64,000 nucleotides of DNA. Origin: Bdellovibrionales bacterium. Its GTDB lineage: Bacteria; Bdellovibrionota; Bdellovibrionia; Bdellovibrionales; UBA1609. Position numbers and translations under genes: made by a program. Under the pieces are notes generated by a model that was not told where the DNA came from, ran no database searches, and saw only the letters and a list, made by a program, of their open reading frames with translations. This document shows, in pieces, positions 1 to 64,000 of the stretch. The DNA is taken from contig DAHVQG010000007.1 of assembly GCA_027317865.1 (NCBI GenBank), forward strand, positions 32,001-96,000, given 5' to 3'. How positions within the stretch are numbered: the first letter of the stretch is position 1; each line of letters starts with the position of its first letter.

Positions 1-440
1 ATTATCAGTTTGACCTTACAGTCGGAAAGTACGGATTTAACTATAAGCAGTCTTTTATTTGCCGCAATAGCGGGTCGCAAATGTATTGGACCCAAGAATG
101 TCTTGAACAGGCCGCCGGTTCGAATTCACCTGTTATGTCGAATGCGGCGTTAATGACTCAATGTTCGGCACTCAATAATGGGGGAGTGAAATGTGATTTC
201 AATCTACAAGGGCAAATGCACGATGTACATGCGCTGTTCGTGACGATACCTGCCGCAAAAGTCGCCTACAATTTTTATTTGCAGTACACTTCGTACGCGG
301 CACAAATCGGCACATTTAAAGGCAACAATTTTCATAAATTAATGAAAGATCTTGAAATTCACGAACGAACGGCTGTCCGGCAATCTTCGAATGGCACCTA
401 CAATTTTGTGGCCCAAATTCCGCAATTAAATAACACCTGA
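1..440 (+). CDS. Hypothetical Cys/Asn-rich protein, 5'-truncated by window edge
   Basis: The frame of ORF 81..440 is open back to base 3 (YQFDLTVGKYGFNYKQSFICRNSGSQ-MYWTQ...). No family recognised. Confidence 0.55.
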   Translation, partial: YQFDLTVGKYGFNYKQSFICRNSGSQMYWTQECLEQAAGSNSPVMSNAALMTQCSALNNGGVKCDFNLQGQMHDVHALFVTIPAAKVAYNFYLQYTSYAAQIGTFKGNNFHKLMKDLEIHERTAVRQSSNGTYNFVAQIPQLNNT

Positions 441-475
441 TGCTATTATTTAAATAAATTTTCTAAGCGGTCTAG

Positions 476-877
476 TTATTGCGCGGTCAAAGTTAAGTTC
501 GTGGGCGGGCTAGGAATAACTGTCGAAATAGTTTTAATAGGCCCAGGTATCGCCTTTTCTACTACATTAGACGGCACATTTTGTGTGCCAGTAGTCGTGT
601 ATGCCGTGACGACAAAATACCACGTTCCATTAGCCAGATTACTCACCATATACCCGGCCTGACTTGGATTTGGAACATTGATTATATTTGTCATCGAGCT
701 GGGGTTAGCGCCATAGTAGATATCAAATCCTGCCAAATTTGTAACCGGAGTGCCGTCCGTATTGGTTGTCGGTATTGTCCACATAAGGTACGCTTGGTTG
801 GTGCCAATGGTCACAGTTTGAGCTAGTACAGCAGAGCCAAAAAGTGAGATCAAAAAGGCAATAAAAATTTTTTTCAT
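476..877 (-). CDS. Secreted fibronectin type III-like domain protein
   Basis: Signal peptide MKKIFIAFLISLFGSAVLA after a GAAGGA RBS. FN3-like pattern LMWTIPT..NLAGFDIYYG..VSNLANGTWYFVVTAY..SN. Confidence 0.7.
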   Translation of the reverse strand: MKKIFIAFLISLFGSAVLAQTVTIGTNQAYLMWTIPTTNTDGTPVTNLAGFDIYYGANPSSMTNIINVPNPSQAGYMVSNLANGTWYFVVTAYTTTGTQNVPSNVVEKAIPGPIKTISTVIPSPPTNLTLTAQ

Positions 878-1255
878 AATATATTCCTTCCCGTTCGCTT
901 GTTGGCAACGAGCATAATCGACGCCAGTATACTTGATCGGCAATCACCTCGCGACCATAATTTTTTTAATTTGTAATATCAAGATTATGGTCAACGTATT
1001 CGAATCTGATTTCGAAATAAAACGATCATTTTTTATGCACTGTTAAAAAAAATATTTAGTTGTCATTTGGTATTTTGATGCTCAATTACGACAAATTTCA
1101 TTTGAGCCGACAATTTTTGTCAGTTGTAGATTAGGACGACATTTTATCGCAACTAATTATTTTCAAAAAATCCGAAATCGCGATTTTGAATTCGTCTTGA
1201 TATATTTGATTTCGATAATTGTGACGAGTGCCAACCAGGGTAAGGAGGCTGAACA

Positions 1256-1912
1256 ATGAATAAGATTGCAACCGCAATGATCAGCATAATGATCAGCATT
1301 CTTTTTACAGGGTTGTCCGTTTGGGCGGTTCAGAGAAAACAAACTGTCAATCTCGCGCCGCAAGGGCTAAACGATCTTCGCCATGTCGTTGCGTTTGCCC
1401 AAAGAATTGAAAGCGAACACAAAAAATTACTGCGCAATGAAATTATCCTACATGGACTAAGTGAAGTTCGACATCGCTGCATACGTGCGTTGAATGATGA
1501 GAGGAGTGTTTTGGCGTTTGACGCGCGAGTTAACCAAGAACTGGCGGCGCATCCTCAACAAGGTGTCTATACATCACCCGTCCCCGCGCGAATTTATTGG
1601 CGTCACTTCAATGCATTGCCGGCTTTGAAAAAATCGATTCATTCTAAAATTGCAGAAATGTTATCGTCATTGCCAAGCCAAGCCATGGTAACATTATTTT
1701 TGAATCAGAAGTTCACGATAGCGTCGCAGAATAATCAATGGTCTGAAATTGAGTCGGAACTGTCGGGCCTGACGCTAAATAATCCAAATGGTCTTATTCA
1801 AAACGCCACGATTTATTTGAATAGCATCAACAACGCCGTTGATGGATCACTTTCGGGCTATAGAAGTTGTATCAGTCTTGTTAATTCACTCGGTATAGGA
1901 GGGGCTCGATGA
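1256..1912 (+). CDS. Hypothetical protein with N-terminal signal/TM segment
   Basis: 218-aa ORF with AAGGAGG RBS; overlaps the next gene (ATGA). Confidence 0.65.
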   Translation: MNKIATAMISIMISILFTGLSVWAVQRKQTVNLAPQGLNDLRHVVAFAQRIESEHKKLLRNEIILHGLSEVRHRCIRALNDERSVLAFDARVNQELAAHPQQGVYTSPVPARIYWRHFNALPALKKSIHSKIAEMLSSLPSQAMVTLFLNQKFTIASQNNQWSEIESELSGLTLNNPNGLIQNATIYLNSINNAVDGSLSGYRSCISLVNSLGIGGAR

Positions 1913-2796
1913 AGACGTTGTTTAACGGAGTGCAACTCATCGCCCTCATATTATGTTTGGCCGGTTGTGGCGGCGGCGGCGGTAGCGGTTCGGGCGTTTC
2001 GAAATCAAATCAAAATGGTCATGGCCCTTTTCAATTCCTCGATGCCACGTTACCGCAAAATGCGACCAACGTGCCTGTAAATGGGTTATCGATCACTTTA
2101 ACGTTTTCAAATTCGATTAACTCCACACAAGCGAACCTCGATTTAAATGCTTCAACATCAGATACGGTCATTTTACTAACCGGGGTCAAAGAAGGTGGGA
2201 GCATACCAATAAAAATCAGCGTACAGGGGCCAACTTTAGTAGTTACTCCTACCGCTCCCTTACTGTACGGCGATCAATACACACTCACCATTCGCCCGAC
2301 GTTGCTCGATATTTATGGCCAATCTTTACAGATGCCGACAAACGGCGATTTACCGCTTAACTTTACAACTGCCGCGTCCGGCACTACTACCGGTAGCGGA
2401 TCGGGTTCGGGCACTGGCTCCGGCTCCGGCTCTGGCTCTGGAAGCGGTTCGTCCGGCATGGTGACAATGGGGTTTGATTTAAATAATTCGTACTCTGGTA
2501 TAACGATCGGGAGCATCACTTATTCATTAGGTACTCAGTCGCAAGTAGACGGAAGTGGCGCCGTTTCGCCCACGGCCAATTACAACATACAAAACAATGC
2601 GGTGGTCGATGCGACACAAACAACACCGGTCATACCGGCAGGTGTATTTGCAAGCCAACATTTCACCTACAATATCTTTTATTCATTTCAGAGCGGGACG
2701 ACGTATTACGCGGCCATGAAAGCGTGTATGACTGAGCCAGATGGATCGCAACTTTGCAGTCCGTATTCAACCGAAGCGAGTATAACGCCTCCGTAG
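1909..2796 (+). CDS. Lipoprotein with Ig-like (Big_5/SbsA-like) domain and Gly-Ser linker
   Basis: Lipobox LAGC. Ig-like pattern P.NATNVPVN..ITLTFS..TLVVTP..PL..G.QYTLTI...L.D..G..L. GS repeat linker at about 2378-2457. Confidence 0.7.
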   Translation: MKTLFNGVQLIALILCLAGCGGGGGSGSGVSKSNQNGHGPFQFLDATLPQNATNVPVNGLSITLTFSNSINSTQANLDLNASTSDTVILLTGVKEGGSIPIKISVQGPTLVVTPTAPLLYGDQYTLTIRPTLLDIYGQSLQMPTNGDLPLNFTTAASGTTTGSGSGSGTGSGSGSGSGSGSSGMVTMGFDLNNSYSGITIGSITYSLGTQSQVDGSGAVSPTANYNIQNNAVVDATQTTPVIPAGVFASQHFTYNIFYSFQSGTTYYAAMKACMTEPDGSQLCSPYSTEASITPP

Positions 2797-2860
2797 AGCG
2801 TGCCGGTTCGTGCAAAGTAATCGGCGGGCCCCACGCACCTTCGGTGCATTTCCCGCTCGA

Positions 2861-2945
2861 TGGTGCGCCAGAGAGGACTTGAACCTCCACGCCTTTCGGC
2901 ACATGCCCCTCAAACATGCGTGTCTACCAGTTCCACCACTGGCGC
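2861..2945 (-). tRNA. tRNA-Leu(GAG)
   Basis: Reverse complement is GCGCCAGTGGTGGAACTGGTAGACACGCATGTTTGAGGGGCATGTGCCGAAAGGCGTGGAGGTTCAAGTCCTCTCTGGCGCACCA: anticodon GAG, long variable arm, encoded CCA. Confidence 0.97.
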
Positions 2946-3236
2946 ATCCGTAAAACAGTGAGAGCACTCAATACAATTCGATCACAAAGAGCTACCGGGC
3001 AACGGCCACAGTGTCAATCAAATCGATCACGCTCCTTGCCAAGGCCAACGTCGAGACTTGACCGTCGTTTTCGGTAAGCATTAACCGCGCGCGGTTTTGG
3101 CGGCGTCAAAATTTATGAAGTCAGACGGAGCATCTGACGCCGAATACGGGGGGCCGAGCTTAGCACATGGATGTGCGGGCTCAAAATTAGGCACGTTGAA
3201 CCATGGAGGGGGAAGGTGCCAAACGATTTCATCTAC

Positions 3237-3416
3237 ATGAACAGCATCATCAGCGGGATATTTCTTTTTGGGGTGGTCACCTTACTCTTGACGATTTCTT
3301 ACCTTGGCGGGGTGGACGAGATCGACGATTTCGACGAATTTACCAAATGGGAAGGTCCGACAATGTGGCTCCCACCCGAAGGTCAAACGGGCAATAGCGA
3401 AGAGAATCGCACCTAA
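3237..3416 (+). CDS. Possible small membrane protein
   Basis: Hydrophobic N-terminus MNSIISGIFLFGVVTLLLTISYLGG with an acidic tail; short and unrecognised. Confidence 0.35.
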   Translation: MNSIISGIFLFGVVTLLLTISYLGGVDEIDDFDEFTKWEGPTMWLPPEGQTGNSEENRT

Positions 3417-3464
3417 CCAAAGAAGATCTGGAAATTCTCCGCAACTATAGCTAAAACCGTCTGC

Positions 3465-5641
<2,177 letters not shown>

Positions 5642-5727
5642 TTTCCCGCGCAGATTTCGTGATGACATAGGTTTGGGTTCAATTCATTTTGGATCGTCAT
5701 ATTTGAAACAACTGAGGAGCCTTATTT

Positions 5728-6114
5728 ATGTCGTTCATACGTCGTCGGTGGATGGTCACTTGTTCAACAATTTTTTTGGGCGCAATTGTTTGGTTAAATA
5801 GCGTGCCCGCGTATGCTGCTGCGGCGGCTGGCGGCAGCGCGCCGTTTTATATGCAGCTCCTTCCGTTTATTGCGATATTCGCGATCTTTTATTTCTTAAT
5901 TATTCGTCCGCAATCGAAACGACAAAAAGAACATCAAACTTTTGTATCTAAGCTAAAGCGCGGCGATCAGGTTGTTACGGCCAGCGGAATTTTTGGTAAG
6001 GTCAACGGCATTACCGATCAATTCGTAATGCTTGAAGTATCTGATGGAGTGAACATCCGCATACTCAAAACTCAAATTGCGTCAGCTGTGACGGAAGGTT
6101 CCACAAATGCTTGA
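5728..6114 (+). CDS. yajC: Preprotein translocase subunit YajC
   Basis: FYFLIIRPQ.KR and LKRGDQVVTASGIFG; tgt-yajC-secD-secF order. Confidence 0.95.
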   Translation: MSFIRRRWMVTCSTIFLGAIVWLNSVPAYAAAAAGGSAPFYMQLLPFIAIFAIFYFLIIRPQSKRQKEHQTFVSKLKRGDQVVTASGIFGKVNGITDQFVMLEVSDGVNIRILKTQIASAVTEGSTNA

Positions 6115-7975
6115 TAAATTATCGTACCGATGGGCGATCATCATATTTGTTCTTTTGCTCGGTGGATTCTGGCTGTCACCCAATTTTGTTAATTATGGTA
6201 AGAAGAGTGTTTTTGGTCGCAACAAGATTACCCCGGGACTTGATATTCAAGGCGGAATTCACTTGGTATTGGGTGTCGACGTTAACGAAGTTGTTCGTGA
6301 GCAAATCGCGCGTACGGCAAAAGACATAAGTGGCGAACTGAGCGACAACAAAATAAACTATAAGGCCGTCAATATTGTCGGTGCCAATAAATCCGAAATC
6401 GAAATTCAGCCGACGGATTCGCAAAGCCAAGCGGCGATTGTAAAATATTTGGCAAAAGAATATCCGACGATCCTGCAGGTTATTTCGCAATCCCCGATCA
6501 AAATTGACATCAAATTCTACGATGCCTATCTCGACCGGACGAAAAAGCAAGTCGTTAACCAAGCCATTGCCGTGATTCGAAACCGAATTGACGAATTCGG
6601 TGTCGCCGAACCCAGTATCGCGGCCGAAGGCGAAGACCGCATTGTTGTACAATTGCCTGGAATTCAAAACGCCAACCGCGCGATTGAACTTATAAACAAA
6701 ACAGCGATGCTCAATTTCAGAATCGTTTCGAATGCGATTGCTTTGCCGAAATTGGTAAAAATGATCAGCGATGCTGAGAAAAAATATCATTTTGAACTGA
6801 CCGCCGGTCGGGCCACGCCGCTAGAAGACATGCAAGGTTCTGAGCCGGCAAACACCAAGGTAACCGCTGCCGGTACAACCGTAAATAAAACGCAAGTCGG
6901 AAGCGGCAAGAAGTTAACCAATACGGTTAAAGGAGCCGCACCACAAGTCGAGAAGCTGCACTATCTTGGATACGTTAGACGGTTAAATAAAGTATTGGCG
7001 TCAAAACTTCCGAAAAACACCATGATCGTATTTCAGAAGCTGCCGAACGCGGCCAATATCGTCGTTGGACGTCGTCCGTATTTGGTTGATACCGGCTCAC
7101 ATCTAACGGGAGCGAACCTGGACGATGCGTGGGTCCAAAACGGTCAATTCGGACGGCCTGAAGTCGATTTTCGTTTTACCTTAGAGGGCAAGAAATTATT
7201 TGCAGCATTGACTAAAAAAGCGGCAGGCGGGCAGTTGGCCATCGTCCTCGACGATGTCGTGAAATCCGCGCCTATGGTTAAACGAGAAATCGATAGCGAT
7301 CAGGCGCGTATTACCCTTGGCTCCGGTAATTACGATAAAGTGTTTAGCGAAGCGAAATTTATCGCAACGGCGCTGAGAGCGGGTGCTTTGCCAGCGGCAC
7401 TTGAACCACTTGAACAGCAAACTGTCGGGCCATCGCTCGGTTCGGCTTCAATTCAAAGAGCAAAATTCGCCTCCATTATCGCCTCGCTTGCGGTGTTCAT
7501 TTGGATGTTATTATATTACCGCGGTGCGGGTTTAATTGCGGATCTCAGTTTAATTTTTAACCTGTTTTTGACTTTTGCGGTTTTGACTGCGATGGGCGCG
7601 ACATTGGATCTCGCCGGTATTGCGGGGCTGGCTCTTACAATTGGCATGGCTGTCGATGCGAACGTTATTGTTTACGAGCGGATTCGAGAGGAGATGCGCA
7701 AGGGCGCAAGCCCTGCCGGTGCGGTTCGCGATGGTTACCATAATGCGTATCCCTCGATATTTGATGCGGACATTTGTACCATTCTGACTTGTTTTGTTCT
7801 GATTTATTATGGCACCGGTCCAATCCGCGGATTTGCTGTGACGCTTGCAATTGGGATGGTGACGTCAATGTTTACAGCCGTTTTCTTTTCACGCACGGTG
7901 ATGGAGACATTGGTAAACAATTTCAATTATAAAGTGTTTAACATTACGCCAAATAAAACATCCGCACATAATTAA
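6107..7975 (+). CDS. secD: Protein translocase subunit SecD
   Basis: GLDIQGG, RIDEFGVAEP, LRAGALP, VGPSLG, GMAVDANV.YERIREE, GPIRGFA. Confidence 0.97.
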   Translation: MLDKLSYRWAIIIFVLLLGGFWLSPNFVNYGKKSVFGRNKITPGLDIQGGIHLVLGVDVNEVVREQIARTAKDISGELSDNKINYKAVNIVGANKSEIEIQPTDSQSQAAIVKYLAKEYPTILQVISQSPIKIDIKFYDAYLDRTKKQVVNQAIAVIRNRIDEFGVAEPSIAAEGEDRIVVQLPGIQNANRAIELINKTAMLNFRIVSNAIALPKLVKMISDAEKKYHFELTAGRATPLEDMQGSEPANTKVTAAGTTVNKTQVGSGKKLTNTVKGAAPQVEKLHYLGYVRRLNKVLASKLPKNTMIVFQKLPNAANIVVGRRPYLVDTGSHLTGANLDDAWVQNGQFGRPEVDFRFTLEGKKLFAALTKKAAGGQLAIVLDDVVKSAPMVKREIDSDQARITLGSGNYDKVFSEAKFIATALRAGALPAALEPLEQQTVGPSLGSASIQRAKFASIIASLAVFIWMLLYYRGAGLIADLSLIFNLFLTFAVLTAMGATLDLAGIAGLALTIGMAVDANVIVYERIREEMRKGASPAGAVRDGYHNAYPSIFDADICTILTCFVLIYYGTGPIRGFAVTLAIGMVTSMFTAVFFSRTVMETLVNNFNYKVFNITPNKTSAHN

Positions 7976-7998
7976 GGTAAACAGTAAGTAGGTAAACA

Positions 7999-8982
7999 AT
8001 GGCTTTAGTTCCATCTGCAGTAAATCCGAATAGAAAGTTTGACACCGGTCGATTCGACTTTTTGGGTAAGGCAAAATATCTCGTTCCGTTGTCGATTATC
8101 ACAATTGTGGTCGGGCTAATTAACTTAGGTACTCGCGGCCTCAATTACGGTATCGACTTTGTGGGTGGTACGGTCATTCAAATTCAGTACGAAAAGCCCG
8201 TCAGCGCCGAAACTGTTCGACAGGTTCTCAATCACGCCGGCTATCAAAAGGCGATGGTGCAAACCTTTAGCAACAATCGCGATTTTTTGATTCGCACCGA
8301 AGCGCTTCGCGGCAAGACCCAACGGCAAAGCGACCAATTGCAAAATGCTTTGGTCAAAAAATTATCTGCGGCCCTTAGAACTGGTGTGGCTGGTAACCCA
8401 GCGCAAATTGAAAGTGTGAACTCAGTCGGGCCAGAAGTTGGCGCTCAGCTCAAGCGTAACTCGTTACTTGCGACGTTCTACAGTTTGCTAATGATTTTGG
8501 TCTATATTGGGATCCGCTTCGACTACAAGTACGCTCCCGGGGCGGTGTTTTGCCTAATTCACGATGCCGTCGTGACCATCAGTATTTATGCGATTTTTAG
8601 GCGCGAGGTGAATATGCAAACGCTCGCGTCGATTTTAACCCTGTTGGGGTATTCGACGAACGACACGATCATTACGTTCGACCGGATTCGTGAAAATGAA
8701 AAAGTGTACCGTGGTGAAAGCTTCTATAATTTAGTGAACCGTTCGGTGAACGACATGTTAAGCCGAACCCTTTTAACCGCGTTCACTACTGAACTTGCCG
8801 TCTGTGGTCTTTATTTCTTGTCTGGGGGAGTAATTAAGCAAATTACATTTACACTTCTTGTTGGGATCATAATCGGCACGTACTCGTCGATTTACATTGC
8901 CGCGTACATTGTCATTTGGTTCGATCGCCTTGAGAAGCGTAAAGCTCAGGCGCGATTGCAAACCGCCAAAGCCTCAAGTTAG
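7999..8982 (+). CDS. secF: Protein translocase subunit SecF
   Basis: GIDFVGG, VGPEVG, GYSTNDTII.FDRIRE, GTYSSIYIA. Confidence 0.97.
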   Translation: MALVPSAVNPNRKFDTGRFDFLGKAKYLVPLSIITIVVGLINLGTRGLNYGIDFVGGTVIQIQYEKPVSAETVRQVLNHAGYQKAMVQTFSNNRDFLIRTEALRGKTQRQSDQLQNALVKKLSAALRTGVAGNPAQIESVNSVGPEVGAQLKRNSLLATFYSLLMILVYIGIRFDYKYAPGAVFCLIHDAVVTISIYAIFRREVNMQTLASILTLLGYSTNDTIITFDRIRENEKVYRGESFYNLVNRSVNDMLSRTLLTAFTTELAVCGLYFLSGGVIKQITFTLLVGIIIGTYSSIYIAAYIVIWFDRLEKRKAQARLQTAKASS

Positions 8983-8990
8983 GTATTGCC

Positions 8991-10769
8991 GTGTCGGTGG
9001 GGGGGGATCAATGGGTCGCGCGTACTTCGCCGGGCGAAGTCCCTCCAGAGGATATCCCGCCAGCAATATGGAACGTCTTGCGAGCGCGAGGCCTCACTGA
9101 GCCTGATGAAATTGAAAAGATTTTGCATCCAAGACTGCGCGACTTAGCTCATCCGTTCTCGCTCGATCAAATGGACCGCGCGGTTCAATTGTTGATCGAA
9201 GCGCATAAGAAACAAGAACCGATTTTAATTTATGGCGATTATGATCTTGACGGCACTCCGGGTGTCGCTCTGTTGCGCGAGGGTCTTGAAAAACTCGGAT
9301 TTACCCATCTATTTACGGTTCAACCGTCGCGCATGAACGACGGTTACGGTTTGCACGCGCACCTGGTTAAAAAATTTAAAGATAGCGGAGTACGTATCGT
9401 CATCACCGTTGACGTGGGAATTACCGATGTCGAGGCGGTCGATGAACTGAAAAAAGACGGCATTAATGTGATCGTAACCGATCACCATCTCCCCAAAAGC
9501 GTTTTACCTGATGCATATGCAGTTGTGAACCCGAATAAGGGTGATTGTGGCTCGAGGCTTCAACATTTGTGCGGTACGGGGGTCGCATTTTATCTGGTAC
9601 TCGCTTTGCGTATGGAGCTTGAACGTCAGGGTTTGTTAAGTAAGCCATTTGATCCGAAAGACCTTCTTGATTTGTTTGCGCTCGCGACTGTGACGGATAT
9701 GGTTCCGCTTGTTAAAGAGAACCGGATTTTGGTTAAACACGGTCTTCAACGTCTCGCTCATACCGTTCGGCCGGGATTGCGGTTACTTCTGGGGGAATTA
9801 GGACTCTACGGCCGCGATTTAACTGCACAGGACATCGGATTTCGACTGGCACCCAAACTTAATGCGCTCACGCGGCTCGAGGGCGACTTGACCGCTTATG
9901 AAATTTTGACAGCAAACGAAACAAACGCGCGCGATCGGGTCAATCAGGCCCTGCATGTGAATGAAAAGCGGCGAGCGCTGCAAGCTCATGCGAAACAAGT
10001 GGCGCAGCAGTGGACTCAAGCTCATTTTCAACCCGGTGACCCGTGTCTTTTTGTTTATTCAAACGAATTTCATCCTGGAGTCATAAGTCTTGTTGCAAAT
10101 GACTTGGCTTCAGAATTTGACTTGCCAACTTTTGTGGGGGCGGTGTGTGAAGACGGGCGCATTGTTGGCAGCGCGCGTGCTCCATCGACCTTTGATAACA
10201 GTGAATTCAGTTTGCCCGAGATACTGCAACGAGCGTCGAGCTTTCTTACGCGATTTGGTGGGCATCGTCATGCTGCGGGTTTTGAACTCGATTTGAAAGT
10301 AGCTGAAGATTTCAGACAAGCCCTTAAAGCGGGTTTTAAACCGGCTGAAATGTCGAACCCTGTAACATCAGATGTGCCGTCAACATCACCTGAGTTAGAA
10401 CGAGAAAGTAAGACGTTATTTTACGATTCAGAGCTTGCGTTACATGATTTTTCGCATCGGTTTATGTCTTGGCATGAGGCAATCGGTCCGTTTGGGCCTG
10501 GATTTGAAGCTCCTTCATTTTTAATGCGTGGTCTGCGCATACGTGCGGTTCGAAAGCTTAAAAATAAATTTCTTCGGTATACCTTAACCGATGGCTTACG
10601 CGAACTTGAAGCGCCATGGTTTGAAAATCCTGTTGAATTTGAAAAGGGGACCAAGATCGATTTTATTTTTGAGCCGCAATGGAACGATTATAACGGTAGG
10701 CGGACGCTGCAGGCTCGAATTTTAGCGGCCCGTATTCATTCTTCGAGCCGCCCTTTTGAAACAGATTAG
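8991..10769 (+). CDS. recJ: ssDNA-specific exonuclease RecJ
   Basis: DHH-family motifs GDYDLDG, DGYGL, TVDVG, TDHH, GSAR, GGHRHAAG. Confidence 0.95.
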   Translation: MSVGGDQWVARTSPGEVPPEDIPPAIWNVLRARGLTEPDEIEKILHPRLRDLAHPFSLDQMDRAVQLLIEAHKKQEPILIYGDYDLDGTPGVALLREGLEKLGFTHLFTVQPSRMNDGYGLHAHLVKKFKDSGVRIVITVDVGITDVEAVDELKKDGINVIVTDHHLPKSVLPDAYAVVNPNKGDCGSRLQHLCGTGVAFYLVLALRMELERQGLLSKPFDPKDLLDLFALATVTDMVPLVKENRILVKHGLQRLAHTVRPGLRLLLGELGLYGRDLTAQDIGFRLAPKLNALTRLEGDLTAYEILTANETNARDRVNQALHVNEKRRALQAHAKQVAQQWTQAHFQPGDPCLFVYSNEFHPGVISLVANDLASEFDLPTFVGAVCEDGRIVGSARAPSTFDNSEFSLPEILQRASSFLTRFGGHRHAAGFELDLKVAEDFRQALKAGFKPAEMSNPVTSDVPSTSPELERESKTLFYDSELALHDFSHRFMSWHEAIGPFGPGFEAPSFLMRGLRIRAVRKLKNKFLRYTLTDGLRELEAPWFENPVEFEKGTKIDFIFEPQWNDYNGRRTLQARILAARIHSSSRPFETD

Positions 10770-10783
10770 AAAATAACTTAAGA

Positions 10784-11389
10784 CTAATTTTTGACGAAAT
10801 TGGTCAGCTGCAAGGTCACGTTGCCAAGCATGCCTGACGGTGCAATTTCTTGTACCATTCCGCCGACCGGTACGCTGCGATTGATCCAAATTTGAGAATC
10901 TGTATTTTGGGATGAATCGTGGAGCTTAATATACATACACACGAATGTGCCTTTCGGGACAGTGACGGTTGCCTTGTGCATAGCCACAACTTTTTCTGAA
11001 CCGGGGTTAGGCGGAGTTTGTGGTTTGCCGTTTACCAGCAATTTTAATATTTTGCCGATCGGGCTATATAAGACGTCAATTGTTTGTTTGCCCAACATGC
11101 TAAGGTTCATGTCCGTTTCAACCCAGTACCCTTGGCTCACTTGTTGCTTAACAAACATGTGTGAAGTACCGCTGATAAATCCCATATTCACGTTGTAATC
11201 GGCCGAATCGCCAACAGTGAAAATCCCGGACATAATCGTCTCGGACGTCATTTGTTTAACCACGGCGTGGGTGACGGCATTCGTTAACGCTTGGGCTTCG
11301 CTCGTTGCTAAATGCGTTGAATTAACAGTAGCGCCCCGGGCTTGAAAACCGAGAAGCAACGCCGCTGCGACAAAAAATGTTCGTACCAT
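10784..11389 (-). CDS. Secreted hypothetical protein
   Basis: GGAGG RBS, signal peptide, beta-rich body with a TVTVPKGTF motif. Confidence 0.7.
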   Translation of the reverse strand: MVRTFFVAAALLLGFQARGATVNSTHLATSEAQALTNAVTHAVVKQMTSETIMSGIFTVGDSADYNVNMGFISGTSHMFVKQQVSQGYWVETDMNLSMLGKQTIDVLYSPIGKILKLLVNGKPQTPPNPGSEKVVAMHKATVTVPKGTFVCMYIKLHDSSQNTDSQIWINRSVPVGGMVQEIAPSGMLGNVTLQLTNFVKN

Positions 11390-11466
11390 AAATCCTCCCT
11401 TTTATGTGCCGGTTAACCGGCTTTGTTCAAACCATCCTTGTAAATTGTCCATTTATCGAATCATGC

Positions 11467-12543
11467 TTAAAGAGCCGCGTCCACTAATTTTTTTGGCCGC
11501 TTGAGATGAATTATGAACGTTGTGCCCTTGTTTACGCCTTCGCTTTCGACATGGATGGTGCCGCCGTGCCGTTCGATAATTTCTTTTGCAATTGATAGCC
11601 CCAATCCAAGACCGCCAAGAATTTTTGAATCCTGTTTCGAAGTCTGCCAATACGTATCAAATAAATGCGGTAGCGCTTCTTTTGCAATCCCTCGGCCGGT
11701 GTCTTGCACAAATAGCGAAATGCGGTGATCGAGAGCCTTGGATCTGATCGTCACTTTGCCGCCTCGCGGAGTGAACTTTACCGCATTGGTAAACAAATTC
11801 CATAGGACCTGAATGAGCCGTTCATAATCCGCGTCGATATCGTTTGCGTTTTTGTCGATGATCACTTCTTTTTTGATTCCGCGTTCTTCGGCTTGGTTTC
11901 GAACAACGGACCACGCGGTTTCGATCGCTTCGTCAAGATGGACCGGGCGTATATTGAGTTCGAATTTGCCGCTTTTTAGGCGTGCCCAATCCACCAAATC
12001 ATTGACGAACATAAACTCAAGTTTGAGCGAACGTGAAATGGTATCAATGGCTATTTTTGCCGTTGTAGGATCTTCTGGCGACTGCCGCCACAAATCCGTG
12101 GCCATCGAAATCGTCGCGAGGGGGTTGCGTAACTCATGAGCGACTTGTGAAAATAATTGATCTTTTGTTCTGTTCATTGCTTCGGCCGCTTTACGGGCAA
12201 CGCGTTCATCTTCGGTCCTGCGCGCTTTTGAGACAATTTGGCTTACCAAAATCGCGGCGACACCGAACACCGTCGCCACCGTAACGTCGGCGAAACTCAA
12301 CGGCCCTAAATGGTAGCGGGGCGGCAGAAATAAAAAATCAATGGCAGCAACTGAACATACTGTTGCGCAAAGGCCGCCCCAGAGTCCACCACTCCAAGCA
12401 CTGGACATGACGACCATTCCGAACAGTATGTCGACTGTTTTGTCTAAATAAGCTTGCAAAAAAAACGAGACGAGTGCCGCAATCGCCGTCAATACGGTGG
12501 GGAGCACGAATCTCAAATAAAAGAGCCGACGGTTTGATTTCAT
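11467..12543 (-). CDS. Membrane sensor histidine kinase (KdpD-like/DUF4118-type TM sensor, HisKA, HATPase)
   Basis: Four TM helices, H-box AHELRNPL, N-box NLFTNAVKFT, DTGRGI, GLGLGL. No adjacent response regulator. Confidence 0.9.
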   Translation of the reverse strand: MKSNRRLFYLRFVLPTVLTAIAALVSFFLQAYLDKTVDILFGMVVMSSAWSGGLWGGLCATVCSVAAIDFLFLPPRYHLGPLSFADVTVATVFGVAAILVSQIVSKARRTEDERVARKAAEAMNRTKDQLFSQVAHELRNPLATISMATDLWRQSPEDPTTAKIAIDTISRSLKLEFMFVNDLVDWARLKSGKFELNIRPVHLDEAIETAWSVVRNQAEERGIKKEVIIDKNANDIDADYERLIQVLWNLFTNAVKFTPRGGKVTIRSKALDHRISLFVQDTGRGIAKEALPHLFDTYWQTSKQDSKILGGLGLGLSIAKEIIERHGGTIHVESEGVNKGTTFIIHLKRPKKLVDAAL

Positions 12544-12669
12544 GCGGAGTTATTTATAGATTTATTTAAGAAAACTTCAAAACAAGTTCTCGGTAGACGT
12601 GGTTAGGCGCCTGTGTTATCTACCCAAGGGGCAAGATATCTAAAATTTCAAATCGACGCGCGGGGCCGA

Positions 12670-13005
12670 ATGACAAAAATGAAAGCAGCAAAACAAAAAA
12701 AGCTAACACCGAAAAAGAAACATATTCAAAAGCCGGTTCGTAAACTCGCGCAAAATCCGGGTAAATTAAAAATGGTGTCGGCCCTTACGACGCAGGCCAA
12801 AAAGCGCGCCGAAAAATTAGATAAAATGCTCCTCAAATTGGCACCGGGCCCTTACACGCAAATCCTCAAGCAAATTCAGACGAGCAAGCGCCGAATCAAC
12901 GAAGAGCGGCAATTGGCACTTCAATTGGGTGAACGCATTCTTGCAAAGGCAAAAGAAGTTCGCGCTTCGATACCGTTGCCGCGAAGTCGAGCACCTCGAG
13001 GTTAG
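12670..13005 (+). CDS. Small, highly basic hypothetical protein
   Basis: Lys/Arg-rich ORF ending 3 bp before queC; start codon uncertain. Confidence 0.6.
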   Translation: MTKMKAAKQKKLTPKKKHIQKPVRKLAQNPGKLKMVSALTTQAKKRAEKLDKMLLKLAPGPYTQILKQIQTSKRRINEERQLALQLGERILAKAKEVRASIPLPRSRAPRG

Positions 13006-13008
13006 ATT

Positions 13009-13677
13009 TTGAAACAGCAAACCGTTGTACTGCTGTCTTCGGGGTTAGATTCAACCGTCAATTTTATGCAGGCGCGGCGCAATTTCGGAGTCAAACTAGC
13101 GGTCACATTTCAATATGGGCAGCGGGCATCAGTTCGCGAAGTTGAGCGGTCGCGATTAATTTGTGAACGTTATGAAGTTTCTCACAAAGTAATTGAGTTG
13201 CCTTGGCTTGCGGAATTGACTTCCACTTCACTTGTAAATCGTAATTGTGATGTGCCAACGGGAGAACGTTTGGCCATTGATGATGTTACGATATCGCAAG
13301 AATCAGCAAAGGCGGTATGGGTTCCGAACCGCAACGGAGTTTTTTTAAATATTGCGGCGAGTATTGCCGAATCAATAGGTGCCGATTTCGTTGTACCGGG
13401 GTTCAACAGTGAAGAAGCGGTTACGTTTCCGGATAACTCCGTGGAATATTTGCATGTGCTCGATCAAAGCTTTAGTTACTCAACCCTCACCCGGGTCAAA
13501 ACACTTTGTTTTACGCAAAACATGAACAAAAAAGAAATTGTACTACTGGGTCGCGAGTTAAGCGCACCGTTTGACCTCATGTGGCCGTGTTATTTTGGTG
13601 GCGCAGAACCGTGCGGTGAATGTGAATCGTGTTTACGCTTTAACCGGGCTATGGCGGGTGCGGAGTTGAAACGATGA
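13009..13677 (+). CDS. queC: 7-cyano-7-deazaguanine synthase
   Basis: SSGLDS PP-loop, YGQR, VPNRNGVFL, FPD, Zn motif C..PCGECESC. Confidence 0.94.
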   Translation: MKQQTVVLLSSGLDSTVNFMQARRNFGVKLAVTFQYGQRASVREVERSRLICERYEVSHKVIELPWLAELTSTSLVNRNCDVPTGERLAIDDVTISQESAKAVWVPNRNGVFLNIAASIAESIGADFVVPGFNSEEAVTFPDNSVEYLHVLDQSFSYSTLTRVKTLCFTQNMNKKEIVLLGRELSAPFDLMWPCYFGGAEPCGECESCLRFNRAMAGAELKR

Positions 13678-14258
13678 AGTCAAAGTTTATCGAAAAATCT
13701 TTTTTATATGACGGCTCGCAACTGCGCAGTCTTTTTGCCTACCTGAATTTTGAACTCGAAGGTGATTCGATCGTCGCGTGGCAGGGTCCGTGCAACATAC
13801 CTTTTGATAAAATGATCGATGGCGAAGATCTGTTGGCGAAGAGCGCCATATGCGGCGAGAACATGCTCCATTTTATTGTGGAGCTATTTGGCGCTAGTCT
13901 GGCCCAATCGGTTGCGATGCAGCGGCTTCTGGCCTCGATGGCGTCAGATACACTTCAAGAAATGAACTCAACTTTGCGAATAGGCGCGGGACCAAATTTA
14001 CTACGACGTGAGGGTGACGATTTGTTTATCGGCGAGCGAAAACTGTCGATCAGCATTGCCACGGTTTCGCCCGTGTCGGCATTAATACATTTTGCAGTTA
14101 ACGTCGACAATCGCGGCACACCCGTCCCCACAATTAGCCTTTCAGATCTTAATGTTGCCGTTGAACCGTTTGCCAAGCGATTACTACAGAAGTTTGCCGA
14201 CGAAGCGGAGTCGATTGCGAGAGCCACTCGAAAGGTGCGGCCCACAACAAGCTTTTAA
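13674..14258 (+). CDS. DUF366-like (BPL/LplA-fold) protein
   Basis: YDGSQL, GDSIV, MLHFIVE, R.GDDL..RKLSISIAT, IHFAVNV match my recollection of DUF366. Overlaps queC (ATGA). Confidence 0.75.
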   Translation: MKSKFIEKSFLYDGSQLRSLFAYLNFELEGDSIVAWQGPCNIPFDKMIDGEDLLAKSAICGENMLHFIVELFGASLAQSVAMQRLLASMASDTLQEMNSTLRIGAGPNLLRREGDDLFIGERKLSISIATVSPVSALIHFAVNVDNRGTPVPTISLSDLNVAVEPFAKRLLQKFADEAESIARATRKVRPTTSF

Positions 14259-14340
14259 AGCACAACCATAAGCTTTTCGAATTGACCGCAGACAAGCGAT
14301 TATATAATGCTGTGCTTTTGCATAGCCGAGGGGAAATGGC

Positions 14341-15897
14341 ATGAATAAACTTTTTATCCGCAAACCCATGAAGCAGCTCATAGCAGAAGGCGATTCGTCA
14401 GCTGAAAGCGGACCCGGGCTCAAACGTCACCTGACGGCGTTTAATCTCACGACGTTAGGCATCGGTGCGATTATCGGCGCTGGGATTTTTTCTTTAACCG
14501 GAATTGCGGCCGCCGATTACGCGGGGCCTGCAATCATTTACAGCTTTGTGATTAGCGGAATATTGTGCGCTTTCGCCGGTCTGTGCTACGCCGAAATGGC
14601 GTCGATGGTGCCAATCGCCGGCTCCGCCTATTCATATTCGTATGCAACGCTTGGTGAATTTGTCGCATGGATCATCGGTTGGGATTTGATTTTAGAATAC
14701 GCTTTTGGCGCCATTACGGTTTGCGAATCGTGGAGCGGCTATGCCTTGTCACTCCTGCAAAAAACGCTTGGCGTTCACTTCACAGACAAGATGATGTTGT
14801 TCACTAAAGGCCCGTGGGAGCACGTTACGCTTAGTTCCGGCGCCGTTGTTCATGGCGTTTGGAATCTGCCGGCTTCTCTGATTGCCCTTGCGGTGACGCT
14901 CGTTTTGATTAAAGGCATTAAAGAGTCTGCGACAATTAACAACATCATCGTCGTGACTAAGGTGGCCATCGTCGTCCTTGTTATAATCTTAGGGTGGGGT
15001 GTGATTAGCATGCATAACTGGCATGTGAACCCTACCGCAACGGGTCTCATGGCGCTTATTCCGCCGCCTCAACATGTAATGCGCGAACATCATATGATGA
15101 CCGTATTTGGTTTGCCGGGCGTGCTTACTGGAGCGGCAGTCGTGTTCTTTGCGTATATCGGGTTTGATGCGGTCTCAACGGCTGCGCAAGAAACGCGAAA
15201 TCCGCAACGAGATCTGCCAATCGGGATCCTTGCGTCTCTTGTGATTTGCACAATCCTTTATATATTGATGGCCGCGGTTATGACCGGGGTTGTCCATTAT
15301 ACAAAGCTTGGCGTGGCTGATCCCGTTGCAGTCGCTATTGATAAAATTATTCAGCTACGACACTGGCCACTTGCGGCCAAACTCCCGCTGGGTTTTGGTG
15401 TGAAGTTTGGAGCGTTGCTCGGCTTGACTTCAGTTGTATTGGTATTGATGCTGGGGCAAACGCGGATCATTTACACAATGGCGCGTGATGGACTGCTCCC
15501 CTGGTTTCATCGTGTGCACCCGAAGTATCAAACGCCCGCTATTGCGACAATTGTGACCGGTATTTTTGTCATGTTATTGGCTGGAGTCATGCCGTTATCA
15601 CTCGTCGGTGAACTTGTTTCTATCGGCACTCTACTTGCGTTTTCGCTGGTGTGTATCGGGGTCATTGTATTGCGAAGAATTGAGCCAAACGAGAAACGTC
15701 CGTTCCGGGTTCCCTTCTATCAAGTCATTGCACCACTGGGTGTAATCTCATGTATTTGGGTCATGACCGGTTTACCGTTAGATACATGGATACGTCTCAT
15801 TGTATGGCTCATTATTGGGCTCGTTATTTATTTTACATACAGTATTAAACACAGCCGTTTGCGAAACGGAAATGCCAATCACAACGAGCATAGCTAG
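14341..15897 (+). CDS. APC-family amino acid permease
   Basis: GIGAIIGAGIF, CYAEMAS.VP.AGSAY, FFAYIGFD; 12 or more TM helices. Confidence 0.93.
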   Translation: MNKLFIRKPMKQLIAEGDSSAESGPGLKRHLTAFNLTTLGIGAIIGAGIFSLTGIAAADYAGPAIIYSFVISGILCAFAGLCYAEMASMVPIAGSAYSYSYATLGEFVAWIIGWDLILEYAFGAITVCESWSGYALSLLQKTLGVHFTDKMMLFTKGPWEHVTLSSGAVVHGVWNLPASLIALAVTLVLIKGIKESATINNIIVVTKVAIVVLVIILGWGVISMHNWHVNPTATGLMALIPPPQHVMREHHMMTVFGLPGVLTGAAVVFFAYIGFDAVSTAAQETRNPQRDLPIGILASLVICTILYILMAAVMTGVVHYTKLGVADPVAVAIDKIIQLRHWPLAAKLPLGFGVKFGALLGLTSVVLVLMLGQTRIIYTMARDGLLPWFHRVHPKYQTPAIATIVTGIFVMLLAGVMPLSLVGELVSIGTLLAFSLVCIGVIVLRRIEPNEKRPFRVPFYQVIAPLGVISCIWVMTGLPLDTWIRLIVWLIIGLVIYFTYSIKHSRLRNGNANHNEHS

Positions 15898-15902
15898 AAC
15901 TG

Positions 15903-16463
15903 CTATAATGCGATGACTTCGATGAGTTCAGGCACGGCTTCTTTGAGCCGTGCTTCAACGCCTTGTTTGAGTGTCATCATGGAGCTCGGGCAACCGGAGC
16001 AAGAGCCCTGCATATAAAGATAGAGCCGGTTGTCTTCGTAGCGCTGAAATACAATATCGCCGCCATCCATCGCGACGGCTGGGCGGATTTCGGTATCTAA
16101 TATTTGCTTGATCGTTTTAACCACAGGGGCGTCGTCAACAGTTGAACTATCAGCTACGCCCATCGCTCCCTCAGGCTTTTCGGCAAACAGTACGCCTTCG
16201 CCGCGCTCCAAATGTTCCTCAATTAAATTCGCTAACGGATCAGCGAGTATCTTCCACTCAACCCAACTTTGCTTTGTCACAGTGACAAAATCGGGGCCAA
16301 TCAAAACGGCCTGCGCCCACGGAAAGCCAAACAGCTTTTGCGCTAGCGGAGAGCGCAAAGTCTTTGCGGGATCATCAAAAAATACCGTCTCAGACGCAAT
16401 CTGGCGGCCGGCGCAAAATTTCATCGAATTCGGGTTTGGTGTGGCTTCGTAAATTACGGTCAT
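15903..16463 (-). CDS. NifU/Nfu-type Fe-S cluster scaffold
   Basis: N-terminal TPNPNSMKF; C-terminal IRPAVAMDGGDI..GSCSGCPSS..TLK.G. Start reassigned to an internal ATG. Confidence 0.9.
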   Translation of the reverse strand: MTVIYEATPNPNSMKFCAGRQIASETVFFDDPAKTLRSPLAQKLFGFPWAQAVLIGPDFVTVTKQSWVEWKILADPLANLIEEHLERGEGVLFAEKPEGAMGVADSSTVDDAPVVKTIKQILDTEIRPAVAMDGGDIVFQRYEDNRLYLYMQGSCSGCPSSMMTLKQGVEARLKEAVPELIEVIAL

Positions 16464-16545
16464 GGCCCTTTCCATTGCATGCTCTTTAAGAGCGCGATAT
16501 ACAATTGACTTTGTACTTATACCATATAACGCGAGGATGCGCGAT

Positions 16546-17469
16546 ATGACACCAAGAGTTCGAGAGATTTTAAGTTGGTACGGGGCTGAAAATCCTGGAG
16601 TTTTGACAAATTTAGCACGGATTCTCAATCACGGTCGAATCGGCGGTTCAGGTAAATTAGTCATTTTACCTGTGGACCAAGGTTTCGAACACGGACCTGC
16701 GCGCAGTTTTGCGAAAAATCCTAACGGTTATGATCCCAATTACCACATTCAACTTGCGATCGAATCGGGTTGCAATGCCTACGCGGCTCCGCTTGGTTTT
16801 ATCGAGGCGGTTGCGCGAGATTATGCCGGGGACATCCCGCTTATTTTAAAAATCAATAATTCCGATACGCTGATGAACCCAAAGGAAAATCCAATTTCTG
16901 CGGTTACGTCGTCGGTCGACGATGCACTTCGCCTGGGTTGTGCCGCGATTGGTTTTACAATTTATCCCGGTTCTACCGAGCGTAAACGTATGTATGAAGA
17001 AATTGCGATCTCGTCGCGCAAGGCGAAAGAGGCCGGACTGGCCGTCGTGATTTGGTCGTATCCCCGAGGTAAAGACCTTTCAAAAGACGGTGAAACGGCA
17101 ATTGATGTCATCGCCTATGCGGCTCATATTGCGGCAGAACTCGGAGCCAACATAATTAAAGTAAAACCGCCCACGGCGCACATCGAACAGGCCGAGGCAA
17201 AGAAAGTTTTTGAAGCCAGCGGTATTCGCGTCGAAAACATGGCGGATCGTGCGAAACATGTAGTCGAAAGTTGTTTCAACGGACGACGCGTGGTGATCTT
17301 TAGCGGTGGCCCGGCGAAGTCGACACCTGAAATTCTTGAGGAGCAGCGTGGTCTTGCCCGTGGCGGCGGCTTTGGTGCGATTATGGGACGAAATGCATTT
17401 CAGCGTCCGAAAAAAGAAGCAGTTCAATTAATTCACGACATTATGGATATCTACACTGGCCATGAGTGA
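16546..17469 (+). CDS. fbaB: Class I fructose-bisphosphate aldolase (DhnA/FbaB family)
   Basis: ILPVDQGFEHGP, WSYPRG, LGANIIKVK, FSGG, GRNAFQR. GAGG RBS before ATG 16546. Confidence 0.92.
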   Translation: MTPRVREILSWYGAENPGVLTNLARILNHGRIGGSGKLVILPVDQGFEHGPARSFAKNPNGYDPNYHIQLAIESGCNAYAAPLGFIEAVARDYAGDIPLILKINNSDTLMNPKENPISAVTSSVDDALRLGCAAIGFTIYPGSTERKRMYEEIAISSRKAKEAGLAVVIWSYPRGKDLSKDGETAIDVIAYAAHIAAELGANIIKVKPPTAHIEQAEAKKVFEASGIRVENMADRAKHVVESCFNGRRVVIFSGGPAKSTPEILEEQRGLARGGGFGAIMGRNAFQRPKKEAVQLIHDIMDIYTGHE

Positions 17470-18946
17470 AACAGAAAACCCTTTGCGGGCGGAAAAACGG
17501 CGGAAATTACATGAGCTACGCGAAAAGGGAATTGACCCCTATCCGCATACATTCGAACAAAAAAACCATGCTGGTGAGTTGCGCGAAACGTTTTCGCATT
17601 TGAATTCCGGCGATAAGCTTGAAAATGAAAAAGTTGTGCTTGCCGGCCGCCTAATGACCGTTCGGGACATGGGTAAAGCCGCCTTTTTTAATTTACAAGA
17701 CCAGACGGGCCAAATTCAAATCTACATTCGTTTGCAAGATATTTCTGAGGCCGCACGGGCGGCATTTAAACTCGCAGATATTGGTGACATTGTGGGCGTA
17801 AAGGGTTTTGTGTTTAAAACCCACAAGGGTGAGCTTTCTGTTCACGCTCAAGATTTTCAAATGCTTTGTAAAACGCTCGAACCGCTCCCAGAGAAATATC
17901 ATGGGCTCGCGGATGTCGAAACAAAGTATCGTTTGCGCCATCTTGATCTCATTATGAATGAAGAGTCGCGTCGTGTTTTTGTTGCGCGTTCTAAAATTAT
18001 CAGCGCCTTTCGCGAGTATCTCAACGCGCGTGGATTTTTAGAGGTTGAAACTCCTGTGTTGCAGCCGGTTTATGGCGGAGCCGCCGCGCACCCATTTTCC
18101 ACTCATCATCGCGCGCTCGATATGACTCTGTATCTCAAAATAAGTCCCGAAATTTATTTAAAGCGCTTGATCGTTGGCGGTTACGAAAAAGTCTACGAGA
18201 TTGCGACTAATTTCAGAAACGAAGGCATCGATCGATCGCATAATCCCGAATTTCGCATGCTCGAGTATTACGAGGCCTATACCGACTACAATTATCAGAT
18301 GAAACAGTTCGAAGAGATGATTGCCTTTGTGGCGACTCAAGTGACAGGGTCAACGAAAATAACTTATCAAGGCAAAGAAATTGAATTTAAACCTCCATGG
18401 CGGCGGCTCACGGTTTACGACGGTCTTCGTGAATATGGTGGCATCGACCCCGAAAAAATCAGCGACGCCGAGTTACGGGCGAAATTAAAAACTTGGCGCG
18501 AAAGCGGGGACGACGAAACTGAGCAAAAGTCGCGTGGTGAAATGATAATGGAGGCGTTTGAGCTCGTCGCTGAGAAGCATCTTTGGCAGCCGACATTCGT
18601 AATGGATCATCCTGTTGAGATTTCGCCGCTTACAAAATATCACCGTTCGAAGCCAGGCCTTGTTGAACGTTTTGAGCCTTTTGCCGCTTGTATGGAAATC
18701 GGCAACGCGTACACCGAATTGAATGACCCGGAAGAACAATATCGACGGTTGAAAGAACAAGAAGCCAAACGGGTGATCGACGAAGAGGCTCATCCTATGG
18801 ACGAAGATTTTATGCATGCAATAGATGTCGGGATGCCGCCGACCGGTGGAGTGGGCATCGGAATCGAGCGCATCGTGATGATGTTAACCGATCAGCCGAG
18901 TATACGAGACATCATATTCTTTCCGACCATGAAGATAAATCAGTGA
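17462..18946 (+). CDS. lysS: Lysine--tRNA ligase (class II)
   Basis: LPEKYHGL, FRNEGID..HNPEF, GNAYTELNDP, GMPPTGG.GIGIER. Confidence 0.98.
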   Translation: MSETENPLRAEKRRKLHELREKGIDPYPHTFEQKNHAGELRETFSHLNSGDKLENEKVVLAGRLMTVRDMGKAAFFNLQDQTGQIQIYIRLQDISEAARAAFKLADIGDIVGVKGFVFKTHKGELSVHAQDFQMLCKTLEPLPEKYHGLADVETKYRLRHLDLIMNEESRRVFVARSKIISAFREYLNARGFLEVETPVLQPVYGGAAAHPFSTHHRALDMTLYLKISPEIYLKRLIVGGYEKVYEIATNFRNEGIDRSHNPEFRMLEYYEAYTDYNYQMKQFEEMIAFVATQVTGSTKITYQGKEIEFKPPWRRLTVYDGLREYGGIDPEKISDAELRAKLKTWRESGDDETEQKSRGEMIMEAFELVAEKHLWQPTFVMDHPVEISPLTKYHRSKPGLVERFEPFAACMEIGNAYTELNDPEEQYRRLKEQEAKRVIDEEAHPMDEDFMHAIDVGMPPTGGVGIGIERIVMMLTDQPSIRDIIFFPTMKINQ

Positions 18947-19797
18947 CAAGGACACTGACGTTCTATTTGGTGTTTATTGCAACGCTGCTTTGTCTCGGGT
19001 CCTGCGCGCAAAAACCCACTCGAGTTTTTACTACTCAGGATATCAATTCAATTTTTCTCGAAAAAGAATTGCAACGGCCGATTAAAATTGATGCAAAAAC
19101 TATTTTTGTTGATGCGCGGTCTAATTTTCAATTTGCCATGTTGCACGCTCCGCAATCCGTACATGTGTCCTGGACTGATTTTACGAAGAACTCGAAAAGC
19201 GGGACACTAAAAGAAGATTTGACGGGCGAGGCGCAAAGGTTGGCGTTGCTCGGATTAGCACCGGCGTCGGATGTTGTGGTGTTGAGTGGACGTGACCATA
19301 AAAGTTGGATCGACGCGGGTTATGTGGCGTGGGCCCTTATGTATCTTGGGGTGAAGCAGGTTCAACTTGTGAATATGCACCATCTCCATATTCATTATTA
19401 CAACAACCATCCGCCGCCTCGGCCCAATGCACCAGTGTGGCAGCCAAAACTTGCTGCCCGAATGTTGGTCAATCACCGTGAAATCGAAAAGTTAAAAGCG
19501 AACATTCATACGCCGTTTGTACGCGTAATTGATTCACGAACACATGCTGAGTTTTCGTTCGAGTGGCGAGAGTTTTTTAACCGAAACGACCGTCCAAGTT
19601 TGAAAATGAAGCGAAAATTGAATGCGATGGGCATCAAAGATGGCGATCGCATAATCGCACTTTCGAGTCGCGGCTTGCGTGCTGCGGCCGTGGCCTACAG
19701 TCTGCTCGCCGTTGGATTTCGTAATGTCGGGATACTTCCGGGTGGAACCATCGAATTGTTGAACCGTGTCAGCAGTGCCAAATTTCATATGCGATAA
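18943..19797 (+). CDS. Rhodanese-like lipoprotein
   Basis: Lipobox LGSC and two rhodanese-like repeats (FVDARS..F...H.P; VIDSR; GFRNV..L.GG). Confidence 0.7.
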   Translation: MTRTLTFYLVFIATLLCLGSCAQKPTRVFTTQDINSIFLEKELQRPIKIDAKTIFVDARSNFQFAMLHAPQSVHVSWTDFTKNSKSGTLKEDLTGEAQRLALLGLAPASDVVVLSGRDHKSWIDAGYVAWALMYLGVKQVQLVNMHHLHIHYYNNHPPPRPNAPVWQPKLAARMLVNHREIEKLKANIHTPFVRVIDSRTHAEFSFEWREFFNRNDRPSLKMKRKLNAMGIKDGDRIIALSSRGLRAAAVAYSLLAVGFRNVGILPGGTIELLNRVSSAKFHMR

Positions 19798-19863
19798 AAA
19801 AATCGCCTTGCATATTCGTGTGTCCGAAGAATAAATTTTTATAAGGGCAAAAAAGGGGGGAAT

Positions 19864-20742
19864 ATGCGATTCAGCATGGCGTTTGGTCTTTTCTGCACGA
19901 TTGGCCTTGTTGGTTTCGCGGGTTTTGCACAAACCCCGTTTCACGAGCATGTAACTTGCTATAAACATATGAATCGCGGCCGGGAATGGAACGATTGCAT
20001 CACGAAAACGGAAGGCAGCACGAACCCCAATGTGCTGTTTGAATTTCACGGGCTGGGCGAGAACGTTCATTCTTGGATAACAAGTAAGCGTGATTTTCTG
20101 ATCCGGCAAGCGTGGCACACGCAGCATTTGCAGGCTCCCACGGTAGTTTCGGTATCGTTCGGTTCAATTTGGCTTTTAGCGCAAAAGAATTCGTCTCCGC
20201 GGAGCGGGCTTTTTGGATATTTTCGCGACGTAGTTTATCCGTCAATTTTAAAAAGCCTCGGGCCGATTCACGGCCAAAAGATATTGTTAGGCGCTTCAAT
20301 GGGAGGGTTTAACGCGTCACAAATTTATTTGAAACTCCCGCATTATTTTAACCGCTATGTTTTGATTTGCCCGATTATAGCCAACGTTTCGCCATTTTCG
20401 CCTGCCGCAAAAATTCAACAGTACATCACACAAAATAACGCAAATCCGTTTCGCGTTTACATGATGATGGATATTGCCAAAAATTACTTCCCAACCGCGC
20501 AGAGTTACAACACGGCCTATCCGCTTTTTTTAGCTAAAAAATATTTAAACGCCAGTTATCCGCCGATTTATTTGTCGTGTAGCCATGAAGACCCGTATGG
20601 TATTTTTAATGGAGTAAAAGAGTTTGCCAAACTTGCTCAACGGCGGGGCGTTGATGTTGAGTGGCGCGGAACCCATGGCCCGCATTGCACGATCGACGAC
20701 AGCGAAGTGGCTCGTGTGTTAGCGGTTGGCCAGAACCGCTGA
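19864..20742 (+). CDS. Secreted alpha/beta hydrolase (esterase family)
   Basis: Signal peptide, FHGLG oxyanion motif, GASMGG nucleophile elbow, C-terminal Asp and His. Confidence 0.85.
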   Translation: MRFSMAFGLFCTIGLVGFAGFAQTPFHEHVTCYKHMNRGREWNDCITKTEGSTNPNVLFEFHGLGENVHSWITSKRDFLIRQAWHTQHLQAPTVVSVSFGSIWLLAQKNSSPRSGLFGYFRDVVYPSILKSLGPIHGQKILLGASMGGFNASQIYLKLPHYFNRYVLICPIIANVSPFSPAAKIQQYITQNNANPFRVYMMMDIAKNYFPTAQSYNTAYPLFLAKKYLNASYPPIYLSCSHEDPYGIFNGVKEFAKLAQRRGVDVEWRGTHGPHCTIDDSEVARVLAVGQNR

Positions 20743-20750
20743 TATCCAGA

Positions 20751-21713
20751 TTAAACCGATTTTTTAAGTTGATCTTCCATTCGAAAGAGAACTTCGTACA
20801 TCGCGCGTAGTAGGTCGGTGTCAAAGCGCCCGGCGAGTTTAGTGCGCATGAATTCAAGAGCGGCCGACGGTTTCATTGGTTTATTGTAGGACCGTTGAGT
20901 GGTAAGTGCGTCAAACGTGTCGGATAGAGCGACAATTTTCGCCATGGGATGAATTTCTTTTGCTTGCAATTGTTGTGGATAGCCGTTCCCGGCCATGCTT
21001 TCGTGGTGCTCAAAGCAGCACGCTTTGATACCCTCCGAAACGTCGTGTTCGAGTAAAATCGCAAGGCCGTACTCAGGATGTCTTTGCATTTGCGCCCACT
21101 CGAGGTCGTTGAGCGGCCCCATCTTGCAAATGATATCGACGCTCACTTGCCGTTTGCCGATATCATGAAATAGTGCGCCTTGCCCCATCTCAACTAAAAG
21201 CTCACGGTTGTAACCCATAACATTGGCTAAGCCGAGTGAATATATTCCGACATCGAGTGAATGCGTATAAGTGTAAAAATCGTGACTCGATAACCCCACA
21301 AGATCGGCCATTGCGTCCGGCTCCGTAACCATCAGATCGACGAACTGTTCGACCATTTCTTTCGATTCTTTTAGCGCTTCGTCGATAGTGGGGTTTTCAA
21401 ACAACTCTTCGACTAAGGTGAGCGAGCTTTCGCGCAGCATGACGGCTTTTTCAATGGGATTGAGTTGCTGTGAGTTGAGCTTTTCGTGAACATACTTTTT
21501 AAAAGCGGGGCGGTCTTCAAGGCGAACAAAAAAACTGTCAGGGGCTTTGTCTTCGAAGCGTTGGAGCTTATCTTTTGAAAGCGTGTCGCCCGCGCGCAAA
21601 TAGTGAATTTGCTTATTGTTGATAAGAACATAAAGATCAAACGGAATCGGTTCTTTGATGTACAAAGAATTGAGACGAACTTTGACGTACCGTTCGCTGT
21701 GTTGCTCCGCCAT
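20751..21713 (-). CDS. HD-GYP domain cyclic-dinucleotide phosphodiesterase
   Basis: YTYTHS, HDIGK, HP.YG, HHE..AGNGYP, DTFDALT..RSY. Confidence 0.92.
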   Translation of the reverse strand: MAEQHSERYVKVRLNSLYIKEPIPFDLYVLINNKQIHYLRAGDTLSKDKLQRFEDKAPDSFFVRLEDRPAFKKYVHEKLNSQQLNPIEKAVMLRESSLTLVEELFENPTIDEALKESKEMVEQFVDLMVTEPDAMADLVGLSSHDFYTYTHSLDVGIYSLGLANVMGYNRELLVEMGQGALFHDIGKRQVSVDIICKMGPLNDLEWAQMQRHPEYGLAILLEHDVSEGIKACCFEHHESMAGNGYPQQLQAKEIHPMAKIVALSDTFDALTTQRSYNKPMKPSAALEFMRTKLAGRFDTDLLRAMYEVLFRMEDQLKKSV

Positions 21714-21756
21714 CCTTTTATTGCTCCATCTTCATATACAGGATATTAACTTGAGA

Positions 21757-23859
21757 GTGGCATTGCAACCCGACACAGATATCCAATACTTAAAAGGAGT
21801 GGGGCCGAAGCTCGGTGCGATTCTTCGCCATCGTGGAGTGGCCACTGTTGCGGATCTTTTAGAGTGGTACCCGCGAGCTTACGAAGACCGCCGGGCGATG
21901 CGTAACATTGCTTCGCTAGAGGCCGGGCAAGTCGTAAGTCTAGAAGCCACCGTGCGGTCTGTTCGGTCGATGCCCATGGGCAAGAGCCACCGCCGCATTT
22001 ATGAGATCGTCATCGCGGATTCAAGTGGCCGCATCGCATGCAAATATTTTCGCGTTCCTTACAAGGGCTATTTTGAACGGTTTACGACCCAACAAACCGT
22101 TCGAGTCGCCGGTAAAGTTATTTTGTATAGAGGGCGTCTTGAATTTCATCATCCTGATCTGCAAGTGGTCTACGAAGACGATCCAAAAGTTGCCGACCAG
22201 TTGATCCCGCTTTACACGGATACTGAAGGCTTAAGCCCGGCTAAACTCCGAAAGTTGATGCAAACTGCGTTATCTGAGCTGCTCGATCGGCCATCATCTG
22301 CGAGTTCGCAACCGGCTATGACCGAAGTCATGCCGGTCTGGATGCGCGAGAAATATCAGTTATTGACCCGGGCGCAAGCGCTTAAGCAGATTCATCAACC
22401 GCCGACGGAAGAAGCGGCGGACTATTTGAAATTTCGCGCACCCGCGCAACGCCGGATTATTTTTGAAGAATTCTTTTGGATGGAGTTGCATATGGCACGG
22501 CGACGCTTGGGAATGCAGCGCGAGCAAGCACCTGCAATGGCGCCTGCGCCAAAAATGATCGAACAGTTAAAAAAATCGCTCCCTTTCGCGCTGACGAACG
22601 CGCAACTTCGAGTGTTTAAAGAAATCGAACGCGATTTGAGTGAACCGCATCCGATGCATCGGCTTGTGCAGGGTGATGTGGGGTCGGGCAAAACTCTTGT
22701 CGCACTATTATCGACGTTGGTTGTAAAAGAAAGCGGTTATCAATCGGCGATGATGGTGCCAACTGAAATTCTCGCTGAGCAACATTTCAAAAGTAGCGAA
22801 CGATTTTTGTCTCCTCTGGGTGTTAGGGTCGCGTGTCTTACCGGCACTATGAAAGAGCGGGAGCACAGCGAAATTCGAGAGCGTCTTGTCGCTGGCGAAA
22901 TCGACTTATTAATTGGCACGCATGCCCTTATTGAAAACGACGTTTTGTTTAAAAAATTGGGGCTCGTAATTATCGACGAACAACATCGGTTCGGCGTAGA
23001 ACAGCGGATGCGGCTCAAGAAAAATCAATCGCCGCATTTTTTGGTGATGACCGCAACACCCATTCCGCGAACTCTCGCGATGACAGTTTACGGAGATCTT
23101 GATGTCTCGATAATCGACGAAATGCCACCGGGAAGATCGCCGATTGTCACCAGAAAAGTATTTTCATCTAAACGTGATTTGGTGTTTGATTTTTTATATC
23201 AACAAGTAAAGAAAGGCCGCCAAGCGTACGTTATTTACCCGCTGGTTGAAGAGAGTGAAAAAATCGATTTGAAAAACGCAGTGTCAGAATATGAGACTTT
23301 AAGGGCACGCTTTCCGGATCTTCGCATTGGGCTGTTGCATGGTAAAATGAAGGGTGACGAAAAAGAGGCCGTAATGGATCTTTTTCGAACGGGAGAGATT
23401 CAAGTTCTAGTGTCGACGACAGTGATCGAAGTGGGTGTTGACGTGCCAAATGCGAACTTGATTATAATTGAGCACGCCGAACGTTTTGGTTTGTCGCAGC
23501 TTCATCAATTGCGTGGTCGCGTCGGACGTGGTGAACTCAAGAGCTATTGCGTGCTTGTTCTTGGCTATGCCATTTCTGAAGAAGCGATTCAGCGTGCCGA
23601 CGTAATCGTGGGCACAACCGACGGATTTAAAATCGCAGAGGCCGATTTGGAGATTCGAGGGCCTGGAGAATTTCTCGGACGGCGTCAATCCGGTTTGCCG
23701 GGCTTTCGAATGGCTAACCTTGTTCGAGATATTACGCTCCTGCAGGAGGCACGTGCCGCCGCTCGCGACATTCTCGAACATGATCCTGAGCTACGCGAAC
23801 CGCACCATAAATTTATTCGCGATACTATGAGCGTCCATTCGAAGGCCATCGTAGGATAA
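21757..23859 (+). CDS. recG: ATP-dependent DNA helicase RecG
   Basis: LKGVGP, QGDVGSGKT, DEQHRFG, TATPIPRT, QLHQLRGRVGR. Start moved to GTG 21757 to avoid overlap with the HD-GYP gene. Confidence 0.97.
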   Translation: MALQPDTDIQYLKGVGPKLGAILRHRGVATVADLLEWYPRAYEDRRAMRNIASLEAGQVVSLEATVRSVRSMPMGKSHRRIYEIVIADSSGRIACKYFRVPYKGYFERFTTQQTVRVAGKVILYRGRLEFHHPDLQVVYEDDPKVADQLIPLYTDTEGLSPAKLRKLMQTALSELLDRPSSASSQPAMTEVMPVWMREKYQLLTRAQALKQIHQPPTEEAADYLKFRAPAQRRIIFEEFFWMELHMARRRLGMQREQAPAMAPAPKMIEQLKKSLPFALTNAQLRVFKEIERDLSEPHPMHRLVQGDVGSGKTLVALLSTLVVKESGYQSAMMVPTEILAEQHFKSSERFLSPLGVRVACLTGTMKEREHSEIRERLVAGEIDLLIGTHALIENDVLFKKLGLVIIDEQHRFGVEQRMRLKKNQSPHFLVMTATPIPRTLAMTVYGDLDVSIIDEMPPGRSPIVTRKVFSSKRDLVFDFLYQQVKKGRQAYVIYPLVEESEKIDLKNAVSEYETLRARFPDLRIGLLHGKMKGDEKEAVMDLFRTGEIQVLVSTTVIEVGVDVPNANLIIIEHAERFGLSQLHQLRGRVGRGELKSYCVLVLGYAISEEAIQRADVIVGTTDGFKIAEADLEIRGPGEFLGRRQSGLPGFRMANLVRDITLLQEARAAARDILEHDPELREPHHKFIRDTMSVHSKAIVG

Positions 23860-23876
23860 ATATCGGTTAGATATAA

Positions 23877-24464
23877 TTGACTGAGGTCATTCACTTTGCT
23901 ACTGAGCTCGTCATGCATTTTTTGAAATCAAGTGACCGTTCATTGGGGTTTATTTGCGCAATTGCGATGATGTGCGCATTTGGATTAACGGCTTGCAAAA
24001 CGGTTTCGGTCGACGAAAACGGGGCTGTTTCACCAGTAGTACTTACTCACCTGCAACAATTTGTGGGCATATACAGCGGAAAGCTCATACTAAAGGACTC
24101 ACTGGATATGTTTGCCGACAAGGTCCTGAATTCGCGTTTTTCTGTTTTACTTTCGCTGCAAGGTAACCGGCCGGTGCTAACACCGAACGCCGATATTCTC
24201 GGGCACGGTTGTGGTTCAAAAATCGGAAAGCTTAAAATGCTCGACCTTGATGGCGGGTGGGATGTCACCGGAACTTTTAAATTCGATCCTGGTCGCTGTG
24301 TTTCAGCGACATCGGGACGTGAAGTTCTATTTTCAGTAGATCGCGACGGCGAGGCCCAATTGGTTTTGCTTCAAAGAGCGATGGTTCGCGTGCGGCCACA
24401 ACTCATCGAAAATTTCGATTTTGAGGCTGAATTACACAAATTAAAAAAAACGGGCCAAAACTAA
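23877..24464 (+). CDS. Hypothetical lipoprotein
   Basis: Lipobox-like LTAC after a hydrophobic stretch; start uncertain. Confidence 0.6.
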   Translation: MTEVIHFATELVMHFLKSSDRSLGFICAIAMMCAFGLTACKTVSVDENGAVSPVVLTHLQQFVGIYSGKLILKDSLDMFADKVLNSRFSVLLSLQGNRPVLTPNADILGHGCGSKIGKLKMLDLDGGWDVTGTFKFDPGRCVSATSGREVLFSVDRDGEAQLVLLQRAMVRVRPQLIENFDFEAELHKLKKTGQN

Positions 24465-24475
24465 GCCGGGCGCTT

Positions 24476-26203
24476 TTATCTTCGGGGCCTGAATACTTTT
24501 AAAGTTGAGCTGATTTTTCTAAAAATTTGGCGTGATTCATCGACATTTAAAAACCACGTTATTGCAAGATAAAGTGCGCCGAAAACAAATAACCAAAATA
24601 CGGCCGTAAAATCATAATGAAGCCAATGCGCGTGCAAAATGCGAAATAACAAAGACGCTTTCAAATTCAATTTCGTCAATCCGATCACGACGACGGCGGC
24701 TGCGCAGGCGGCTGAACCGATTTTGAACAAAAATTGAAATGGCATTGTGAGGCGGCCGATTTTATTTGAAAGTGCAAGATGAAGTCCGCCAAATTCAACA
24801 AAGGCTGAAAGCCCGGCCGAAGCCGTAAGCCCGACGGCGCCCATCCCCAGCTCAACGTTATGGATGTGCGGTACCGCTAAGCCGATTACATGAAAACAAA
24901 AATGAGTTATAAATGACCGAAGCGGAAACGCAAACAGATACCCTAATAACGCCGTTAAAATCACGCGTATCACGGCGTATTTTAGCGGCGTTTTTGTATC
25001 GCGAAGGGCGTAGAAAGCCGATTGGTAAAGACGGCTCCAGGTCGAGACGAAAAGACCGATCGCCATTCCGATAAGAACATACCAAACATAAAGCGTGTCG
25101 TTGGCCGAAAAGTGGCCAGTTTGAAAAATCGCTTCGACAACGTAGCGGCCTAAAAATATAAGTACCACAACTGAAGGAGCGACAAAATAAGCCATATGCT
25201 GACGGCTGACGGTCAGTCGCCGGCGCAACGCTTCGTGACCACCTTGGTGATCATGGTCGGTGCTTGACATATCCGGCAGTTCAGCTGCCGCAACGGACAT
25301 GCCGAATAGGCTAAATGGCAAAAGGTAAATGGTTTGCGCGTAACCCAAACACGCAACGGCGCTGGCTCCAAGAAAACTGCCGATGATGCTGTCAATGTAC
25401 GCGCTCAACTGCACAACGCCGCGGCTCACCACCACCGGAATCGAATTTTTAAAAATTTCGCGTACATGCGAAATGCGGTGCTCGAGCGACCAATGCCAAC
25501 CTTTCGTGAGTTTATAAACAATTGGGACCTGCACTAAAAACTGAAGGAGCGCGCCGGCAACCGCTCCCCATGCGAGATAAACTGTGAGACTGGCAAGCGA
25601 TCGGGTCATATGGCCGCCGAAAATAAGAGCGGCAACCATGGCGCCATTCCAAACGACGGGCGCCGCGTACGAAAGAAAAAACTTGCGATGCGAATTTAAT
25701 ATCCCAAGGCACCACGCCGAAAGCACAAGTAAACCCACGCCCGGGAATAAAATGCGTACCAACTCTATAGTAAGAATACGAGTGCCGCCGGTAAAACCAG
25801 GGGCGATGGCGTCGACAAATGTGGGAGTAAAAGTCACTCCAAGGAGCACAAAAATCGCCATACCCACCGCAAGAAGACTGCCGACAATCCCCGCCACTTG
25901 ATCGGCTAGCTCTTGTTCGTTCTCGGCAAGTAATTTTGAATAGACAGGAATAAATGACGCCGACAAAACGCCCTCGCCAAACAAATTCTGTAGAAAATTT
26001 GGAATCCGCAAAGCCGCTCGAAACGCTCCTGCAGCGGCGGAGTTGCCAAGGTAATAGGCAAAAACGCGGCTACGAATCAAACCTGAAATGCGGCTAAGAA
26101 AAATACCGAACCCAACCCAAAATGCGTAACTTGATGATGGTTTTGATAAATTTTTCTGATGTGTTGTAGATGCTTCATTCATAAATAATCCTTGAGTCAT
26201 CAT
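24476..26203 (-). CDS. murJ: Lipid II flippase MurJ (MviN)
   Basis: SRISGLIR, F.AALRIPN..QNLFGEGVLSASFIP, FYALRDTKTP; multiple TM helices. Confidence 0.95.
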   Translation of the reverse strand: MMTQGLFMNEASTTHQKNLSKPSSSYAFWVGFGIFLSRISGLIRSRVFAYYLGNSAAAGAFRAALRIPNFLQNLFGEGVLSASFIPVYSKLLAENEQELADQVAGIVGSLLAVGMAIFVLLGVTFTPTFVDAIAPGFTGGTRILTIELVRILFPGVGLLVLSAWCLGILNSHRKFFLSYAAPVVWNGAMVAALIFGGHMTRSLASLTVYLAWGAVAGALLQFLVQVPIVYKLTKGWHWSLEHRISHVREIFKNSIPVVVSRGVVQLSAYIDSIIGSFLGASAVACLGYAQTIYLLPFSLFGMSVAAAELPDMSSTDHDHQGGHEALRRRLTVSRQHMAYFVAPSVVVLIFLGRYVVEAIFQTGHFSANDTLYVWYVLIGMAIGLFVSTWSRLYQSAFYALRDTKTPLKYAVIRVILTALLGYLFAFPLRSFITHFCFHVIGLAVPHIHNVELGMGAVGLTASAGLSAFVEFGGLHLALSNKIGRLTMPFQFLFKIGSAACAAAVVVIGLTKLNLKASLLFRILHAHWLHYDFTAVFWLFVFGALYLAITWFLNVDESRQIFRKISSTLKVFRPRR

Positions 26204-26354
26204 ATCTTAATGCTTTTCGTCAAATCACTGCAGTGTGCCATGCGTTAAAAATTTGAAAAATTTTCGTGTTTCGAGACCTACGTCGTGCTGATATGTGCGG
26301 CATAATTTTTTGATTGCGGAGGGGCAATCAGAAACGGGGAAACGGGGGGCATCA

Positions 26355-28586
26355 ATGAAGACGGGTGAGAAGGATCAAAACGGTAGAGGTCGGTACAACA
26401 AGAGCCAGCACAATTCGCTTCTAAGAGGACTGGCGTACGCAGCAATCGTCGTTAGTTCAACTGCGGGTATAAGCGCAAATGTTCAAGCTGGAACAGTCTT
26501 AAAATTGCGCGCTGGCCAGTACAACATGAACCAACTGGCGATTAACCCGTATGTCACGACGCTCATGTCTGTAAAAAACGAAAAACCTCTGCATTACATC
26601 TTGCAATTTAAGCGGCCGTTGACGGTCGAAGAAAAATCGCAAATAACTGCGCGCGGAATTCAATTTCTCCGTTATATACCCGAAGACGCCTACATAGTGC
26701 GGGCGAAAAACTCAACCCTCGCGAATCTCCAACAGGCCAATTCTATTGTGCAAGGTTACACATATTACCAAGCAGCTTTTAAACTGAGTCCGCAACTTGA
26801 AAAATACGCGGCTCAAGATGCCAGTCGACCGGCGCTTGTCAATGTGTACACGCTTGATTCACAAAACAAGGTTGAAACTAAACTGAAAGCATTGGGCGCA
26901 AAAGTTGTTCAAAGCGGCCCGGGGGTCGTAACGGTTAAAGTAACCGGCTCACAGGTTGGCAATTTGGCAAAGATCGACAGCGTCGAATGGGTTGAAAAGG
27001 CACCAAAAATCGGCCTATTGGACTTTGCTCCTGACGGGACCACGCTTCCACCGTCAACTGAAGGCCACCTTTCGCAACTGACCGGATATGAAACGGGCAC
27101 GAAAGTTATGAACTTTGATGCCGCTTGGAATGCGGGGCTCAAGGGGCAGGGGCAATTAGTGACTGTTGGTGATACGGGCCTTGATACAGGTAACCTTGCC
27201 ACATTATCTCCTGATTTTAGCTCAGTTCTGTATAACGCCATTATTTTTGGAATTGGTTCCAGTACCTGGGGCGATCCGATGGGGCACGGCACACACGTGT
27301 CCGGATCGATTGTTGGCCAAGGCGTTTTATCAAACGGCCTTGTTCACGGTGGCGCGCCCGGAGCGCAACTTCTAATGGAAAGTTTGTGGTCGCAACAATA
27401 TAAAACGCTCACAACCCCAGATAATTTAGCGACGTTGTTCCAAGATGCATACAATGACGGTTCGCGCGTGCATTCAGATTCATGGGGATCGGTCAACGTG
27501 CCCAGCGGAGTTTATGACGCGCAGGCGGCAACATTTGACCAATTCATTTGGCAACATCCAAGTATGGTGATTTTAGTCGCTGCTGGTAACGACGGTGTCG
27601 ACGCCAATGGCAACGGCCGTGTCGATGCCGATTCGGTGAAATCACCTGGTACGGCCAAAAATATCATTTCGGTTGGCGCATCAAAAAATTATGACCCGAA
27701 TGAAGGGTTACAGATGCAGGTTGGCGATGCGTGTTTTGTAAATCCAAAAACGGGCAAGTGCTTTGTTGATCCGAAAACGGGCCAAGTCATTCACCAATGG
27801 CCTGTTGGTCCGTTAGCGAGCTCATACTTTTCGGACAATCCGGATGGATTGGCGCCGTTCTCGTCGCGCGGCCCGACTGCAGACGGACGCATAAAGCCTG
27901 ATATTGTTGCGCCAGGTACCAACATTCTTTCAGATTGCTCCCAATACCCTGGAGCGAGCACCTTGTGGGGCCGGTTCAACCAGAACTACTGCTGGTCAGG
28001 TGGCACATCCATGGCTACCCCATTAACTGCAGCAGCAGTGGTTTTGATTCGCCAGTATCTTCAACAGTCGGGAGCGCCATCTCCATCAGCCGCTCTTGTA
28101 AAAGCTATTCTTTTGCATACCGCCTACGATATGTACCCAGGCGAATTTGGTGCGATCGGAGCTAAAAATGGACAAGAAATCCTGACTCCAGCACCTAATG
28201 GCGATGAAGGCTTCGGCCGCGTTGATTTGGCCAATGTCATTAATGAGAACATTGAGTTTGTTGATGAAAAAACGGGTGTCGGAACAGGTCAAGTGATGCG
28301 TTACAGTGCGCCGGCAACAACTCGTAAGGTGACGTTGGTTTACACGGATTATCCTGGTTCGCCGACGGCCGCAACGGCGTTGGTTAACCACCTCGGTCTT
28401 GAAGTTGTGGTGGGCAATCAGGTTTTTCGCACCCACGATAAAGTTGATAACGCTAAGCAGATTGTCATACCTGAGTCAGTTGTTGCATCAGCGCATGGGG
28501 ATGATGAAATTGTCGTGACGGGCACGAACGTTCCGATGGGCAACAGTTACGGCAAGCAGCCTTTTGCACTAGTGTTTTCAAATTAG
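26355..28586 (+). CDS. Secreted subtilisin-like S8 serine protease
   Basis: Catalytic triad VGDTG, GHGTHV, GTSMATP; AAGN oxyanion motif; FSSRGPT.DGRIKPD. Confidence 0.93.
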   Translation: MKTGEKDQNGRGRYNKSQHNSLLRGLAYAAIVVSSTAGISANVQAGTVLKLRAGQYNMNQLAINPYVTTLMSVKNEKPLHYILQFKRPLTVEEKSQITARGIQFLRYIPEDAYIVRAKNSTLANLQQANSIVQGYTYYQAAFKLSPQLEKYAAQDASRPALVNVYTLDSQNKVETKLKALGAKVVQSGPGVVTVKVTGSQVGNLAKIDSVEWVEKAPKIGLLDFAPDGTTLPPSTEGHLSQLTGYETGTKVMNFDAAWNAGLKGQGQLVTVGDTGLDTGNLATLSPDFSSVLYNAIIFGIGSSTWGDPMGHGTHVSGSIVGQGVLSNGLVHGGAPGAQLLMESLWSQQYKTLTTPDNLATLFQDAYNDGSRVHSDSWGSVNVPSGVYDAQAATFDQFIWQHPSMVILVAAGNDGVDANGNGRVDADSVKSPGTAKNIISVGASKNYDPNEGLQMQVGDACFVNPKTGKCFVDPKTGQVIHQWPVGPLASSYFSDNPDGLAPFSSRGPTADGRIKPDIVAPGTNILSDCSQYPGASTLWGRFNQNYCWSGGTSMATPLTAAAVVLIRQYLQQSGAPSPSAALVKAILLHTAYDMYPGEFGAIGAKNGQEILTPAPNGDEGFGRVDLANVINENIEFVDEKTGVGTGQVMRYSAPATTRKVTLVYTDYPGSPTAATALVNHLGLEVVVGNQVFRTHDKVDNAKQIVIPESVVASAHGDDEIVVTGTNVPMGNSYGKQPFALVFSN

Positions 28587-28725
28587 GCTGTGTTGGAAAT
28601 TTTTTACTATCGAAATGTGTGAAAACAGCGAAAATATTTCAGGCGAGCGACAAATCGTGTCGCCTGAAATTGATAAGTCGTGTCAAAAATGGTAAATAAG
28701 CTCCAACAGTTACTAGGAAGGGTGA

Positions 28726-29217
28726 ATGGCTCAATTCAATATCGGGGACAATGCCGTATATGCGGGGAGCGGTGTCGGCCGAATTATAGCGATCGAAACG
28801 AAGGAGCTTTGTGGAATTAAGCAAACCTTCTATCGCTTTCAGCTTTTCAATAGCAATGTGTCGGCCCTGGTGCCCGTAAACAGCTCAGAATCGAAATTGC
28901 GCCCGATTATTTCAAAAGATGAGGCGAACCGGGTTGTTTCGATTGTCCGCCGCAAAGACATAAAAATAGACAAACAAACTTGGAATCGTCGGTATCGCGA
29001 GTACATGGAGAAAATTAAAACGGGCTCGGTGTACGAAATTGCCGAAGTCTTCCGCGACCTATATCTATTGCGAGGCGAAAAAGAATTAAGCCATGGCGAA
29101 AAAAAGATGCTTGAGCTGGCGCGTGGCTACTTGTTTCGCGAACTTCAGTTGTCTATTGGTGAAGCGAATATGAAAACTGAAGAGGATATGGTCCGCTACA
29201 TTGAATCCGCCGAATAA
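28726..29217 (+). CDS. carD: CarD/CdnL-family transcription factor
   Basis: F.IGD.AVY...GVGRI, WNRRYREY.EKIKTG, LS.GEKKML. Confidence 0.9.
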   Translation: MAQFNIGDNAVYAGSGVGRIIAIETKELCGIKQTFYRFQLFNSNVSALVPVNSSESKLRPIISKDEANRVVSIVRRKDIKIDKQTWNRRYREYMEKIKTGSVYEIAEVFRDLYLLRGEKELSHGEKKMLELARGYLFRELQLSIGEANMKTEEDMVRYIESAE

Positions 29218-30724
29218 ATCTCAATTAAAAATTCGAACAAGGTTTGCGCCGAGTCCGACCGGTTATTTACATGTTGGGGGCGCGCGAACGGCGCTTTATT
29301 GTTATCTATTTGCCCGCCAGAATGCCGGCGAATTCGTATTACGAGTTGAAGATACCGATGAACAGCGCTCGACCGAAGATTCGATGCGCCAACAGCTTTC
29401 AGATTTGAAATGGCTGGGATACGCCTATCAAGAAGGCGTTGATGCCGACACGCTTAATGATCGTGGCCCGTACGGACCGTACAGGCAAAGTCAAAGGCTC
29501 GCGATTTATCGCGAGTACGCCGATCGGCTTCTCAAAGAAGGCAAAGCGTATTATTGCTTTTTAAGTGACGAAGAAATTGCCGAGCAGCGTGCGCAAGCTG
29601 AGCGCGCTGGTCGCCCACATCAAGTGGTAAGCCCATATCGAAATTGGTCTCTTAAAGATGCTGAAAAGAAAATTGCGGATGGGGGCGTATCACCTACAGT
29701 AAGGTTTCGTGTTTCGGATCTCAATCGCGAGTACAAATTTCGCGATTTAGTGCGGGGTGATGTCACATTCCCGTCGGATATGGTAGGCGATTTTGTCCTT
29801 TTGCGTTCGGGCGGTATGCCAGTTTACAATTTTTGCTGTGTTATCGACGACGCCTTGATGAAGATCTCACATGTTTTACGAGCTGAAGAACATCTTTCAA
29901 ATACGCTGCGGCAACTTATGTTGTACGAGGCGCTTGATTTTGAACCACCGCAGTTCGGTCATCTCTCCATTATTTTAGGACCCGATCGGCAAAAGCTTTC
30001 AAAGCGCCACGGTGCCACGAGCGTTCATGAATACCGTGAGCGGGGCTATTTGCCTGAGGCGCTCAGCAATTTCATTGCACTTCTTGGCTGGAGCTCGCCA
30101 AAAGGGCAAGAAATTCTATCGATGTCCGAGCTAATCGAACAATTTTCACTTGATCGATTGCATCCCGCGGCCGCCGTTTTCGATGAAGCTAAGCTCAAAT
30201 GGGTGAATGCCCAACATTTGCGGGCGCTGCCGCACAGTGAATTGTGGAATTTAATTGAACCGTTTCTCACTAGGGCCGGGCTGCAAATGCCTGAGGATGC
30301 AAATTGGCGCGAACGTTCACTTCAGCTATTTAAAACATCGATGGAAGTCTTGTCAGATGCCGTTGAACTCTACCGGCCTCTGTCGATAAGTGGGGCAAAT
30401 GGCGGATTCACAGTTCACGATGAAGCGCGCGAAACGCTCAGCTGGCCATCGACCGTCAAGGTTGTCGAGGAGTGGCGTAAACAACTTGAAACAGCTGCGT
30501 CGAAAAGTACAAGCGCCTATTTATCAGAAGAGGAATTTGCGACAATTCAAAATAATGTGAAATCAAATTGTGCCGTTAAGGGCAAAGAACTTTTTATGCC
30601 CATTCGTGTGGCGGTTCTAGGTAAGCCCCACGGAGCCGAGTTGAAAATTTTGGTACCGCTCATTGAGAAATCGATTTTAATAGAGCGTGCGAAAATCGTG
30701 CTCGATCATATTCTTCGCGGTTAA
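29201..30724 (+). CDS. gltX: Glutamate--tRNA ligase
   Basis: RFAPSPTGYLHVGG, LRVEDTD, KLSKR. Confidence 0.97.
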   Translation: MNPPNKSQLKIRTRFAPSPTGYLHVGGARTALYCYLFARQNAGEFVLRVEDTDEQRSTEDSMRQQLSDLKWLGYAYQEGVDADTLNDRGPYGPYRQSQRLAIYREYADRLLKEGKAYYCFLSDEEIAEQRAQAERAGRPHQVVSPYRNWSLKDAEKKIADGGVSPTVRFRVSDLNREYKFRDLVRGDVTFPSDMVGDFVLLRSGGMPVYNFCCVIDDALMKISHVLRAEEHLSNTLRQLMLYEALDFEPPQFGHLSIILGPDRQKLSKRHGATSVHEYRERGYLPEALSNFIALLGWSSPKGQEILSMSELIEQFSLDRLHPAAAVFDEAKLKWVNAQHLRALPHSELWNLIEPFLTRAGLQMPEDANWRERSLQLFKTSMEVLSDAVELYRPLSISGANGGFTVHDEARETLSWPSTVKVVEEWRKQLETAASKSTSAYLSEEEFATIQNNVKSNCAVKGKELFMPIRVAVLGKPHGAELKILVPLIEKSILIERAKIVLDHILRG

Positions 30725-30754
30725 GGCGTTTAAAATGGGCGCGAGGAATTGAAA

Positions 30755-32221
30755 ATGAGCTTACAAATCTACAACACAATGACGCGAAAAAAAGAAGTGT
30801 TTACGCCACTTGAGCCGGGCCACGTGAAAATGTACGTGTGCGGGCCGACTGTTTATGATTTTTTGCATATCGGGAATTTTTTTGGCGCAATCTTTTTTAA
30901 TCTTGTACGTAATTGGCTTGAACGGTCCGGGTATAAGGTCGATTTTGTTTATAATTACACGGATGTTGATGACAAGATCATCAATCGCGCACGTAAGGAC
31001 GGGCGGCCGGCCAGCGAAATTGCAGAAACTTATATTACTGAATTTGAAAAAGATTATCGAGCATTGGGGTTAAAAAAGCACACGCACAACCCGCGTGTCA
31101 CCCAGTACATCCCGCAAATAATCGCTTTTATTGAAGATCTCATTCGACGGGGCAAAGCATACGCGGTGGATGGCGATGTATACTTTGCGGTTACGAGTTT
31201 TGACGGATACGGTAAGCTTTCAAATAAAAAATTGGATGAACTGATGACCGGCGTGCGTGTCGATATTAACGAGCACAAGCATCATGCGGCCGATTTTGCA
31301 CTTTGGAAGTCCGCAAAACCAGGTGAGCCGGCGTGGCCCTCGCCGTGGGGAGCGGGACGCCCGGGCTGGCATATTGAGTGTTCGTGTATGGCATCGGCTC
31401 TTTTGGGTGAAACGATTGACATTCACGGCGGCGGGTTGGATCTCATTTTTCCGCACCACGAGAATGAAATTGCACAAAGCGAAGGGCGTACCGGCCATAC
31501 CTTTGCGCGCTACTGGATGCACAACAATATGCTCGTGTTTTCAAATCAAAAAATGTCGAAATCTCTGGGTAATGTGCGAACCGGCCGATCGTTTATGGAG
31601 GAGTATAATCCTGAAATTTTAAAATTCATGATTCTATCATCTCATTATCGCAGTCACGTCGATTTTTCGCCATCGCAAATCGAAAATGCCATCTCGGGTC
31701 TTGCGCGATTTTATTCAAGTCTTGCCTTGGCCGATAAACTGAGACAATCAAAATTGCCGCTTGTGCCACTGCCGCATAAATTTGAACAGGCGATAGCTAA
31801 TGCTGATCAAAAAGTGACCGAAGCGCTCAATGACGATTTTAACACTCCGGAGGCAATGGCGGCATTTTACGAACTGATGCATATTTTCAATTCGTTGTGC
31901 CGAACGCCGGGTAAAGTAAAACCGGAGCAAGTGGCGGTCGCTGAGGTTTATTATTCGTGGCTACGCAAACAAGGCGAGTTGATGGCGCTTTTTCAAGAAG
32001 AACCGCACACATTTTTACGATCTTTGGACGACATGATTTTAAATAGAAAAAAACTCGATCGCGCTCAAATTGAAGTTTTGGTAGCCGAACGCGCAAAAGC
32101 CCGCCAAGAAAAAAACTACGCGCGTTCAGATGAATTGCGTCTTGAGCTCACACGAATGGGCGTTTTGGTACAAGACTCAGCCGAAGGTTCGGTTTGGGAA
32201 GTCGACAAATCACAATTGTGA
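30755..32221 (+). CDS. cysS: Cysteine--tRNA ligase
   Basis: YVCGPTVY, HIGN, GRPGWHIECS, FPHHENE, KMSKS. Confidence 0.98.
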   Translation: MSLQIYNTMTRKKEVFTPLEPGHVKMYVCGPTVYDFLHIGNFFGAIFFNLVRNWLERSGYKVDFVYNYTDVDDKIINRARKDGRPASEIAETYITEFEKDYRALGLKKHTHNPRVTQYIPQIIAFIEDLIRRGKAYAVDGDVYFAVTSFDGYGKLSNKKLDELMTGVRVDINEHKHHAADFALWKSAKPGEPAWPSPWGAGRPGWHIECSCMASALLGETIDIHGGGLDLIFPHHENEIAQSEGRTGHTFARYWMHNNMLVFSNQKMSKSLGNVRTGRSFMEEYNPEILKFMILSSHYRSHVDFSPSQIENAISGLARFYSSLALADKLRQSKLPLVPLPHKFEQAIANADQKVTEALNDDFNTPEAMAAFYELMHIFNSLCRTPGKVKPEQVAVAEVYYSWLRKQGELMALFQEEPHTFLRSLDDMILNRKKLDRAQIEVLVAERAKARQEKNYARSDELRLELTRMGVLVQDSAEGSVWEVDKSQL

Positions 32222-32262
32222 TATGATGCTGCTGTGACTAATAATGCACGCGGCGAGCGCAC

Positions 32263-34341
32263 ATGAAACAAAAAAAGAAATTTAAGCTGGTGAGTGATTA
32301 TGCTCCCACCGGCGATCAGCCGAATGCGATAAAGCAAATCCTCGAGCATATCGGGCAAGGAATCGATCATCAGACTCTTTTGGGCGTCACCGGTTCGGGC
32401 AAAACCTTTACAATGGCAAACGTGATCGAGCAATTGGGTTTGCCAACATTGGTGCTGGCGCCGAATAAAACTTTAGCCGCGCAACTTTTTGTTGAGCTGA
32501 AGGAGTTCTTTCCGGCAAATGCGGTGGAATATTTTGTTTCTTATTACGACTATTATCAACCTGAAGCGTACATTCCGTCGACCAACACGTTCATCGAAAA
32601 AGATTCGGCAATCAACGAGCAAATCGATCTTATGCGCCACTCGGCGACGCGCTCGCTTTTTTCTCGAGAAGACGTTGTGATCGTAAGTTCCGTGTCGTGC
32701 ATTTACGGCATAGGCAGCGCTGAAGAGTATGAGACGATGACGATTCGCTTGAAGGTCAATGCGAAGATGAGGCGCGACGATTTCTTGCGCGAGCTAGTGA
32801 AAATTCAATATCGCCGAAAAGACATCGATTTTCATCGGGGAGCGTTTCGCGTGCGCGGAGATGTGGTCGAAGTGCATCCGGCCTACGAAGAAGATCGCGT
32901 AATTCGCGTGGAGTTCTTTGGCGACTTTATTGATAAGCTTTCGTGGGTCGATCCGCTTAAGGGCGAAAAAATTGAAAGCTTGAACGACATTGAGATTTTT
33001 CCGGGCAGTCACTATGTGACGTCGGCACAGCGAATAAAGACCGCGATTGAAACAATTCGCGATGAACTGCGCGAGCGCATCCAATATTATCGCGAACAGA
33101 TGATGCCGGTCGAAGCCGAGCGCATCGAACAGCGCACGCTTCTTGATCTCGAAATGCTTGCCGAGATGGGTTTTTGCTCGGGTATCGAGAATTATTCGCG
33201 GCACCTGACCGGTCGAGCGCCGGGTGAGCCGCCACCGACGCTTATTGAATATTTTCCGCGCGATTTTTTGACGATTATTGACGAAAGCCACGTTACCGTA
33301 CCGCAAATCGGTGGCATGTTTCGCGGTGATCGCGCCAGAAAACAAACGCTTGTTCAGTATGGATTTCGTTTACCCTCGGCCCTTGATAATCGCCCGCTTA
33401 ATTTTCAAGAATTTGAAAAAATGATGAATAAAGTCGTTTATGTATCGGCGACACCCGGCGAGTACGAACTGAAAAAAAGCGGCGGTCTTCTTGTGGAGCA
33501 AATTATCAGACCGACCGGGTTGCTCGATCCGATTGTTGAAGTAAGGCCCGTTGCCTATCAAGTTGACGATTTATTAAAGGAGATCCGCGATCGCGCGAAA
33601 AAGAAAGAGCGGGTTCTTATCACAACGCTGACGAAACGGTCTGCTGAAGATCTTAGCGAATATTACGAGTCGTTGGGCGTGAAGGTAAAGTATCTGCACT
33701 CGGACATTGACACTCTCGAGCGGACTGAAATTTTGCGCGATCTGCGACTGGGTATTTTTGACGTCTTGATCGGCATCAACCTTTTGCGCGAAGGCCTTGA
33801 TTTGCCTGAGGTGAGCCTAGTCGCGATTACCGACGCCGATAAAGAAGGTTTTCTGCGCTCCGAACGTTCGCTAATTCAAACAATTGGGCGCGCGGCAAGA
33901 AACGCCAATGGGCGCGTAATTTTATATGCCGATCACATCACCGACTCTATGAAACGCGCAATGGACGAGACGGCCAGGCGACGTACGATTCAGCAAAAAT
34001 ATAATGAAGAGCATGGAATTACGCCCAAAACGATTCGTAAAAAAATTCAAGGTGACTTAACCGAAGTTTACGGATTTGAGCTTGTCGAAGAGAAGATCAA
34101 AGGGGCGAATAATAAAATATCGTCTCATATAGAAAAATTTAAAGGTGATGCCAAACGTGTCAACCTCGAGATCGAAAAGTTAAGAGCGAAAATGAAAAAA
34201 CTTTCGGCGAATCTCGAATTTGAAGAAGCGGCTAAAGTCAGAGATGAGATCAAGCGGCTGGAGCTAATTGAGCTTGGACTTCGCGACGGAGAGGTCGACC
34301 ATCTAATGGCGGCGGTAGTGGGCAAGGGCCAGGTTGAATAA
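32263..34341 (+). CDS. uvrB: Excinuclease ABC subunit B
   Basis: [32 protein letters not shown]-terminal UVR domain. Confidence 0.98.
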
Positions 34342-34650
34342 AATGAAAATTCCAAGCGCCATGGCCAAAGACCCTTGAACGAGAAAGTCTCGGTCACCTC
34401 CGTATGCATATTCAAGAAGCCATGCTGCGTAGGCGGTGATACCGACACCGGTTACTAAAATCATAGATTTTTTAATTACTTTGGTTTTAAGCCCCAAGAT
34501 TATCGGGTACTGATCGATTATAAGCCAAAATGCGACCGCAAGAGGTAAGGCGCAAAGACTTATGCTCCATAGAACGCTGTGTTTCGCAACAAAGAGGCAA
34601 CAGAATAGAACAGCTGAACCGGAATAAATTAAAATACGTTTTGTTTTCAT
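34303..34650 (-). CDS. Small integral membrane hypothetical protein
   Basis: AAGGA RBS, about four hydrophobic segments; convergent overlap with the uvrB 3' end. Confidence 0.5.
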
Positions 34651-34905
34651 CCTTGAGATCCTCTACTTTTGAACCAATTAGATGCGCATTTCCTTCTGCG
34701 CATGAAATCAAACTTATTTAACTAGATCTTCTAACTATGCAAGTTTGCAACCGGCGGGCCAAACAGGACCGGTACAGATTCGAGAAAAGTTAGTAGAAAT
34801 TGTCAATAACTTGGACAGTCGATAAGGACTATATGAGTATGGATTTGGCGCCATGTTTTGCCACATTTTACGCGAGAAAGGTACTGCTGACATCGCCTGG
34901 ACGCG

Positions 34906-36798
34906 ATGGCATACTCCCATACGATGACCACAACACGAATTGAAACCCTAAGGGCACGGGTTCGAGAACTACCGAATCATTCCGGAGTGTATTTGATGAA
35001 ATCGCACTCCGAAAAAGTGATTTATGTCGGCAAAGCGAAAGATTTACGAGCGCGCGTGCGTTCGTATTTTCAAGATCAAAAGAACGTGAGCCCAAAAACG
35101 CAATATCTTGTCGCGCAAATTGAACACATCGATTATATAATTACAAAGACAGAAGTAGAAGCTTTTTTGCTCGAAGCGTCGCTCATCAAAAAATATAAGC
35201 CACGCTACAATATTCGGCTCAAAGATGACAAAGCTTACCCGTATATTCGGGTGAGTATGCCCGATGACTATCCGCGATTTTATTTATTTCGCAAAGTCAA
35301 AGCGGATGGCGCTCTTTATTTCGGGCCCTATACATCCGGGCTTTTCGTACGTGAAACAATTCGATTTTTAAATCGCACGTTTCGTATACGCGATTGCACT
35401 GATGGTTTTATGAGAGCGCGCACGAGACCGTGTTTGACTTATCAAATCGGCAGATGCTCCGGGCCATGCGTGAAGCTCGTCGACAAAGAAGCATATGGGT
35501 TGGATGTCGAAAATGCGCTCGACTTTCTACGCGGCCGCAACAAAAAACTAATTTTGGAGCTGAGCAAGAAAATGAAAGAGGCGGCTGCGGGTGAGAGATT
35601 CGAAGCGGCAGCGAAACTTCGCGATAGTGTTGAGGCGATACGCGCGATTTTAGAAAAGCAAATTGTGGTGAGTCGCAAAGAGGATCTCGACCAAGACGTT
35701 ATCGCATTTTTTGGCGATGAACGAGGTACTCTTATTGAGACATTGCATATTCGTGCCGGCCGAGTGATAGGCAACCGCTCACAGTTTGTCCCCAAATTGA
35801 ATCCCAAATCAGATGATGAAGATCCTAAGGAGTGGATGACTTCTTTTCTGAATCAGTATTACGCCGAAAACGTGGTTCCGGACCAAATTGTTCTGCCCGT
35901 CGACTTAAGCGACGACATTTACAAACTTATGCGCGAAGTGTTTGTAAGCCGCAAACAAAAGCCGGCGCAGTTTATTCATGCGCTTGACCGAGAACAAAAG
36001 AATTTAATGGAAATGGCCGAAAAAAATGCGCAAAGCCACTTTCAGGATCACGTCAATAAACAAACGAATATCAATCGGATTCTTGAAGAAATTCAAGCGA
36101 AGTTTCATCTACGTACATTACCATTGCGTATGGAGTGTTTTGATATATCGAATTTTCAAGGTGAAGAAAACGTCGCTTCGCAAGTTGTTTTTGAAGAAGG
36201 TCAACCGAAACGCAGCGATTATAGACGGTATAAAATCCGAACGGTTGAAGGGTCGAACGATTTTGCGTCGATGAAAGAGGTTTTAGAAAGAAGATTTCGT
36301 CACACCGAATACGATGATCCACAACTTGTTGTGATTGACGGTGGCAAAGGGCAACTCGGGATGGCGCTCAAAGCGCTCAAAGAACTGGGACGCGAAGATA
36401 TTCCGTGTGTCGGGCTTGCTAAGGCCCGCGCCGAAGGTGAATTTCACGATCAAGATGTGCGCCACTCTGAAGAGCGATTTTTCTTACCCGGGCGGTCAAA
36501 CCCGGTGATGTTTTCATCTAACAGTGAAGGGCTTAAAATTTTGGTGGCTTTGCGCGATGAGGCGCATCGCTTTGCCATCACCTACCATCGAAAATTGCGC
36601 GACGAAGCTCTTTTTCACAGCGAACTTGATGAGATTAGTGGTCTCGGAGAGACGCGAAAGACGGCGCTTCTCAAGCACTTTGGGTCAGTCGAAGCGATTG
36701 CGCTGGCTAGCTTCGACGAAATTGCTTCTATCCCAGGGATGAATAAAACGGTTGCGAAATCCGTAGTTGAAGCATTGAACAAATCACGAAGCCGATGA
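34906..36798 (+). CDS. uvrC: Excinuclease ABC subunit C
   Basis: GIY-YIG domain (GVYLM..IYVGKAKDLR), ECFDISN, IDGGKGQL, RDEAHRFA, HhH. Confidence 0.97.
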   Translation: MAYSHTMTTTRIETLRARVRELPNHSGVYLMKSHSEKVIYVGKAKDLRARVRSYFQDQKNVSPKTQYLVAQIEHIDYIITKTEVEAFLLEASLIKKYKPRYNIRLKDDKAYPYIRVSMPDDYPRFYLFRKVKADGALYFGPYTSGLFVRETIRFLNRTFRIRDCTDGFMRARTRPCLTYQIGRCSGPCVKLVDKEAYGLDVENALDFLRGRNKKLILELSKKMKEAAAGERFEAAAKLRDSVEAIRAILEKQIVVSRKEDLDQDVIAFFGDERGTLIETLHIRAGRVIGNRSQFVPKLNPKSDDEDPKEWMTSFLNQYYAENVVPDQIVLPVDLSDDIYKLMREVFVSRKQKPAQFIHALDREQKNLMEMAEKNAQSHFQDHVNKQTNINRILEEIQAKFHLRTLPLRMECFDISNFQGEENVASQVVFEEGQPKRSDYRRYKIRTVEGSNDFASMKEVLERRFRHTEYDDPQLVVIDGGKGQLGMALKALKELGREDIPCVGLAKARAEGEFHDQDVRHSEERFFLPGRSNPVMFSSNSEGLKILVALRDEAHRFAITYHRKLRDEALFHSELDEISGLGETRKTALLKHFGSVEAIALASFDEIASIPGMNKTVAKSVVEALNKSRSR

Positions 36799-36821
36799 TT
36801 TTGACAGTAATACAGTAATAT

Positions 36822-37076
36822 TTAATGCAGTTGATGTGTCGCTTGGCGTACGCGAATGTGGCAGCTTTCGCATGAAGCCTCTTCGCGAACCTCTTGATTT
36901 ACAAAATGGGTGACATTTGTAAGTAGGAGTTCACTGCCGCAAAGTGGGCAATTGTGATGGTCATCAAGAAATGCCGCCTGCCAATCGATAGGTTCAATGG
37001 TCAAATTACCGGGCTCGGTGGTCGCGTGTTTGTGTTCAAAGATGGTTTCAGTTCTTGTCGATTTCTTTGGCTCCAT
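36822..37076 (-). CDS. Small zinc-ribbon protein
   Basis: GAGGAG RBS; CPLC...CESC. Confidence 0.7.
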   Translation of the reverse strand: MEPKKSTRTETIFEHKHATTEPGNLTIEPIDWQAAFLDDHHNCPLCGSELLLTNVTHFVNQEVREEASCESCHIRVRQATHQLH

Positions 37077-37248
37077 GCGAAGGCTCCTCTATTTTGCCCC
37101 TCACAACTGGCTCGCGACGATCAACATCGTGCGCCGGATATGGGGCGGCTTGCGTTACCCTGTGCTGAGTTCTGTTCGGCATTTCGCGTATCAACTTGAG
37201 ACATTTTTAGTTGTTCCACTTCAGGAGTGGCGGTACTTTCATCTAGGT

Positions 37249-37719
37249 ATGGGCGAAAATCTAGCGAGCGGTGAACATCCGGCAATAGTTTATCTGCGTG
37301 ACGTTTTAGGCGTACGAACGGTACCGAAATCCGCCCTTGGGTCTTCGACTTCGGGCTTGCCCGTCATGCGGGTCGATGAGGAATGCGACGTGACGGTTCA
37401 GACTTTCAGGCCGCTGAACAGCGAAGAAAAAAGGCTTGCCGAGAAAATGCTCGCGGCAATCGACTGTCACAAGATTTTATGGCGGCAGGGTCGGCAAATC
37501 GATTTCACCTCATTGACGGAGAATCAGAGCCGCCGAGGGTTGATCGTATTCGGCAATCTTGAGAAGCCCGGTGGTTCGGATTCAAGTCTCGGAATGGTTT
37601 TTCTGCAACTACCGGATCTTGCCGAATTTTTTGGCGCCGATTCTAAAGTTCACGATCTTAAGAAATCGGCGTGGGAGAAGTTGAAAAGATTCAAACAGGC
37701 AATCGAAAATGAAAAATGA
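37249..37719 (+). CDS. Hypothetical protein
   Basis: Internal ATG of ORF 36997..37719; overlaps the nfeD start; C-terminal KKSAWEKLK. Confidence 0.5.
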   Translation: MGENLASGEHPAIVYLRDVLGVRTVPKSALGSSTSGLPVMRVDEECDVTVQTFRPLNSEEKRLAEKMLAAIDCHKILWRQGRQIDFTSLTENQSRRGLIVFGNLEKPGGSDSSLGMVFLQLPDLAEFFGADSKVHDLKKSAWEKLKRFKQAIENEK

Positions 37720-39091
37720 GCCAAAGTTTTTTGCACCCCAGTTGAATTCGTTAGCCGTATTTGTATCGATACTGCTGACATTTTTGTTTGCGCCAAGGGT
37801 TGTTTTGGCGGCGCAAGTAGCGAAATCAGCAACATCCGTGGTGCACGTGAGTGCAACGCCTGCCAAAACGCAGCCGACGTGCGTACTTGAAACAAAATTA
37901 AATGACGATATTGGCCCGGCGACGCTTGATCTTATTCAACGCGCCAAAAATAGGGCTCTTCAACATCACTGCGGATCTGTTCTGCTGCTCGTGAACACGC
38001 CTGGCGGCAACATGCAAACTACCCGGCAAATTGTTGAAGAGATTCTCAATTCGCCGGTACCATTTTTGTGTTTTGTATACCCTCCCGGAGGTCATGCTGG
38101 CAGCGCGGGCGCCATTATTCTTCAAAGTTGTCATTTATCTGGTGCGGCCCCCGGTACTAATATCGGCGCTTCGACGCCGATTGAAGGGACAGGCGCGAAT
38201 ATCCCGAGTGACTTAAGAAGAAAAATTATAAACGACACGGTGGCCTGGGTGACTTCGCTTGCGCGAATGCGGGGTCACAATGCTCATTTCGCTAAAGAAA
38301 TGATTGTAAAAGCAAAATCAGTGAGTGCTGAAGATGCATTGAAACTGAAGGCCATCGATTTCGTAGGTGATACTCCGCAAGAGTTTCTGAAGTTTGCAAA
38401 CGGCCACACGGTTGAACTGACCAATCATCAAAGTGTGACGTTGCATCCTGGTAAAATCATAGTTTTTCATCACGATTTGCGTTTCAAACTAATGAATCTT
38501 TTGACCAATCCTCAACTGGCTTACCTCATGTTTATGGGTAGCCTCGTACTTCTTTATTTTGAAATCACCCATCCCGGCCTTATGGCGCCGGGTGTTTTGG
38601 GCGGGCTGGGCCTTATCATTTCACTCATTGCGCTTCAGATGATGAACGTGACGTGGGGAGCCGTATTTTTAATTCTTTTCGGCCTGGGCCTTCTCATCAG
38701 CGAAGCTTTTTTGCCAACTTTCGGAATTGTCGGTTTCGGTGGGATCGTGTCATTTTTTATCGGTAGTCTTTTTCTTTTCGACTACGGAACTTCGGGATTT
38801 TTTCTCCCGCTTAAATTTATTTTACCCACGGTTATATTGTTGGGTGCGTTACTGTCAGGAATTGCCTATTTAGCGTTTTCAAGCCGTAAACGCAAAAAGG
38901 CAAAAGAAGCGGGCTTTGACTCAATTGACGGTAGGCAAGTGAAAGTGACTCAAACGCAAGGTGACGGTCGCAGCGGTTTTGTCCTTATGGATGGCGAACT
39001 GTGGCGTTTCGAAAGCGATGAACCGTTGACTGTGGGCCAGCAAGTTCTAATTATAAGCCATAAAGGCTTCACACTAAAAGTCAGGAGATAA
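37709..39091 (+). CDS. nfeD: NfeD-family membrane-bound serine protease (ClpP-like domain, TM region, OB domain)
   Basis: NTPGG, AGSAGA, APGTNIGAS.P, C-terminal GELWR; directly upstream of an SPFH gene. Confidence 0.9.
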   Translation: MKNEPKFFAPQLNSLAVFVSILLTFLFAPRVVLAAQVAKSATSVVHVSATPAKTQPTCVLETKLNDDIGPATLDLIQRAKNRALQHHCGSVLLLVNTPGGNMQTTRQIVEEILNSPVPFLCFVYPPGGHAGSAGAIILQSCHLSGAAPGTNIGASTPIEGTGANIPSDLRRKIINDTVAWVTSLARMRGHNAHFAKEMIVKAKSVSAEDALKLKAIDFVGDTPQEFLKFANGHTVELTNHQSVTLHPGKIIVFHHDLRFKLMNLLTNPQLAYLMFMGSLVLLYFEITHPGLMAPGVLGGLGLIISLIALQMMNVTWGAVFLILFGLGLLISEAFLPTFGIVGFGGIVSFFIGSLFLFDYGTSGFFLPLKFILPTVILLGALLSGIAYLAFSSRKRKKAKEAGFDSIDGRQVKVTQTQGDGRSGFVLMDGELWRFESDEPLTVGQQVLIISHKGFTLKVRR

Positions 39092-39092
39092 T

Positions 39093-39836
39093 ATGCAGCC
39101 AGCCATAATTTTTATTGTCATCGTGGTCGTTTTTCTCCTCATCGCATCGATCAAGATTTTAACGGAGTGGGAGCGCGCCGTCGTTTTACGATTTGGCAAT
39201 TTCACCGGCGTGCGTGGACCTGGCATCATTTTTTTGATTCCGATCGCTGAGAGAATGTATCGCATCGATACGCGTACAATCGCCATGGATGTGCAACCGC
39301 AAGACGTCATTACTAAAGATAACGTCACGCTCAAAGTGGCGGCGGTGATTTATTTTCGCGTGATTAATCCCGAGTATGCGGTCGTGCGAGTCGAAGATTA
39401 TTATTTTGCCACGAGCCAATTGGCGCAAACGGCATTGCGAACGGTACTCGGTCAGTTCGTGCTCGATGAATTGCTCTCGAGCCTTGATCGTATCAGTCAT
39501 GCGCTCCAAGATTATTTAGACAAATCGACGGAGCCTTGGGGAGTTAAAATTACCTCCGTTGAAATCAAAAACATCGATTTACCGCAAAACATTCAACGTG
39601 CTATGGCGCAAGAGGCGACGGCTGAGCGGGAACGTCGCGCGAAGGTCATAAGTGCCGAAGGGGAGTTGCAGCGGTCTGAAAAGCTTTTTCAGGCGTCAGA
39701 AAAGATATCGGCGTCACCGGCGGCGCTACAACTCGCGTATTTGCAAGCGCTGACTGAAATTAAAAATGATGGCAAAACAACGATTATTTTGCCGATTCCG
39801 CTCGAATTCGCGAAGGCATTCTTAAAAAAGGATTAA
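39093..39836 (+). CDS. SPFH/stomatin (slipin) family protein
   Basis: ERAVVLRFG, QDVITKDNV, AQTALR, RAMAQEA.AERERRAK. Confidence 0.93.
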   Translation: MQPAIIFIVIVVVFLLIASIKILTEWERAVVLRFGNFTGVRGPGIIFLIPIAERMYRIDTRTIAMDVQPQDVITKDNVTLKVAAVIYFRVINPEYAVVRVEDYYFATSQLAQTALRTVLGQFVLDELLSSLDRISHALQDYLDKSTEPWGVKITSVEIKNIDLPQNIQRAMAQEATAERERRAKVISAEGELQRSEKLFQASEKISASPAALQLAYLQALTEIKNDGKTTIILPIPLEFAKAFLKKD

Positions 39837-39943
39837 GGCGAGAAGTACGTGCGGCAGCAGCTGCCGCTTGAGCGCCATTGACGGCGCTTGTTGATAAGGC
39901 ACGCACACGGGGTGCGGCATTGAGATTCCCAAGGAGGGGTAGC

Positions 39944-41185
39944 TTGCGGTTAATTTACATTTTTGCGTTCGTTTTGCTGTATGGTTCGTTTGGTCAGTCA
40001 AAAAATTTGCGTAAATCACCGTTAACTGCGCCCATTCGCGTTCGATTGTTGCGGGCCCGGCGCGCGATTGAAATGGATGGGTTCGATTTACGATTCGACG
40101 GCGACAGTTTAAGCACTTCGGTATTGCCCATTCATTCAACCGTCGAAATTTCTCGCCTTCGAAGTGAGTGGCTCATTAGAAAAAATCATCGCGTCTGGCG
40201 TGCGCACGGGCAAAGCTTAGTCGTGTCGGGTGAGATGCTTGAGTTTGAAAGGAATTTGCAGCCACCCGCCACGTATGTCCTTGAGGCGCGGTCGAATGCA
40301 AGTTTTGATGTGGTGGCTGACCTCAGACGAAAGGTCTATTTAGAAGGCGTGTTGCCGAGCGAAATGCCGATTACTTGGCCCGTAGCCGCGCTTGAAGCTC
40401 AGGCGGTCGCTTCAATTTCTTATGCGCGGGCGCAAGCATTGCGGCACGAACAAAGTGGTTTTGATGTCGATAGCTCGATTAACAGTCAAGTGTTCAACTG
40501 GAGTTCATATACTCGTGCCTTAACCCGCGAGCGGAGAAAACTTGCGCACGTACTTGCAATCACGCGTGGGCAGATTCTTATCAATAAACGCGGCCAACCG
40601 TATCTCGCATATTTCGACTCTGACTGTGGTGGAGTGACCGAACTTGCGCAAAATGTTTGGGCGCGCCCAGGCGACCCGACGGGCAGCAAAAAAATCGTTC
40701 ATCATTTTTCTAAGAAGGGAATCGTCTACGATCAATATTGTTTATTGAATCCGCACAATCGCTGGCATTATTTTGTGACCTGGCGGCAAATTCAAAGAGC
40801 GGTGCGAGGGGAGTTTCATAACTTTCGGGGAGAAGTTCGCAACGTCAAAGTGGTCTCACGATCGCCTTCGGGTCGCGCTTATCAAGTCGAGGTTGTCGCA
40901 GTAAACGGCCGGCAACTCCTCATGCTTTCGCAAATCTTTCGCCAGTTGATAGGTTATGGGCGCATTCGCAGCACACTTTTTAAAATTAAACATTTTCGTA
41001 ACGGACTCGAATTTGACGGACGTGGTTTTGGTCACGGAGTGGGGATGTGCCAACATGGTGCACGTTTTATGGCCCTTAATGGCGCCACCTATCAGCAGAT
41101 TCTTTCGCGCTATTATCCGGAGGCGCGATTGATCAACAGCCGTGTGCATTCGGCACCGATTTCTGTCATCGCGTCATCGGAATGA
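39944..41185 (+). CDS. SpoIID/LytB-domain lytic transglycosylase-like protein
   Basis: YLEGVLPSEMP..WP..ALEAQAVA, CGG.TE, GFGHGVGMCQ.GA, IL..YYP. TTG start after AGGAGG. Confidence 0.88.
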   Translation: MRLIYIFAFVLLYGSFGQSKNLRKSPLTAPIRVRLLRARRAIEMDGFDLRFDGDSLSTSVLPIHSTVEISRLRSEWLIRKNHRVWRAHGQSLVVSGEMLEFERNLQPPATYVLEARSNASFDVVADLRRKVYLEGVLPSEMPITWPVAALEAQAVASISYARAQALRHEQSGFDVDSSINSQVFNWSSYTRALTRERRKLAHVLAITRGQILINKRGQPYLAYFDSDCGGVTELAQNVWARPGDPTGSKKIVHHFSKKGIVYDQYCLLNPHNRWHYFVTWRQIQRAVRGEFHNFRGEVRNVKVVSRSPSGRAYQVEVVAVNGRQLLMLSQIFRQLIGYGRIRSTLFKIKHFRNGLEFDGRGFGHGVGMCQHGARFMALNGATYQQILSRYYPEARLINSRVHSAPISVIASSE

Positions 41186-41217
41186 ATTGTGCGCTAGTAG
41201 TGCTATTTTCGCTACGA

Positions 41218-42513
41218 TTAATGGGAAGTTTTTCCGAGAAGTGCTTCGGCGACAGACTCTATAGTGGCGTCGACCGGGGTCGATCGCGACGGCCGTTCAA
41301 ATAGCTGAGCCAGGTTTGGCGGCATTTCGATTTCACCGCCGATAAGCGGGTTGACGATTTCAGAAAACTTTGCCGGATGTGCCGTGGACACGATGATCCA
41401 GTGCGGAGTTTTCATTCGCTCTCGGGCTACGGCGGCCGTTGCTGTATGCGGGCACCAAATTTCACCCCAATCGGCTTTGCCGTGGCGAATGGCATGTCGG
41501 ATTTCATCATCTAGGACGCTAACAGCGGACGAAATTTTTTTGAGTTCATGAACATCTGGATGCAAATCACTTAAACGCTCAAAGTTGCTTGGAGCGCCGA
41601 CATCCATCGCATTTGCGAGCGTCCGAATTGAGGGCCGTGGCTCGTATCTACCGGTTCGATAAAAATTTGAAAGCGTGGTATTGGCATTTGTCGCTATTGT
41701 GATTTCGCGAATGGGCATACCGATTTTTCGCGCCCAAAATGCCGCCACGGCATCGCCAAGATTACCCGTTGGGATAATAAGCCCCGGCGCGTGACCCGTT
41801 TTCTGTTGGTACCAAATAGCCGCCGCCGAATGATAAATCATTTGCGGCAATAGCCGTCCGATATTGATACTGTTAGCGGAAGTGAAACGAAATTTCGAAG
41901 CAAGACCGAACTGCTCACGCACTTGTGCATCGCCAAGAATTGTTTTGACCAGGCGCTGGCAATCGTCAAACGAGCCGTTCACTTCTAGACTTAAAACATT
42001 ATCGCTCCAGCATGTCAGTTGTTGTCGTTGTAGCGGAGAAACTCCATTGCGCGGAAAAAGCACAACGGCGCGAAATTTTTTAAATTCATCGAAGGCGGAG
42101 GCGACCGCTCCGCCGGTGTCGCCAGAAGTTGCAACTAAAATTGTTCGCTGCTCAGAAATTTTGAGATTCATAAACCGTGCAAGAAAGCGAGCCGCAATAT
42201 CTTTAAACGCGGCCGTCGGGCCATGAAACAGCTCCAAAACGGCAGTGTCGTTTTTCAAATAACGAAGCGGAATTTGAAAATCATAGGCTGATTTTAAAAG
42301 CGAATGCAGTTCGTGGGCGGTGAGTTCATCGCGCAGAAAGGGGCTTAAGATCTTTTGTGCGATTCCGATGAATGAATGATCCGTGATTTCGCCGGGTTGA
42401 ATCAGCGGCCAGGATTCAGGTACGTAAAGCCCCTGATCGACCGCTAACCCCCGCTCGACCGCTTCAAGAAATGAAACGCGATCTGCGGCATGACGTGTAC
42501 TAATGTATTTCAT
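41218..42513 (-). CDS. thrC: Threonine synthase
   Basis: ELFHGPT.AFKD, ATSGDTG, SANSINIGRL, TAHPAKF. Confidence 0.96.
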   Translation of the reverse strand: MKYISTRHAADRVSFLEAVERGLAVDQGLYVPESWPLIQPGEITDHSFIGIAQKILSPFLRDELTAHELHSLLKSAYDFQIPLRYLKNDTAVLELFHGPTAAFKDIAARFLARFMNLKISEQRTILVATSGDTGGAVASAFDEFKKFRAVVLFPRNGVSPLQRQQLTCWSDNVLSLEVNGSFDDCQRLVKTILGDAQVREQFGLASKFRFTSANSINIGRLLPQMIYHSAAAIWYQQKTGHAPGLIIPTGNLGDAVAAFWARKIGMPIREITIATNANTTLSNFYRTGRYEPRPSIRTLANAMDVGAPSNFERLSDLHPDVHELKKISSAVSVLDDEIRHAIRHGKADWGEIWCPHTATAAVARERMKTPHWIIVSTAHPAKFSEIVNPLIGGEIEMPPNLAQLFERPSRSTPVDATIESVAEALLGKTSH

Positions 42514-43496
42514 TTTTCACCTTTGAACCCTCGCGCGCCAGGAGCAGGCAATCGAGAAATATAGGCAGTTGAGGTCACACCAGCTATTTTAAACCGCTTT
42601 TGAATTTCTTGTGCGATTTTTTGCCCGGCGGTACGGGATTTGGCTAAAGCAAAAACACTTGGGCCACTACCTGATATTGAAAAGCCAAGGCATCCGGGTA
42701 TTGCCATTGCCGCATTCTTGACGTCTTGAAATGCGGGTATCAAATGCTCTCGTTGCGGCTCAATAATTTGATCACGAAGCGAAGCGGAAATTAAACCAAA
42801 ATTACTTGTCATGCAACCGAGCACGAAACCGGCAAGAAGCGAAGACTGCTCGACGTAGGATTTTAGTGAAATTTCAGGGCGTAAAATTTTTCGCGCCTGC
42901 TTCGTTTCAACCTGCACATCCGGATGAACCAAAACGCAAACAATCCCGCTCGGAATCGAAATGTGAAACACACTCTTTGCCAATGAAGTTGAAAATTGCG
43001 AAGACGAAAGCGTAAGGCCGCCGTATAAACTGGGAGCAACGTTGTCGGGATGGGCCGAGCCCGCGGCGATTCGTTCGCCTTCGAGTGCATAGGTAAAAAG
43101 TTGCTCCATCGGAATTGGATTCTGCACGCGAGACTTTAAACGTCGAAAGATTCCGGCTGCTGCGACAACGGCGGCAACGGCCGACGCAGCTGAACCGCCC
43201 ATACCTGAACCAAGCGGAATACCTTTATGTATGCGGACGCGAAATCCGTAGCTCAAGTTGAGGTCTTTCTGCATGGCCAATAGCGCGGCGGTTGCCGTAT
43301 TTTGTTTGGGATCGGCGGGTATTTTGTTTTCAGTAAAAATACTCTCGATCAAAATTTCGCGTGTGCCCGAGTTGAGCGTTAATTCGACCGTGTCGCCAAC
43401 GCCCTCGAGCGCGAGCCCCAAAACGTCGAAGCCTACTCCCACATTGCCGACTGAAGCCGGGGCAAACGCCCGAATGGTTAAATCGCGTGATTTCAT
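42510..43496 (-). CDS. thrB: Homoserine kinase
   Basis: APAS.GNVGVGFDVLG, GHMP motif PLGSGMGGSAAS, H.DNVAP, ISGSGPS. Confidence 0.95.
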   Translation of the reverse strand: MKSRDLTIRAFAPASVGNVGVGFDVLGLALEGVGDTVELTLNSGTREILIESIFTENKIPADPKQNTATAALLAMQKDLNLSYGFRVRIHKGIPLGSGMGGSAASAVAAVVAAAGIFRRLKSRVQNPIPMEQLFTYALEGERIAAGSAHPDNVAPSLYGGLTLSSSQFSTSLAKSVFHISIPSGIVCVLVHPDVQVETKQARKILRPEISLKSYVEQSSLLAGFVLGCMTSNFGLISASLRDQIIEPQREHLIPAFQDVKNAAMAIPGCLGFSISGSGPSVFALAKSRTAGQKIAQEIQKRFKIAGVTSTAYISRLPAPGARGFKGEK

Positions 43497-45973
43497 GCTC
43501 GTGCTCCAAGGTGGCGTGCCAGTCGCAAAAGATCAGCAAATACTCCCGCGGCTGTCACCTCAGGACCGGCTCCGGGCCCTTGAACAATAAGCGGTTGTTT
43601 GTCGTATCGCTTGGTGCGAAATGCGATCATGTTGTCGCTGCCCGTGACGCGCGCAAACGGGTGTGTTTTTTCAATGACACGCAGTTCAGCCGTTGCGCGA
43701 CTTTCTCTTACATCTAGCGACCCTACAAAACGGAGTACGCCGCCGGTTTCTTGGGCCAGTTTTCGGCGGCTCGAAATTTCAGCATCGAATTCAGAAAGAC
43801 GCGCCATGAATTCCTCGACGTGGGCCACCGAACGGAGCGCGTCGGGTACTAGCGATTTCACTTTCACATTATCCAATTCAATTTTGATATTTGCTTCGCG
43901 TCCGAGAATGACAATCTTTCTTGCGACGTCCAAGCCGCTTAGGTCATCGCGCGGATCGGGCTCGGTGTAACCTAATTGTTTGGCCTCAGCCACAATTTCT
44001 GAAAAACTTGCCGTGCCCAATTGATATTTAGAAAAAATGTATGACAAAGTACCGGAGAGCAGACCCTCAATCGAGATCAATTCGTCGCCGGTTTGTAAAA
44101 GATCGCGCAATGTGGAGATAACAGGAAGACCCGCGCCCACTGTGGCTTCATACATAAAACTGCGATTACTAGCTAAAATCGATTTTTGTATTTCGGAGTA
44201 GCGGGACCAACTACCCGCTCCGGCCTTTTTGTTCGGCGTGATGACGTGAATACCGGCACGCAGCCATTGCGAATAATAATCAGCGACGTCGTCCGAAGCC
44301 GAGCAATCGACAATCACGGCATGAGGCAAGTGATCCGCATGAACGTGGGCCACGAATTGTTCAAAATCGGCCGGCAACTCACGTGCGTCGGTAAAATTTA
44401 TTTCATCTGCGAGCCGCATCGTTTTGGAGTTCGTCACGGCGCGCACGCGAAAATCGGTGTTGAATTGGCTTCGAAGTGTTTGGCCACGCTCCCGTAGCTG
44501 CCGCAAAAACGCTTGGCCGATGGAGCCGGTGCCGACGACCCCAACCGATAAGGTGAAGTCCGAAAGATAAAATGCCGCGTGGGTCGATCGCAGTGCACGA
44601 ATTGAATCCGCTTCGTCAATGACCGCCGAAATGTTCCGCTCCGATGAACCTTGGGCTATTGCGCGAACATTGACGCCGGCATGACTAAGGGCTGAAAAAA
44701 ATCTTGCCGAAACGCCTTGCTTTTTTACCATTCCGTCACCGACGAGTGCGACGATGCTGCACGAACGAGTAACGGAAATTGTTTGAATGGCTCCGTGGCG
44801 CAACTCCGAATCGAATTCTTTTTCTAAAGTGGATTTTGCGCGGTTAACTTGATCGGCTGAAACCGCGACACAAATCGAATGTTCGGAGCTTGCTTGCGAT
44901 ATCAAAATGACGCTGACGCCGGCTTCACGTAAGGCGCCAAAAAGTCGTTGGGCAATCCCGGGCACGCCAATCATTCCAGTGCCTTCGACATTGACCAGGG
45001 CTATGTGGTCAACCGTGGTGAACCCGCGCGCGCCGGCCGAATTTGTAGTTTTGTGAATGACTGTTCCAGGTTGGTTGGGTCGAAATGTATTTTTGATCCA
45101 AATCGGAATTTGCAAATCGATGGCCGGAGCCATCGTCCGTGGGTGAATGACTTTCGCGCCAAAATAAGCAAGCTCAACGGCCTCTTCGTATGACAGTTCA
45201 TCGAGTCTTCGCGCTTCACTGACCTTTCGTGGATCGGCGCTGTACACGCCGTCAACATCGGTCCATATTACGATTTGCTTGGCTTTTATGAGTCGGCCAA
45301 AAATAGACGCCGAATAATCACTGCCGTTTCGTTTGAGTGTGGTGGGTACCCCTTCGGCGGTTGAGGCGATAAATCCAGTGACCACCATTCGTTCGCTCAA
45401 ACCGGCAAGACGATCGAATCGAACTTGCGATTCTTGCCAATCGATTTGGGGCCCCGTTTCGCTGTGGGTAACGACTAGGATTTTTCGCGCATCGACCCAA
45501 CAGGGATTAATATCGCGTTGTCTAGACCCCCATGCGGCCGCCAAAATACGCGACGACCAAAGTTCGCCATAGCCTGAAACGAGATCGAGCGTCGAGTCCG
45601 GTAAATGCTTTGCGAGCCAAACACCGCGTAAAATATCACCCAAGTCTTTAAGATCGCTTTCGAATATCTTTGTGAAATTGGCTAAATCGTTGCCATTTAG
45701 CATCCGCGCACTGGTCACACGGTGCAATTCCGCGATTTTGTTTAAACCCGTCTCAAATTGAGAATTTTGTTGGGAAGCGAATTGGGCGGTGTTTATTAAT
45801 TGATCAGTCACGCCGGACATAGCCGATACTACAACGACGAGTTTTTCGTTTCGCCCGGCTCGCAAATGCTCGGCCGTCAAAATATCGAGGACCTGGTTAA
45901 AAGCATCGACCGAGCCGACGCTTGTACCACCAAATTTGTGGACTGTAGAGAAGCCGTTTACGAGTGACGAAAT
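43493..45973 (-). CDS. thrA: Bifunctional aspartokinase/homoserine dehydrogenase I (proposed ATT start)
   Basis: KFGGTSV (upstream of the ORF-track start), VVVSAM, GSDYSA, TDVDGV, two ACT domains, GTGSIG, NKK, EPDPRDDLSG.DVARK, GAGPEVTA. Confidence 0.93.
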   Translation of the reverse strand: MSSLVNGFSTVHKFGGTSVGSVDAFNQVLDILTAEHLRAGRNEKLVVVVSAMSGVTDQLINTAQFASQQNSQFETGLNKIAELHRVTSARMLNGNDLANFTKIFESDLKDLGDILRGVWLAKHLPDSTLDLVSGYGELWSSRILAAAWGSRQRDINPCWVDARKILVVTHSETGPQIDWQESQVRFDRLAGLSERMVVTGFIASTAEGVPTTLKRNGSDYSASIFGRLIKAKQIVIWTDVDGVYSADPRKVSEARRLDELSYEEAVELAYFGAKVIHPRTMAPAIDLQIPIWIKNTFRPNQPGTVIHKTTNSAGARGFTTVDHIALVNVEGTGMIGVPGIAQRLFGALREAGVSVILISQASSEHSICVAVSADQVNRAKSTLEKEFDSELRHGAIQTISVTRSCSIVALVGDGMVKKQGVSARFFSALSHAGVNVRAIAQGSSERNISAVIDEADSIRALRSTHAAFYLSDFTLSVGVVGTGSIGQAFLRQLRERGQTLRSQFNTDFRVRAVTNSKTMRLADEINFTDARELPADFEQFVAHVHADHLPHAVIVDCSASDDVADYYSQWLRAGIHVITPNKKAGAGSWSRYSEIQKSILASNRSFMYEATVGAGLPVISTLRDLLQTGDELISIEGLLSGTLSYIFSKYQLGTASFSEIVAEAKQLGYTEPDPRDDLSGLDVARKIVILGREANIKIELDNVKVKSLVPDALRSVAHVEEFMARLSEFDAEISSRRKLAQETGGVLRFVGSLDVRESRATAELRVIEKTHPFARVTGSDNMIAFRTKRYDKQPLIVQGPGAGPEVTAAGVFADLLRLARHLGARA

Positions 45974-47128
45974 GTGTCCCTCCTCGGGAAGTTAGACACT
46001 TTTACAAAATGTCCAAAGTCTAGACGGTTTTTCGGTTTTTGCGAAGTAAATTGAAGACTTGGCTTCGATACAATGGCTCGGCACGGGACTTGTACAAGTG
46101 AAGGGTATGGGAGACCCGCAATTAGAGGATGAAACAGGCGAGTCCCCCTAAGCGAGGGAGTTATGAAAGGAAGAAGTCGAAAGCCACAGAGCTTAAAAGT
46201 AGTAAGATTCGCAGTTGTCGCACTGGCAATTGCTAGTCTTGCGGCATTTACGACGGCTTGTTCAAAGGGCGTAGGGAGTTCGAATAATAGTAATAGTAAC
46301 AACAATGGTAATACTGGCAGCAGCGGCACCGTTGTTTCGACAACTGGTGCTCAATCTCCGACACAAACGGTTTTAAAAGGAACAGGCGGCGGTCAAGCCC
46401 CTTTAACTTTTACTAGCCAAACGGCACTCGATCAATACGCGGGCTGGAGCCCCAATTCACCAATGAATGGTGCTATCGGCGTAAACCTTGTGAAATTGGC
46501 CACTCTTAGTAATGGTGCCGGTGGTTACGACTACGAATTTGGCGGAGCTGTTACCATTGCCTTCACCGACGGCGCAAATACCTACTATGATACTTTTAGC
46601 TCGCACTTACAGGGCGGCCCCAACACAGTGAATTCAGACGTGCAAAATAACCGATACAATTTGATCTCGGTGCTATATCCGGCGTCAGGTTCATATCCAG
46701 GTAAGCTGCCGGCCTATCATGGATTTTTTCAAGGCACCACGTACTGCATAATGGGCAATGGCTCGTACTCCTATGCATTGTCTCCTGGTGAAACTTGCTA
46801 CGGCGAAACCTTCGGTGGAGCGGTAATTCTCGTTATGAATCAAATGGGATTCAACGCCGACGGTGAAGGTCCCACGACGGCAAGTGGTTCGGTTTGGTTT
46901 TACAATTTTACGACGGGTTACGGTGCGGCGCCATTACCCGGTACGAGCTGCTGGTTTATTACGCTTGGCCCCTATCAATGCGGTTCATTCTTTAACGGCG
47001 GCGATTCGATTCAAACAAAAAGTTCGCTCTATCCGACCGTTACAACACCGGCATCGGAGCCGCCTATCACGTATACGGAATTGGGCACGTTCACGGGTTT
47101 GAATTTAAACGAAGCTTTGAACGGACAA
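45964..47128 (+). repeat. Copy 1 of a diverged ~1.17-kb duplication (promoter region plus lipoprotein gene)
   Basis: Colinear with 53111-54280 from GTGAC...CCCTCCTCGGGAAGTTAGACA to GAAGCTTTGAACGGACAA. Confidence 0.93.
46079..46094 (+). promoter_or_regulatory. Candidate sigma-54 (-24/-12) promoter of the lipoprotein operon
   Basis: CGGCAC-GGGAC-TTGT versus consensus TGGCAC-N5-TTGC. Both boxes are conserved in the island copy (53225-53239) while the spacer has diverged. Confidence 0.5.
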
Positions 47129-47137
47129 TTACAATAA
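46163..47137 (+). CDS. Orphan Gly/Thr/Asn-rich lipoprotein (paralog A)
   Basis: GAGGGAG RBS, lipobox-like TTAC, low-complexity linker, four further Cys. Confidence 0.85.
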   Translation: MKGRSRKPQSLKVVRFAVVALAIASLAAFTTACSKGVGSSNNSNSNNNGNTGSSGTVVSTTGAQSPTQTVLKGTGGGQAPLTFTSQTALDQYAGWSPNSPMNGAIGVNLVKLATLSNGAGGYDYEFGGAVTIAFTDGANTYYDTFSSHLQGGPNTVNSDVQNNRYNLISVLYPASGSYPGKLPAYHGFFQGTTYCIMGNGSYSYALSPGETCYGETFGGAVILVMNQMGFNADGEGPTTASGSVWFYNFTTGYGAAPLPGTSCWFITLGPYQCGSFFNGGDSIQTKSSLYPTVTTPASEPPITYTELGTFTGLNLNEALNGQLQ

Positions 47138-47153
47138 AACGCGAGGGTTTTAT

Positions 47154-47780
47154 ATGGAGAAATCAAAAACAATAAAATTCTTAAGCGCAGTAGCGATAGC
47201 TTTTGCCTTCATCACCGGGTGTTCGCACTCGAGTAACAACACGAATCCCTACGGCTATTACAACAATAATGGTTGGTGGGGAAGTCAATACGGCGTTCCC
47301 GGTATGCCTGGTTACAATGGCTATACAACGGGATTTGTTGGCGCAGGCATTGCAACTTCAGGTCAAGCCATGGTTATTTTGGATTTCGCCGCGAACACTT
47401 CTACAGGTATTGCCACTAATCAAGCCTCTTACGTGACCGGCCAATTAGATGTATTTGGTGGCATACCTTGCGCGGCCGGTGGCGGCCTACCCGCCGGGGT
47501 TTATCAGCTTATGCCACCTAATGGCAACGCGAGCCCGAACGGAGAATTTGACGGTTCGCTCGGTCAAAATATTACGTTGATCGCGAATGGCCCGGTTCAG
47601 GCTCAAATTGTAGTACCGGATGCTTATATCGCTAATGGGACACGCGTGTGTAGTCAATTTCCGGGCATGACCGGCTACCTGGATGTCGATGAAGTCGCTG
47701 AAGGCGGGTACGGATCTGTGTACTGCGGCGCAAGCGTCGGTTTTACGGATCAAGTTCAAACGGGCCAATATTGTCAATGA
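47154..47780 (+). CDS. Orphan Gly/Tyr-rich lipoprotein
   Basis: GAGGG RBS, lipobox ITGC. Confidence 0.8.
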   Translation: MEKSKTIKFLSAVAIAFAFITGCSHSSNNTNPYGYYNNNGWWGSQYGVPGMPGYNGYTTGFVGAGIATSGQAMVILDFAANTSTGIATNQASYVTGQLDVFGGIPCAAGGGLPAGVYQLMPPNGNASPNGEFDGSLGQNITLIANGPVQAQIVVPDAYIANGTRVCSQFPGMTGYLDVDEVAEGGYGSVYCGASVGFTDQVQTGQYCQ

Positions 47781-47788
47781 GGTGATGT

Positions 47789-48538
47789 TTGAAAATCGTA
47801 AAACGGGTCGACTCAATGATGCACAAAATTCTCGCGGTTGCGGCACTGGTTGCAACCGTAGTATTTGCCGGCGGCTGCGCCTATCAGTATCGCACGTCGA
47901 CGCCGCAAATTTCGTCGTCCAATTTGGCGAGCCTCTACGATTGCATTCTCGCCCAAAGTTGTAGCACTTCGAATACGGGCACAAATTCTTCGACTGGATC
48001 TTCGTCAACGACAGTCAACCCGACGGGTGCAACCTCGAGTACTCAAGGGCTTTTAAATCAAGACCAAACCGCACTCGCATTTTATGCTGAAAGTGACTCC
48101 TCACGGCCGGTGTGGAGCGTGCTCGCTTTTAACGACATGGGCCTTTTATCTTCGCAATGGTCGTCAAGTTCTGGGATGCCCCAACCGGTTTTCGCTGAAA
48201 GTTCTGGTCTACAGCACGTCGACGTCATTTTTGTCGATGGATACAATATTGATAGTTCGGGCAACCCCATTCGCAGTTTTGAGCTACTTATGAAATTTAT
48301 CGATAGCCAGGGTAACATTACGTATTCAGTTTGGGATAGCATCCCTGGGACGACGAGCTTTTCAAACGGACTTTTTGACGTCGAAATGAATCCGGTTCAA
48401 GGGACGGGACAACAACTTTGGCTGCAGTCTAGTGATATTAACTCTAGTCAAGAGTTTAATGCGTCCATACAACTTCAAGTTTTCGACGCTAATGGTAACC
48501 CAGCCGGTCAAATCTCAACAATGACGGGCTTCGAATAA
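47789..48538 (+). CDS. Orphan Ser/Thr-rich lipoprotein
   Basis: GAGGTG RBS, lipobox-like AGGC, S/T linker. Confidence 0.78.
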   Translation: MKIVKRVDSMMHKILAVAALVATVVFAGGCAYQYRTSTPQISSSNLASLYDCILAQSCSTSNTGTNSSTGSSSTTVNPTGATSSTQGLLNQDQTALAFYAESDSSRPVWSVLAFNDMGLLSSQWSSSSGMPQPVFAESSGLQHVDVIFVDGYNIDSSGNPIRSFELLMKFIDSQGNITYSVWDSIPGTTSFSNGLFDVEMNPVQGTGQQLWLQSSDINSSQEFNASIQLQVFDANGNPAGQISTMTGFE

Positions 48539-48746
48539 ATCTAATTCTTGATCCGTAATCGCGGACGCCGGAATTAACTGATTATTGACTTGATTGCGTC
48601 AAATTAAACTGGACTCTTCACAAAAGGTCGATCTTCATGTTTAATAATAATGCCTCAGTAAATAACATCAATTTAATCTCATATTTATTTGAAGGTGCAA
48701 ACTGCGCAAGGTGTGTGCTATTTTGCCAATTCGTTTATAGGAGGGT

Positions 48747-49631
48747 GTGATGTTGACCCATTGGGTGGATTTTTTCGACGAACTTCAAAATGTGCGGGGG
48801 CGGTCTCCAAATACCGTGATGGCCTATCGTCGCGATCTCGAACTCTATGAGGAATTTTTGAAGTCGCGCAAAAAAATCGAATTGTTCTATGAATTTTTAG
48901 GTAAAAAGAATTTGGGTGTGCGCTCGCAGGCGCGGGTGATTTCGAGCGTGCGGACGTATCTCAAATTTTGCGAACGTCACGGCGAAAAGGCCCCACACCT
49001 TCGCCAATTGCGGCTGCCAAAAGTGCGCGTGTCTTTGCCGAAGCCAACGACATTTGCAGAGTTTGAAAAACTGTATCGCGCGTGTGACGGTAGTGATGCT
49101 TACACAACGGCCCGCAATCGAGTCGCATTGCTGCTTCTTTTCGGTGTCGGTTGCCGCGTCAGTGAATTGATTGCACTCGATGTTTCAGACTTCAACGTGA
49201 CTGAAGGATGGCTTAAAGTTTTAGGCAAAGGCAACAAAGAACGTTTGGTGCCGCTAACCAAATTCTTGCAAGACGAGCTTGAGAGTTATTTGCGCAAAGC
49301 CCGCGCCAAACTTTTGCGTAAGCCGAAAACCCGCTCCATAATCGTGAACGATCGTGGACATCGGCCGAGTCGCGTCGACATATGGCGCTGGTTTCGAATG
49401 TGGTCGAATGCGGCCGGGTTATCCAAAACCATTAGTCCGCATAAGCTCCGTCATGGATGCGCGACTTCACTCCTCGAAGGTGGAGCGGATTTGCGATCGA
49501 TTCAAATGTTGCTTGGCCACGCGAGCATTCAAACCACGCGCATTTACACGAATGTCTCAGTTAAAAAAGTCCGTGATGAAATTGATAAGTACCACCCACT
49601 TTCCGGATTGCGGATAGACTCGGATACATAA
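48747..49631 (+). CDS. XerC/XerD-type tyrosine recombinase
   Basis: S.NT..AYRRDL, GCRVSEL, GKGNKER.VP, SPHKLRHGCAT.LL.GGADLR.IQ.LLGH..I.TT.IY. Confidence 0.92.
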   Translation: MMLTHWVDFFDELQNVRGRSPNTVMAYRRDLELYEEFLKSRKKIELFYEFLGKKNLGVRSQARVISSVRTYLKFCERHGEKAPHLRQLRLPKVRVSLPKPTTFAEFEKLYRACDGSDAYTTARNRVALLLLFGVGCRVSELIALDVSDFNVTEGWLKVLGKGNKERLVPLTKFLQDELESYLRKARAKLLRKPKTRSIIVNDRGHRPSRVDIWRWFRMWSNAAGLSKTISPHKLRHGCATSLLEGGADLRSIQMLLGHASIQTTRIYTNVSVKKVRDEIDKYHPLSGLRIDSDT

Positions 49632-49666
49632 ACCGCTATTTTCGCGTACGGTGATACCCTCCGGTC

Positions 49667-49681
49667 TGGCAAGTTGTTTGC
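49667..49681 (+). promoter_or_regulatory. Candidate sigma-54 promoter upstream of comM
   Basis: TGGCAA-GTTGT-TTGC with exact GG-N10-GC spacing, 15 bp before the ATG. Confidence 0.5.
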
Positions 49682-49696
49682 TTATGTAACTCGGGC

Positions 49697-51199
49697 ATGA
49701 GCTTTTATTCGTTTTACCGCAAGGGTCTTGATTTAGAACCCATAGAAATTGAAGTTACATTGTTGCCGGGTGTTCCGGCCTTTCATGTGACCGGCCTTCC
49801 GGATGTCGCGACCAAAGAAAGCGTCATGCGAATCAAGGCCGCGCTTCGTCACCAGGGGTTTCAACTCCCCAAGCGCGATCAAGTGCTTTTTAATTTGCGG
49901 CCGAACCATGAGCGTAAAACGAGTCAAGGGCTTGATCTCGCTATGGCCGCTGCATACCTGTGGGAGACGAGTCAAATTCCCGAATTTGCGGGATGCGTTC
50001 AACATTCATCGTTCGGAACAGTAAAAGATTCGCGATTATTCTTATATGGCGAACTGGCGCTCGATGGCCAGGTCACAATGCCTGACGATTTGGACTTACT
50101 CGAATCTATGCGGCCGAACGACTATCTTGTTACCGGTGAGGGCGATTGTGCGTTGGCGAGAGGGGTAGTTCGCGATTTGCGTTCATTGCAGTCAATTGAG
50201 TGGCGAGAAGGTCAGTTTAACCCGCCTGATCTCGAAGTCGACCGGCAATTCGACCATCTCAGTTTTTGCAGAAGTGCTGCCGACATTTTAGCGATTATAG
50301 CGGCGGGTGAACATAATTTATTTATCGCCGGGCCGGCTGGGTCCGGCAAAACTACTTTTGCGCGGATTTTGCACACTTGTTTGCGGGTGCCGACCGATTC
50401 GGAGTGGAGGCGAATAGAAAAAATCGAAAAAATTGCCGGCCGTACGGTATCGTCTGCAACAAGTAATTGTGAGCGGTTACTCAAATCACGTTCGCGGCCT
50501 TTTGTTTCTCCGCACCATTCAGCCAGCGAAATCGCCATACTCGGTGGAGGCGTACCGGCATGTGCCGGTGAAATTACCCGTGCTCAACACGGGGTCTTGT
50601 TGCTCGATGAGTTTTTAGAATTTGAACCGTCGGTCGTTGAGTCATTGCGAGAACCGATCGAGCGTCATGAAATCACATTGCTGCGCAAAGGAGTGAAAGT
50701 GACCTTTCCAGCTGACTTCCTTCTAGTGGCGACGACGAATTTGTGCCCATGCGGCGATTTTGTACCTGGCGACGTGCGAAAGTGCTCATACAGTCAGACA
50801 CGTTGCCGCTCATTTTATCAAAAATTAACCGGACCACTCCTTGATCGTTTCGAAGCGGTTTGTTTTACGCAGCAGTGGACGCATCAGCAAGATGAAGATG
50901 TCGCGCAAGTGCGCGAACGCGTGCGCGAAGCGCAATGTTTTGCACGTAAGACGCGCGGGCAAACAATTATGAATTCGCGTTTGGAGCTTGAAGCGCTTGA
51001 GGCAATGGTTCCGCCATTTGTTATGAACAACATGTTGCCTGAAATTCCGCCGTCGCGCCGCCGCCGTCTGGCTCTATTGCGTGTGGCCCGAACAATTGCC
51101 GATTTAGATAGCAGTCCGGACATCTGTACGGAGCATCTTCACGCTGCGGGTCAGTTGACATTGCGGCCGTTTCACGAATTTCGACACGCATTTATTTGA
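49697..51199 (+). CDS. comM: ComM/YifB Mg-chelatase-like AAA+ ATPase
   Basis: GLPD...KES..RI, GELALDG, GPAGSGKT, PHHSAS, GEIT.A..GVLLLDEF, N.CPCG, RVARTIADL. Confidence 0.88.
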   Translation: MSFYSFYRKGLDLEPIEIEVTLLPGVPAFHVTGLPDVATKESVMRIKAALRHQGFQLPKRDQVLFNLRPNHERKTSQGLDLAMAAAYLWETSQIPEFAGCVQHSSFGTVKDSRLFLYGELALDGQVTMPDDLDLLESMRPNDYLVTGEGDCALARGVVRDLRSLQSIEWREGQFNPPDLEVDRQFDHLSFCRSAADILAIIAAGEHNLFIAGPAGSGKTTFARILHTCLRVPTDSEWRRIEKIEKIAGRTVSSATSNCERLLKSRSRPFVSPHHSASEIAILGGGVPACAGEITRAQHGVLLLDEFLEFEPSVVESLREPIERHEITLLRKGVKVTFPADFLLVATTNLCPCGDFVPGDVRKCSYSQTRCRSFYQKLTGPLLDRFEAVCFTQQWTHQQDEDVAQVRERVREAQCFARKTRGQTIMNSRLELEALEAMVPPFVMNNMLPEIPPSRRRRLALLRVARTIADLDSSPDICTEHLHAAGQLTLRPFHEFRHAFI

Positions 51200-51285
51200 T
51201 TCGTTGACCGGCGACCCCCATTTTTGCGATAAGTAGAAGTTCAAACGCAATGAGAATTACTGCGTGATCCTTATGCGTAGTTAAA

Positions 51286-51359
51286 GGTGGCGTAGCCAAG
51301 TGGTTAGGCATCGGTCTGCAAAACCGAGTACGGCGGTTCAATTCCGCCCGCCACCTCCA
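51286..51359 (+). tRNA. tRNA-Cys(GCA)
   Basis: GGTGGCGTAGCCAAGTGGTTAGGCATCGGTCTGCAAAACCGAGTACGGCGGTTCAATTCCGCCCGCCACCTCCA: anticodon GCA, U73 discriminator, encoded CCA. Confidence 0.97.
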
Positions 51360-51661
51360 AAAGAACGCGTCGGAAGTTCCGATGCGCAAAAAGTAAGCAA
51401 AGAATAAATATAAGTAATAATTTTAAACAGTTGGCGAGAAGGCGGTCTCTGTGGTCATTTTTCGATTATCACGCAAAATAACGCGAAATAACTCGATTTG
51501 CGGCATTCGCGTAGTTTTTGAGCGTAGTTGGCGGAGTGTGTACTACAAGTTTTGGTGCTGTTTGGTGTGCTTAGTGGATTTTGTATCTTTGTGCTATGGC
51601 GAAGAAGCCGCAGAACTATTGCAGAGTTTAAAAAAAGTGACGACGAAATAATTTTAAAAAT

Positions 51662-52189
51662 CTAATCGGATACGAAAACAGTCGATGATGGCCCGTGCCA
51701 AGTAACCTGCCAGCGCGACAAAATATCTCGACCAATGAGCACGCCAAAGTTTTGATGCACCATTGGGTTTTGAATTGCGGCATTTAAATTGAAGCTCGGA
51801 ATATGAATCGAAGAAATTTGCAAGTTTTGAATGCCCTTCAATGGTGTGTTGATAAATGCTGCGTCAACGACATAAAAATTTGATTCGCGAAAACCATTTG
51901 CTGTCGCATTGCGACCTTTGCCAACGGAAATCAATCCCAAATGTGTCGCAAGGGATTCGTCGATTGCTGTAGAGCTTGCTCCGGTGTCCAAATGTGCCAT
52001 CACGGGAATTGCTCGACGTGGCACGGGATTTTTACTTGCGACAAATGCGGTGGCCGTTGAAACTTCAAGCAAAAAATTTAGGCCAAGTAATTGTAGGGGC
52101 ATTTGCGATATATGGTGCGCGACCGCTGTGCCAGGCGGAGGAGGTGGTATAATATTAACGCCAAAATTGAAGGTATGAAAGTGCGCCAT
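51662..52189 (-). CDS. Retropepsin-like (clan AA) aspartic protease
   Basis: Catalytic LDTGAS and C-terminal LIGRDIL. Confidence 0.82.
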   Translation of the reverse strand: MAHFHTFNFGVNIIPPPPPGTAVAHHISQMPLQLLGLNFLLEVSTATAFVASKNPVPRRAIPVMAHLDTGASSTAIDESLATHLGLISVGKGRNATANGFRESNFYVVDAAFINTPLKGIQNLQISSIHIPSFNLNAAIQNPMVHQNFGVLIGRDILSRWQVTWHGPSSTVFVSD

Positions 52190-52196
52190 TATCTGC

Positions 52197-52442
52197 CTAG
52201 ACAGCTGAGCGCAGGTAATTTATTTGTTCGTTTTCAGCAAGGACTTGCTGGATAATGAACTGACCAGGTTGAAAATTTGCGGCAGCAAATTCAATTGCTT
52301 GTGCAAATTGGTCGTAGACGCCCTTCACTTTTTCGTCATGTATCACAACGAATTTGTGTTTGTAAGCTGGGTCGTTAAGCCATCCCGATAGATGAGATTG
52401 AAAGTAATTAAAATTTCTGTCTTTTGAAGGATCGTTTGCCAT
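52197..52442 (-). CDS. Small protein (DUF5678-like) upstream of the aspartic protease
   Basis: AAGGTGG RBS; KFVVIHDEKVKGVYD...A...A pattern; 7 bp from the protease gene. Confidence 0.6.
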   Translation of the reverse strand: MANDPSKDRNFNYFQSHLSGWLNDPAYKHKFVVIHDEKVKGVYDQFAQAIEFAAANFQPGQFIIQQVLAENEQINYLRSAV

Positions 52443-52513
52443 ACCACCTTATTATCACACATTTTCTTGCCTAGCCAACATGAGAAAAGTTCCGGCGTTT
52501 CATTTTGCGACAA

Positions 52514-52900
52514 TTAAGGTCTAAGGCCTAAAACAGCGCAGCAAAGCGCCAATGGCCCGCTCGACTCGGTAGCCTCTGATAAAGGATTCCCTTCACGATC
52601 ATAAATCGTAAATTTTACGTTATAACTTGTTTCAGATTGCCATTTCATGAGTACCCGATAGCCAATCTTTCTATGAATCAGACGCTCAATCAATATATGC
52701 TCTGAATTAAAATCTGTTGAGAATTTGGGCAGCGGATCAACTCGCGCGCCGTCTGGCTTTTTCCACCCTCCATACATACGTGGCGAAATTTCATTTAAGT
52801 TTGGCTTCATGGGTTCGGGGGGCCAGCCAAGAAAATCATTGGCGACTTTCTCATCTAATTCTTTGCTAGGATTCATGCTGGCGACCTCACATAATGACAA
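52514..52900 (-). CDS. Phage ABA-sandwich-like domain protein
   Basis: ELD..VA...LGW...P.FSTD...PLALC.A.L pattern; true start probably the internal ATG after GAGG. Confidence 0.65.
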   Translation of the reverse strand: MSLCEVASMNPSKELDEKVANDFLGWPPEPMKPNLNEISPRMYGGWKKPDGARVDPLPKFSTDFNSEHILIERLIHRKIGYRVLMKWQSETSYNVKFTIYDREGNPLSEATESSGPLALCCAVLGLRP

Positions 52901-53110
52901 ACTTAGTCGGTTATAATTGGGATGTTTTCCGCACTTGGAGATAGCACTCTACATGGTAATGCGAAGCTGGGCGAGAATATAATTTTTGGTTACACAGGCG
53001 GCATTGATATCGTGGATCGTGAAATGGGCAACGCGAGAAATACTTCGCGTTGTTGCGGCGTTATGGCGATGAGTTCGTACAGGTATGGAGAATTCACGTT
53101 CATGCAAAAC

Positions 53111-54280
53111 GTGACAAAATGCGTCCCTCCTCGGGAAGTTAGACATTTTTATAAAACGTCCAAAGCTTAGACGGTTTTGGATTTTTACGAAGCAAATTGA
53201 AGACTTGGTGTCGACGTAACGGGTCGGCACGTGGTTTGTACAGGTTAAAGGTATGGGAGACCCGCAATTTGAGGAAGAAATAGGCGGGTCGCCCTAAGCG
53301 AGGGCGTTATGAAAGAACAAAGCCGAAAGACGCTGAGCTTAAAGCTAGCGGGATTCGCGGTTGTCGCATTAGCGATTGCTAGCCTTGCGGCATTTACGAC
53401 AGCTTGTTCAAAAAGTGTGGGGGGCGCGAATAATAGCAATAATAATGGAGCCGCCGATCCTACCTCGCCGACGTCAACGACTGTAGTCGTACCGACGCAA
53501 ACGGTTTTGGACGGAACCGGCGGGGCTCAAGCTCCGTTAACTTTGAACAGCCTAACGGCACTTAATGAGTACCTAGTAGGTGGGAGCGCGGCGAATCTAG
53601 ATGCCGTAAGCGCAGCCGTCGGCGTGAACCTTGTGAAACTGGCCACACTCAGCAACGGTGCGGGCGGTTATGACTACGAATTTGGCGGAGCCGTTACCAT
53701 TGCATTTACCGGCATCGACGGCGGCGGCCCTACGTATGTTGAAGATTACAACTCACACATGCAGGGTAATCCGAACACCGTTAATTCAGATGTACAAAAC
53801 AATGAATATAATTTGGTTTCCGTGCAATATCCGGCTTCAGGTTCATATCCAGGTCAATTGCCGGCCTATCATGGATTTTTTCAGAGCCTCACCTACTGCA
53901 TAATGGGTAATGGCTCATCTACATATGCCTTGTCTCCCGGTCAACCATGTGACGGCGAAATGGTCGGCAGCGCGGTTATTCTCGTCATGGACCAAATGGG
54001 ATTTAACGCAGACGGCGAGGGTGCTACGACAGCAAGCGGCTCCGTATGGTTTTACAATTTCACGACGGGTAACGGTGCCGCACCATTGCCCGACACGAGT
54101 TGCTGGTTTAGCACGCTCGTCCCCTATCAATGCGGTTCATTCTTCAACGGCGGTGATTCGATCCAAACGAAGAGTTCGCTCTACCCGACAGTAACGTATC
54201 TTCCCGATGGCTCAACAGTCACTTACACGGAACTTGGCACATTCACCGGCATGAATTTAAACGAAGCTTTGAACGGACAA
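53111..54280 (+). repeat. Copy 2 of the ~1.17-kb duplication
   Basis: Colinear with 45964-47128, including about 200 bp of upstream non-coding DNA. Confidence 0.93.
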
Positions 54281-54289
54281 CTGCCATGA
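53309..54289 (+). CDS. Orphan lipoprotein (paralog B of 46163..47137)
   Basis: Long identical blocks (GVNLVKLATLSNGAGGYDYEFGGAVTIAFT; PYQCGSFFNGGDSIQTKSSLYPTVT) alternate with divergent segments. Confidence 0.88.
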   Translation: MKEQSRKTLSLKLAGFAVVALAIASLAAFTTACSKSVGGANNSNNNGAADPTSPTSTTVVVPTQTVLDGTGGAQAPLTLNSLTALNEYLVGGSAANLDAVSAAVGVNLVKLATLSNGAGGYDYEFGGAVTIAFTGIDGGGPTYVEDYNSHMQGNPNTVNSDVQNNEYNLVSVQYPASGSYPGQLPAYHGFFQSLTYCIMGNGSSTYALSPGQPCDGEMVGSAVILVMDQMGFNADGEGATTASGSVWFYNFTTGNGAAPLPDTSCWFSTLVPYQCGSFFNGGDSIQTKSSLYPTVTYLPDGSTVTYTELGTFTGMNLNEALNGQLP

Positions 54290-54522
54290 ATGAAGAGCGA
54301 AACTTAACCTAAGTACGGTGGGGCATAAAATAAAAATTATGTATATGATCTCGGCTAATGCCGAAATTGCCCAATTTTAATTGAGGATTAATACGATTCA
54401 ATATGCACTCACGAATTTGTTATTCCCGCGGATTAGCGTGTTTCTGCGTTCTGTACTAGACAAACAAATAGATTTTAGGTTGTTTAGAAAATCTTCAGGT
54501 ATACCGAAAATATCAGGTCTCT

Positions 54523-57381
54523 ATGACCAAACAAATTGAATTTAATCCTACTCCAGAGCAAAAAGCGGCAATTGACCACTTTGAGGGTCCTGCTGTCGTA
54601 TTTGCTGGACCGGGTTCGGGTAAAACTGAAGTTATTGTTAGACGTGTAGTGGCGCTGGTTACCACACGAGGCGTCAAGGCCGATCAGATATTTTTGACGA
54701 CATTTACAAACAAAGCGGCTGATGAGCTTCGAGTTCGGTTGGCGCAAGTTTTACGTGAAACATTGCCCGAGGCCGAAGCCGACAGAATTGCGTCGAAAGT
54801 CAACGTCGGGACCATACATTCAATGTGTTACCGAGTGTTGCGCGAATTTGGATTCAAATACGAGGCCACAGCAAAACCAGTTATGCCCGCCACAGAAGAT
54901 GATCAAATTTTATTTCTGAATCGCTTTTACAATGAGTTTGGACTTAAAAAATTTTACGAGGACACCAAAGAATTTTGGAAGAACGAGGGATTCAAAGACC
55001 CTTTCAGTAATTTTATTACCGGGTTAACTACAGCTTTAAATACGATTTCTGAAGAGTGCGACGACCCGGAAACAGTTCTACCGCAACTCGTGTCCGCTTC
55101 AAAAGACGAAGTGATGCGCGGTTGTTTTGAAGTTTACCTCAAATACCGCGCAAAGATGAAGAGTCTCAATCGCGTTGACCAAAGTATGGTTTTAAATCAC
55201 GTCGGGGCAATATTGCGTGAACACTCGGAGACTGCGAGGCACGTGCGTGAGACTTGGCCTTTCATTCTTGTGGATGAATACCAAGATACAAGTCCGTTGC
55301 AAGATAAGATATTCGGTCTAATCTACTGTCCTGGGTCCAACATTATGGCCGTCGGTGACGACGATCAATCCATTTATCGATTCCGAAACGCGGAGCCAAA
55401 ATTATTTTTGACATTCACAGAACGATTTGGGGTGAGAGCAGACCACCGATATGTCCTTGCCGAGAATAGGCGAGCTACCCCAAGTCTCGTCGATTTTTCG
55501 AAAAAATTCATTGAAAAAAACAAAAACAGAAAATCGAAAGATTTGCGCGCAGCTAAAGATAATCCATCGGGCAATTCTCCAATTTATTTTCAGTCTAACG
55601 ATAAGGGGCAGGCAGGTCTGGCTGTCAGTTGGATAAAGGAACTTAGGTCTTCTGGCAAAATCCCAAATTTTCGAAATGCCGCGATAATTACATTTTCAGT
55701 AGGTCATTTTGCATACGACGTGCAGTCTCATTGCCACTCGCTGGGAATTCCATACCGTATCGAATCGGATAAAGCGTTTTTGAAACATCCAACGCTCAAA
55801 GGTTTTATTGATTTATTGGACGCCGCTCAATCAACCGAGCCACCGACGCCGGGCAAGTTGAATTCAAGAAGCAAGCTTAGAAAAGCTTATGATGCCTTCG
55901 GAAAAACTGGATGTTCTAAGGATGAAATTGTTCGTGATCTTTCATACTGGCAACATCGGCTTGCTCATGCAGAAAGAAGCGATAATCTTTTAAAACTCTT
56001 TTACGCGTTCATTGATCGATATAAATTAATCGGTCGCGAAACGGTATCCGAAACCATGAAAGCACTCGGACAGTTTAGCGTCTTGGTTGCAAAATTCGAA
56101 GAGGGGCGCCGATCAACGGCGTTTCAGCCACCGACCACTATGCTGGATGGAGCCGATGCAGTTGAAGAGCCGTTATCACCATCAGATCAAAAGGCTCTTG
56201 AAAATGTAAAAGAAACTTTTCCGCCGGATTGGCTCAGTCGTCGTGCGAACAGATTTATTCGTTACCTTAGTATGCTGAATCTTTCCAATGAGCCAGAGGA
56301 GCTTGAAGATTATTTGCTCGTAACTACTATTCATAAAGCCAAGGGGTTAGAATTTGATGCCGTCGCTATACTGGGTGTTGATTCTTGGTGCTTTCCGGGC
56401 GATCCTTCTCCGGGCCTTCGCGACAAAGTACGGTTCGAACTTAATGGTCACTCTTACAAGAACTCTGATGTAATTGAAGAAAAGCGTCGACTTTTATACG
56501 TCGCGATGACGCGAGCGCGGCGATCACTTCTGCTTACGGCAGGCGAGAAACAAACGTCTCCATTCATAGCCGAGGCGGATTTAGAATCACTTGGTTCAGA
56601 ACAAATTTTAGAAAATCTACCACATATTTATGCGCCAAAGCAAAAGCGAGAGCTAGAAATACTAAGACTAAGTCACGGTCAGGTAACAAGCTACCTTGAG
56701 TGCCCAAAGCGGTACTTGCTTGAACATCATTATGACTTTCAAGGTCTCGCAACGCCGGCATTGCGCTTAGGTCATGCTTTGCACCGGGCAATTGAAAATG
56801 CGCACCGGTGGCAAATGGAACAGAATCAACCATTAGATGAAACACTTCTGAAGACCATCTTCGCTCAAACTTGGCCGCTGCCAAAGAAAACGAAAGACGA
56901 CTTTCTTCAGTATTCAGATTATGAAAAAACTTTTTTAAACTACTTTACGCATAACAACAAGCTGCAAAGGCAGGTTGTAACAGTAGAGAGCGATCTTGCC
57001 GTTGTCAGGTCATCAAATATTCTGACGGGCAAAATAGATGTGCTTCAATCGCAGAAAGAGAAACCAATTATTGTTGAAATTAAGCTTAATTATAACCGAC
57101 AGAATCTTGAACATGCAAAACAACAACTCAATCATTATGCCTTAGCCTTTCCGGACCAAGAAGTTGATTTGAAAGCTCAATTTCTTCGGGGGCGAAAGTT
57201 TGAAGAAGAAATTGAACGCCGGGATAAAAACGAAGTCAAAGAACAGGTGGCCGAGGTATTTGGGCGAGTGCGGGAACAAAACTTTAAACCAAATCCAAAA
57301 AAAGATAAGTGTTCAAACTGTCGGATGAACAAAATATGTTGCGAGGGCCGTGAGTTGTTGCGGCCGGCAAGGGCTGCTTAG
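54523..57381 (+). CDS. UvrD/PcrA-type SF1 helicase fused to a C-terminal PD-(D/E)XK nuclease with four-Cys motif
   Basis: Helicase: AGPGSGKT, TFTNKAA, VDEYQD, VGDDDQSIYRFR, TIHKAKGLEF, YVAMTRA. Nuclease: CPKRY, G.ALH, GKID, VEIK, QL.HY, CSNC.....C. Confidence 0.92.
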   Translation: MTKQIEFNPTPEQKAAIDHFEGPAVVFAGPGSGKTEVIVRRVVALVTTRGVKADQIFLTTFTNKAADELRVRLAQVLRETLPEAEADRIASKVNVGTIHSMCYRVLREFGFKYEATAKPVMPATEDDQILFLNRFYNEFGLKKFYEDTKEFWKNEGFKDPFSNFITGLTTALNTISEECDDPETVLPQLVSASKDEVMRGCFEVYLKYRAKMKSLNRVDQSMVLNHVGAILREHSETARHVRETWPFILVDEYQDTSPLQDKIFGLIYCPGSNIMAVGDDDQSIYRFRNAEPKLFLTFTERFGVRADHRYVLAENRRATPSLVDFSKKFIEKNKNRKSKDLRAAKDNPSGNSPIYFQSNDKGQAGLAVSWIKELRSSGKIPNFRNAAIITFSVGHFAYDVQSHCHSLGIPYRIESDKAFLKHPTLKGFIDLLDAAQSTEPPTPGKLNSRSKLRKAYDAFGKTGCSKDEIVRDLSYWQHRLAHAERSDNLLKLFYAFIDRYKLIGRETVSETMKALGQFSVLVAKFEEGRRSTAFQPPTTMLDGADAVEEPLSPSDQKALENVKETFPPDWLSRRANRFIRYLSMLNLSNEPEELEDYLLVTTIHKAKGLEFDAVAILGVDSWCFPGDPSPGLRDKVRFELNGHSYKNSDVIEEKRRLLYVAMTRARRSLLLTAGEKQTSPFIAEADLESLGSEQILENLPHIYAPKQKRELEILRLSHGQVTSYLECPKRYLLEHHYDFQGLATPALRLGHALHRAIENAHRWQMEQNQPLDETLLKTIFAQTWPLPKKTKDDFLQYSDYEKTFLNYFTHNNKLQRQVVTVESDLAVVRSSNILTGKIDVLQSQKEKPIIVEIKLNYNRQNLEHAKQQLNHYALAFPDQEVDLKAQFLRGRKFEEEIERRDKNEVKEQVAEVFGRVREQNFKPNPKKDKCSNCRMNKICCEGRELLRPARAA

Positions 57382-57407
57382 ATCAATTCGCACAAAGAGG
57401 GTTCCAA

Positions 57408-58406
57408 GTGGCTTTCAGACAGATTGATGAACCGCTACGAGACGACGAAAAATCCCGCTTTGTAAGACTAGATGGGATCACTCCACAACGAGCCCCCAAG
57501 GACGAGCTTAAAGGATTAGATTTTGACACAATGTTATTCGTTGGTTCTGGAGCAATTGACGGCGGATGGCAACCAATCAGGCAACTTTGTACCGAAATAA
57601 TTGACGGTAGATTTCTGGGGCTCGTCGATTATGGGACTAATAATTGCTACTTCTAAAATGAACCTTATGACCACTTTCTAACCTCGATTGCGTTCATGGA
57701 AACTTCGCTCAGGTCACGCTTCGCGCGCGCACTTCGAGAATCTAATTTTTCTGAAAGTCAGTCGTTTAAGATGTATTCAAATGCTGTGTCTACAAGAGAG
57801 AAAATGGCTGAAATTTTTAGAGCCGAGAAATCACTCCAATTGCGCAGTCTGGACCAACTTGAGCACGGGATCGATCTAGATCGGACTATTGTTGTTACAT
57901 CGAATTGGGACGACTGCGTTTGGTCCGATAAAAGATTTAAGCACTTAATCTACTTACATGGCCACTGCAAAATAAAAAACTCAATTGTTTTGCCTACTCA
58001 GTTTGTAACAGATGAATACCCATTGAAATATTGGATTGACCTACAATATAAAAATAGCAGCTACGAAGCGCGAGTTGCTTTGGGCAACGTGAAATTGATT
58101 TCGGGCTGGCTTAAGGTTATACCGGATCTTCCTAGGGGCGATGAGCAAGATGTTCAACTTGAACTGAGTTACGCACACGATCTACTTCGCGAGGTGATCT
58201 CGTGCGGAAAACTAAAGCGTATGTTAATTTGGGGTTACGGTTTTAATTTGTATGATGCCGAAGTTAATCTTTTACTGACACTTGCGAGTCAAATGTACAA
58301 TCCGAAAATAGAAATTATAAATCCAGATCCCACGGTCTTGCTGAAGGCGGCGCAGGTGTTAGCAGTTCCAATAAACAACATCGGTTATCATCACCCATCA
58401 AAATAA
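57408..58406 (+). pseudogene. SIR2-like domain gene interrupted by an in-frame TAA (57654-57656)
   Basis: ORFs 57408..57656 and 57696..58406 share a frame. LFVGSG lies before the stop; VTSNWD, YLHG, WGYGF..YD and INPD lie after it. Confidence 0.72.
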
Positions 58407-58451
58407 AATGCCGAAGAGTATGGTTGGTGCGACGATTGATCAGAATGACGC

Positions 58452-58679
58452 TTATTCCGCCTCTAAATCCACCAGATTTTTGAGCGGAACTCCAATTGTA
58501 TTAGCAATTCGCGCTAACGTATAAATTTCTGGACTGGTGAGGCCATTTTCAATTTTACTCATTGTTCCACGTGAAAATTCACCTTCGAGATAGACCCTGT
58601 CCTGACTATACCCTTGTTGCTTGCGAATTTTAGCGATATGAGCGCCGAGTTTTTTTAGAAATTGTTTCTTTTTCACCAT
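58452..58679 (-). CDS. XRE-family HTH transcriptional regulator
   Basis: LG..IAKIRKQQGYSQ..SRGTMSKIENG...P...TL.RIA...GVPL..L. Confidence 0.88.
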   Translation of the reverse strand: MVKKKQFLKKLGAHIAKIRKQQGYSQDRVYLEGEFSRGTMSKIENGLTSPEIYTLARIANTIGVPLKNLVDLEAE

Positions 58680-58957
58680 GTAACAATCGTGCCGGATAAT
58701 AAATTGCCATCTCTTCCTATAGGAAGGTATTGTTTAAGCATTCATTGATTTTGCACAAGAATGGTAATTTGAAAGGTGGTCATCTATTAGAGACTTATTT
58801 GTACCATCCGGCCTGAATAAACGGGCCTTGATCAGTTAAGACAATCTACGTTAAGCGGATGATCACCGGGGTCGCGGACTCGAAAAAAGCATGCAACATT
58901 CCCATGGGTTTGTGACCGAAATATGTAAGTTCAAATTAATTAGACCGAGGGAGGAGA

Positions 58958-60169
58958 ATGCCAAAAACACTAAAGCAAAAAATAAAAGCGCTAAAACTAA
59001 AGGACACAAAAATATTAAGCGACGTCGAACACGCCGAGTTCATAAAAGACGTAAGAACTTCGGTAAGCCAAAGCGAGCCGCCGGATGATTCCTTTTGGAG
59101 TAATGATGATTGGAATGTCGACGTTGAGGTTGGATTTCCTAAACGAATTATAACACTCGACATTGAAACTTTCGGGCGCATTGATCCTCGAACAGATGCT
59201 ATGCCAAAGGTGGGAGTCATTGGTATAAAAGCATTTGAATTCGTGAATTCACGCAAGGGGTATATTGCTAAGGACTATCTATGCTATAACGATCAGGAAA
59301 TCGGACATGCAGAAAAAGTCCTTAAGCGCACGAAATGTCCGATCCTGGGTTATAACCTTTTTAACTTTGACTACCGAGTCTTAAACTCTTTTTTCAGTGT
59401 AAGCGATTTAATTCCGAGAACTGTTGATTTGCTTTGGTATTTTGCATCGCGGGCGAAGAGTTGTCGGCGGGCTTTACAAGGCTATTCGTTAAATGCCATG
59501 TCGCAATTAAATTTGAAAAAAAGGAAATTGACGAGTTCCGAAACCGTTCCTGAACTGTTGGCCCAGGGTAAGATCGGCCTAGTCAAGAAGCACAACGAAC
59601 GTGATCTTGATCTCACGTTCTTGCTTTGGCACAAATACTTGGCCAGGAATTGGCTGATAATTTGCCCTCCGTTAATTTCGTATGATCGTTTGCCGTTATT
59701 AGAATCAGATGTCCCATTTCTTGTTGGTCAGCAACCGATGTTAACGGCGGAGCAATGGCCCGCATTTGTAAAAGCTCGCGCCACCGGAAATTTTTTTAAG
59801 AGCCGAAGCGATCGCGACAAGGGGGGCATAATTCTTGTTTGTGACCCGGAATTCGAAATGACGGGCGTGCATCGCGAATTCGGTGAAATCGGTAACATTG
59901 AATACAAAATGTACTACCTGTTCTGTGCGGTATGCGGTTGGAATGTCACTTTGCTGTCTTTAGCTGATCGTCGAGATTACCTACGGTCGAAAGTCTACCT
60001 TCCGTGTCCTCTATGCCATCCAGAGCTTAAATCAGTGTATGAAGAGGCGGGTTTAACGGTGGGACGCAGATACTCCAAAGGGCTGAAATGTCCAATTAGG
60101 GGAGGCGCGGCCGACAAAAAATATTTAATGCACTTAGTTCGAAGAAGCCTGCGTGAATTGACCACGTAA
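58958..60169 (+). CDS. DEDD (RNase H-like, YprB-type) 3'-5' exonuclease with C-terminal Zn-ribbon
   Basis: GGAGGAG RBS; LDIET, GYNLFNFD, HNERD; CAVC...CPLC. Confidence 0.72.
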   Translation: MPKTLKQKIKALKLKDTKILSDVEHAEFIKDVRTSVSQSEPPDDSFWSNDDWNVDVEVGFPKRIITLDIETFGRIDPRTDAMPKVGVIGIKAFEFVNSRKGYIAKDYLCYNDQEIGHAEKVLKRTKCPILGYNLFNFDYRVLNSFFSVSDLIPRTVDLLWYFASRAKSCRRALQGYSLNAMSQLNLKKRKLTSSETVPELLAQGKIGLVKKHNERDLDLTFLLWHKYLARNWLIICPPLISYDRLPLLESDVPFLVGQQPMLTAEQWPAFVKARATGNFFKSRSDRDKGGIILVCDPEFEMTGVHREFGEIGNIEYKMYYLFCAVCGWNVTLLSLADRRDYLRSKVYLPCPLCHPELKSVYEEAGLTVGRRYSKGLKCPIRGGAADKKYLMHLVRRSLRELTT

Positions 60170-60328
60170 TGGCATCAATTTTGTTGCATTTCCTTTCAAT
60201 AACATTGGTTGTTCAATTTTTTTTTAAATTCATTCCTGGCGTTGAAGCAACGGCCTAAAATGCATCGAGATGAGTGGACCAAAGTCGTAATCGATCCAGA
60301 TTCATATTTATTTTGACGATGATAATGT

Positions 60329-61276
60329 GTGGAACCGAACTACTTCATTTCAAATATTAAGCGTCTTGGAATTACTGAAGATGAGGCAAGATTTTTTGGC
60401 GATCTAAGGTTATTTTTGCAAAATGATTCAAAATTTATTTTGAGCGAAACGTTTGGGCTGTGTTCTAGAGCTCGTCAATGCATTGAGGGCTACCAGACCC
60501 ATTGTGACCGAAGCCCACTGTTTGCTTTCGATCCGGATTTATTCGGCTATGGTCAAAAAATGTTTTCTGAGGTTGTTCCAAAAAAAATGGGTCGAAAAAG
60601 AAAGCGGGACACAGAGCGCAGAGTCCCCCTAAAACACCGATACCCACTTATAGATGATGAATATGATTTTGTAGGGTTGTACTCTATTCCGAGTCCTACT
60701 AATTTCGGAAGCATTGACCTTTCACAATTTGACCTAGAAACGAAGCTCTTTCCCGATCTCATGCCGTACTGTTTCGATGTTTACGAGCCACTATTTGAAA
60801 GCACTATTGCAATTTACAGAAAAAAGATACGTCTAGCCTCGGTAGTTTATTTTGGAAAAAATTTGGTAACGTTATGGCAAAGAGCTCAGGAAGGCGACAT
60901 CGGGGCTGCCGCAGCTATTGCTCGGATTGAACGTCATGTTTTTAAATTTAATGACCTACCAGGCTCTCGCGTTTTCGCAAAATTGGCGAAAAAACCTATG
61001 CGGCCAGGAATGGCAAATAAATGGCAAATAAAGATTGATCAAGCACCGAGGCTTGGCGGAGCCTGGAAGCGGATATTGGTGATTGCCTATTGTTGGAATT
61101 CGCGATTCATTCACCTGAAGTTGAATGAGCTATTGGCAGTGCTTGTTGGCCTAGACGTTGCGGATAAGAATCTCAATTGCGATACTTTAAAGAGATTTCT
61201 ATATAGGTATGGATTCAAAAAGTCGCCCCACCGCATCCCGCCAAGAGGGAAAAAGCGAGCAATCACGAGTAGTTAA
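60329..61276 (+). CDS. Hypothetical basic protein, possible C-terminal DNA-binding helix
   Basis: 315-aa ORF co-oriented with the replication genes; no family recognised. Confidence 0.6.
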   Translation: MEPNYFISNIKRLGITEDEARFFGDLRLFLQNDSKFILSETFGLCSRARQCIEGYQTHCDRSPLFAFDPDLFGYGQKMFSEVVPKKMGRKRKRDTERRVPLKHRYPLIDDEYDFVGLYSIPSPTNFGSIDLSQFDLETKLFPDLMPYCFDVYEPLFESTIAIYRKKIRLASVVYFGKNLVTLWQRAQEGDIGAAAAIARIERHVFKFNDLPGSRVFAKLAKKPMRPGMANKWQIKIDQAPRLGGAWKRILVIAYCWNSRFIHLKLNELLAVLVGLDVADKNLNCDTLKRFLYRYGFKKSPHRIPPRGKKRAITSS

Positions 61277-61333
61277 ATAAAATCCAATTTGTCATCCTTA
61301 TTTCTTATCAAAATTCTGCCATGGTTCTGCTTT

Positions 61334-61615
61334 ATGAATTCAAAAGACGCACAACTAATCGCAGTGGATTTTGAAACCGATGACGTTCAGTTTTTCAACA
61401 AGAAGAATCGCAAGGAGCTAAGCTGGTCAGGACACCCGCGATTGGCCCAGGCAATGATTGTCAGTAATCGAGATGAAACGGCCTGCAACGCTACAGAAAA
61501 TATAAAGGACCTTTCTGTGCCAGACGGTTCTGTGATTTTGTTTCATAACGCTGCGTTTGACATTCAGGTTGGAATAAATTCGGGAGTGTGGTGTGAACAC
61601 AGTTTCAAAGTTTGA
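61334..61615 (+). CDS. Family A DNA polymerase, N-terminal part of the 3'-5' exonuclease domain
   Basis: ExoI AVDFET and ExoII FHNAAFD; ends at TGA overlapping the next ORF in the +1 frame. Confidence 0.75.
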   Translation: MNSKDAQLIAVDFETDDVQFFNKKNRKELSWSGHPRLAQAMIVSNRDETACNATENIKDLSVPDGSVILFHNAAFDIQVGINSGVWCEHSFKV

Positions 61616-63041
61616 TTTTCATTGTACGGCGACAATGGCGAAACTTTCTCATAATTTGCGGAGTGCCCGATTGAAGGATTTGGCGCTAGACCTGCTAGGT
61701 GAACAAAAAATCGTTCGCTACGAAGAAGCGAAAACGGGCTCGGCTGAAGGTTTTTTGAACTATGCAAAAAAGGATGCAGATTATACCTTTCGCCTTTTTC
61801 CGGTTCTGAAGCGAGAACTCGATGACAAAAATCTTTGGGAACTGTACGAATTTGTCGAAAAACCATTTTTGCTTATCAATTTGGAGTGCCAGAGAAACGG
61901 TATTCGTTACGATGTTGATGCAGCCCGCGATGAAATTTCATCTCTTGACGAGAAGATTGCGCTTACAAAGTTAAAGCTCAACGACCCGAAAATGAACTGG
62001 AACTCACATAAGCAACTTCAAAGAAAACTCTATGGGGAGCGCGGCATTCCACTTGCGTACCATAAGGGCAAGGTATCTACCGGTAAACGGGCGTTACAAT
62101 CTCGGGCGCAAGATTCACTGGTACGAGCCGTGTTAGAGCTAAAAGAATGCGAAGCATTGAAGCGACAAATCTTAACCATTAAAAAATTTGTCGACCCAAA
62201 TACCGGAAGAATTCACGGATATATAAATCCGCTTGGGGCTGATACGGGCCGAGTAACTTCGTCTTCCCCGAATCTTCAGAATATTAAAAAGGACTCAGTT
62301 TTGAGAAAAATGTTCGTAGCGAGCAAAGGCTATAGCTTGATAGCACTTGATTTCAGCCAGATTGAGCCCAGGGTGCTCGCTCACTTTTTAGGAAAACAAA
62401 CACCATTTGCACGGCTATTCGACGTTGACGAAGATTTTTATGGCTTGCTCGCTTCTGAACTAAAACTCGAAATTCACAAACAAAGTGATGCTCGCGCCGT
62501 AGTTAAGCAAATTGTCTTGGCAACACTTTATGGTATGGGTCCAAAAACTTTAAGTGAAAATCTTAAAGTCACTCAACTAAATGCGTCCGAGATTCTGAAC
62601 TTATTTTTCTCGAAGTTTCCAGAGATTGTTGAATTCAAAAATCAAATGATCGCAGAGGCTCGTGAAAAAGAATATGTAATTGGGCTTTTGAACCGTAGGC
62701 GCTACATTAAGAGTTTAAACGACGTCGATAACAAGTTGAAATTTCGAGCCGAACGGCAAGTGTTGAATTCAATAGTACAAGGTTCTGCAGCTACTATTTT
62801 TAAATTCAAAGGATGCGAACTTCGACGGCAACTGCCATCGACCGTTCGATTTCTTCATCATGTCCACGACGAGTATATTTTAGAGGCACCAGAACAAGAC
62901 GCGTCTGTTATGTATCGACTAGCAAAGCAAATTTTAGAAAGACCGCTACCATGGTTCTCAATTCCGTTGAAAGTCGATGGCGGAATAGGTCGATCATGGT
63001 TGGATGCAAAAAACGCAAACAAAAAGAAAGGGGGTGAATAA
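61593..63041 (+). CDS. Family A DNA polymerase, rest of exonuclease domain plus polymerase domain
   Basis: ExoIII YAKKDA, TGRVTSSSPNLQNI, motif A DFSQIEPR, motif B R...K...LATLYG, QGSAA, motif C VHDE. Confidence 0.92.
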   Translation: MNTVSKFDFHCTATMAKLSHNLRSARLKDLALDLLGEQKIVRYEEAKTGSAEGFLNYAKKDADYTFRLFPVLKRELDDKNLWELYEFVEKPFLLINLECQRNGIRYDVDAARDEISSLDEKIALTKLKLNDPKMNWNSHKQLQRKLYGERGIPLAYHKGKVSTGKRALQSRAQDSLVRAVLELKECEALKRQILTIKKFVDPNTGRIHGYINPLGADTGRVTSSSPNLQNIKKDSVLRKMFVASKGYSLIALDFSQIEPRVLAHFLGKQTPFARLFDVDEDFYGLLASELKLEIHKQSDARAVVKQIVLATLYGMGPKTLSENLKVTQLNASEILNLFFSKFPEIVEFKNQMIAEAREKEYVIGLLNRRRYIKSLNDVDNKLKFRAERQVLNSIVQGSAATIFKFKGCELRRQLPSTVRFLHHVHDEYILEAPEQDASVMYRLAKQILERPLPWFSIPLKVDGGIGRSWLDAKNANKKKGGE

Positions 63042-63042
63042 A

Positions 63043-63324
63043 ATGAATGTATCAGAAGTCAGAGTGTTCCCGGTTCCGGGAAACTCAAAACTGAAGGCAA
63101 AGGCTGATGTGACTTTTCTTTTAGAGAACGGCGCACGCTTAGCCGTAAAAGGTTTTAGAGTTCACGATGATGGAGAAAAGCCACCGTGGGTTGGAGTACC
63201 CACGGAGCGTGTAACTAGAAACGGGAAAACGGAATATTTCAATAATATTTGGATCGATGCGATTGGCCAATCACAAGTCTATCCGAAAATTATAGAAGAA
63301 TACAACCGGTTGATAAAAAAATAG
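63043..63324 (+). CDS. SpoVG-like nucleic-acid-binding protein
   Basis: GGGGGTG RBS; MNVSEVRV....KLKAKADVTF...VKGFRV....WVGVP.....G...Y...I.EEY follows the SpoVG pattern. Confidence 0.75.
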   Translation: MNVSEVRVFPVPGNSKLKAKADVTFLLENGARLAVKGFRVHDDGEKPPWVGVPTERVTRNGKTEYFNNIWIDAIGQSQVYPKIIEEYNRLIKK

Positions 63325-63370
63325 CCGAATACTGTTTAAACATTCAGTTTCGGCGCATCCAAGTGGATGT

Positions 63371-63407
63371 GTTTTCACGGGGGCGCCGTTAGGCGCCCCC
63401 TGAAAAC
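63371..63407. other. GC-rich inverted repeat between the SpoVG-like and Rep genes
   Basis: GTTTTCA-C-GGGGGCGCC-GTTA-GGCGCCCCC-TGAAAAC, preceded by the small hairpin CATCC-AAGT-GGATG. Confidence 0.8.
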
Positions 63408-63481
63408 CAAAATGTTCTCGGTAAAGCTCGGAGGCGAGTTAATGGAGTGGTTTATTCAAAATTTTACGGAAGAGAGGACAA

Positions 63482-64000
63482 ATGAAAAATTCGGGAATGA
63501 ATAATCTCAGAGAAGTTCGGAGAATTTATTCGGAGGTAGCACGGAGTAATTCCCTTGATTGTATTAAGCGTAACTCCAACAAGGGCAACTCGGCGCGAGG
63601 GCTAGCTGGGATCGAAGCTCCATGTCGAGCGGCAAAATACATTTTAAAAGGGGTAGCCGACGAGGACGGTCTGTTCCCTCACTATAAAACTTTTTGCAAG
63701 TCGTATAACTGCGAGTTTTGTGGCCCCAGAAAGAGAGCCTTAATTCGACACGCAATTGCCCTTGCTATTGAAAAATACAAATTGATTTCCTTTGCGACAC
63801 TAACGCTTGATCCGAAGACTTGCAAATGTGGGCCAGAGGGTTCGGCTAAATATATTCGGCGAGCATGGAATAAGTTTCGTGTACTTCAGAAACGTGAATT
63901 TAACAGGGGGTTAGAGTTTGTCGCAGTAATTGAGTTTCAGAAAAATGGCTACGCTCATCTTCATATTGTGTTTGATCGGTATATCCCGCACACATGGTTG
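63482..64000 (+). CDS. Rolling-circle replication initiator (HUH endonuclease), 3'-truncated by window edge
   Basis: Manual translation, open to the window end: CKSYNCEFC, motif I FATLTL, AWNKFR, motif II EFQKNGYAHLHIV. Confidence 0.88.
   Translation, partial: MKNSGMNNLREVRRIYSEVARSNSLDCIKRNSNKGNSARGLAGIEAPCRAAKYILKGVADEDGLFPHYKTFCKSYNCEFCGPRKRALIRHAIALAIEKYKLISFATLTLDPKTCKCGPEGSAKYIRRAWNKFRVLQKREFNRGLEFVAVIEFQKNGYAHLHIVFDRYIPHTWL

Follow-up and report, generated by a model that had tools for sequence, protein, structure and literature searches.

In Escherichia coli, infC and pcnB are given as the only genes confirmed to be initiated at AUU (10.1101/063800). In Staphylococcus aureus, cvfC1 (AUU) and ccpN and citZ (both AUA) carry non-canonical start codons behind extended Shine-Dalgarno (SD) motifs, and reporters with such starts gave about 10% of the expression obtained from AUG (PMC13009471). 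For Deinococcus, the starts of dnaA (ATC), rpsL (CTG) and infC (ATA) came from N-terminal proteomics (PMC2830850).

Here we analysed a 64,000-nucleotide stretch of DNA from an uncultured Bdellovibrionales bacterium (the window), in which thrA, the gene of a bifunctional aspartokinase/homoserine dehydrogenase, would be a further case alongside the known AUU-started genes. Like infC and pcnB, it is an otherwise ordinary gene with a sole AUU behind an SD; relatives keep this codon, which should be weak and sensitive to IF3 (10.1101/063800; PMC2830850). The infC of this genome, too, appears to begin at AUU. Unlike these two, thrA encodes the first enzyme of an amino-acid operon and not a translation or RNA-metabolism factor, and no autoregulatory loop is evident. 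With the S. aureus genes it shares the combination of a putative weak start and a strong or extended SD, both conserved; cvfC1 is likewise first in its operon and the others are metabolic (PMC13009471). As in the Deinococcus cases (PMC2830850), a conserved housekeeping gene would have its true N-terminus upstream of any canonical start, with conserved residues otherwise lost. The S. aureus starts were mapped by Ribo-Ret, in another phylum and in other genes, and the Deinococcus starts are backed by labelled N-terminal peptides, whereas that of thrA is drawn from sequence comparison alone.

The thrA reading frame and its start region

thrA occupies positions 43493..45973 of the minus strand, 826 aa from ATT with the stop codon included in the coordinates, and its frame is open from the ATT down to the stop at 43493. 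Read along the minus strand, the 5' end runs from an in-frame TAA (45992..45994), which closes the frame upstream, through the SD GAGGAGG (45979..45985) and 5 nt to the proposed ATT (AUU) start codon (45971..45973), which is followed by TCG and later by KFGGTS, the nucleotide-binding motif of aspartokinases (codons 13-18, 45920..45937). The letters are TAA CTT CCC GAG GAG GGA CAC ATT TCG TCA CTC GTA AAC GGC TTC TCT ACA GTC CAC AAA TTT GGT GGT ACA AGC. Between the TAA at 45994 and the motif there is no in-frame ATG, GTG, TTG or CTG, and the ATT is the sole codon one base off ATG. The first in-frame canonical start, TTG (45878..45880), lies 31 codons downstream of the ATT, and it is there that the mechanical ORF list places the start of thrA, yielding 795 aa. 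The original prediction, that the motif lies upstream of every canonical start and that an ATT at 45973, 5 nt past GAGGAGG, opens a frame of 826 aa, thus agrees with the sequence and its translation.

The protein read from the ATT has the complete bifunctional ThrA architecture in one chain, with AA_kinase (PF00696, 10-295), two ACT domains (PF22468/PF13840/PF01842, two stretches each), NAD_binding_3 (PF03447, 481-608) and Homoserine_dh (PF00742, 617-816). The 3' end of this genome's 16S rRNA reads ...GGATCACCTCCTTTCT, with the tail CACCTCCTTTCT. When we counted the spacing between GGAGG and ATG ahead of this genome's open frames that are 150 or more codons long, the values clustered at 4-9 nt (21, 19, 35, 18, 16 and 18 cases for 4 to 9 nt, respectively), and the 5 nt between SD and ATT in thrA fall inside this preferred range.

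Authenticity of the ATT codon

A single G-to-T change suffices to turn ATG into ATT, and a more distant member of the genus (G004) has ATG TCG at the aligned position. We therefore weighed the reading that the ATT arose through an error of assembly or sequencing, or else through a recent mutation that inactivated an ATG start and left a fresh pseudogene. Contigs of three runs of one study (X2, X3 and X4 of P1) and of one run of another (X5 of P2) cover 45971-45973, and the contig comparison lists no difference between 45852 and 46009 in any of these four runs from two studies. The ATT consists of true letters and is no sequencing error, because the contigs from all four runs and both studies agree there; an ATG, which would speak against the original prediction, appears in none of them. 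The pseudogene reading further has against it that ATT also stands in two sister species (G005 and G006, 67-69% protein identity) and in an 85%-identical duplicate within the window, that the 826-codon frame is unbroken and that every Pfam domain is complete. We give error or fresh decay next to no weight.

Conservation of the start region and constraint upstream of the TTG

The alignment of relatives' thrA 5' regions that was suggested along with the original prediction shows the ATT kept in both sister species. G005 (thrA 69% identical) reads GAGGAGGGCCCC ATT TCG TCA C and has no ATG, GTG, TTG or CTG between its in-frame stop and KFGGTS, while G006 (67% identical) reads GGAGAGCCCT ATT TCG TCA C and offers two canonical codons besides, an ATG in frame 6 codons ahead of KFGGTS and a TTG that precedes its ATT by 4 codons. 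Thus the SD, the ATT and TCGTCAC are kept in both, and ATT is found in 3/3 clade members with DNA, these being three kindred species (this genome, G000, and its two sisters) which do not count as independent. The additional ATG and TTG mean that the ATT need not be the start in G006, which weakens the argument that it is conserved because it is a start. In the more distant congener G004 (thrA 53% identical) the corresponding stretch is GAGGGCCGTATC ATG TCG, and the ATT TCG of our thrA aligns with this ATG TCG.

Automatic gene callers choose the TTG at 45880, the first in-frame ATG, GTG or TTG. If translation did begin there, the product would be without KFGGTS, with its aspartokinase half defunct or in decay and its homoserine dehydrogenase half the sole part that matters; another locus of the genome (G000:C42, a 413-aa open frame) holds a distinct gene of the monofunctional aspartokinase-like type, which would fit such a loss. 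Against this, the 19 codons that run from KFGGTS up to the TTG look like coding sequence. Their pairwise differences among the three species at codon positions 1/2/3 are 2/0/12, 4/3/11 and 2/3/13, that is, 12, 11 and 13 changes at third positions as against 0-4 at each of the others, and the changed codons divide into synonymous and non-synonymous as 10/3, 8/4 and 10/4. Since the changes fall mostly at third positions, these 19 codons are translated and under constraint at the protein level. Moreover, the three species share an identical KFGGTSVGSV, the frame upstream of the TTG is open over exactly the stretch needed, and reading the sequence directly before the TTG at 45880 we saw no SD-like purine run. 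A TTG start with a dispensable kinase half is hence very improbable, and initiation at the ATT remains our preferred reading.

Wider comparison points the same way as regards the motif. In 37/40 best homologues the called start lies 6-36 residues ahead of KFGG[TS]S; the other three, called without the motif, are P0001 (the window's own cluster, 795 aa), P0002, which is taken to be the gene call of G005, and P0003. The public protein clusters for thrA and its two nearest relatives are all called at 795-800 aa, without KFGGTS. In a tree of 31 rows built by a quick method the ATT group forms one clade (SH-aLRT 100) in the order G000,(G006,(G005,P0003)), and its sister clade of 16 rows has canonical starts throughout. 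Scanning genome contigs gave 73 loci, two of them above 60% identity, both matching the contig ranges of the two relatives already compared and hence not new, and a search of metagenomes with residues 1-200 as query turned up one distant locus (39% identity).

Taken together, the agreement of the letters across four runs, the retention of the site in the sister species, the constraint on the upstream codons, the normal spacing, the alignment with the ATG of the more distant congener and the apparent ATT starts of infC and of one further gene in this genome (see below) argue for the central claim of the original prediction, and we consider it very probable that thrA translation starts at the ATT behind GAGGAGG.

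The divergent intergenic region and its duplicate

The region upstream of the ATT (45974..46162) is common to thrA and a divergent lipoprotein gene, and its alignment contains blocks identical in the three species, TCAATTTACTTCGCAAAA being one example. A duplicate of it lies at 53111..53315, minus strand, with GAGGAGGGACGC ATT TTG TCA C at 53118-53132 and no thrA behind. The 15-mer GAGGAGGGACNCATT has two copies in the window (45971-45985 and 53118-53132, both minus), where 0.01 are expected by chance, and two matches were reached in 0/100 shuffles. Duplicate and original are 85% identical over query positions 7-212, and the similarity ends right after ATTT[C/T]GTCAC, the frame there reading ATT TTG TCA CGT TTT GCA TGA. 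The original prediction had invoked a diverged duplicate keeping the ATT. This duplicate is real and does have the ATT, which shows the codon to be old rather than an error; what was copied is the lipoprotein gene with the intergenic region, however, and not thrA.

The three species share the ten bases ATTTCGTCAC unchanged, synonymous sites included, and the duplicate keeps 9/10 of them. Because they persist where no thrA follows, part of the conservation could reflect a DNA-level element of the divergent control region. In its full form this reading makes the SD, the ATT and TCGTCAC a control element, at the DNA or RNA level, for the divergent pair, with ThrA started by another route, such as coupling to a short upstream ORF or a non-near-cognate codon. 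The survival of the SD-ATT block without thrA, the identity of other intergenic blocks and a short out-of-frame ORF (GTG at 45999 to TAA at 45958) overlapping the ATT in this genome are all compatible with it. The duplicate, however, is only 85% identical overall, so that 9/10 retained bases are what drift alone would leave; the short ORF has no SD, and its start varies from GTG in this genome to an ATG within the SD of G005 and neither in G006. Nor is there another near-cognate codon in this genome, or one after the SD in G005, and neither a convincing RNA family match nor a covarying structure was obtained for such an element. We regard a control element with ThrA started by another route as improbable, and the start at the ATT as far more probable.

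Two further candidates were rejected. A frameshift or upstream-ORF route into thrA would have to use the same GTG 45999 to TAA 45958 frame, which is without SD and not conserved in its start, and no slippery site leading into the thrA frame was seen in the sequence and alignments. A conserved plus-strand GGCAC-N5-TTGTA was considered as a candidate sigma-54 promoter of the lipoprotein gene; the genome, 99% complete, has no Sigma54_DBD (PF04552), and the loose pattern was found 38 times genome-wide.

The thrABC operon and the search for a leader

In thrL attenuation a short leader ORF rich in Thr and Ile codons precedes an intrinsic terminator, both lying ahead of thrA. The operon described here resembles E. 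coli thrLABC in gene content and order: thrA heads it, followed on the minus strand by thrB (42510..43496), a homoserine kinase of the GHMP family by Pfam, whose ATG overlaps the thrA stop as ATGA, and by thrC (41218..42513), a threonine synthase by Pfam, whose ATG overlaps the thrB stop in the same manner. Unlike E. coli thrLABC, it is without a Thr/Ile-rich leader ORF, a terminator-like site or a convincing Rfam match. No Thr/Ile-rich ORF was seen on reading the spacer upstream of thrA, a consensus scan of 45850-46250 returned 0 promoter-like and 0 terminator-like sites, and a search of 45700-46400 against Rfam with an E cut-off of 10 found no riboswitch, T-box or Thr leader. Its only match was SECIS_4, unrelated and at chance level, which scored 15.1 bits where the gathering score is 38. 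A thrL-type leader-peptide attenuator was thus not found ahead of thrA, as the original prediction had noted, and if thrABC has a throttle it would lie at the start codon rather than in attenuation.

We claim no RNA structure at the thrA initiation region. For the three species RNAalifold gave 19 predicted pairs, none of which showed a compensatory change, and single folds of the initiation regions of the three thrA loci gave z of -1.10, 0.00 and -0.73. Only the duplicate folds unusually well (z -3.03), by way of a hairpin in its own unique part.

Other apparent ATT starts in this genome

Two other genes, infC and one for a secreted protein, appear to start at ATT in this genome. In infC, AAGGAG is followed after 7 nt by ATT AAA CCA, and congeners have ATC or ATA at the position of this ATT. 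In the secreted-protein gene, on contig C22, AAAGGAGG is followed after 4 nt by ATT AAA, and its paralogues have ATG AAA. A genome screen found ATT behind an SD in 4/241 cases against a background of 57/9049, which is a modest excess only.

Proposed mechanism and implications

We propose that the seven-base SD GAGGAGG would pair with CCUCCUU at the end of the 16S rRNA, placing the AUU 5 nt downstream in the P site, where initiator tRNA would decode it as fMet to give the 826-aa enzyme retaining KFGGTS. By analogy with the E. coli and S. aureus work, the AUU would give a fraction of AUG initiation and be disfavoured by IF3, and the strong SD may offset it in part. Such a weak start would cap the output of ThrA, and possibly of ThrB and ThrC too through the ATGA overlaps. 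On the strength of these E. coli and S. aureus data, threonine synthesis may be limited at thrA initiation, as the original prediction had suggested. A bolder version holds that in this Bdellovibrionota clade the AUU, the maximal SD and the invariant ATTTCGTCAC form a selected regulatory device which replaces the missing thrL attenuator and ties the output of the translationally coupled thrABC operon to IF3 and growth state, as in infC; the weak start would predate the divergence of the clade's species to 67-69% ThrA identity and would have been kept for its usefulness rather than merely tolerated, with G006 partly reverting through a gained downstream ATG. This we consider speculative and rather doubtful.

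The mechanism itself is a known one, and no long-standing question is opened by it. Our limited literature search, which is no proof of absence, found no thrA with an ATT start in print. For annotation, gene callers restricted to ATG, GTG and TTG remove 31 residues of ThrA, including the ATP-binding KFGGTS loop, and as a result of such truncated calls pathway reconstructions could misjudge the protein. On the biological side, three or more genes of this genome appear to start at AUU, and with thrA an amino-acid biosynthetic operon would join the small set of genes whose AUU start is conserved.

Results

The start region of thrA, on the minus strand, reads TAA (45994-45992) CTT CCC GAG GAG GGA CAC ATT (45973-45971) TCG TCA CTC GTA AAC GGC TTC TCT ACA GTC CAC AAA TTT GGT GGT ACA AGC, and the frame stays open downstream of ATT until the stop at 43493. 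No in-frame ATG, GTG, TTG or CTG lies between this TAA and KFGGTS (45937-45920), the nucleotide-binding motif of the aspartokinase domain. The mechanical ORF list begins the gene at TTG 45880, which gives 795 aa; counted from ATT the protein has 826 aa, and 5 nt separate the end of GAGGAGG (45985-45979), the putative Shine-Dalgarno (SD) sequence, from ATT. All coordinates of the original prediction for this region agreed with the sequence and the ORF list. Pfam places AA_kinase at residues 10-295, followed by ACT domains, NAD_binding_3 (481-608) and Homoserine_dh (617-816), and by these domains the product is a ThrA-type bifunctional aspartokinase/homoserine dehydrogenase. The next genes on the same strand are, by Pfam, thrB (GHMP kinase, 42510-43496) and then thrC (threonine synthase, 41218-42513), with ATGA overlaps at both junctions, the start codon sharing bases with the preceding stop. 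The window corresponds to bases 32001-96000 of contig C40 in a genome (G000) of 2.65 Mb with an estimated completeness of 99%.

We compared 45600-46400 with Logan contigs of sequencing runs X2, X3 and X4 (study P1) and X5 (study P2), leaving out X1 as a possible source run. Records 1 (X2) and 4 (X4) spanned the entire interval, record 3 (X3) covered 45961-46400 and record 7 (X5) covered 45901-46076 with 0 other letters. Between 45852 and 46009 no difference was listed in any of the four runs, though rare variants would escape this comparison because it used contigs and not raw reads. That ATT is no sequencing error is thus borne out by contigs of four runs from two studies.

A search of 41 genomes returned close bifunctional thrA genes in the sister species G005 (69% identity) and G006 (67%), and more distant ones (48-53%) in G004, G009, G029, G002, G001 and G015. 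In G005 the text is TAG ... GAG GAG GGC CCC ATT TCG TCA CTC ... AAA TTT GGC GGC, again with no ATG, GTG, TTG or CTG from the in-frame stop to KFGGTS. G006 reads TTG GAG AGC CCT ATT TCG TCA CCC ... GCA ATG ACG TCA ATC GTG CAT AAA TTT, so that ATT is kept behind a weaker SD and two further candidate starts appear, a TTG 4 codons upstream of ATT and an ATG 6 codons before KFGGTS. Five genes of the 48-53% group had ordinary ATG starts, locus L008 of G001 being the one left out, and GAGGGCCGTATC ATG TCG of G004, a more distant member of the genus, aligns with GAGGGACAC ATT TCG of the window. The alignment of 5' regions that the original prediction had proposed confirmed a conserved intergenic block, GGAG.G.C..ATTT[C/T]GTCAC. 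Contigs of 185,579 species yielded 73 related loci, only two of which exceeded 60% identity, both with contig ranges identical to those of the loci from G005 and G006. Scanning metagenomes with the first 200 aa returned one distant locus. Among the 40 best homologues in the protein database, KFGG[TS]S stands 6-36 residues after the called start in 37 and is absent from the called protein in three: P0001 (795 aa), the window's own cluster, and P0002 (800 aa) and P0003 (795 aa), those of its two nearest relatives. We take P0002 to be the gene call of G005; P0003 (67% identity to the query) belongs to another relative.

Over the 19 codons running from KFGGTS up to the TTG, three pairwise comparisons gave 2/0/12, 4/3/11 and 2/3/13 differences at codon positions 1/2/3, and 10/3, 8/4 and 10/4 synonymous/non-synonymous codon changes. 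By its substitution pattern this stretch is under purifying selection on the protein, and on this evidence translation has to start upstream of KFGGTS, where ATT is the only near-cognate codon in G000 and, after the SD, in G005. The stretch from ATT TCG TCA to VHKFGG (9-12 codons) is poorly conserved, and its length differs by 9 nt among species, in frame, which lends weak support to its translation. With its letters real, its site conserved, an SD in front and no other plausible start, initiation of thrA at ATT, as predicted from the sequence, is supported.

In a quick maximum-likelihood tree (31 rows, each trimmed to begin at KFGG) the four sequences of the ATT group form one clade (SH-aLRT 100) with the order G000,(G006,(G005,P0003)), supports 99 and 98; its sister clade holds 16 proteins with canonical starts throughout. 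Since parsimony asks for one gain against two losses, we infer that the clade's ancestor had the ATT-only state and that the ATG of G006 was gained later. The thrA of G000, G005 and G006 is nearer to the 16-protein database clade (56-60% identity) than to that of G004 and G002 of the same genus (50-53%), which may mean that the gene was replaced or the thr operon transferred within the genus.

A diverged duplicate had also been said to keep ATT. A second copy of GAGGAGGGAC.CATT indeed lies at 53118-53132, within a duplication (53111-54289 versus 45961-47137) that is 85% identical over about 206 nt; it is a copy of the spacer and a lipoprotein-like gene (53309-54289 versus 46163-47137), not of thrA. 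The paralogues (324 and 326 aa, 73% identical) match no Pfam family. Similarity stops directly after ATTTTGTCAC, a few bases past the thrA ATT, and no thrA lies behind the second copy, which is present in G000 and was not found in G005 (76% complete) or G006 (99% complete). As read from the two copies, this shows ATT to be older than the duplication; the duplicate carries no information on a second thrA.

The predicted absence of a thrL-type leader held: near the thrA start we found no meaningful Rfam match, no promoter-like or terminator-like site by consensus scan and no covarying RNA structure, and upstream no Thr/Ile-rich leader ORF. In the spacer between thrA and the lipoprotein gene (45995-46162) the alignment has blocks identical in three species, ThrA there being only 67-69% identical. 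They include TCAATTTACTTCGCAAAA and GTACAAG..CGTGCCGAG, and a repeat, GTCTAAACTT / GTCTAACTT, about 30 nt apart, is likewise identical in the three. We rejected a sigma-54 interpretation of one block, as a search of the genome gave no Sigma54_DBD.

We also screened G000, whose 16S rRNA ends in ...GGATCACCTCCTTTCT, for codons 4-10 nt behind GGAGG or AGGAG, lying downstream of the preceding stop and ahead of the first canonical start, with no in-frame canonical start in the next 10 codons and at least 150 codons open downstream. SD-preceded were 57 of 9049 candidate codons, among them ATT 4/241, ATA 3/137 and ATC 2/156. The ATT enrichment is modest, and AUU starts are rare in G000, as elsewhere. 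Of the four ATT matches, one is thrA, one is infC, and a single ORF of contig C22 holds the other two. The infC gene (L105; C39, about 38059-38740, minus strand) has an apparent ATT start, TAA CAA AGG AGA CCA CTT ATT AAA CCA ..., in which AAGGAG is followed after 7 nt by ATT, the first canonical codon coming 22 codons further on. The aligned codon is ATC in G006 and G004 and ATA in G001; the G002 locus is truncated ahead of the start. The C22 ORF (L106; 279338-280021, minus strand) encodes a secreted-looking protein of 228 aa that matches no Pfam family. Its ATT, 4 nt after AAAGGAGG, begins a signal-peptide-like N-terminus that the first canonical start, 49 codons on, would drop, and exactly at this first ATT the aligned text of four paralogues, from G005 and G006, is ATG AAA. 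L115 of G006 (C4:279988-280671) is 99% identical to L106, against 67% for thrA between the same genomes, which could reflect a recent transfer event, mobile DNA common to the two, or one contig assigned to both genomes in binning.

One ATC match was the well-known +1 frameshift site of prfB, AGGAGG TAT CTT TGA C (L125; C37:116222-117400, minus strand), behind which the frame matches PCRF and RF-1; it serves the screen as a positive control. Spacings from GGAGG to ATG ahead of long open frames clustered at 4-9 nt, so the 5 nt of thrA fall in the working range. Other SD-led candidates were ATA starts of L108 (C10:10442-11050, plus strand; signal-peptide-like N-terminus, weak Lcl_C and FGE-sulfatase matches) and L107 (C4:75400-77811, minus strand; 804 aa, sub-threshold PilZ match), and a CTG start of L109 (C9:16183-18063, minus strand), a 627-aa Polysacc_synt_2 protein.

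Discussion

One study names infC and pcnB as the only confirmed AUU genes of E. coli (10.1101/063800), and another describes the infC AUU as the cis element of IF3 autocontrol and reports conserved Deinococcus genes with non-canonical starts (PMC2830850). In S. aureus, according to a third, reporters with an AUU or AUA start and an extended SD motif reached about 10% of AUG output (PMC13009471). The thrA ATT is a further case of a known start type and the mechanism is not new. By analogy, ThrA synthesis would be reduced by the AUU and become sensitive to IF3, and the ATGA overlaps could carry reduced thrA initiation over to thrB and thrC. The probable ATT start usefully corrects the annotation of thrA and is a neat illustration of its kind, with a putative regulatory role.

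Follow-up and report, generated by a model that had tools for sequence, protein, structure and literature searches.

A tRNA-Cys-integrated element of Bdellovibrionota carrying genes for a family A DNA polymerase, a SpoVG-like protein and a HUH Rep

The element and its integration site

The window analysed here, a stretch of 64,000 nucleotides, ends inside an integrative element of 15.06 kb that is inserted at the 3' end of a tRNA-Cys gene in a Bdellovibrionota genome. Positions above 64000 are window-equivalent, i.e., L001 coordinates plus 50000. The boundaries of the element, and the genes and sites from PolA onwards, are as follows.

51286–51359, + strand: tRNA-Cys (ARAGORN)
51348–51361, + strand: attL core CCGCCACCTCCAAA, exact 14-nt direct repeat at the tRNA-Cys 3' end
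61334–61615, + strand: PolA piece 1, N-terminal 3'-5' exonuclease part with ExoI DFET and ExoII HNAAFD
61593–63041, + strand: PolA piece 2, ExoIII motif and complete polymerase domain, in the other frame
63043–63324, + strand: SpoVG-like gene, 93 aa, its ATG one base after the PolA stop (63039–63041)
63355–63420, + strand: cis element, with a small hairpin (63355–63370), a long hairpin (63371–63407) and TTCTCG (63415–63420)
63482–64000, + strand: HUH rolling-circle Rep, the part within the window; full ORF to 64345
64454–64858: Zn-ribbon/coiled-coil gene, beyond the window, after rep
64957–65268: excisionase-like HTH_17 gene (HTH_17, 47.5 bits)
65259–66362: tyrosine integrase (Phage_integrase, 76.5 bits)
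66412–66425 (L001 16412–16425): attR, exact 14-nt copy, 50 nt past the integrase stop

The original prediction described a Klenow-like PolA gene, a SpoVG-like gene beginning 1 bp after it, a strong hairpin and a HUH Rep inside an island at tRNA-Cys, and proposed looking downstream for an integrase and for a second copy of the 3' end of tRNA-Cys. All these features lie where it placed them, save that PolA is two ORFs and not one; likewise, the tyrosine integrase and the exact 14-nt repeat are both present just past the window, which bears out the integration at tRNA-Cys. The same boundary design, with a different 13-nt core, was found at a tRNA-Met gene in the element of L004, one of the related loci described below.

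Of the 13 1-kb bins between 51001 and 64000, 12 have a GC content of approx. 0.41–0.46 and one has 0.50; across the 10 kb preceding 51001 the values are approx. 0.45–0.54. In two genomes of the same genus, comM and tRNA-Cys are present and the element genes are absent. Comparison with the congener G040 did not reveal a clean empty integration site; the gene located after attR in the host genome is, in G040, inverted and 4.5 kb away from tRNA-Cys. The host genome was assembled from a mine-drainage metagenome.

The polymerase

A change of frame near 61592–61617 divides polA into pieces of 93 and 482 aa, the first of which extends from the ATG at 61334 through 93 codons to a stop at 61615, after the frame change. 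Piece 2 matches PF00476 (E 7.1e-76, 256 bits), and the Pfam scan gave no match to a 5'-3' exonuclease domain in PolA. With motifs A, B and C and a 3'-5' exonuclease domain, the protein has the features of a Klenow-like family A polymerase, and its profile matches Klentaq, Bst and Klenow with E values from 1e-74 to 1e-89. The family A domain and the missing 5'-3' exonuclease had thus been read correctly, but the gene is frameshifted. Piece 1 shows 40–41% identity with the N-termini of the intact PolAs from L004 and L005, and piece 2 is 51% identical to PolA from L004; these homologs are single ORFs (611/557 aa in L004 and 559 aa in L005) with complete exonuclease and polymerase domains. The catalytic residues are retained, and of the 119 residues invariant across nine members of the clade, 115 are present in the two pieces taken together. 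The frame change, which falls within the exonuclease domain, is recent. A second assembly (Logan, from the probable source run and hence of the same sample) is identical over the frame-split stretch, with 0 differences at a depth of 9.7; a second sequencing run covers parts of the stretch, with the frame-change site outside its coverage. Since polA is broken here, the polymerase step proposed below cannot run as written in this copy, and the element either depends on polymerases of the host, or produces, from an internal start, an enzyme that lacks the exonuclease, or is beginning to decay.

PolA from L004 has 10 relatives at 44–54% identity (E 1e-98 or better), the piece from the window included, and below them there is a gap down to approx. 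30% identity, where cellular Pol I appears. The tree suggested in the original prediction places the element PolAs in a small, long-branched clade of their own (100% SH-aLRT), apart from cellular Pol I and from the host's own enzyme. In this tree, a quick one in which branches are long and phages are represented by just three sequences, the clade stands beside two phage PolAs. A metagenomic scan with the PolA alignment, which was swamped by cellular Pol I, yielded two clade members among 80 loci; the other 78 have no Rep or SpoVG-like gene nearby.

The SpoVG-like protein, the Rep and the site between them

The window copy of the SpoVG-like protein reaches 22.8 bits against Pfam SpoVG, below the cut-off of 29.6, which the copies from L067 and L103 exceed. 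A profile of 14 relatives matches the solved SpoVG structures in the PDB (E 2.5e-10), and the 10 best Foldseek matches of the AF2 model (pLDDT 94.1) are all SpoVG chains (TM 0.65–0.79); the small protein is predicted to have a SpoVG fold, and not an OB fold. Its gene immediately precedes rep in 13 of 13 integrated relatives from several phyla, mostly without PolA, and this adjacency suggests that the protein is primarily a partner of Rep. SpoVG proteins are poorly understood nucleic-acid binders, and coating of ssDNA, the role initially assigned to this one, is to our knowledge not what they are known for. The report 10.1101/2025.11.28.691083 deals with host SpoVG only.

The part of Rep within the window matches PF23343 (REP_ORF2-G2P) with 35.6 bits, and the full ORF of 287 aa does so with 51.0 bits (cut-off 27.8). 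It shows a Zn finger, the HUH motif (HLH) and YxxKY; residues T106-L-T-L109, H159, H161, Y198 and Y202 are invariant in 21 aligned relatives. The concern that the catalytic tyrosine motif could be lacking is therefore settled by the presence of both HUH and the invariant YxxKY. The Reps of the PolA-bearing elements form one clade (support 98/100). A scan of genome contigs with the single Rep protein gave no match, and the relatives in genome contigs were found by an alignment-based scan. Only four of the 401 genomes sampled from the phylum have this Rep, so that the comparative base is small.

Among the relatives of Rep there are a 1.4 kb plasmid and the inovirus-like genome L016, whose Rep is 32% identical; the closest viral relative is a filamentous-phage replication initiator, and PF23343 includes inovirus and plectrovirus initiators. 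These relationships, together with several ORFs without annotation, could point to a small virus that went unrecognised, present as a prophage or satellite, with its structural genes among the unannotated ORFs. Nevertheless, we consider this very improbable: in the PHROG scan none of the 17 ORFs matched capsid, portal, terminase, Zot-type ATPase or coat proteins, the window, L004 and L005 do not have their unannotated left-arm genes in common, and only one relative of Rep was found in IMG/VR. The assignment of the region to a known prophage family, anticipated as a possible refutation, likewise found no phage structural gene to stand on.

The strong hairpin predicted between the SpoVG-like gene and rep was recovered, with a folding energy of -27 kcal/mol and a z of -5.41 (0/200 shuffles fold as well); the long hairpin spans approx. 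63370–63409, with arms at 63370–63387 and 63392–63409. Two hairpins and an invariant TTCTCG precede rep in all five PolA-type elements, although the letters of the stems differ. The stems are too divergent to be aligned with MAFFT, so that RNAalifold gives no consensus fold of the cis element, and the hairpins were folded for each sequence separately. We regard the hairpin/TTCTCG element as a candidate origin. A nick consensus of the pC194 type has no consistent position across the five elements, and promoter and terminator scans gave results at or below shuffle expectation.

The left arm and the genes upstream of polA

The remaining genes of the element are the following, those of the left arm as read from Pfam, PHROGs, PADLOC and NCBIfam scans.

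51662–58679, no strand assigned: variable left arm (cargo)
51662–52189, - strand: aspartyl-protease-like gene, left arm
53309–54289: gene for a 326-aa protein, left arm
54523–57381: UvrD helicase fused to a PD-(D/E)XK nuclease, left arm
Also in the left arm: ORFs of 82 aa and 236 aa, plus small ORFs
58452–58679, - strand: XRE-type HTH, left arm
58958–60169, + strand: 403-aa protein with DEDD-type exonuclease motifs and C-terminal Cys pairs
60329–61276, + strand: 315-aa ORFan (orf315), directly upstream of PolA

Except for the XRE regulator, the left-arm genes have no counterpart in L004 or L005. The original prediction suggested that the UvrD-type helicase could assist replication; this part is not supported, given that the helicase has a counterpart in neither of the two relatives whose upstream arm is available (L004 and L005), and the gene has the look of variable cargo. 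The backbone of the element includes no conserved helicase. The 236-aa ORF had been read by eye as SIR2-like, a reading that was dropped (no Pfam or PADLOC match; BLASTP against SIR2_2 from L004, E 0.41).

The 403-aa protein has a weak match to the exonuclease part of PHROG 17 (E 2.5e-5) and no match in Pfam, NCBIfam or the PDB; its motifs were read by eye. For orf315 no relative other than itself was found among 1.84 billion representatives. The proteins at the same position in L004 (336 aa), L005 (329 aa) and L017 are related to one another; hhalign of orf315 was not significant with the 329–336 aa proteins of L004 and L005 (probability 2.7) or with the approx. 270 aa proteins of PolA-less elements (probability 0.2).

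Recurrence of the backbone in related elements

The order PolA, SpoVG-like, HUH Rep, (Zn ribbon), Xis, Int was found in the window and in L004, L005 (=G069), L067 and L103 (=G245). Three of the four other loci belong to Bdellovibrionota and one is an unassigned metagenome contig. Order and orientation are the same in the five loci, with 40–57% protein identity; in two of the five (L067 and L103) a contig end cuts PolA. In a further MAG, Rep and PolA are two locus tags apart, and in five additional Rep/PolA pairs the two proteins agree exactly in the length of the longest contig; public contigs of 8.0–8.8 kb hold such pairs. The original prediction, which would have been undermined had the three genes not occurred together elsewhere, gains from this recurrence: with an identical gene order at four further loci, a chance mosaic does not explain the cluster. 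The backbone appears to be inherited as a unit within a small lineage of Bdellovibrionota elements.

A mosaic or a defence island, with PolA and Rep as unrelated cargo, would account for the defence-like genes of the left arm (the UvrD-nuclease, with GajB-like matches in the PADLOC scan) and for the SIR2 and TIR genes carried by the relatives; PolA also matches the PolA-like DRT model of PADLOC (E 4.4e-42). This match, however, comes from the similarity that PolAs have in general (with E 1e-82 to 1e-89, the profile also finds Klentaq and Bst). The conserved order, orientation and identity of the five loci also speak against such an origin, as does the finding that PolA and Rep each form one clade for these elements; already disfavoured, it is given almost no weight here.

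Comparison with known elements

Among known systems, the element is closest to the pSAM2-type elements and to the PolA-SSB islands of Bacillota. In the available part of the source, pSAM2 is described as integrated in a tRNA gene and replicating by rolling circle through RepSA, and elements of its type (AICEs) as being of approx. 10–20 kb, residing in tRNA genes, with a rolling-circle Rep adjoining xis and int, a tyrosine integrase at the element end, and replication that follows excision (PMC2440964). The integration in a tRNA gene, the tyrosine integrase and the excisionase near rep are found here as well. In contrast, the Rep stays below the cut-off of the RepSA family (18.2 bits against PF20199, cut-off 34), the host belongs to Bdellovibrionota, and the element adds PolA, SpoVG-like and Zn-ribbon proteins. 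The 17 element ORFs gave no Pfam match to an FtsK/SpoIIIE-like transfer protein (TraSA), to Pra/Kor regulators or to a Nudix gene.

With the PolA-SSB (CcPol-MP) loci of SCCmec and Bacillota islands the element shares a family A gene with a gene for a small nucleic-acid-binding protein immediately after it, and a place on a site-specifically integrated island upstream of genes for a replication initiator or helicase and a recombinase, as far as the accessible portions of the two papers go (PMC10061031, PMC10201439). The same portion of the first describes the PolA and small ssDNA-binding protein of mobile elements as primases, for which second-strand synthesis after transfer was proposed (PMC10061031). 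The element differs in the fold of the small partner, SpoVG and not OB; in its third gene, which encodes a HUH Rep and not a helicase; in having a tyrosine integrase as recombinase; and in that PolA of the intact relatives has complete exonuclease and polymerase domains, a comparison in which CcPol was considered by description only.

These likenesses raise the alternative of a mobilizable island, in which Rep would be mainly a transfer relaxase acting at an oriT-like site, and PolA with the SpoVG-like protein a primase-polymerase that makes the second strand in the recipient. Transfer origins have a hairpin and, a few bases later, a conserved motif, a layout that the cis element resembles, and the gene for a small nucleic-acid-binding protein 1 nt past polA fits the pairing known from the primases. 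Even so, this alternative is unlikely in our view, because the scan of 17 ORFs detected no conjugation, coupling-protein or FtsK-like gene, elements devoid of PolA also have the SpoVG-like gene together with Rep, and the closest viral kin of Rep is a phage initiator; the SpoVG fold and the untruncated exonuclease domains of the intact PolAs point the same way.

Pipolins and casposons are integrative elements with their own family B polymerase and no HUH Rep, the pipolins being associated with tRNA genes. The present element likewise has its own polymerase, but of family A and together with a HUH Rep; the primer-independent family B enzyme is absent. In pMV158, the gene for a small regulator, copG, immediately precedes repB in the same operon. 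Plasmids of the pMV158 and pC194 types and the gpII replicons of inoviruses resemble the element in the HUH/Tyr initiator preceded by a small gene and a structured region, and the inovirus G2P is of the same Pfam family as its Rep; they differ in existing as free replicons, in relying on Pol I and Pol III of the host, and in having neither an integrase nor a polymerase of their own.

Proposed mechanism and its implications

From these comparisons, the locus is probably an excisable integrative element that replicates by rolling circle, with a backbone from PolA to attR and variable cargo in the left arm, by a mechanism that we infer as follows. Int and Xis would excise the element as a circle, and Rep would nick at or next to the hairpin-plus-TTCTCG element upstream of rep, starting rolling-circle replication. 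The SpoVG-like nucleic-acid-binding protein may act as an accessory or copy-control partner of Rep. The Klenow-like PolA, presumably acquired once in the lineage, would substitute for host Pol I in the role that the latter has in rolling-circle plasmids, i.e., the early elongation from the nicked 3'-OH, the synthesis that turns the single strand into a duplex, or both. A stronger version, in which PolA, the SpoVG-like protein and Rep make up a self-contained replisome (Rep nicks the origin, PolA extends from there, and loading or regulation of these two falls to the SpoVG-like protein), is put forward tentatively, and we think it somewhat doubtful.

In textbook accounts, rolling-circle replicons rely on the polymerases of the host, and those integrative elements for which a polymerase of their own is known employ family B enzymes; here, in contrast, a Klenow-like family A clade occurs exclusively next to HUH Reps of a single clade, on tRNA-integrated elements. 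If the replisome version is true, these elements would be a family A, Rep-primed counterpart of pipolins, and SpoVG-fold proteins would gain a role in replication initiation. It would also provide a first functional model for the cross-phylum mini-elements made of SpoVG-like, Rep, Zn-ribbon and recombinase genes.

The original prediction knew of no element class with this combination. No description of PolA with a SpoVG-like protein and a HUH Rep was found in the literature, although the supplements of PMC10061031 might list examples outside Bacillota; related kinds of element are known, to the extent covered by the available parts of the sources (PMC2440964, PMC10061031). The intact relatives of the L004 type, and the small size of the parts, make nick-and-extend biochemistry feasible; and, SpoVG proteins being so little understood, their constant genetic partnership with an initiator of replication offers a function that can be tested. 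This partnership extends to a wider set of small integrative elements, of which we found no description, that occur in at least six phyla and each pair a SpoVG-fold protein with Rep.

Boundaries and gene content of the element

The element spans 15.06 kb, because a 14-nt repeat of the tRNA-Cys 3' end recurs just past a tyrosine integrase, this second copy lying 50 bases 3' of the integrase stop. The original prediction, an integrated element with a Klenow-like family A polymerase (PolA), a SpoVG-like protein and a HUH rolling-circle initiator (Rep), proposed to look downstream for these two features, and both were found when the contig was read past the window end. The main features are as follows; coordinates past 64000 are obtained by adding 50000 to those of the extended contig, L001.

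51348-51361 and 66412-66425: 14-nt repeat CCGCCACCTCCAAA, exact copy of the tRNA-Cys 3' end
61334-61615, + strand: PolA piece 1, 93 aa, motifs ExoI (DFET) and ExoII (HNAAFD)
61593-63041, + strand: PolA piece 2, 482 aa, ExoIII and complete polymerase domain (PF00476, E 7.1e-76)
ATG at 63043, + strand: SpoVG-like gene, 93 aa, one base past the PolA stop (63039-63041)
From 63482, past the window end, + strand: Rep, 287 aa (PF23343, 51 bits)
64454-64858 (window-equivalent): Zn-ribbon/coiled-coil protein, 3' of Rep
64957-65268 (window-equivalent): excisionase-like protein (HTH_17)
65259-66362 (window-equivalent): tyrosine integrase

Of the element's 13 1-kb bins, 12 have a GC content of approximately 0.41-0.46, compared with approximately 0.45-0.54 upstream. 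Two same-genus genomes contain comM and tRNA-Cys (99% identical in one of them, G040) and none of the element's genes; these genomes do not offer a clean empty site because the downstream synteny differs. No capsid, portal, terminase or conjugation genes were recognised in the element ORFs scanned. On the attR side (L001, the extended contig, 16401-16425; window-equivalent 66401-66425), a short palindrome that combines the two strands of the acceptor stem of tRNA-Cys lies immediately 5' of the 14-nt core.

A conserved gene order in related elements

The order PolA, SpoVG-like protein, Rep, Zn ribbon, excisionase and integrase is shared by the window and the related loci L004, L067 and L103 (in the last two the contig end cuts PolA), and L005 (G069) has the order of L004 without the Zn-ribbon gene; the three genes of the original prediction therefore co-occur in four other loci. 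The L004 element measures 10.2 kb between 13-nt att repeats, one at a tRNA-Met 3' end and the other 63 nt 3' of int. In one NCBI MAG, Rep and PolA are separated by two locus tags, and in five more Rep/PolA pairs the longest contigs are equal in size (22428, 8015, 12677, 3722 and 8212), which is suggestive of linkage, short of proof.

With a cut-off of E 0.001, 123 relatives of Rep were found. The N-terminal Cys cluster, TLTL, HxH (H159, H161) and YxxKY (Y198, Y202) are invariant among 21 aligned sequences, so the protein does not lack the catalytic Tyr. An alignment-based scan yielded 10 genomic Rep loci, L067 was added from metagenomes, and a survey that supplied L103 (G245) found Rep in 4 of 401 genomes of the phylum, the window's included. 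The sole relative found in the viral collection, 32% identical and of the same Pfam family, is encoded by an inovirus-like genome of 5423 bp (IMG/VR contig L016) with a Zot-family assembly ATPase and DUF2523. In PLSDB a single record contains a relative (34.9% identity across 56% of the query), the archaeal plasmid NZ_CP089596.1 of Halobacterium (1442 bp).

The predicted hairpin between the SpoVG-like gene and rep is real (-27 kcal/mol, z -5.41). In five of five PolA-type elements this spacer has a 5-6 bp hairpin, then an 11-17 bp hairpin whose letters vary from element to element, and 5-10 nt further on an invariant TTCTCG. Four of these sequences served to define the motif, which leaves L005 as the sole independent test. 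Only one of eight PolA-less relatives has TTCTCG in the equivalent region. The spacer is most likely a candidate origin/nick region or a rep attenuator.

An interrupted polymerase of a distinct clade

The polymerase gene of the window is divided between two reading frames, whereas in L004 and L005 one ORF encodes the whole homologue. The original prediction saw all the features in 61334-64000, which are real, but overlooked this frame change. Another assembly of the probable source run reproduced the window letters at the site exactly, at a depth of 9.7; it is not independent of the sample, and the sole other run has no coverage there. Apart from the shift polA looks healthy, because the two pieces together retain 115 of the 119 residues invariant in nine members of the clade. 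The window PolA has no match to a 5'-3' exonuclease domain, and the host's own Pol I (871 aa) is encoded on another contig.

Ten proteins, the 482-aa piece of the window among them, are 44-54% identical to L004 PolA (E 1e-98 or better); a gap follows, and then 900-aa cellular Pol I at approximately 30-33%. In the PolA tree that had been suggested (quick maximum likelihood, 48 rows), the 12 PolAs from elements group together on a long stem (SH-aLRT 100%), separate from host Pol I. The group adjoins two Bacillus/Listeria phage PolAs, on long branches and with only three phage sequences in the tree. Klentaq, Bst and Klenow all match a profile of the clade, at E 1e-74 to 1e-89. Neither Rep nor a SpoVG-like gene was nearby at 78 of 80 other metagenomic PolA loci. 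The Reps of the five PolA-bearing elements are one clade (support 98/100) in a carefully built Rep tree. Since PolAs and Reps each group as one clade, their sequences indicate that they have travelled together since a single event.

Two neighbouring genes deserve mention. In a 403-aa protein (58958-60169), inspection by eye showed the motifs of a DEDD-type 3'-5' exonuclease, and the protein weakly matches the exonuclease part of PHROG 17 polymerases; this separate exonuclease gene occurs in the sole element with an interrupted PolA exonuclease domain. For the 315-aa ORF directly 5' of PolA (60329-61276), a search of 1.84 billion representative proteins found no relative. Mutually related proteins occupy this position in L004 (336 aa), L005 (329 aa) and L017, another relative; their similarity to the window ORF is not significant.

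The SpoVG-like protein as a partner of Rep

The window SpoVG-like protein scores 22.8 bits with Pfam, below threshold; nevertheless, with a profile built from 14 relatives the match to solved SpoVG reaches E 2.5e-10, and the ten best Foldseek matches of its AF2 model (pLDDT 94.1) are all SpoVG chains. It is primarily the partner of Rep, and its pairing with PolA is secondary, because one SpoVG-like gene, sometimes two, lies directly 5' of rep in 13 of 13 integrated loci examined, eight of them PolA-less. These eight are from MAGs of Verrucomicrobiaceae, Planctomycetales, Omnitrophota (2), Zixiibacteriota (2), one titled "Deltaproteobacteria" and one unclassified. Their recombinase is either of the large serine type or a tyrosine integrase, and some of them, no longer than 4-5 kb, terminate at a tRNA gene. 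The inovirus-like L016 has Rep and no SpoVG-like gene.

Mini-elements of approximately 4-5 kb are located at L009 8465-13608, L010 8372-12701, L011 8423-12063, L008 8098-12747 and L012 446-4323; the MAGs that carry them include Omnitrophota, Zixiibacteriota and Planctomycetales. They run from a ~270-aa uncharacterised protein through one or two SpoVG-like genes, Rep and a Zn-ribbon gene to a recombinase, which is of the large serine type except in L011, where a tyrosine integrase takes its place; several end at tRNA-Asn, -Asp or -Glu genes.

Probable mode of replication

The association of PolA, SpoVG-like protein and Rep is real, with polA broken in the window copy, and the original interpretation of a self-replicating integrative element is supported in part. 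Host Pol I has specific roles at rolling-circle origins. It is also said to participate in plasmid replication (PMC10201439). The element PolA would replace it. The best-supported reading, by analogy, is an excisable element that would replicate in the manner of pSAM2, which uses the rolling-circle mode (PMC2440964); in contrast to pSAM2, it adds a self-encoded Klenow-like polymerase. Identity as an AICE was rejected: the RepSA model was below cut-off, no FtsK-like transfer gene was found among the 17 ORFs scanned and the host is not an actinomycete.

SCCmec and other Bacillota islands are reported to carry primase modules of PolA and a small ssDNA-binding protein (PMC10061031; PMC10201439). 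The element likewise pairs PolA with a small protein gene. It differs from the modules so described in that its small protein has a predicted SpoVG fold, the neighbouring gene encodes a HUH Rep instead of a helicase, and intact copies have a full-length polymerase. No description of the combination was found in the literature searched; the element is a variation on known kinds and not a new category.

Cargo of the left arm

The left arms of the window, L004 and L005 differ. In the window, a 952-aa UvrD/PcrA-like helicase fused to a PD-(D/E)XK (Cas4/AddA-like) nuclease (54523-57381) precedes two ORFs (82 and 236 aa); it gives strong GajB-like PADLOC matches, with no GajA partner, and neither L004 nor L005 has a counterpart to it. 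To judge from these sequences, the region may be defence cargo. L005 carries a Zn-finger/CapR protein; in place of the UvrD-nuclease, relatives have a SIR2_2 protein (left arm of L004) or ThsB-TIR genes (L006).
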